Shown: one piece after another, positions 1 to 64,000 of the stretch
Position numbering within the stretch: the stretch's first letter is position 1
Layout: every line of letters starts with the position of its first letter
NCBI GenBank assembly: GCA_020137815.1
Contig: CM035361.1
Location: forward strand, 1,302,001-1,366,000
Origin: Hormiphora californensis
Lineage: Eukaryota > Animalia > Ctenophora
Reading direction: 5' to 3'
Length of the DNA stretch: 64,000 bases
The notes under the pieces: model-generated
Database searches by the model: none
Told to the model about the DNA's origin: nothing
Seen by the model: the letters and a program-made list of their open reading frames with translations, nothing else
Translations under genes and position numbers: made by a program

Positions 1-1061
1 ACCTCTGTCTGCACTGTTTTGAGACTGCATTTTTGGCCCCCCACTGCGACAAACCCAGGGATCAACCCGAGATAGTGTGACAGACTGAGACAGACAACCT
101 GTGACAGATTAACTGACGACCCCCGGACAAAACAACAAAACATCAAAGGGGTTGTGGGCTATTTTTTGGGGAAAAGGTAATCTTAACTATTTCCCCTCCT
201 TCTAAAATATTACCCCTCCTTCCAAACTATTTCCCCTCCTTATAATATATGTCTTCTCCCCTTCGGTGCCTCTCAATATAATTTAAATGCGATGAAACCC
301 CGATGAAACACGTGATAGAATTATTTTAGAAAAAAGAGAGTTTAAAAAAAAGAGAAAAATTTTAAATAAAATGAACAAAAAAGTTAGAGAGGAAAGGGGG
401 TAAAAAAAAAATGATAAAGGGGAATAAATGGTAAACGGAAATGATGAACTTCCAAAATCAATTAATTTAGTTTGTTTCCCCCCTTTTTTTTCTCTCTCTC
501 TCCTTCTCTTTCTTCTTTCCCCTTTTCCTCTCTCTCTCTTTTCTCCTCTATCTCCCTCTTCTCTCTTCTTTTCTCTCTCTCTCTCTCTCCCTCTCTCTCT
601 CTCTTCTCTCCCCCTCCTCTCCTTCCCCCTAAACTCCTCCTCCTTTTTCTCTCTCTCTCCCCTCTCTCTTCTTCCCCCTCTCTCTTCCCCCCCTCGTTTC
701 CCCTTCCCTTTTCTTTTGTTATATATTGCGGTTAACTAAATGAAGATCGGCCATTAAATTAGTAACCGCTTTAAAACAGTTATTTTGTTGTTGTCAGTGT
801 ATTATTTTCCTTACTAAAAGACTTCTTAATCTCCATTCTGGATGCCATCTAGCCGAGATCAACACCAGCACTCTCTTCCTGGTGTTCCCTAATTATTATT
901 GTATGCGATAGAGAGATGTCTTTGACCCTGAGCTTGTAGGACCATTGTAAAATTTTGAGACATACTGTAAATCTTTGGTTTTCACTGCTTGAAATTTTGA
1001 TTTCAAAACTCAAAAAAGGGAAAAGTTTTATTTACTTTGGAAAATTTGGGGGAAACTAAGG

Positions 1062-1748
1062 GCCAAGATACGGGAAAAATGTGACGTGAAATGGAGCTAC
1101 TTTTAAATTTTAACTAGGGAAAGTTTTTACTGAAAATTTTTATGAAGGAGTCAAAACTTTATCCCAATTCATTCTCATTTTGATTTTTTGTCTACTGATG
1201 ATTTGGGGGCCTCCTTTGTGGGGCACCATGAAAATGTGTATAGGGCCTTAAAAAAATGCTGTTGTTTTTAAATTTTTAAAAAACTCTCGCCGGCTTTTAA
1301 ACCCCCCGTTTGAGCTTTTCTTTTTGATTTCGGCCCCAAAGGGGCAGGATATCTATCTTTTTCCTCATCTACTAAACTTTGCTATAATGCAAAGCTCCCT
1401 CAATTTATTTGTGGTTGAGCTCTCTTGTGGATCTGAGGACACGTACGACGTCTGGTTTTTGAGGAACAATGATCAAAATGGAATACAGATTACACACTCC
1501 AAGAAAGGGAAATGGTTGATGTACTTGAAAACTGGGGAATCTAGAGGTCCAAGATACGAAGATGTGACGTGAAATGGAAACTACTAATTCTAACTAGGAA
1601 AAGTTTGACTGACTGTTTTTTATGAAAGGGGTCATACTTTATCCAATTCATTCTCATTTTGATCTTTGTCTACTGATGATTGGTGCCTCCTCGTGGGGCA
1701 CCATGAAACATGTGTATAGACCTTAAAAACTGCTGTTGTTTTTAATTT
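1062..1748. repeat. Local tandem duplication: ~200 bp at ~1062-1270 is a homopolymer-noisy copy of ~1545-1748
   Basis: Both copies share caagatacg..atgtgacgtgaaatgga..actttatcc(c)aattcattctcattttgat..tgtctactgatgat..gtggggcaccatgaaa..tgctgttgttttta. The first copy differs mainly in homopolymer lengths, so it may be an assembly artefact. Confidence 0.7.
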
Positions 1749-1750
1749 GG

Positions 1751-2463
1751 TATCACTGCTTGTACAACTTATAACACTGCCCAGTGTTATAAGTTCTGAC
1801 TTATAACACTGGGCAGTGTTATAAGTTGTACAAGCAGTGCTATAACACCGCTGTACTTAGAACTCCTCACTCAATGTTTCTGTCACACTTAGAAAGAAAA
1901 AGCGTGTACGAACTCTCTCTTTTCTCTTCTTTATGTCACACTCACGAGCCGCTTGCAGCATCGATATCAAGATAACAGTTACGAACTCCCGGACCCACCC
2001 TCCCACACATTCTTTATCTCTCTCACTGTCACTAATCTCTCACTCTCTTTACCTATTATATATCTCAGGCGTTATCTTATCTTATACTGATATCTCTGCC
2101 TGCTACCTTAAATCATGAATTCGTTCTATTGTTACGCCCCCTAAGTGTCTCTCACTCTTGTTTTCAAAATTTTACAAAGCAATTTTATTATGCCTATTTT
2201 CGTTGTACCTGACGTCAACAATAATGTCCCAGATTCTTACAACTTTTTAGACCTCGCAGGCTGGTCAAAAAGTAAAAACTACATCACTCGCAGGCTCGTG
2301 AGGTAGTTACACTTAGTGGCACTCGCAGGCTCGTGCACTAAAGTACAAGAATCTGCCTCGACCTGTGGTCTCGGATCATTATTGTTGCACTTATAACACT
2401 CGACCTTCGGTCTCGTGTTATAAGTTTTCAGGTACAACTTATAGGCATAATAAAATCCTACAT
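1751..2463 (+). mobile_element. Non-autonomous hairpin-module element (possibly Helentron/HINE-like), copy 1
   Basis: Near-identical to the reverse complement of 27987-28722. Starts with a ~92-bp foldback built from acttataacac..gtgttataagt modules. Has an internal CT tract and another module hairpin at ~2389-2424. Confidence 0.7.
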
Positions 2464-3380
2464 TATATAGTTCAGTTAGGGCCATCTCTATCTATCATTG
2501 TCTCAAGAACTATATACTTGACGGCTGTTATACACACCCGACTAGCTCTCCAAAAGAACAAGTGTATACCACTGGCCTTGTGCAAGAAAGAATCATTTCT
2601 TAGAGCTTGTTCAATCCAGCCTTTCTGTAACGAGTTACTGCTCCTACTAGTTTATAAGAGTTCTAGAGAGTAGAGCTCCCAACCTGCTGTGTCATGTGGC
2701 TCACACCGTCATTTTATATCACGCTCTGTGAGGGTAGATCAACTAAGCTGTACCTCCGGTGTTTCTGTACCATCTCTCTCTCTCGTCTCTTGGTTCTATG
2801 TCTTCTAATGGTTATTTCAGCGTGCCTGAATCTAGAGCTCTGTAGAAAGGTTTCTCACTGCCCAACCCTGCACTGCCCAACCCTATACTGTTTGTGTCCA
2901 TGAACGTCCCGAGCTGAGCTGCATGAACCTTGTTTTGTCACGTCTTTTCAGTGTCTTCTGTGCGGGGAAGGGGAAAAAAAAAGGAAAGGGGGGGGGGAAA
3001 AAATGGGGGGAAAAAAGGGGGGGGGGGCCCCCCCCAAAAAACAGGGGGGGGGGGGGGGGGGCCCCCCCCCAAAAAAAAAAAAAAAATCCTCTTTTCTCCC
3101 TCTTCTCTTCTCTTTTCCCCTCTTTCTTCCCCCCTCTTTTCCCTCTTCTCTCTGTTTTTTTTTCTTTTTTTTCCCAGCGTTGAAACATTATTTCCTTTTT
3201 TAAAATAAGGAAGGGAAAAAGGGGGGAAAAGGGAGGAAAGGGAAAGGAGGAAGGGGAGGAAAAAGAGAGAGAAAAGGAGAGAAGAAGGAGAAAAGGAGGG
3301 GGGAAAAAGGGGGGGAAAATGGGATAAAGACGTTTATGAAAAAAACAGACAGGTTACTTTTTTTCATTTGTTTTTTCTAG

Positions 3381-5960
3381 ATCAAAGCTCCCCATATAAT
3401 AACCAATTATACTTGGTAGCAAACTCAGTTGTTGTTTCTCTCTTTCTTTCTTTCTCTCCTTTCACCTTCTTCCCCTCTTTTACTCTCTCCTTTTATTCCT
3501 CCAACTCTTTCTATATCGCCCTCTTTCCCCCTTTCTAAATTTGACAGTGTTTTTTTCCGTCCCCCCCCTGAAAAAACCAAAAATTGAAACATATTTTCAG
3601 GAGGGAGATAGAGAGAGAAGAGTAGAAGAGAGAGAGAGAAGAGAGAGGAGAGAGAGGGGAAAAAAGGGGAAGAGGAGAAAAGAGAGAGAGAAAGAGGAGA
3701 GGGAGAGAGGAGGGGAGAGAAAGAGAGAGAAAGAGATAGAGAAAGAGAGAGCTAAGAGTAATGCTTGTCTCATGAATCCCTAGGTGGTTTTTCGTTATGT
3801 TTTACACTTGCCCACGCCCCACAGTTGAGAACATTTTTCAGAATTACTTATTCAATAAATAAACATTAATTCCGTTCGATTACTTTCAATTTAATCCCAA
3901 TCCTCTCTCCCCCCATGTTCAGAGTGAGATCCTCCTAGAGGACCCATCAGCTCCGCCTATTGTAGACGTCACCTCAATCGACCAACATCAGCAGCCCATC
4001 TTCCAACAAATATCTAACCAGGTACTGTGATGACGTCATCAAAGAGATCGTGACGTCATCATAGAGATCGTGACGGCATTTTGTGATGACGTCATTCATG
4101 TTTACTAGTGTAGTTCCCGAAGTAGAACATGATACGATTGTACTCAAATTTGTTCTTAGTAACTTGAGTGCAAGGCAAGAAGAGTAACTGATCAGTTCCT
4201 TCTTGCCCGACCCTCCCCCCCCCCCCCAATATTTGTAAAGGAGGGTTAGGAAATAACACCCCCCCCCCCAGGAAGAGGATACTATCGACATAATGAACAC
4301 CCATCCTTACTACGCACCTAACAACCCCCGTTACCAACAGATTTACCCAACTTGCACTCTTGCTGGTCTCCCAGGGACAGAATCAGGTAAGAACCGTGTT
4401 GTTAGAACCTGAATGTGTTAATACCCTCTTTCTTGCCTTTAATCCGGTCTTCCCAAAATTTTAACCTATCATGTAGTTCCCTTTTATTTTGTTTTGGGAA
4501 AATTTTAAATTTGTTTGAAATTTAAAGCGATTAATTAATTTATTGTTTTTAAACAAAAATTGACTATTGTAATACTTTTACTATGGACGCCACAACGAAC
4601 CTTCAAAAATTTAAAAAAGATCTGAACTCCGTATACGGTTTTCTTTTAAACGAAAGGTCATAAGATGATTTAAAGGGGTATTTTAGAGAGGTCACATTCT
4701 TCCGATACAGCAGGATTTAACTTTTAAGGCATGCCCGCTGGCTTACAAGATTGTTCGAGGAACGCCCCTAGGGATTGTTTTGGGTTGGTACCTAGGGATG
4801 AGGAATATGGATCACTGAGGATGACGAGGGCTACAACTGTTCCAGACTTTTTCCGGCTAAAATATCCCAAACTGTCCAGTATCAATGCAAACTCGAAGTT
4901 GCGTCGAAGAAGACTTTCGGTGTTTCTTCCTGACGTATGGAATGATCTCCCCCTTGAGCTCAGATCAGTTCATCCTGTTGATCTGTTTAAGACAAGACTA
5001 AAGACAAGGTTATTTCAGGAGGCATTCGGATCTGCTTCAGAGTTGTAATCGGAGGTGGCCTATCCTTCCCCTTTCCCGTGTCGAGCAGACAATTCTAGCA
5101 TAGCAATTCCTTACTATTTCCCTTCCTAGGGCTATTATAGCAGGGGGGCTGCTGATGCAGTTGAGCTGACTTTTGTTTGTAGCATGAGGGCTGCTGGCTC
5201 TGTTTCTTTATCCAGATTTATAGTCTGTTATTTAATTGCAGCTAACAAGTTGTTTTTCCAGAAGTTTATGTGTCCCGTTTTTCCTTAGGCTTTTTTCAAT
5301 TTTTTGGAGTATATAATCAATAGATGTGTCTATTTTGTTCTAAGTGAGTCAGGATACTAACAATCTTGGTGTACCGCTCTGAATCTGGGCAGTGTTGGAC
5401 TCATGTCAATGATCCAGCCCTGTCTGGACTGAGCGGTATACTAAAAACCCTTTATTATTATTATTATTATAATTAATTAACTCAATTTCAGAACCTAAGT
5501 AGAGAGGAGGAAGAGAAAAGGAGGATAAGAAGAGAAAGGAATAAGGTGGCAGCAACGAAATGCCGTGAAAAGAGGAAGGCACACAGTGTGTTTGTTCGGC
5601 ATGAATACTCCAGGGTTAGTGGTTTAGGTTGATATAATGATATCACAGCGCTGGCAAGCGACCAGGACAACCCTACCTCCCCCAATCTCATATTTTCTGT
5701 ATAAGACTGTAAGATTTTGGTTTTTTAGGCATAAACAATTTTTGAGAAGCCTTCAATATTTTGTCATTATCTCATTGGTTTTTTCGCCTGAGGTTTGAAC
5801 TAAAGTGTCATGTTTTAATTCGAACTTTTCAGCCACACCCGCTTTGCTGCAAGTGCAACCTCCTAAGTGTTTTAACCAAATTTGCTCTGATAGAAAAATG
5901 GTGACAGAGACGGAGAGGAGGGGTGCTCCTAAGATTCATTAAAAAAATGCGAAGAAGAGT

Positions 5961-6032
<72 letters not shown>

Positions 6033-6132
6033 ATTAGGCCTGGCTTCTCTGTAAATGCAGGTGTTTCTCTGCGTTTCCGCTTCCAAGATATTATCTGGGT
6101 GTGTGCAGCCATTTTACACAAGCACAACATAT

Positions 6133-6222
<90 letters not shown>

Positions 6223-7189
6223 GCTTTCTCTCTCTCTCTCTCTCTCTCCCTCTCTCTCTCTCCATCCTCTTCTCTCTATGGCCCGTTCAAAAAATAACAA
6301 GCGCTACCGGAAACTTGTCCTTTTAAAACAGGCCCAACAAGTGGGTCTAGCTCTTCAACCGGAAACGGAGTAGTCCACAAAGTTTAAACTGGCCACAAAC
6401 CCGATTAAATTTGTGTTCAGTGGGCCCTCTTGTAACTAACCTGCAGCCAGATTTAGGGCCTAATTTTAGGGTCTAATGCACGTGGTAAACGATTTACCCC
6501 CCACCCGGAAAATACTATTGACCCTAAAAATAAACCACCTCCCTATCTCCTATCTTTATCCCATGTCCCCTGCCCTCCTGGCCCTCCCCTAATCCAAATC
6601 TCCTCACTACTATATCCCATATCCCCTCCCCTCTCCTAATCCCCCATCTTTATCCCCTGCCCTCCTGGCCCTCTCACTCTCTTAATCCCCATCCCCCTGT
6701 GCAGGTAACAGAACAAACCAAGAAGCTAGAAGAGCAGATAATGTGCCTAAAAAGGGAGCGAGATGAGCTCAGTAGGTTACTTGATACCCATGAGTGTGCC
6801 AATCCGTCCCTGGGTGGGTCACAGGGGGCCAACATGTATCATCAACATCCCCAACAGCAGCAGCAGCAGCAACAGCAAGCACCCATCTTAATGCAGTAAG
6901 TTGGAAATCAGATGATCAAAATTAGTACTAGTGTAATAATACTCGAATTTGTGCTGTCTATCTGTCATACTTCTCGGTCATGACCTGTCAGAGCATTTGC
7001 CTGACCCATTCTCGTCAGCGCGAGAACTGTGGTCAGAGCATTGGCCTGACAGGCCATGACTATAATTTTCGGTCTGTCTAAAAACGTTTCATCGATCTAT
7101 ATCTAACCCCATCTCTCCCTTTCAGTCCAGGACCTATGCTGGGAACGACGCTCACTGACCTGTTCATCAAGACAGAACCCCACTACTAG
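3381..7189 (+). CDS. Fos/ATF3/BATF-family bZIP transcription factor (5' end unresolved)
   Basis: Exons: 3381-3415 (tentative), 3923-4021, 4272-4386, 5492-5614 (NLSREEEEKRRIRRERNKVAATKCREKRK, basic region), 6705-6895 (LEEQIMCLKRERDELSRLLDTHEC zipper plus poly-Q), 7126-7189 (..LFIKTEPHY*). All GT-AG. The phase mismatch between 4386 and 5492 implies a small indel or a missed micro-exon. Confidence 0.88.
4031..4094. promoter_or_regulatory. Cluster of CRE/ATF palindromes (TGACGTCA) in a bZIP-gene intron
   Basis: TGACGTCA at 4031-4038, 4051-4058 and 4087-4094; TGACGGCA at 4071-4078. The first three sites are spaced exactly 20 bp apart. Confidence 0.55.
4560..5470 (+). mobile_element. 5'-truncated L2/CR1-group LINE (RT C-terminus, 3' UTR, (TTA)n tail)
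   Basis: ORF 4731-5048 ends in VWNDLPLELRSVHPVDLFKTRLKTRLF, the typical L2/CR1 ORF2 C-terminal motif. Degenerate DYCN-like start near 4560. (TTA)n tail at ~5452-5470, immediately before the acceptor of the bZIP basic-region exon. Confidence 0.8.
5960..6265. repeat. (GA)n and (CT)n microsatellites facing each other in a bZIP intron
   Basis: (GA)n at ~5960-6029 and (CT)n at ~6138-6262. Confidence 0.9.
6975..7060. repeat. Short dispersed hairpin repeat; reverse-oriented copy at ~56752-56846
   Basis: cctgtcagagcatttgcctgacc..gagaactgtggtcagagcattggcctgacagg matches the reverse complement of 56752-56846. A fragment is present near 51004. Confidence 0.6.
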
Positions 7190-7611
7190 CTATGATTCAA
7201 TCCAGCTCAGTACCCCACTAATAGCTCAACTCAACCTGTATAGGACCGCTTCTTCTTTGAGGCCGTCTCCACAGTGGTTGAGATTAAGGGATGGGACCTG
7301 CATAGGACCTGACATTTTGAGTGGAGTCACGAGGCTCTGCGATCACAACACCCAGATCTACTGTACCAGTGATGCTGCACTGTAGCTCCTTTGCACTTGC
7401 TGCAGCAGCCATCAGAGTGAAAGAGAGAGAAACAAAACTGTCTCTTATAAGATGGCCATGGACTGAGATCTGTTACCCCGTGTGTCTGATATATAATTCA
7501 TTGCTACTATGTAGCGTGGAATAAACCATATTGAACTTGATGGGCAAAAGGAGCTGTTAGAGTCAACTTGCCATGCTCAACCCTCTCACCGCACGTAAGC
7601 AGGGGTTAGAG

Positions 7612-7720
7612 CAGGAACCGACCGAATCAGGAAATACTGGTCCCTGATTGGCTGATAACCAGTCAGGTAACCTAAATAACGAGCTCTGATTGGTTGTTTA
7701 CTTGTTTCGGTCGGTTCCTG
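7612..7720. mobile_element. 109-bp MITE, hAT-like, probably in the bZIP 3' UTR
   Basis: TIR caggaaccgaccgaa..ttcggtcggttcctg. 8-bp TSD ggttagag / ggttggag (1 mismatch). Confidence 0.8.
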
Positions 7721-8499
7721 GGTTGGAGCAAGTGTCAGCCCGACTTACTTTTGTTTAATCAGATCAATTACTATCAAAACCATGTGTGTGTAAAAAGAGA
7801 AATGGCCGATTTGATAGATCTTTATACTGCGATGCATTGCAAATGAGAGAAGTTCTATATTAATCGTATCTATATTCTATAGGCTGTCCGCGGTCTGACT
7901 ACTCTCGTCTCTCTACCACATAGGCGAAGGGAACGGGATATGGTCAGTGCGGTGACTAGCAATCTTTAGGGCCTGTTTAGGAGATATTGTACGATTCCAA
8001 GATCCCAATATTTTTTGTCCGGGTCATTAAATTAACAAACATATATATTTGAAAATCCAGACTGCGTTCTGACTAAATATTGAAATAAAACTGACAGCAT
8101 GTATTTCGTTTTTGTAGTTTTTGTGTTTGTGTATATTATATAGCTCAGCTAAGTAAACTAATTTAATTATTGTGTGTTTCAAATCTAAAATTAAAGCTTT
8201 CGTGTGTGTTTGAATTCATTTGACTGAAGTATTCAAGTTTTGGTAAACGATTGTGTTTTGAATTTGTTAAAAACTTGTTTGGTTTGGTCCAAAAAGATAC
8301 TTTTTCTTAACTTGCCTTGTTCGACCCCCTCTCTTAACACCATGAAGGTTTGAACAAAACAAGCAGTAACCACTAACCACTCCAATAAAATCAATTCTTA
8401 AAGACCAAACCAAACAAACAGCACAAAAGTGCAATATTGTGTCAGTTCTGAATGGCTGGCTGTCATGTCTATTGTCTGTCAAGTCATCACATTTTTGTC

Positions 8500-9300
<801 letters not shown>

Positions 9301-9685
9301 TAGTGTAGCGGTCTTTCAAACTGTCAGTGCCATTGTTTGACCGATTGCCATTGACTCAAACACCCGTACCGTTACATTTGCAGTACTCAATCTTCAGTTT
9401 TGTGTGTTCTTTCTGTGAAGTATGAGGCTGATTGGTTACGAAATAACCGAGCGACCTTCGCGCGCGCTGGCAAGGGGTAACTTCGTAACCAATGAGGCCG
9501 AAGGATATAACAGATTTTAGGAAATCAGTAAAAAGTTGAGCGTCAGAGGCTTATTAAATTTCTGTAGCTTTCAACATTCGCCAATCCATCATATTTGATG
9601 ATTTCTTTCTCTCTCACTTTCCCCACATATCACTATTTCTGTCCCCTTCCCTCTATCTCTCTGTTTCTCAGTTTTTGGATCTGTC

Positions 9686-33184
<23,499 letters not shown>

Positions 33185-33717
33185 AAGCCAAGTTTTTGTG
33201 AGACTATTATATTGAACTAAGTGTTGGGTGTGATGTGATTATCTGTTGCAATGTGATGGACAATATTTGACCCAAAACAGACAGTTATGAACTTTGTTTG
33301 AGAGACTCACTTCAAACAATTTTGTTTCATGTTCTTTCACGCAAAAAATGTTAATTTATTGTTTCGCTGGTTGAAAATTATTTTGTTGTTTGGTTTTACA
33401 AACTATGCTTTCCCAAAATCAGCTCTTTTTTATTTTTACAACTGCGTAAAAATTCAAAATTCACTTTTTCTGTGGTGTGTGGTGTCATGAGTTATATCAT
33501 GGGGGTCATGAGGGTATGACTGCATGTAGTTGATCTCAATAAGTGAGATAGAGCTGAGAGAGAGGCAGCTCTGAGAGAGAGGCAATCTAGCGAAGGGGGG
33601 CACTTATATATTAGTATTTAATTTGCTTATTAAACCACGGGATGCGAGAAATGTAGCCAATAAAAAAGAAGAGAAAGATAAGTATTAGATTGAGAGAGGG
33701 ACAAAAATAAAGAGGGC

Positions 33718-34748
<1,031 letters not shown>

Positions 34749-35777
34749 CATGTTCATACATTGCGACCTTGTTAAACAGCTAGCTCGTCTACAGACAATG
34801 TTATTCTGATTTGCTGCCAAAGATCCCGTTTTGTAATCCAATCTTCCAAGCTTCCATGTAGTTCATAGTAACTTGACCGATCCGGGTGATTTAGGAAGTT
34901 TGGAACAGCCTAGCTGTCAATCTGTATATGAAAATTGAAACTGTTATACATGTGCTTATTGATTGGATTGAAGTTGTGGCTCCCTCTAATATATCGCTCT
35001 AGAGCCGTTGAAGTTGAAACTACTAGTAGGATAAATGCGCCACTAACACTTCGTAGTTAAATTGCTTGAACCACCATGATATGATTTTATGTTGGTTATT
35101 TTAAATATTTATATGGCGTGTTATGTGTATTTTATACTGGCTGCTGGTTGTTAGGCTTTTAATTGCCATGTAATTGTGTTAAAGCTTAGTGATACGTATA
35201 GACAAATAGAGAGAAATAGAGATAGATAGAGATAGAGAGGGGGAAAGGAGAGAAGAAGAAAAATGAATAGAGAGAGAAGGAAAGAGTGTATGGGAGACAG
35301 AGATTTGTAGAGAGCATTGACAAGATTTGCCAATTTTTGCCATTTTTGTTTTTCCAGATTAATTAGCTCGTCATTGCAGTATTTCAAAATCCCGGCCTCA
35401 TAAATATAGAACTTCTGATCTTTTATGTATTTTATCCAGTCGACTATTGAATCACTGCAAGTTATAGCTTCTTTTATAGTTGTATTATGAATTCCGTTTA
35501 TTGGGGTGTGTTTTAACAAATGCAATGAAGAAGTAAAGACTGTCTGCTAGAAAAAGAATACCCTCGTGAAACCTATTGAAATCAGTTATTGATATTCTTT
35601 ATAAACTACTCTCCATATTCCATAAACTATTCTCTATAAACTATGATTGTATTTGTTGTATGCGTTCTATTAATTTGTTTTAGGAAATGAACAGATAACT
35701 TGATGATGAGGGGACTGACGATTCTCTTGGTGGTCTTCCAAACAGTCAATACTCGAGTTGAAAAGGTAAGAATTAGT

Positions 35778-35821
35778 TTGGTGACATAGACACCTGGCGC
35801 GCCAGGTGTCTATGTCACCAA
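35778..35821. mobile_element. 44-bp perfect palindromic mini-MITE with 9-bp TSD
   Basis: ttggtgacatagacacctggcgcgccaggtgtctatgtcaccaa flanked by agaattagt on both sides. Confidence 0.75.
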
Positions 35822-37389
35822 AGAATTAGTTAACATAAGTAAACCTTAATCTATAAAGCATCTCAATCCCATCCATTTGCAAGTTCTCAAAGTGTTTTGC
35901 ATCTGGTCTATAAGCTGATGAAAGATTGGGCGCGGTATCACTATGATTTATCAAAGAGGTACATTAGACGTGTTAAAACATTCCAATAGTTCATTGGAAT
36001 TCCAATATATAGTTGTTCCAGTGAATCAAATGTCATGCAAGGGTAGTCTTCCGTATAGTCTTGAATCTCAGCCGAGCTAGTACAAACTTTATTAGTTTTT
36101 TTTAGATCAAATATACAATAATCAAGTTCATGAATATTTTATCCATGTTTCTTGTACAACTTGGTGAAGAGAATTCGAAGAGAAGACTTCTTCTCCAACT
36201 AGAAGTGGCTAATTGTTGTTGACAAGCACTTAGGACTCACTCATATTACCAAGTTGTTAATTGGCGGGACGTTCCTTTTGTGGAAGAGAGAGATATATCC
36301 AAGTTGCTACATTTTGTTTCATCTAGTACTTTACATAGCCATTTACAATCAATTTTTCAACTTCCATTGAAAGCTATTTTTGAAAGTTGAAATTAATTAT
36401 GTTGATTGTCGTACTACTATCCTGTTTGGGTGATTTTGTTCACGGTCGTCTTGATAAGCAGATGAAGGATGGATTCACAAGGGTAAGTGTACCTCAAACC
36501 TCGATTAACCTGAGTCTTTAAGGGAGGGGTTTTGGACGAGGTGAAGTCTATGTCTGAGGAATTTAATATCATTCCGGAAAAGCAAGGTCCGATATATTGA
36601 GGCTTGACTGTATCAATTTGGAATTAATTAACCCCCGGACACAAGTGAATAGAAAGTTGTTAATTATAATTAACTGTGTTACGAACTGAATGTGAATGTA
36701 CTATAAAAAAGTTTCTTCAGCTGTTGATTAAGCTTATTATGACAGTTAAAATTTGGTATCAAGAATTGAGGTCACTTTGCTCTCAAACAAGAGAGTCAAT
36801 TTGTATTGTGTGATATTTTGACATGTTTCACGCTGTGTGATATCCATCTCTGTTTTATTTTCAAGTGTGAGAAAATGATAGGCCTGTTATTCCGAATATT
36901 TGATTTACACTTAATGGCAGCCCTTTGACTGGCTTTATATATGATTGTCGTTTTATGTTATATTTTTGGTATATTCTGTGGAAAATTTAAATAGTAAAAA
37001 AATGTAGACATAATTGAGCATTTCTGGGAGACACTTGCTATGAGATCATTATACTGTTAGAAGAAAGGGCTGGTCTCAGTGACTAGGTTATTAGCTTCGC
37101 TCCATGTTGGCTTCATTTTCGTTACCAAATTGTTTTCTTCCAACTTAATTAGTTTGTGGCAATTATCACGGGTCAATTGCCGCATGATAATCATGAACAC
37201 ACATACCCTGCCTCAATCTACTACTGCTAATTAGAGTGGCTATATGTAGAGTGGATTTGTATGGCGATCATTTCCTAGTTGTATCGGGCTAGGATTGTGT
37301 GATTGTAAGAGCTTTTGTTATTGGAATTTCTAATCCAAGAATTGAAGTTCAATCAGACCTTTGATACCTAGTATAGCGTCCCAGAAGAT

Positions 37390-40300
37390 ATGGCAAATAT
37401 TCAATGCCTGTTGATTGTTTGTTTGCTTGTCGGACAAGTGATTACTGTGCGAGATAATGACCATGATCACGACTCTGTTATCAATAAGTGGACCTACAAT
37501 CCAAGTTTTGTACGTGCATATTTATCATAGCACTGGCAAGTGCCTCGGGTCCAAAAGGGGTGTGGGCACAGTTTTGTATGTGCATCATATCTCTTTGATC
37601 ACCCAGAAACCATAAATCGCTTGTTGAGGGAACCGCATACTCAACAATAAATCACATTTGTATCGACACACAACTATAGAAAAACAGCTAATTTCACTAG
37701 GGCGGAACACCTAATATGACCGAACCTAAATTCTTAGCCTCATACTTTTTCCAATGATAAACTTACACCCCATTCTTTCAGGGTATTTTCTGTGACTTTT
37801 GCAACCTACTCTTGTCGCCGATCTGCTTTGAACAACGCTGTGATCGGTCCCACTTCTGCTATCTAACCGAAACCGCCAGTGGGTGCGGAAACCCGTACAT
37901 GCATAAAATCAGAGAATGCAGGTATGAAGGAACTTTCGAATACCTTTTATTACAACTTTTGCTATGTTTTTTATGTGCAACTAGGCACTGGATTACTCAT
38001 AAAATTGTTTTGTTGTTAGTATATTAAATTGTGATATAATTTTCAGGTCTTGGCATCAGGGAGATTGTTGTTTTGCGAGGCAGGACTTACATGGTCTTCA
38101 ATTCAACGCTAGCCAATGCAGAGTCAAGGTAAAGATCAATCACTATAATAAAGAGACACTATAGAATCACTATAGCGAAACACTATAGAGAATCACTAAT
38201 ATTCACTATAGCGGATTCCTTTTCCAAGACTTCTTGCAATGTTCCTAATTCCTTGATCATAGTCCGATCAATCTATCCTACTCTGATATCATGATTCCAC
38301 TATTTCCTAGGTGCCAGAGGTGATGTGTCACGAGTGTACTAGGATGGGTGGATGTAAACCGATATCTTGTTCAAATGGAAGTATCTGCTACGCTCATGGG
38401 TTAGTTCTGCTTCTATGTATCCTGTCGGATTGACACATCTGATATGTTGATTTGAAAAACTTTTGGAAACTCCGACATGAATCTTTTGACGGCCTGGGCC
38501 TCAGTATATATAATATATGCAATAAGGCACTATCAACCCCATGGAGAAATGATATCGTTCTATCAGAAGGCGTTTGCGTCACTTCACCCCGCAGAAACCA
38601 ACCCATAAACAGGGTGTGAACTGCATGTCGTGTTTGCTAGTCGCGAGTGCGCTTGCGAGACAAGCAAACACGTCAAGGTTCATTAACAAGCATGCTGCTC
38701 AGTCATTTTAGATTTAATACACAATGTAAGGATACCATGTAATAGGTGAGACTCTTGCCGTCACCCTCGTTCAAGTCCCGTGAAAAACGGAGCAGTACAC
38801 GCAAACTGATGCCCATTTTCCTCGCGTGACCCCGATTCAGCAGTTTGAGACACCAACTCTTTAGGGGGCCATATCTCAGTAACCAGACAAGATAGGAAAA
38901 ATCGCCGTCTAATGAGGCGTACAGTTTTTAATCTAGTTTACCACAGTACCGGCCGTTCACCACCCAGGAGAAGGAACGGGATCTTCATTGCATGCAACCA
39001 CCCCTTACTAGCTCCGCATTAGCCAGCATCCTCGTAGAAGAAGAAGAAGATATGTTGATTATTTATTTACGTTAAGGAGTCAAACTTTTTTCTTAGAGAT
39101 TAGATGTATCAAAATAAATAAGTTTATGGAATTTAAGTGGAAAAGTTTCTTAGAGATTAAGTGAGTGAAAGTGGAAAAGTTTCTTAGAGATTAGGTGGGT
39201 CAAAGTGGGAAAGTTTCTTAGAGATTAGGAGGTCAAGGTGTGAAAATTTCTTAGAGATTAGGAGGTCAAAGTGGGAAAGTTTCTTAGAGATAAGGAGGTC
39301 AAAAAATGAAAGTTTCTTAGAGATAAGGAGGTCAAAGTGGAAAAGTTTCTTAGAGATAAGAAGGTCAAAGTGTGAAAGTTTCTTAGAGATAAGGAGGTCA
39401 AAGTGGGAAAGTTTCTTAGAGATAAGGAGGTCAAAGAATGAAAGTTTCTTAGAGATAAGGAGGTCAAAGTGGGAAAGTTTCTTAGAGATAAAGAGGTCAA
39501 AGTTGAAAAGTTTCTTAGAGATAAGGAGGTCAAATTGGGAAAGTTTCTTAGAGATAAGGAGGTCAAAGTGTGAAAGTTTCTTAAAGATAAGGAGGTCAAA
39601 GTTGAAAAGTTTCTTAGAGATAAGGAGGTCAAAGTGGGAAAGTTTCTTAGAGATAAGGAGGTCAAAGAATGAAAGTCTCTTAGAGATAAGGAGGTCAAAA
39701 AATGAAAGTTTCTTAGAGATAAGGAGGTCAAAGTGGGAAAATTTCTTAGAGATAAGGAGGTCAAAAAATGAAAGTTTCTTAGAGATAAGGAGGTCAAAAA
39801 ATGAAAGTTTCTTAGAGATAAGGAGGTCGAAGTGGAAAAGTTTCTTAGAGATAAGGAGGTCAAAAAATGAAAGTTTCTTAGAGATAAGGAGGTCAAAGTG
39901 TGAAAGTTTCTTAGAGATAAGGAGGTCAAAAAATGAAAGTTTCTTAGAGATAAGGAGGTCAAAGTGTGAAAGTTTCTTAGAGATAAGGCGGTCAAAAAAT
40001 GAAAGTTTCTTAGAGATAAGGAGGTCAAAGTGGGACAGTTTCTTAGAGATAAGGAGGTCAAAGAATGAAAGTTTCTTAGAGATAAGGAGGTCAAAGTGGG
40101 AAAGTTTCTTAGAGATAAGGAGATCAAAGTGGGAAAATTTCGTAGAGATAAGGAGGTCAAAGTGGAAAAGTTTCTTAGAGATAAGGAGGTCAAAGTGGGA
40201 AAGTTTCTTAGAGATAAGGAGGTCGAAGTGGAAAAGTTTCTTAGAGATAAGGAGGTCAAAGTGGGAAAGTTTCTTAGAGATAAGGAGGTCAAAGTGGAAA

Positions 40301-43300
40301 AGTTTCTTAGAGATAAGGAGGTCAAAGTGGGAAAGTTTCTTAGAGATAAGGAGGTCAAAAATGAAAGTTTCTTAGAGATAAGGAGGTCAAATTGTGAAAG
40401 TTTCTTAGAGATAAGGAGGTCAAAGAATGAAAGTTTCTTAGAGATAAGGAGGTCAAAGTGGGAAAGTTTCTTGGAGATAAGGAGGTCGAAGTGGAAAAGT
40501 TTCTTAGAGATAAGGAGGTCAAAAAATGAAAGTTTCTTAGAGATAAGGAGGTCAAAGTGGGAAAGTTTCTTAGAGATAAAGAGGTCAAAGTTGAAAAGTT
40601 TCTTAGAGATAAGGAGGTCAAAGTGGGAAAGTTTCTTAGAGATAAGGAGGTCATCAAAGTGTGAAAGTTTCTTAGAGATAAGGAGGTCAAAGAATGAAAG
40701 TTTCTTAGAGATAAGCAGGTCAAAGTGGGAAAGTTTCTCAGAGATAAGGAGATCAAAGTGTGAAAGTTTCTTAGAGATAAGGAGGTCAAAAAATGAAAGT
40801 TTCTTAGAGATAAGGAGGTCAAAGAATGAAAGTTTCTTAGAGATAAGGAGGTCAAAGTGAGAAAGTTTCTTAGAGATAAGGCGGTCAAAAATGAAAGTTT
40901 CTTAGAGATAAGGAGGTCAAAGTGGGAAAGTTTCTTAGAGATAAGGAGGTCAAAGAATGAAAGTTTCTTAGAGATAAGGAAGTCAAAGAATGAAAGTCTC
41001 TTAGAGATAAGGAGGTCAAAGTGGGAAAGTTTCTTAGAGATAAGGAGGTCAAAGTGTGAAAGTTTCTTAGAGATAAGGAGGTCAAAGTGGAAAAGTTTCT
41101 TAGAGATAAGGAGGTCAAAGTGGAAAAGTTTCTTAGAGATAAGGAGGTCAAAGTGGAAAAGTTTCTTAGAGATAAGGAGGTCAAAGTGGAAAAGTTTCTT
41201 AGAGATAAGGAGGTCAAAAATGAAAGTTTCTTAGAGATAAGGAGGTCAAATTGTGAAAGTTTCTTAGAGATAAGGAGGTCAAAGAATGAAAGTTTCTTAG
41301 AGATAAGGAGGTCGAAGTGGAAAAGTTTCTTAGAGATAAGGAGGTCAAAAAATGAAAGTTTCTTAGAGATAAGGAGGTCAAAGTGTGAAAGTTTCTTAGA
41401 GATAAGGCGGTCAAAAAATGAAAGTTTCTTAGAGATAAGGAGGTCAAAGTGGGACAGTTTCTTAGAGATAAGGAGGTCAAAGAATGAAAGTTTCTTAGAG
41501 ATAAGGAGGTCAAAGTGGGAAAGTTTCTTAGAGATAAGGAGATCAAAGTGGGAAAATTTCGTAGAGATAAGGAGGTCAAAGTGGAAAAGTTTCTTAGAGA
41601 TAAGGAGGTCAAAGTGGGAAAGTTTCTTAGAGATAAGGAGGTCGAAGTGGAAAAGTTTCTTAGAGATAAGGAGGTCAAAGTGGGAAAGTTTCTTAGAGAT
41701 AAGGAGGTCAAAGTGGAAAAGTTTCTTAGAGATAAGGAGGTCAAAGTGGGAAAGTTTCTTAGAGATAAGGAGGTCAAAAAATGAAAGTTTCTTAGAGATA
41801 AGGAGGTCGAAGTGGAAAAGTTTCTTAGAGATAAGGAGGTCAAAAAATGAAAGTTTCTTAGAGATAAGGAGGTCAAAGTGTGAAAGTTTCTTAGAGATAA
41901 GGAGGTCAAAGTGGGAAAGTTTCTTAGAGATAAGGAGGTCAAAAAATGAAAGTTTCTTAGAGATAAGGAGGTCAAAGTGTGAAAGTTTCTTAGAGATAAG
42001 GCGGTCAAAAAATGAAAGTTTCTTAGAGATAAGGAGGTCAAAGTGGGACAGTTTCTTAGAGATAAGGAGGTCAAAGAATGAAAGTTTCTTAGAGATAAGC
42101 AGGTCAAAGTGGGAAAGTTTCTTAGAGATAAGGAGATCAAAGTGGGAAAATTTCGTAGAGATAAGGAGGTCAAAGTGGAAAAGTTTCTTAGAGATAAGGA
42201 GGTCAAAGTGGGAAAGTTTCTTAGAGATAAGGAGGTCGAAGTGGAAAAGTTTCTTAGAGATAAGGAGGTCAAAGTGGGAAAGTTTCTTAGAGATAAGGAG
42301 GTCAAAGTGGAAAAGTTTCTTAGAGATAAGGAGGTCAAAGTGGGAAAGTTTCTTAGAGATAAGGAGGTCAAAAAATGAAAGTTTCTTAGAGATAAGGAGG
42401 TCAAATTGTGAAAGTTTCTTAGAGATAAGGAGGTCAAAGAATGAAAGTTTCTTAGAGATAAGGAGGTCAAAGTGGGAAAGTTTCTTGGAGATAAGGAGGT
42501 CGAAGTGGAAAAGTTTCTTAGAGATAAGGAGGTCAAAAAATGAAAGTTTCTTAGAGATAAGGAGGTCAAAGTGGGAAAGTTTCTTAGAGATAAAGAGGTC
42601 AAAGTTGAAAAGTTTCTTAGAGATAAGGAGGTCAAAGTGGGAAAGTTTCTTAGAGATAAGGAGGTCAAAGTGTGAAAGTTTCTTAGAGATAAGGAGGTCA
42701 AAGAATGAAAGTTTCTTAGAGATAAGCAGGTCAAAGTGGGAAAGTTTCTCAGAGATAAGGAGATCAAAGTGTGAAAGTTTCTTAGAGATAAGGAGGTCAA
42801 AAAATGAAAGTTTCTTAGAGATAAGGAGGTCAAAGAATGAAAGTTTCTTAGAGATAAGGAGGTCAAAGTGAGAAAGTTTCTTAGAGATAAGGCGGTCAAA
42901 AAATGAAAGTTTCTTAGAGATAAGGAGGTCAAAGTGGGAAAGTTTCTTAGAGATAAGGAGGTCAAAGAATGAAAGTTTCTTAGAGATAAGGAAGTCAAAG
43001 AATGAAAGTCTCTTAGAGATAAGGAGGTCAAATTGTGAAAGTTTCTTAGAGATAAGGAGGTCAAAGAATGAAAGTTTCTTAGAGATAAGGAGGTCAAAGT
43101 GGGAAAGTTTCTTGGAGATAAGGAGGTCGAAGTGGAAAAGTTTCTTAGAGATAAGGAGGTCAAAAAATGAAAGTTTCTTAGAGATAAGGAGGTCAAAGTG
43201 GGAAAGTTTCTTAGAGATAAAGAGGTCAAAGTTGAAAAGTTTCTTAGAGATAAGGAGGTCAAAGTGGGAAAGTTTCTTAGAGATAAGGAGGTCAAAGTGT

Positions 43301-46300
43301 GAAAGTTTCTTAGAGATAAGGAGGTCAAAGAATGAAAGTTTCTTAGAGATAAGCAGGTCAAAGTGGGAAAGTTTCTCAGAGATAAGGAGATCAAAGTGTG
43401 AAAGTTTCTTAGAGATAAGGAGGTCAAAAAATGAAAGTTTCTTAGAGATAAGGAGGTCAAAGAATGAAAGTTTCTTAGAGATAAGGAGGTCAAAGTGAGA
43501 AAGTTTCTTAGAGATAAGGCGGTCAAAAAATGAAAGTTTCTTAGAGATAAGGAGGTCAAAGTGGGAAAGTTTCTTAGAGATAAGGAGGTCAAAGAATGAA
43601 AGTTTCTTAGAGATAAGGAAGTCAAAGAATGAAAGTCTCTTAGAGATAAGGAGGTCAAAGTGGGAAAGTTTCTTAGAGATAAGGAGGTCAAAGTGTGAAA
43701 GTTTCTTAGAGATAAGGAGGTCAAAGTGGAAAAGTTTCTTAGAGATAAGGAGGTCAAAGTGGAAAAGTTTCTTAGAGATAAGGAGGTCAAAGTGGAAAAG
43801 TTTCTTAGAGATAAGGAGGTCGAAGTGGAAAAGTTTCTTAGAGATAAGGAGGTCAAAGTGGGAAAGTTTCTTAGAGATAAGGAGGTCAAAGTGGAAAAGT
43901 TTCTTAGAGATAAGGAGGTCAAAAAATGAAAGTTTCTTAGAGATAAGGAGGTCAAAGTGGGAAAGTTTCTTAGAGATAAAGAGGTCAAAGTTGAAAAGTT
44001 TCTTAGAGATAAGGAGGTCAAAGTGGGAAAGTTTCTTAGAGATAAGGAGGTCAAAGTGTGAAAGTTTCTTAGAGATAAGGAGGTCAAAGAATGAAAGTTT
44101 CTTAGAGATAAGCAGGTCAAAGTGGGAAAGTTTCTCAGAGATAAGGAGGTCAAAGTGTGAAAGTTTCTTAGAGATAAGGAGGTCAAAAAATGAAAGTTTC
44201 TTAGAGATAAGGAGGTCAAAGAATGAAAGTTTCTTAGAGATAAGGAGGTCAAAGTGAGAAAGTTTCTTAGAGATAAGGCGGTCAAAAAATGAAAGTTTCT
44301 TAGAGATAAGGAGGTCAAAGTGGGAAAGTTTCTTAGAGATAAGGAGGTCAAAGAATGAAAGTTTCTTAGAGATAAGGAAGTCGAAGAATGAAAGTCTCTT
44401 AGAGATAAGGAGGTCAAAGTGGGAAAGTTTCTTAGAGATAAGGAGGTCAAAGTGTGAAAGTTTCTTAGAGATAAGGAGGTCAAAGTGGAAAAGTTTCTTA
44501 GAGATAAGGAGGTCAAAGTGGAAAAGTTTCTTAGAGATAAGGAGGTCAAAATTGGAAAGTTTCTTAGAGATAAGGAGGTCAAAGTGTGAAAGTTTCTTAG
44601 AGATAAGGAGGTCAAAGAATGAAAGTTTCTTAGAGATAAGCAGGTCAAAGTGGGAAAGTTTCTCAGAGATAAGGAGGTCAAAGTGTGAAAGTTTCTTAGA
44701 GATAAGGAGGTCAAAAAATGAAAGTTTCTTAGAGATAAGGAGGTCAAAGAATGAAAGTTTCTTAGAGATAAGGAGGTCAAAGTGAGAAAGTTTCTTAGAG
44801 ATAAGGCGGTCAAAAAATGAAAGTTTCTTAGAGATAAGGAGGTCAAAGTGGGAAAGTTTCTTAGAGATAAGGAGGTCAAAGAATGAAAGTTTCTTAGAGA
44901 TAAGGAAGTCGAAGAATGAAAGTCTCTTAGAGATAAGGAGGTCAAAGTGGGAAAGTTTCTTAGAGATAAGGAGGTCAAAGTGTGAAAGTTTCTTAGAGAT
45001 AAGGAGGTCAAAGTGGAAAAGTTTCTTAGAGATAAGGAGGTCAAAGTGGAAAAGTTTCTTAGAGATAAGGAGGTCAAAAATGAAAGTTTTTTAGAGATAA
45101 GGAGGTCAAAATTGGAAAGTTTCTTAGAGATAAGGAGGTCGAAGTGGAAAAGTTTCTTAGAGATAAGGAGGTCAAAGTGGGAAAGTTTCTTAGAGATAAG
45201 GAGGTCAAAGTGGAAAAGTTTCTTAGAGATAAGGAGGTCAAAGTGGGAAAGTTTCTCAGAGATAAGGAGGTCAAAAATGAAAGTTTCTTAGAGATAAGGA
45301 GGTCAAATTGTGAAAGTTTCTTAGAGATAAGGAGGTCAAAGAATGAAAGTTTCTTAGAGATAAGGAGGTCAAAGTGGGAAAGTTTCTTGGAGATAAGGAG
45401 GTCGAAGTGGAAAAGTTTCTTAGAGATAAGGAGGTCAAAAAATGAAAGTTTCTTAGAGATAAGGAGGTCAAAGTGGGAAAGTTTCTTAGAGATAAAGAGG
45501 TCAAAGTTGAAAAGTTTCTCAGAGATAAGGAGGTCAAAGTGGGAAAGTTTCTTAGAGATAAGGCGGTCAAAAAATGAAAGTTTCTTAGAGATAAGGAGGT
45601 CAAAGTGGGAAAGTTTCTTAGAGATAAGGAGGTCAAAGAATGAAAGTTTCTTAGAGATAAGGAAGTCAAAGAATGAAAGTCTCTTAGAGATAAGGAGGTC
45701 AAAGTGGGAAAGTTTCTTAGAGATAAGGAGGTCAAAGTGTGAAAGTTTCTTAGAGATAAGGAGGTCAAAGTGGAAAAGTTTCTTAGAGATAAGGAGGTCA
45801 AAGTGGAAAAGTTTCTTAGAGATAAGGAGGTCAAAGTGGAAAAGTTTCTTAGAGATAAGGAGGTCAAAAAATGAAAGTTTCTTAGAGATAAGGAGGTCAA
45901 ATTGTGAAAGTTTCTTAGAGATAAGGAGGTCAAAGAATGAAAGTTTCTTAGAGATAAGGAGGTCGAAGTGGAAAAGTTTCTTAGAGATAAGGAGGTCAAA
46001 AAATGAAAGTTTCTTAGAGATAAGGAGGTCAAAGTGTGAAAGTTTCTTAGAGATAAGGCGGTCAAAAAATGAAAGTTTCTTAGAGATAAGGAGGTCAAAG
46101 TGGGACAGTTTCTTAGAGATAAGGAGGTCAAAGAATGAAAGTTTCTTAGAGATAAGGAGGTCAAAGTGGGAAAGTTTCTTAGAGATAAGGAGATCAAAGT
46201 GGGAAAATTTCGTAGAGATAAGGAGGTCAAAGTGGAAAAGTTTCTTAGAGATAAGGAGGTCAAAGTGGGAAAGTTTCTTAGAGATAAGGAGGTCGAAGTG

Positions 46301-49300
46301 GAAAAGTTTGTTAGAGATAAGGAGGTCAAAGTGGGAAAGTTTCTTAGAGATAAGGAGGTCAAAGTGGAAAAGTTTCTTAGAGATAAGGAGGTCAAAGTGG
46401 GAAAGTTTCTTAGAGATAAGGAGGTCAAAAAATGAAAGTTTCTTAGAGATAAGGAGGTCAAATTGTGAAAGTTTCTTAGAGATAAGGAGGTCAAAGAATG
46501 AAAGTTTCTTAGAGATAAGGAGGTCAAAGTGGGAAAGTTTCTTGGAGATAAGGAGGTCGAAGTGGAAAAGTTTCTTAGAGATAAGGAGGTCAAAAAATGA
46601 AAGTTTCTTAGAGATAAGGAGGTAAAAGTGGGAAAGTTTCTTAGAGATAAAGAGGTCAAAGTTGAAAAGTTTCTTAGAGATAAGGAGGTCAAAGTGGGAA
46701 AGTTTCTTAGAGATAAGGAGGTCAAAGTGTGAAAGTTTCTTAGAGATAAGGAGGTCAAAGAATGAAAGTTTCTTAGAGATAAGCAGGTCAAAGTGGGAAA
46801 GTTTCTCAGAGATAAGGAGGTCAAAGTGTGAAAGTTTCTTAGAGATAAGGAGGTCAAAAAATGAAAGTTTCTTAGAGATAAGGAGGTCAAAGAATGAAAG
46901 TTTCTTAGAGATAAGGAGGTCAAAGTGAGAAAGTTTCTTAGAGATAAGGCGGTCAAAAAATGAAAGTTTCTTAGAGATAAGGAGGTCAAAGTGGGAAAGT
47001 TTCTTAGAGATAAGGAGGTCAAAGAATGAAAGTTTCTTAGAGATAAGGAAGTCAAAGAATGAAAGTCTCTTAGAGATAAGGAGGTCAAAGTGGGAAAGTT
47101 TCTTAGAGATAAGGAGGTCAAAGTGTGAAAGTTTCTTAGAGATAAGGAGGTCAAAGTGGAAAAGTTTCTTAGAGATAAGGAGGTCAAAGTGGAAAAGTTT
47201 CTTAGAGATAAGGAGGTCAAAAATGAAAGTTTTTTAGAGATAAGGAGGTCAAAATTGGAAAGTTTCTTAGAGATAAGGAGGTCGAAGTGGAAAAGTTTCT
47301 TAGAGATAAGGAGGTCAAAGTGGGAAAGTTTCTTAGAGATAAGGAGGTCAAAGTGGAAAAGTTTCTTAGAGATAAGGAGGTCAAAGTGGGAAAGTTTCTT
47401 AGAGATAAGGAGGTCAAAAAATGAAAGTTTCTTAGAGATAAGGAGGTCAAATTGTGAAAGTTTCTTAGAGATAAGGAGGTCAAAGAATGAAAGTTTCTTA
47501 GAGATAAGGAGGTCAAAGTGGGAAAGTTTCTTGGAGATAAGGAGGTCGAAGTGGAAAAGTTTCTTAGAGATAAGGAGGTCAAAAAATGAAAGTTTCTTAG
47601 AGATAAGGAGGTCAAAGTGGGAAAGTTTCTTAGAGATAAAGAGGTCAAAGTTGAAAAGTTTCTCAGAGATAAGGAGGTCAAAGTGGGAAAGTTTCTTAGA
47701 GATAAGGAGGTCAAAGTGTGAAAGTTTCTTAGAGATAAGGAGGTCAAAGAATGAAAGTTTCTTAGAGATAAGTAGGTCAAAGTGGGAAAGTTTCTCAGAG
47801 ATAAGGAGGTCAAAGTGTGAAAGTTTCTTAGAGATAAGGAGGTCAAAAAATGAAAGTTTCTTAGAGATAAGGAGGTCAAAGAATGAAAGTTTCTTAGAGA
47901 TAAGGAGGTCAAAGTGAGAAAGTTTCTTAGAGATAAGGCGGTCAAAAAATGAAAGTTTCTTAGAGATAAGGAGGTCAAAGTGGGAAAGTTTCTTAGAGAT
48001 AAGGAGGTCAAAGAATGAAAGTTTCTTAGAGATAAGGAAGTCAAAGAATGAAAGTCTCTTAGAGATAAGGAGGTCAAAGTGGGAAAGTTTCTTAGAGATA
48101 AGGAGGTCAAAGTGTGAAAGTTTCTTAGAGATAAGGAGGTCAAAGTGGAAAAGTTTCTTAGAGATAAGGAGGTCAAAGTGGAAAAGTTTCTTAGAGATAA
48201 GGAGGTCAAAAATGAAAGTTTTTTAGAGATAAGGAGGTCAAAATTGGATAGTTTCTTAGAGATAAGGAGGTCAAAAAATGAAAGTTTCTTAGAGATAAGG
48301 AGGTCAAAGTGTGAACGTTTCTTAGAGATAAGGAGGTCAAAGAATGAAAGTTTCTTAGAGATAAGGAGGTCAAAGAATGAAAGTTTCTTAGAGATAAGCA
48401 GGTCAAAGTGGGAAAGTTTCTTAGAGATAAGGAGGTTAAAGAATGAAAGTTTCTTAGAGATTAGGAGGTCAAAGTGTGACAGTTTCTTAGAGATTAGGAG
48501 GTCAATGTGTGAAAATTTCTTAGAGATTAGCGTTGGTCAAAGTGGGAAAGTTTCTTAGAGATGAGGTGGGTCAAAATGTACGAATGTTTCTTAGAGATTA
48601 GGAGGTCAAAGTGGGGAACGCGAGCTTTATTGCACCTACATCTTATTGGGTTATTTATTTATGTTAAGGAGGCAAACTTAACACTTCCGCCGCTAATCCA
48701 ATTCTATAACTTCAGGGGTCAGAGTGGGTGTGCGGATGTTGATACAATATCGGAGTGTCATGACCGAGGTTATGAGAGGTGTTGCCTTGGTGATACCTCA
48801 ACTAGAGCATGGAACGCTTCACATGTGAGTAACATTCATCTTCGTTCATGTCATCTGAATCTGATTGTATGGTACTCCTTTGATTGTGTCAACTACAAAC
48901 ACTTTTCTTTTACTTTACAAAAACGTTTCTCTCGATTATATGGTGGATATCTTGGTATCGAAGACACCTCACACTCTGTTTAGGTCGCCGGGCGACCTTC
49001 GCGTGCGCTGGCAAGCTAAGGGGTAACTTCGTAACCAAGTGGATATCATCATTGACAGTTATATTCCCTCTCCAGTGTCAGGTGGAGCGAGCCCCCATCT
49101 GTGAGGTTTGTGGGCCACAAGTGGTAAAAAGAGACAAGTCCCTCAGTGGGTGTACAAGAGTGTCCTGTCCTGGAACGTGCTTTATTAATGAGAAGCAGCA
49201 CAAGAAGGGGGATGATGGTAAGTTACTTGACAGAATGATCAATTGGCGAATTCTACTAAGTCAATAAGTTCTGTAAATAATAGTGTGTACTGATGAAAAG

Positions 49301-49632
49301 TTTCCTTTGAAATAATTGTTTACTACTATACTAAACGGTAGTTTTTCCTTTGTTAGTAAGTCAATAAGTTCGTTAATTACTAAAAGTACTTTCTCTCTCC
49401 TACAGGAAAGGTTCTAGTTGAGACGGGATGTGATGCCCAAGCCACTAATATGCCCTCATGTCTACTTCACCATACAGACTGTTGTGTGAAAACCAATGAG
49501 ACTTTTTGTTTCTATGGCTATCCCCAAAACTCTTTCAGCCGAACTGAGCGGTTTTTAATAACTTTCGCAACTTTAATTGCATTTTTAACTCTGATCATCG
49601 CTCTCTGTATTAATTTAAAGACATTTCCGTAA
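37390..49632 (+). CDS. Membrane-anchored protein with three tandem 10-Cys Ly6/uPAR (three-finger)-like domains, 278 aa
   Basis: Exons 37390-37437 (signal peptide MANIQCLLIVCLLVGQ), 37782-37921, 38047-38128, 38311-38399, 48716-48824, 49076-49217, 49406-49632. All phases are consistent; 837 nt in total. Three repeats of Cx2C..C..C..C[YF]..GC..C..CC..Nx[ST]xC. Hydrophobic C-terminal tail FLITFATLIAFLTLIIALCI. Confidence 0.82.
39135..48615. repeat. ~9.5-kb 33-bp minisatellite (~285 units) in intron 4 of the Ly6/uPAR-like gene
   Basis: Constant core aaagtttcttagagataaggaggtcaaa plus a variable 5-nt slot (gtggg/gtgga/gtgtg/gaatg/aaatg/gttga/ttgtg/gtgag). Degenerate units at both ends. Higher-order blocks recur. 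Confidence 0.97.
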
Positions 49633-50237
49633 GAGAAAAGCATGTAAGAGACAGTTTTCAGTAAATTGGGTTGGGGAAATTATGTATTTTTCTAAAATAT
49701 GATTCATTGTTTAAGTTTTTTAATCCAGAATTTTGATTTTGTTCAGATGAAAAGTAATTTCCCGGGCGAGGAAAGTGAAGTATTTTCAGTTTTCTTCCGC
49801 ACTAAAAAAAAGCCAGTTCTAGAATACGATATTTTCGATATGTTAATGCACAACAACGATTTATTAAATTAATAAACTGTAAAAATAAATGCTTTTTAAA
49901 TTCTATAGTACATAAATTCATATTCCTCGACAAGTAGTATTTTCAAAGCTACATTTTACTTATCTAATTTATTTATAACAAAGATTTTCTCAGCTTAAAA
50001 CATATTTAAACATTTGCATCGTCATATTAAATATTTATAGTAGCTACCTTCCTCTATTTATACTGCACCAAATAAAACTTTGGTAAACAATTTGTATTTT
50101 AAACACTTCAGCTCTAGCAAAACGAGTAAAGTAAAGCCTATCAGGCTAGTCTTTAGAAAACTGTCTGATATTAACACTGTACCGATTTAAAATTTAATTA
50201 ATTGTACTTCATTTGAATGATTCCAGTACATGTAACA

Positions 50238-53200
50238 CTACAATTCAGCAATGGATCTTGATAGAGTTGTTGACCCATTTGACACCAAACTCTTCTCTTG
50301 ATCCTGCAGAAACCTAACTGATCCAGCTGATCCAGGCACCTTCAACTCATGGGGATATGAGACAGTATCCTGATCTTTCTCTGAAGTATCTTTCTCTGAT
50401 GTTGGGTTGAGGATCGTTCTGGAGACACTGGAGACTTCGTCCAGCGGGAACACTTGGGTGTTGGTGAGGCGGGAACTGAAGGGTGTCGTACTCTCGTGTC
50501 GTAGGTAGGACTGAAATGAAATAGAGGGTTATATTAGGTGCAGATATGGAGTAGTTCAGATGAGGGGGTTATTAGGTGCCGATGGAGTAGTTCAGATGGG
50601 GTTAATGGTTATAGATACACATGGGCGAGTACATGGCACGTGCACGTAACTGATTCATCGACACGACGGCACGTGCCGATGGAAGAGTTACACATCTTCT
50701 AGGTTCGTATGTCTGTCGGCGCTCACCTGATCTAGTGCAATGGTTTGATAGTCAAAACGGAGTCTGATGGCACCAGCCGGTCGTTTAGATCTTTTTAAAT
50801 CCATAAATTTAATTTATTGTTTAATCATGTGACCACGTAAAAAGATGGTTACAATAATATCGTTTTATCTTCACTTTGAATCATATATCTAGCTTTAGAA
50901 ATACTAATGACTCATCATCCCAGTCTACTAGCCACCAACCCAATTGCCTGGCCAATCACACAGGGTTCTAGGTATTACCAGAATATCACACAAGGCATAA
51001 AAGCTGTCAGAGAGCATTATATTGGCCTGATAGCATAAAAGCAATAGCAAACCCGTCCACAACTATAACTATCTTGTCGATGAATTAGTTCATTGAACTA
51101 GTTCGCCCAAAAGCCATTATAGTACAGCTATCTCAGATCTATACAATGTACACTAATCGTATTCAGGTGAAAACCATTAGTTTCGAGCAGTAAAAACATT
51201 GCCCCGCCTGCACCCGGAACCGGCCAATTAGGGTTTCACATGTCAACTAGCAGGCTTCACACTTCACCAAAACTACCAATAACTTATAACACTGCACCAG
51301 TGCATTGATGTGTTTTTTTGCTTGCAGTTGTAACACCTTCTGTCCTTTTATATTTTTTCTAAACATTATGCCGGAAGCAAATTAATATACATATTGGCAT
51401 GGGAACTAATAGAATTTGAAGTAATAGAATTTGAACTGTCGACGTTTAAACGTCGACAGTTCAAGTTCTATTTGTTCATTTTCTATTTACTTTTGATGTT
51501 TTAGCCTACCTGACGTTCCTCTAGCCTTAGTCGGGTATGTGTATTTCTACAGCAGAAAATGTCGTAGAATGTTCGCCTGACTTGTTGATGCAGAAAACCA
51601 TAGATAACTGGATTCACACAACTGCAGAGATTAACAGTTGTTAGATTTAATAGAAAATTAATCAAATGCAATGGAAAAGTGGTTAAATTTAATCAAAGAT
51701 GTTTTAGAAGTTGTCATTGACAACTGTTGTCATAGTTATTTCTTATTTCTTGTTTTTACTATACCTGTTCATAATGGCAATGACAAAAGTACTGATAACA
51801 AGTCCCCGAAAGAAGATTGCCTCGCAATACGTGTCCAGGAAGTTCATTAAAATTCCAACAACTGAAAAATAATATCATTAGAAATGCACATTAGAATTCA
51901 CTATTGATATCTCAAATACATATTCCTTTCCTGGTGAAAGCTGTGACATTTTAACAGGAATTGCTAAGAAAGTATGAAAATTTGTTTGAGCTAATAATGA
52001 ATTATGTATTGTCTTTGCAGCATGCAGCATATGGGAATTACATGTGTCAGATGACTATGTGTAGAATAGTGGTAGTATAATTATAGGGGTAGATGACAAA
52101 TGCTTAATATTGTAGGAAACAGTCGTGACTGAACGTCAGATTCAGGCACGACTGTTGTCCCATATGCATATTCATTTTTGTCCTAATTGTTTGCGGTTCA
52201 TTACTGTTTCATTTTCTTTGACAGTTGTAAAACTGATTTTCTAAACCTAGAACAGCTGTTCTTTTTGTTTCCATATGTTGAAACTTTTCAATGAGTCGCA
52301 AGGCTACGAAGATTGTCGAATCGTTCCTTGCATTATACAGATGCTTTTTAGTGTGTATGCCTTTTTAAAATCTCAAGCCGAGCTGTCGTGATCCCGTTCC
52401 CAATGCCATTTAGATAATAGCAATGTCATTATCATTATACTAATAGTCTTAAAAGCCTTGCCTAATTGAGATTTTCTTGGAAACCCAAGTTTCTATATGG
52501 TATGCAAATTGGTAAATTGAATATTATAAATTGCGGGACATATGGATCAAACACGTGCAGCTCGAGTGTTTGACGTTTGACAGAATATACTGGTGCTTTT
52601 TTCACTTTTGTTGGAATTTTTCCTTGCACCTGTTTCTCATGCCTTGATCAGTTACCTTGAAATATCTCTCTATCAGGATGTATTCAACTCTCTCCATCCT
52701 CCTCTTCCTTCTTCCCTGTGAGGCGAGGATTGGGTTCATAACCTCCCTCACCCACTACCCCACCTACCAACCCATAGTGGATCTGGTTAACTCTCCTGAT
52801 ATTATCTGGATGCAGCATGATACTACCCTGTCCAACAAGACCAATGTGGCATGTGAGATGCTGGCTGAAGGTAGGGGTTTCATATCCTTGGAATCTTGGA
52901 TCGATGGTCCTGTGGTCCGCTTTACTAAATTCTCACTCATGAGCAATCCGCACTCTGCAGAGTCTTTATAACCACTCCATGTGACTCCACGTGACTCCAT
53001 ATGACTCCACGTGACTCCATATGACTCCACGTGACTCCATATGACTCCATATTTTCAGGTGTAAACGTTGTCGTTCACCAAGGCTCATCAGACGACACGG
53101 ATATATTCTCGAGCCTATTTGGGACGGAGCACAATATACCTGTAATCTCAGTAGCCGGTACCTGCTCACAACTTCACGATTCTGTCAATGAGTTGGTTAC

Positions 53201-56200
53201 CATGTCACCCAGTGACAAATATCAGGTATGTGTTACCATGGTTACCATGTCACCCAGTGACAAATATCAGGTAATGTTCTGCAGAATTCTGCAGATACTG
53301 GAGCTTATAAGGTGACCAGGCCAAAATCAGAGACTTAGGTATTGATCAGTGAGTTCATCTACTAACTGCATTGAATGTCTTCTTTATCTCCATTACTCTA
53401 GGCCCAAGCAGTACTGGATATTCTTCACTATTACAAATGGAACGAAGTCAGTGTGCTGATATCCAACGATAAATATGGAGTTAGCTTCATCCTCGACCTC
53501 CAGGAATCTTTAATAAAGCAAGACAAAACTTTGCATCAGACCCACTTGAAACAGGTTTGTGTATTTGCTTGTTTGTTTATAAGTATATTGACTTTAATAC
53601 AGTGCATCATACCGAATTCTCCAAACAGATCCTGGTTTACAACACGTTTACTGAAGAGGCTGAAGTTTCAACACAGTTGATGGCTCTCAAAACCTCCCTC
53701 GCAAGGGTTATCCTATATTTTGGGTCCTCCACCCACGCCCGAACTATTCTCCGCAAGGCAAACAACATGGGCCTCATGGGGAAGAGTTTGTATGGATCCT
53801 ATCCGATGCCATCGTTGGTAACGCCTACAGTCTCTCTCCACAACGGGACTTACATGTCATACTACGAGGGATTGCTTGGCATTCAGCCGCGTTTAGACCG
53901 GAACTGGAGATACCAAAAATTCCGGGATGGATTCGCGGTAAAGTTCTCTGGAACACCCCTTACAGAGTTTATGATGATGAGTTATGATACTCTCTCCCTC
54001 GCAACTTCCTCTCTTACCGGACTCTCTGGGCTGCCCGAACAAGACCTAGACTGCACTAAAACGGAACGTTGGACAGGAGGAGATGCTATAATGAATATTC
54101 TGAAGAGAACAGTACATATTGGAGTGACAGGAGAGTACAGTTTCACTGATCAGGGGACAGTCAAGGAACCCGCTTACGACATCGTGAATTTTGTCGGGAA
54201 AGAGTTTATCCCAGTGGGACATTGGGACGAAAAGAACAATCTGAAGATGAATGCACCAGTTAGATTCTTCAAATCCACCTTCACGGCACCTAATGGTGAG
54301 GCCAATACCCTAAATGGCGTCCACCTCCGATTCAGCATGATTCCCGGGGCCATGCCATACACCAGTGTACCCCGTGATGGGTGTAAGGACTTTACCTCCC
54401 CAAAATGTTACACAGGGCTGAGTGTTGAGTTGGTAGAGATGTTAGCTGCTCGACTAAAGTTCACCTACCACTTTGTGGTACCAGAAGATGGGATGTATGG
54501 GAGCAAGAACGCAGAGGGGGAGTGGAATGGGATGATTCTAGATATCATTAAAAACAGAACGGATATGATCATCACAGCTATCTCCTCCAATACCATCAGG
54601 AAAGAAGCGATTGAGTTCTCATACCCACTACTAGAAGGAGGTCTGGCAGCATTTGTCAGGAGTAACCGAGAAGAACGAGACCACTTCTTCTTCCTCAGAC
54701 CCTTCGATACCTCTGTCTGGATCGGTATCCTGATAGCATGTGTAGTTGTTGGAACTGTTCATTTACTTTCTTAGTGCTCTCTCACCCTATGGTGTCACCG
54801 GAGCTAAAGAGGTTCGCCAGGAACAAGTGTAGCTGTGAGCCATGTAGAGCTAATCCAGTAGACCCCAAACCGGCCTGTATGGTAGCTGCAATGGATAAAA
54901 AGAAGCCTCGGCTAAACTTCATGCACTCCCTTTGGCTCATCTCCGCAGCCCTGGTCGGTATCCCTGGACCTTGTGCACCAACATCAGTAGGTGGACGAGT
55001 CGTCCTATTCACCTGGCGATTCTTTATCCTGATCCTGGTTAAGATCTACGTGGCTAACATGTCAGCCTTCCTAACCCTCAGTTACCAGAGATCTGATATC
55101 ACCACACCAACTGACCTACTGAAACAGGACAAGTACAGGTGGGGCATCCTGGGTAGTGGGGTGACTGATATCCTTCTACAGTCTAGTTTCGACCCTGATA
55201 TGAATACCATAGGAACTGAAGCTGAGAAGCTGACGAGTTATGGTGAAGGGGTGAGGAAGATGAATGATGGATATTTTGTTTTTATCGGAGAGTTTGTGGA
55301 GTTGGAGTACCTCACATTGGAGGAGTGTAACATAATGAAAGTGGGAGATGTCTTCCAGTCTTTTGATCTCGCCTGGGGTCTACCCAAGGATTGCCCTTAT
55401 AAGGGCCTGGTGGATCAATTCCTGCTGGATGTCAGGGAGAATGGAGTGTTCGGGGAACTACTAGGCAAGTATTACAACCAAAAGACAGGTGACAGCAAGT
55501 GTAAGGGAGGCAGCGCACTAACAATGAGCATGGGAACTCTAGGAGGACTGTTCTTCACGATCCCTATTGGTATTTGTGTGGCATTAGCTTGTGTGTTTAT
55601 TGAGTATTTCTATGTAGGTGTGAGGGATTCGGGGAAAGAGGTGGGGTGCTGTGGAGTGGTGGGGGAGAGGTTGAAGTTGCAGTTAGTTGGGAGGAGGAAG
55701 GGAGAGTTTATCGAGGACAAGGACACCGATGTGTGATTTGTTTTTCATGCGTTTTAATTTTGTTATAAGATTTTGGAATTATTTTTTTAGCTTATAGTTT
55801 TTGTCGATTACACCCGGACCATCTAGCTTCTTGGATTTCACTATTACTGAAGCTGACGGACAGCAATGATAAGATACAAACAAGCCAAGCTTGGATTGAT
55901 TAACAATTATTTAGTTAAAGGGTCAGTGCACAGGGCCAACTTGGGTTAAGTGTTGAGTCTCCTTGGGTGTGGGGACCCCTGGGTGTGGTTTAGATTTTGG
56001 ACTGCCTGACTAGTTTGGGCGGAACGTGACGTAACAAAGCGCTAATTTACCTGATACAGGCGTCCAGCAGATGGTATAGGAGATAATGATCACGAACCAA
56101 ATAAAACTCTTTTTATAGCACTGGTACTTTTCAGAAGTCTTAGTTAAAATTCCTGCCAGTGATTCGTGGGCTGTCAACCTTCGGCCTGTGGGAAGACAAT

Positions 56201-59200
56201 AATATCAATCTTGGAGCTTGGTATTTATAATTTGATAGTACCATAATTACATAATGGGCATGGGACCTGTCATAAATTATAACAATCTCACTGAATGTAT
56301 GCCTGTTATATTTACCTAGGGCTCCTCGAATTTGAGGGTCCTCCTTCTTCGGAGTGTTGAAGTTTTTCCGAAATACATTGTCACTTTGCTTACTCTTGAA
56401 TGATACCACCATTATCATATGATAGCAGTAGCCTGAAGAGAGAGATAAGAGAGAGAGAAAGCACTTAGTTTTGAGGAATTCTGGAACACATGAAAGCATC
56501 ATTGTAATCACACCATGATCAAAAAGATCTCGATTTGATATAGTTACCGATGATAGGAGTAGGTAGGAGTGTCAAGAGGACCTTTTTACAGATACTGAAT
56601 GCTATGAATCCCGGGTGCTGGTACCCCATATGGTGGAATGAGGGTGAGAGACAACCAAAGGCGTTGTGATAGTACACAAAGGGAAACCACCCAAGCACCT
56701 GAAACAAAGATCAAGTTTAATTCATCAAAACTTGAGTAGTAGGTGGTTGCCTGTCAGGCCAATGCAGCTCTGACCACAGTTCTCACGCGCACAGTTTCGC
56801 GTGCTTCGAATAGGGTCAGGCCAATGCTCTGACAGGTGATTGTCCGGTAAGAACTTAAGGGTACGCTAACCAAAAATTTTTTTCGAGTGCAGGGAAATCT
56901 CTCACCGCAGGGTTGTAGGCCATGCCAAGGAGACCTTAAATATGCAATTTTGGCCCTCAAGTCGAATTCATATTTTTGCTACAGCCGTTTTAAAATCGTC
57001 TTGAAAATTTCTGAAAAGACGTTTTTGACACCCTAAAAATACTTTTTCAGGGCTAGAAGCTTAAAATTATGGGGATTTGAAGGGGATAGGAAGGTTTATC
57101 GACACAAAAATTTTTATTAAAATCGGTGATGATTTTCGGTCGTGAGATTGATTTACTTTTTTCCCTCTTAAAGGCCCTATTTAGCAAAGTTCCGAAAGTT
57201 TGTGAAGGCTGTAAATTGGTGAAAAGTTGCGTCTAACGATTATCTAAGTGGCCACAAATTTTTGGCGTGTCCTTATTTGAGACAAGTTGTACAGAGCTTT
57301 TTTTGTGAAAGCCGTTTTTTTAGAAATAAGGAAATAGCCTGTATCTCAAAAACGACTGATTTTAGAGACCTGAGACCAAGCTTAAACGATTCAGAAGGTC
57401 CGATTTTGGGGGGGTCTTCTGAGAGACATTTTTCTCCTACTTCAACGGTTTTCGCTGTAATTGCGAAAAAGGATTTAGCAAGAAGGTGGAAAAGCAGCAC
57501 GAAGCAGGCTGTCGGAACTCCTCTTTTGCCCTCTTCAAAGGATTTGTTTTTCGCAATTACAGCGAAAACCGTTGAAGTAGGAGAAAAATGTCTCTCAGAA
57601 GACCCCCCCAAAATCGGACCTTCTGAATCGTTTAAGCTTGGTCTCAGGTCTCTAAAATCAGTCGTTTTTGAGATACAGGCTATTTCCTTATTTCTAAAAA
57701 AACGGCTTTCACAAAAAAAGCTCTGTACAACTTGTCTCAAATAAGGACACGCCAAAAATTTGTGGCCACTTAGATAATCGTTAGACGCAACTTTTCACCA
57801 ATTTACAGCCTTCACAAACTTTCGGAACTTTGCTAAATAGGGCCTTTAAGAGGGAAAAAAGTAAATCAATCTCACGACCGAAAATCATCACCGATTTTAA
57901 TAAAAATTTTTGTGTCGATAAACCTTTCTATCCCCTTCAAATCCCCATAATTTTAAGCTTCTAGCCCTGAAAAAGTATTTTTAGGGTGTCAAAAACGTCT
58001 TTTCAGAAATTTTCAAGACGATTTTAAAACGGCTGTAGCAAAAATATGAATTCGACTTGAGGGCTAAAATTGCATATTTAAGGTCTCCTTGGCATGGCCT
58101 ACAACCCTGCGGTGAGAGATTTCCCTGCACTCGAAAAAAATTTTTGGTTAGCGTACCCTTAATTCACATGATCGAGTGGTACCTGTGGTAGTTCCACAAG
58201 GGGTGAGATAATCCAAATAATAGCCGTTACTGTCAGGATTCTCCGCTGTGTTATCCACCGATTATATGTTAGCGGATGAATAACCTGAGAAAGTATTATG
58301 AGTATTTTTTAAGTTTTAAGTTTTAACAAAGCTCGAAGATTTGTTAGCTACAGTCGGACCCCGATTTAGTGGCATCCTCGGGGGGAAAAATCCTACCACT
58401 AAATCGGGGTGCCACTAAATCGGGGTCAAATAATGTTAATTTCCTATATCGGGGGAAAAAATCCTGCCACTAAACCGGGTTGCCACTAAATCGGGGTCCG
58501 ACTGTATAAAATATTTTGTAAGTCTTACCGCAACATATCGTTCCACGGCCATACAACAAAGGGTCCAAGTTGAAATCTTACTTGACGTGTATATCAATAA
58601 ACCTGTATCGATAATTTTTGGAAATTGTTAAAGAACTCAGAAAACTAGGAATGAGTAATATACCGTATGACGTTCACCTTAATATTACTAGAATGGGAGG
58701 GGGCATGTGTTTTTCTGCTGTTATACTATAAAAGGGCAGGTCTTGACAAATATCGTCATACGACAAATTGGGCAGACAAAGCGGTGTGGGAATCATTGTG
58801 ATTTATTGTGAAATTATACAGAGGTTTATTAAAACAGCTTATGTAATGCAAAGATTCAACAATTCTTCTTGGGTAATTTCTACCCCTAGTACTGAATAAT
58901 GAAGTCCCTATATTAAAATGTGAAGTGACAGAACCTGTATAGACTCTGCAGTACAGAACACATGTTCAACAAGCTATAAATTACCGTTTAGTGTGCAGAG
59001 AACGCTGCCCAATCTGACTGATTGGTCAGCAGGAAGACACTGCGCTGTGTAGTTGTACACTCCAGCCCCTCCTGTCCCATCTGAAACTCCTGTACCGTTT
59101 CTAGTAGTGAGAGAAGTCAGTTGATATTAACATGGATGATAATAGGGGAAAACAATATTCTCCCCACCCATATCACCACCCAATTATTGGTAGACTACTT

Positions 59201-59709
59201 GAATTCCAGTATAGAACAAATCCTTGTGTTTTGAAAATGTACTCACATATTTAGTGCGGCATATCCGCTGATTGGCATGGCTATTCCGGCAATTAGAATA
59301 TCACTCGCCGCCAGACTTATCGTCAGGAAATTGCTTGAGTTTTTTAACCTGCACAGAGAATAATCAATTAGTAGAAGTTTTATGAAGTTTTAAAAAAGGA
59401 AGAGACGGATAAACTAGGAGGGGGTGATAAGTAGATATGTCTTAGCGGGTAATTAGAACTAATATCAGTTCAGACATCTCAAGGCATGATATACTGTATT
59501 TGCTGACATCTACACTGCACTATAATCCAACATTTAAACCATGTTTTTCAAAAGTTAGCTAAACAATGCACGACTTACTTTCTATTTTTCCTCAATGCTA
59601 TGATAAGAGAGAGGTTACCGACTGTACCCACTATTGATACGAGGTAAAGAATGATACCAATCAGGATCTGGGCCCCTGCGGAGTAGCCTGAATCTGTGAC
59701 AGGATCCAT
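50238..59709 (-). CDS. Class A (rhodopsin-like) GPCR, 11 exons, 469 aa, non-opsin
   Basis: Minus-strand exons: 59709-59579 (TM1 VGTVGN), 59348-59247 (TM2 SLAASD), 59100-58985, 58602-58529 (TM3 MAVERY), 58284-58183 (TM4 IIWII), 56698-56548, 56432-56316 (TM5 end, GYCY), 56185-56051 (TM6 CWTP), 51861-51765, 51621-51510 (TM7 NSCVNPVIY, helix 8, CC), 50510-50238 (Ser/Thr-rich tail). All phases are consistent; 1410 nt. Confidence 0.92.
52678..55736 (+). CDS. Ionotropic glutamate receptor subunit, ctenophore/Epsilon type, nested in GPCR intron 8
   Basis: Exons 52678-52870 (signal peptide), 53059-53225, 53402-53554, 53629-55736. ATD; S1 (GEWNGMI..RKEAIEFSYP); pre-M1 FLRPFDTSVW; M3 IYVANMSAFLT; S2 LLKQDKYRWGILGS..QSFDLAWGLPKDCPYK; M4 GGLFF. 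Apparent single-base indels near 53780, 53835, 54757 and 54806. Confidence 0.93.
52975..53050. repeat. 10-bp tandem repeat (RTGACTCCAY), ~8 copies, in iGluR intron 1
   Basis: gtgactccac/atgactccat units run up to the splice acceptor at 53057-53058. Confidence 0.9.
56859..58158. mobile_element. 1.3-kb foldback element with ~610-bp TIR arms and TTAA TSD (Kolobok-like)
   Basis: ttaa|gggtacgctaacc..ggttagcgtaccc|ttaa. The arms are almost perfect inverted copies with a ~75-bp loop at ~57470-57545. Mirror ORFs 57262+/57273- arise from the symmetry. Confidence 0.9.
58351..58504. mobile_element. 154-bp Tc1/mariner-pogo-type MITE in GPCR intron 4
   Basis: TA|cagtcggaccccgatttagtggca..tgccactaaatcggggtccgactg|TA. 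Confidence 0.85.
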
Positions 59710-60502
59710 GATAGCTACAATATATATCCTTTGTTATGTTCTAACCCTCCCTTTATAAATGTTTCGGGGGCGGGGTGCCCTAAACACAGTCTAGCTAGGC
59801 AAATTATATATCCTACTGAGTGATATCAAACACTCAAACAGGTGAATATAGCATGCACAACAAAGAGAGAAATATTAGAAAACTCTTAGAAATATATCGA
59901 CATTTAGAATTTATATGGGCATTGCAGTATTACGAATATTAGCATTTAGCAGAATACAATAGATATGCAGCTATTCGGCAAAAATAATTCGGGGAACAAA
60001 AAATTTCCTTTTTTCAGGAACCCCATTCTTGAGTAGAAATGCCATGCAAAAATCGCATGGAAACAGACAACGCGGTACCATATGAAAGAACTAGAAGCTG
60101 AAAGGAGAAAGGTGAATTGCAGGGCTAAAAACGATGAATATAAATGAGCTAAAAGCTAAAAGCTAAAAGTTACGGTGTTTAATTCTCGTCTTTTTTCAAA
60201 CCCACGGGGCTCGGAGAGAGATAGAGGGTAGAGCAAGACAAGGTGTTTCCTGTGCACTATGAATAAATGGGAAACCAAAATGGAAAACATTTTGGGAAAA
60301 CCATGGTGGCTTCCTATGCCAAATATAAATATCTTGCCGTTCTAATACGGCTAAAGTGACGTTAACAAGCCCTGGTTCAGATACAATACCAGTACACATC
60401 ATATATTCACGTAATGTGTGTGTGTGTGTGTGTGACCTAGCGTAAAAAGGCAGGCAGAATAAAGGGATGGTGAGATAAATTGAGATAAACGTGAGGACAA
60501 AG

Positions 60503-60504
<2 letters not shown>

Positions 60505-60575
<71 letters not shown>
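60505..60575. repeat. (GA)n microsatellite
   Basis: Direct inspection. Confidence 0.95.
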
Positions 60576-60579
<4 letters not shown>

Positions 60580-61645
60580 ATAGAATAGAGAGAGATCAGA
60601 GTAACGGCTGAATAGGGAGACAGAAGGTCTAATGGTCTATGTAAATGGAGCTCCAGGCGACCTCGCCCTTTCAGCCCATTTAAAAAGTTATTGTCAACTA
60701 AATACAAACGATTTCAAAGCTTATAATAGGGCTTATTCAACATTCAACAGCTATTGATCAACAAGCTGGCTGGCACATTGTTATAGGCTCGTATAAGAGG
60801 GGAGATATCAGTGAGCAAAGCACGATACATTTCAACAGGTTGCGGGGAACCATCATGGCTAGTGTTGTGTGATATGATATACAGGGTGGGGGATTATTCA
60901 TTTCAACTGAAAATATCTGAGTCGTGACACATTTGTGTATCATTACTTGCGGACGTTAGTTAATAAAAGTTTACAGATGTAAGTTAAAAGTGTCCTCATT
61001 AGTTACAACATCTATAAATTTAGGGGGGGGGGGTTGTGGTGTTTTCGCCTTATTATTAAATGTTCGCGTTTTACCACAAACATGACTCATTTACCTAACT
61101 AACTAACCAACTATCTAATCAAAACCCATAATTACACAACCCATGTGGCTTCTGGTGACGTTCTTCCACCTTATCGATATATATACCCTGCTAACTTAAA
61201 TAACCCGCCAGTGGCGAGAAGTCCCACTGGCGCGCTCTCAATAAACAGCCAGTCCAGCGGCAGATTATTTCCCACTGGCAGGTTATTTATTATTAACTCC
61301 TATGTTACATTCAAAGTGAGTGTAAATGATCAGTTCTTACTGAAATACAGAGGGAACACTATTTGCAAGAGTTACACACTACATTGGAGAGAAAGAAAGA
61401 ACACATTCCGTCAATTACTCTCTCTTTATCTCCCCTTCTTTCTCACTATCTCAATTCCTCTGTGTTATGTCTGGCATGCCCCATATCTTGTTATTTCTTT
61501 CTCTCTCTCCTTAGTAACTGTTACCAAACACTATACACTCAATTGAGAGATGTTTTTGACTGTTTCTCAGTTCTCTTTGTGTGTTTTCATTAGTGTTCTC
61601 TCTCTTGTTATTGTGTAATACTTGAAACAAACGACTAAAGCAGGG

Positions 61646-61851
61646 TATATAACCCATAAACTCTGACCAATGGCACGTTATTGGTTTAAACCCCTCCGCC
61701 TCTCCCTCGGCTACGCCTCGGGATCGTCGTCGTGATTTAAACCAGTTTATCCGCCACTGGCGGATAAACTACAGCTACCTTCTCCCAGCGGCGCGCTGGG
61801 AGAAAGGTATCTGAAATAACGTGCCAGTGGCCAGAGTTTATGCCTCATATA
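61646..61851. mobile_element. ~205-bp MITE with internal hairpins
   Basis: Imperfect TIRs cataaactctgaccaatggcacgttatt..aataacgtgccagtggccagagtttatg. Internal hairpins gtttatccgccactggcggataaac and tctcccagcggcgcgctgggaga. Confidence 0.7.
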
Positions 61852-64000
61852 ATTCTGACTTCTGACGGAAGCTTCAGAAAGGAGAATGGTCAGGCATATG
61901 GCAGGATGGAATAGTACAAGATCCAATAGACTAGTCTACCAAACCAATATAGACACTAATTCCCAATTATACTTCTTTTCATGTGTATCTAATCTATCTC
62001 CACTTCTATCCCTGTATGAATGAATACTGAATAGCATTGAATGAATAGCATTGAATAAATAGGACCGAATGAATAGTGCCGAATGAATAGTGCGGGATAG
62101 ATTAGACAGAGACGGACAAATAGTGCTAGATAATGTTTAGGATTAGGCTACATAGTGTGGCATAATACCACACTATGCAAAAATCTAAGTGTGTTAGAAT
62201 GCCATTCAAAAACCCTGGCAACTCCTAATTGATCCAAATTGAAACGCACTTGTTCAGTGAACAATGTTCATCCTATTCCTGGAATTGATCTAGCTACATT
62301 TTACCCGGAATGTGTCCTTACTAATGCATACCAAAGAGCACTGACAAATTCTCCGTGGTCCTTCCTTACAAGATTTGTAAGGAAATAAACAGTAAGGAAA
62401 TAAATAGTAAGGAAATAAATAGTAAGAGAAAAAACAGCCTGCCTTCTTCAAGCTGAACAAGAACAATATAACTTTAGTTATTATAGCGAAAGAACTGTGC
62501 TTGACTGTGGTCTGACTTTGGTCGGGCTGTGTTTGTTCAACTAATATTGCACAAGTCCCAGAACTAGGCTGAATGTTTACTCAGCTAATTATCATCCATC
62601 AATAGAAGTAGTAAGAAAGACTAATGCGGGGTTCACTATGTTTACTTTTCAGCGAGCTGACTCAGCATGTGGGCGGACTTTATATCCATAGAGTCCCCAC
62701 ACTGACTCAGGCATATTGTCAAGCTGGAAAGGAGGACAAACTAAATCGCTTATATTGTGCCCATATTATGTAGACAGCAAACAATTAACCTGATTCTCTG
62801 TCAACACTTCAACTAGCAGATACTACCATTTTGTATAATGAGCTGTAATTATCAGTTACCTGCCCATGCACTAGCTATCTGCAGAACACATAATAGACAT
62901 GTCTGGTGCATTAATAGACACAGATATAGCTGACACTCAGAGGAAACTGGAGATTATAATAGTGACATATCTGCTGCACAGCTGCAGCACCTCTGCAGCA
63001 CAACGATTAGTACAAATAACAATATCATTGGGATATTTTTGATAATGATGCCCTGCACAAGTAGTCCTGATTTGACCTATACTGATATGACTATACAATT
63101 CAATTCTTGGAACTATAGATTTGTGTTGATTACAACAAGGTGCACGTGCTATATGTCTCGCCTCATGGAGTTGACCGCACTGTAACAGCTCAGCAGAGTG
63201 TGGAGATGATTGAGATACATTGCATCACCGTTCCGGAACAGAAGCTGTAACCATGGTTACGTGTGGTTCACCTCAAGAATTCTCGTAGATCGAAAAACGT
63301 TTTAATCCAACTATATATCCAAACCAAATAACAGTTCGTTCGAACAAAACTTTCAGCTCAAGGGAGACAAAGTAAGCAAGAGCGACTATTTAATAGCTTG
63401 AGAGAGCTGGTTCAGTTGTTACAATTTATAGCGCAAACTATTTGTCAAGAATGACCGTGTGTGAGTTTACCTTCCATACAAGGTTTTATGAAAATCTATA
63501 GATTTTAGCTCTTCCCCATTCTTTTTCAATTCATGATGATTAGATGAAATGGTATATTATACGGTCGAAATATTCGAAAGAATTAGCCTCTGAAATTAAA
63601 ACTTCGCCGCCACTTCCGCGTTTCCAATTAATTGAAGATTCATTTTCATACTTCGATTATCATTAGGTATGAATAAGTAATCAACTCGAATTTAAGTCCT
63701 TTATTATGCGGGACAAGTAACACGGTCATCAGCTCTGCAGATGTATCAGCGATACAATGGAATGTGGGGACAAATAAAAGTGGCAGCAGCAGCCCCAACA
63801 ACAAAAGAGAGCTATTTACTAGTTGTTAGCACCTGTTTATAAAAAACCGCGTTATAATTACCAGCTTTACCGCGACACGTTCGACAACATTAACAAATAT
63901 TTAGGGCGTAATTCCCTCGAATTAAAAACAGGGCTATACTGTTAATTGTGCCAAATATGTGTGACTCTGCAGTACAGCTGATGTAGCTATGAAGTTTGGT

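What the first reader, a model, noticed from the sequence alone, without database searches (positions are those of the whole stretch)
51862..56050. A whole ionotropic glutamate receptor gene nested antisense inside a GPCR intron
Seen: the iGluR (52678-55736, +) lies entirely in the 4.2-kb intron that splits the end of TM6 of a minus-strand class A GPCR. The upstream exon 56185-56051 carries CWTP; downstream exons 51861-51765 and 51621-51510 carry ECL3/TM7. The other GPCR introns are ~0.1-1.5 kb. Known: nested intronic genes are reported to be common in cydippid ctenophores, so nesting alone is not new. Inference: an ionotropic and a metabotropic receptor sharing one locus could be co-regulated or mutually exclusive through transcriptional interference, which bears on ctenophore neural signalling.
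Basis: partly seen in the sequence, partly recalled or inferred. Interest (0 to 1): 0.82.

Follow-up and report, generated by a model that had tools for sequence, protein, structure and literature searches.

The report
Comb-jelly glutamate channel inside GPCR intron
A known comb-jelly glutamate-receptor channel gene sits on the opposite strand inside one intron of an unrelated orphan G-protein-coupled receptor gene, most likely an ordinary case of the gene nesting that is common in these animals rather than a designed signalling switch.

Summary
The nesting is real. An 11-exon class A GPCR (minus strand, 469 aa, all GT-AG, no stops) has a 4,189-nt eighth intron inside TM6. A four-exon iGluR (52678-55736, +) lies within it. 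Bolinopsis and Mnemiopsis orthologs of the GPCR run unbroken across the junction, and 7 of 7 scored variants in exons 10-11 are silent, so this is one gene. The iGluR shows four frameshifts in the window that short-read contigs of both haplotypes lack: they are assembly errors. Read through, it is 872 aa and 95% identical to Pleurobrachia bachei iGluR-1, an Epsilon subunit without the glycine lock, probably glutamate-type. The window adds 112 N-terminal residues missing from the deposited protein. The host is an orphan class A receptor, not an mGluR, opsin or aminergic receptor. In the related Hormiphora, 2,357 of 14,265 genes are nested, so a channel inside some 7TM gene is expected by chance (P about 0.5-0.6). 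The splice across the intron, the transcript ends, co-expression and synteny could not be tested. Verdict: a new example of a known arrangement; the co-regulation idea is unsupported.

The parts
59579..59709 (-). GPCR exon 1 (ATG, TM1)
   Evidence: tblastn to Bolinopsis ortholog 61%
59247..59348 (-). GPCR exon 2 (TM2)
   Evidence: weak 7tm_1 hit E 0.022
58985..59100 (-). GPCR exon 3 (ECL1, C3.25)
58529..58602 (-). GPCR exon 4 (TM3, K3.37, ERY)
58183..58284 (-). GPCR exon 5 (ICL2, TM4)
56855..58162 (.). High-copy foldback element filling GPCR intron 5 (616-nt arms, about 100% complementary, 76-nt spacer)
   Evidence: contig depth 10^4-10^5
56548..56698 (-). GPCR exon 6 (ECL2, TM5 with K5.42/K5.43)
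   Evidence: (83% to Bolinopsis)
56316..56432 (-). GPCR exon 7 (end TM5, ICL3)
56051..56185 (-). GPCR exon 8 (TM6 through CWTP); its donor opens the host intron
51862..56050 (-). GPCR intron 8, 4,189 nt, GT-AG, phase 1; hosts the iGluR
   Evidence: splice inferred from ortholog continuity, not seen in RNA
55913..56022 (.). Short dispersed repeat 3' of the iGluR (borders approximate)
   Evidence: raised depth and loose ends
53629..55736 (+). iGluR exon 4 (end of ATD, S1, M1-M3, S2, M4, stop); four single-base assembly indels
53402..53554 (+). iGluR exon 3 (ATD)
   Evidence: ANF_receptor E 6e-8; matches AEX15539.1
53059..53225 (+). iGluR exon 2 (ATD; only its last 8 codons are in the deposited protein)
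52678..52870 (+). iGluR exon 1 (ATG, hydrophobic signal-peptide-like start); absent from AEX15539.1; ATG preceded by a pyrimidine-rich acceptor-like AG
   Evidence: aligns to paralog iGluR-11 from residue 17
52046..52386 (.). Bin holding a short dispersed repeat 5' of the iGluR (bin limits, not element ends)
   Evidence: depth 137 against about 30 (X1) and 368 against 50-85 (X4)
51765..51861 (-). GPCR exon 9 (end TM6, ECL3, most of TM7)
   Evidence: 64% and 73% to the two lobate orthologs
51510..51621 (-). GPCR exon 10 (NPVIY, helix 8)
   Evidence: 3 of 3 scored variants silent
50239..50510 (-). GPCR exon 11 (C-terminal tail; stop follows)
   Evidence: 4 of 4 scored variants silent

Best explanation
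An intact Epsilon-type iGluR gene (iGluR-1 of Pleurobrachia or a very close relative) lies antisense inside intron 8 of an orphan class A GPCR, where it likely landed as a duplicate copy and is likely tolerated as an independently transcribed passenger with no dedicated functional link to its host. Shown: both gene structures, the intact reading frame in short-read contigs, mostly silent variation in both genes, and continuity of lobate GPCR orthologs across the junction. Inferred: (1) the GPCR pre-mRNA splices out the 4.2-kb intron; the opposite strand keeps the iGluR's splice sites invisible to it; (2) the iGluR has its own start, perhaps with a trans-spliced leader added at the AG before its ATG; (3) it entered by DNA-level duplication, since it keeps three introns and groups with two other P. 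bachei paralogs; (4) any polymerase interference pushes the two genes towards different cells or times, as for nested genes in general; (5) the channel is probably gated by glutamate or another acidic amino acid, not glycine-locked.
For: Gene models. The spliced model aligns to Bolinopsis XP_063691552.1 at 55.6% over 478 columns and to Mnemiopsis KAL5272491.1 at 59.1% over 308, without a gap at the exon 8/9 junction. Frameshifts are absent from both haplotype contigs in 3 of 3 runs of sample S1, and AEX15539.1 reads through them. Silent variants: iGluR 40 of 42, GPCR exons 10-11 7 of 7, against 23% expected. Base rate in Hormiphora: 2,357 nested genes in 1,654 hosts, 14,265 genes, TE-flanked on at least one side in 1,109 (PMC8527503 passages). 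With 14 iGluRs and 697 7TM genes (PMC4685580 table), about 2.3 nested iGluRs are expected; P(at least one iGluR in a 7TM host) is 0.08-0.11 and P(any of 127 listed channels) is 0.53-0.64. Tree of 46 sequences: iGluR-1 groups with two P. bachei paralogs, support 1.0. Nested genes typically arise by insertion of young duplicates into introns and diverge in expression (PMC5174743 abstract).
Against: No RNA evidence of the splice or of expression in the same or different cells was obtained. The chance estimate borrows Hormiphora's nesting rate, assumes all genes are equally likely hosts, and gives only about 0.1 for this exact class pair. The lineage-specific origin rests on 50%-identity cluster representatives, which can hide lobate orthologs. 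The host intron is almost wholly iGluR (3,059 of 4,189 nt), and the two iGluR alleles differ by about 8% (26 of 319 nt), which would fit long persistence of the arrangement. In mammals nested pairs show no extra expression divergence (PMC8467205 abstract), so step 4 is not universal. The old P. bachei gene model of this GPCR stops at the junction.
Confidence: 0.68

Rival explanations
1. The nesting is kept by selection as a regulatory unit: shared enhancers or polymerase collision make cells express the channel or the GPCR in a set pattern, as in a cholinergic-type locus.
For: Both are membrane receptors and both appear to be under purifying selection. The GPCR keeps basic residues at 3.37, 5.42 and 5.43 in 3 of 3 ctenophore sequences, which would suit an anionic ligand, and the iGluR has G653/T655. 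Co-expression of host/nested pairs in single cells occurs in mammals (abstract 10.1101/2023.05.02.539096).
Against: No shared pathway is shown; the host is not an mGluR. None of the 4 named Bolinopsis iGluRs found among 18 clusters looked up belongs to the iGluR-1 clade. The one on a contig of the same length as the GPCR ortholog's is 30.5% identical and 847 accession numbers away; this survey is partial. Drosophila nested pairs are less correlated in expression and function than neighbouring genes (PMC3814207 abstract).
Confidence: 0.12
2. Only the coding region is nested: the iGluR's primary transcript starts upstream of GPCR exon 9 (an outron removed by trans-splicing) or ends within exon 8, giving true sense-antisense overlap with host exons. 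This can hold together with the best explanation.
For: An acceptor-like pyrimidine tract and AG directly precede the iGluR ATG. At least 56% of Hormiphora Iso-Seq reads carry a spliced leader (PMC8527503 section 37). None of 9 polyA-like hexamers tested lies on the + strand in 55737-56050; the first AATAAA is at 56100, inside exon 8.
Against: That AATAAA is the reverse complement of codons in a conserved TM6 motif and may be incidental. Ctenophore polyA signals were not established here. The 816 nt upstream leave room for a promoter.
Confidence: 0.2
3. The GPCR is usually not spliced across the intron; it ends after exon 8 as a six-helix fragment, or exons 9-11 belong to another gene.
For: P. 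bachei gene model P0002 (362 aa) ends three residues after exon 8. AATAAA or ATTAAA hexamers lie on the host strand within the intron at 55758, 55601, 53598 and 53514.
Against: Exons 9-10 continue the same orthologs colinearly, phases match, 7 of 7 variants are silent, and no other copy of exons 1-8 or 9-11 is in the window (tblastn). P0002 has other mis-predicted stretches.
Confidence: 0.05
4. The iGluR was placed in the intron by misassembly at the short repeats on either side.
For: Repeats flank the iGluR on both sides, and no listed short-read contig spans from the iGluR to exon 8 or exon 9. The window has base-level errors.
Against: Two misjoins would be needed inside one intron. Cover is continuous in 30 of 30 bins for X1 and X4, and depth over the iGluR is like that over the GPCR exons. 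Contigs bridge the iGluR start (52531-52755) and stop (55586-55995) into flanking DNA. None of the 15 listed joints (of 85) cleanly skips the iGluR; the one that spans it (52144-59731, X5 only, 25-nt side) links two repeat copies.
Confidence: 0.05

Closest known systems
Nested intronic genes of Hormiphora californensis (PMC8527503; passages and section 37 read)
   Same: A protein-coding gene within a single intron of another, in a closely related cydippid; short repeats on the flanks.
   Different: That paper gives counts and names no iGluR-in-GPCR case in the passages read. Its supplementary list was not examined, so this locus or its ortholog may already be catalogued there.
Pleurobrachia bachei iGluR-1 (AEX15539.1; GluE1_Pba in PMC6307864, equated by name and 760-aa length)
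   Same: 95.1% identical over 760 aa; next paralogs 44-45%.
   Different: The window supplies 112 further N-terminal residues with a signal-peptide-like start; the deposited protein is listed without a signal peptide. No genomic context was attached to it in what I read.
Glycine-locked ctenophore iGluRs ML032222a and PbiGluR3 (PDB 4YKI, 4ZDM; 4ZDM named PbiGluR3 from recall)
   Same: Same Epsilon branch; best PDB match 4ZDM, E 1.4e-74; loop-1 cysteines and Cys-rich M1-M2 loop.
   Different: Lacks the Arg653/Glu423 salt bridge; has Gly653 and Thr655.
Lobate orthologs of the host: Bolinopsis XP_063691552.1 ('melatonin receptor type 1A-like') and Mnemiopsis ACHWQZ_G000630
   Same: 56-59% identity, with the same TM5, TM6 and TM7 motifs and basic pocket positions.
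   Different: Whether they host an iGluR could not be seen. The melatonin name is a source label: PDB hits to CCK, melatonin and adenosine receptors score alike (E 4e-19 to 2e-18).
Cholinergic gene locus, VAChT inside ChAT intron 1 (PMC3053374 passages)
   Same: One neuronal signalling gene nested in an intron of another.
   Different: That locus joins two steps of one pathway and is conserved in nematodes, flies and mammals. Here neither a shared pathway nor conservation is shown.

Membership tests
Nested intronic gene | Coding exons all within one intron of a host gene | tested here: met
Nested intronic gene | Host mRNA is spliced across that intron | tested here: inconclusive
   GT-AG, phase match, ortholog continuity and silent variants; no RNA junction seen
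Nested intronic gene | Whole transcript, ends included, inside the intron | not testable with these tools
   needs Iso-Seq or CAGE;
Epsilon iGluR, ctenophore branch | ATD, S1, M1-M3, S2, M4 with R485 and acidic 705 | tested here: met
   Pfam ANF_receptor, Lig_chan-Glu_bd, Lig_chan; motifs
Epsilon iGluR, ctenophore branch | Cys-rich M1-M2 loop and loop-1 cysteine pair | tested here: met
   features as defined in PMC6307864 passages
Epsilon iGluR, ctenophore branch | Groups with ctenophore iGluRs in a tree | tested here: met
   (FastTree, 46 sequences of at least 380 aa, most unnamed); GluE1_Pba listed in supplement
Epsilon iGluR, ctenophore branch | Ligand-gated cation current | not testable with these tools
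   needs expression and electrophysiology
Glycine-locked ctenophore iGluR | Arg653 with Glu423 salt bridge | tested here: not met
   Gly at 653, no acidic residue at the 423 position
Glutamate-selective signature | G/S/T653 with T655 | tested here: met
   rule
Glutamate-selective signature | Tyr732 | tested here: not met
   Leu aligns to the GluK2 Tyr; rule from PMC12226733
Class A (rhodopsin-like) GPCR | 7tm_1 domain with C3.25, E/DRY, CWxP, NPxxY | tested here: met
   7tm_1 E 1.5e-24 for P0002; motifs; hydropathy scan called 6 of 7 helices, missing TM3
Metabotropic glutamate receptor (class C) | Venus flytrap N-terminal domain and class C 7TM (recalled definition) | tested here: not met
   about 14-residue N-terminus, class A hits only
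Opsin | Lys at 7.43 (recalled definition) | tested here: not met
   Ile in 3 of 3
Aminergic receptor | Asp at 3.32 (recalled definition) | tested here: not met
   Ile in 3 of 3
Melatonin receptor | NRY and NAxxY variants (recalled definition) | tested here: not met
   ERY/ERF and NPxIY
Functional nested locus of the cholinergic type | Nesting conserved across distant lineages | tested here: inconclusive
   only accession numbers and contig lengths were available
Functional nested locus of the cholinergic type | Shared pathway and coupled expression | not testable with these tools
   GPCR ligand unknown; no cell-level data

The most novel reading that the evidence does not exclude
The host is a ctenophore class A receptor for an acidic amino acid (its pocket keeps Lys/Arg3.37, Lys5.42 and Lys5.43 from cydippids to lobates). 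Nesting it around a glutamate-type iGluR on the opposite strand makes one locus that switches a cell between a fast ionotropic and a slow G-protein response to the same transmitter.
Probability: 0.03. Interest if true: 0.85.

Novelty: new member of a known kind. Interest (0 to 1): 0.27.

Why it matters
At face value it is a useful annotation. It gives the full-length gene for a named ctenophore iGluR whose deposited protein lacks its first 112 residues, which anyone expressing it would need. It completes a GPCR whose public P. bachei model is cut off at this intron, and it warns that the window's frameshifts are errors. If conserved nesting and coupled expression were shown, it would be a rare case of genome layout tying two receptor types together in the earliest-branching nervous system; nothing here shows that.

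Tried and rejected
1) iGluR pseudogene: suggested by four frameshifts and, by corrected alleles at only about half depth. Rejected, where two contigs per site, both corrected, appear in X1, X2 and X3; their depths sum to the total at three sites (X1: 24.1+15.4=39.5; 15.5+11.1=26.6 twice), and to 39.5 of 69.7 at 53777/53780. 2) RNA test of the junction: no RNA holder listed; X7, guessed to be RNA, laid only 19 short repeat pieces. No evidence either way. 3) No whole genome is held, so no genome-wide count of nested genes or paralogs. 4) Synteny by accession numbers: inconclusive; no named Mnemiopsis iGluR turned up. 5) AlphaFold2 of the Mnemiopsis ortholog with a 3-sequence alignment failed (pLDDT 31); no fold search was run, and pocket positions rest on motif counting. 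6) ESM Atlas gave only generic 7tm_1 clusters. 7) Pfam on 108 of 158 ORFs of at least 60 aa elsewhere in the window (those of 68 aa or more) gave 5 weak hits, all below curated cut-offs, so neighbours and double nesting are unresolved. 8) Search for the leader's 3'-end motif plus GT: 6 hits at up to 1 mismatch, none resembling the leader. 9) Earlier scan findings: none. 10) Literature: 0 papers for ctenophore + nested + glutamate receptor + host gene; 1 for ctenophore + nested intronic genes; 1 unrelated paper. The 2014 Pleurobrachia genome paper, with its in situ data and exon maps, is not held; Alberstein 2015 was seen only as cited by others.
Full report
Observation. Walking outwards gives 11 coding exons on the minus strand (59709 to 50239). 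All ten introns are GT-AG, and the joined frame is 469 aa without a stop. Intron 8 is 4,189 nt; the other nine are 115-1,484 nt, and the largest of those is filled by a 1.3-kb foldback element. On the plus strand inside intron 8 lies a four-exon iGluR with three GT-AG introns and Pfam ANF_receptor, Lig_chan-Glu_bd and Lig_chan domains.

Is the host one gene? A search with the public P. bachei model found two other proteins among 2,321 candidates: Bolinopsis XP_063691552.1 and Mnemiopsis ACHWQZ_G000630. The window's spliced model aligns to them at 55.6% (478 columns) and 59.1% (308 columns), with no gap at the exon 8/9 junction; exon 9 alone matches at 64% and 73%. All 7 displayed variants that fall in exons 10-11 are silent. 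Against this, the P. bachei model sb/3465973 ends just after exon 8, but it is wrong in two other places as well. The splice itself was not observed.

Is the iGluR intact? As written, the window has four single-base frameshifts in exon 4. In three runs of one sample (X1-X3), two contigs cover each site and both carry the correcting indel; a second sample (X5, X6) agrees wherever it is listed. That first sample may be the window's source, and contigs drop rare variants, but the deposited protein AEX15539.1 also reads through. Read through, the gene gives 872 aa without an internal stop, 95.1% identical to AEX15539.1 over 760 aa and 44-45% to the next paralogs. Of the 80 variant rows displayed (out of 443 and 334), the 42 distinct ones in iGluR coding exons are 40 silent and 2 replacement, against 23% silent expected. 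Rows in introns, flanks and repeats were dropped, and variants on one contig are not independent. The organism is P. bachei or a very close relative; Hormiphora californensis falls within Pleurobrachia (PMC8527503 passage), and I did not settle the species.

What the two proteins are. The iGluR matches GluE1_Pba of the Epsilon subfamily by name and length (PMC6307864 passages and supplements 1-2). That record has no signal peptide; window exons 1-2 add 112 residues that begin with a hydrophobic stretch and align to paralog iGluR-11. It has the Cys-rich M1-M2 loop, the loop-1 cysteines, R485 and E705. It lacks the Arg653/Glu423 glycine lock and has G653/T655, but Leu rather than Tyr at 732 (rules). 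Glutamate is the best guess, held loosely: a Euplokamis Epsilon receptor is aspartate-selective, and close paralogs can differ in agonist (PMC13648236 passages). The GPCR is class A, with Ile at 3.32 and 7.43, so it is neither aminergic nor an opsin by the recalled criteria. PDB hits do not favour any family. It keeps Lys/Arg3.37, Lys5.42 and Lys5.43 in three species; these positions face the pocket in solved class A receptors (own knowledge), which hints at an anionic ligand. The structure prediction failed.

How it most likely works. The host pre-mRNA is inferred to lose the 4.2-kb intron in one step, the iGluR's signals being on the other strand. The iGluR probably has its own start and may receive a spliced leader at the AG before its ATG (leaders on at least 56% of Hormiphora reads). 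It keeps three introns, so a simple retrocopy is unlikely. It groups with two other P. bachei paralogs at support 1.0 in a 46-sequence tree (proteins under 380 aa and most of the 150 hits left out), and short repeats flank it. This fits insertion of a duplicate into an existing intron, the usual route to nesting (PMC5174743 abstract). Direction and date are not shown, and lobate orthologs could be hidden in 50% clusters.

Is the pairing special? Hormiphora has 2,357 nested genes among 14,265. With 14 iGluRs and 697 7TM genes in P. bachei, about 2.3 iGluRs should be nested. The chance of at least one in a 7TM host is about 0.08-0.11, and of any of 127 listed channel genes 0.53-0.64 (crude, equal host probability assumed; the 19,500-gene alternative is from recall). 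Drosophila nested pairs are less correlated than neighbouring genes and diverge in expression; mammalian ones show no extra divergence, and some are co-expressed in single cells. All four are abstracts only. Either expression pattern would therefore need a matched background to mean anything. Synteny could not be read. Of 18 iGluR clusters looked up, 4 held a named Bolinopsis protein, none in the iGluR-1 clade; one lies on a contig of the same length as the GPCR ortholog's but 847 accession numbers away.

Novelty and verdict. Searches and the scan index found no report of this pair. The 2014 genome paper was not available, and the Hormiphora supplementary list of nested genes was not examined; either may bear on priority. 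The arrangement is a new example of a well-known kind. The functional reading remains possible but has no support here. Interest 0.27; most novel reading 3% likely.

Noticed in passing
window 56855-58162: Near-perfect 1.3-kb palindrome (616-nt arms) in GPCR intron 5, at very high copy depth in three DNA runs; a foldback or MITE-like element.
   Followed up: partly
window 58349-58506: 158-nt element in GPCR intron 4 with 29-nt terminal inverted repeats starting TA-CAG, very high copy; MITE-like.
   Followed up: partly
window about 39000-48600: About 9.5-kb tandem array of a short unit with strong GC skew (0.6), giving long repetitive ORFs on both strands; probably satellite DNA.
   Followed up: no
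iGluR M3, within 53629-55736: The gating motif reads IYVANMSAF in place of SYTANLAAF; Val replaces a Thr kept in 13 of the 14 other sequences that show this stretch (Gly in one). It may alter gating.
   Followed up: no
window 53194-53273: Exact 35-nt duplication of the end of iGluR exon 2 with its donor, 45 nt apart; a possible alternative donor or local duplication.
   Followed up: no
window 52876-53045: One haplotype in X1, X3 and X6 replaces about 168 nt of iGluR intron 1, which holds a 10-nt tandem repeat.
   Followed up: no
PMC6307864 supplement 2: Mnemiopsis iGluR gene ids come in near-neighbour pairs (ML150010a/ML150012a, ML085016a/ML085018a, ML032221a/ML032222a); the intervening ids would be worth checking for host genes.
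   Followed up: no
P0007 (AEX15549.1, iGluR-11): The deposited paralog lacks the M2-M3 region in the alignment; a mis-spliced clone or a channel-less isoform.
   Followed up: no
window 51408-51487: 80-nt hairpin (40-nt arms, 88%) just inside GPCR intron 10.
   Followed up: no
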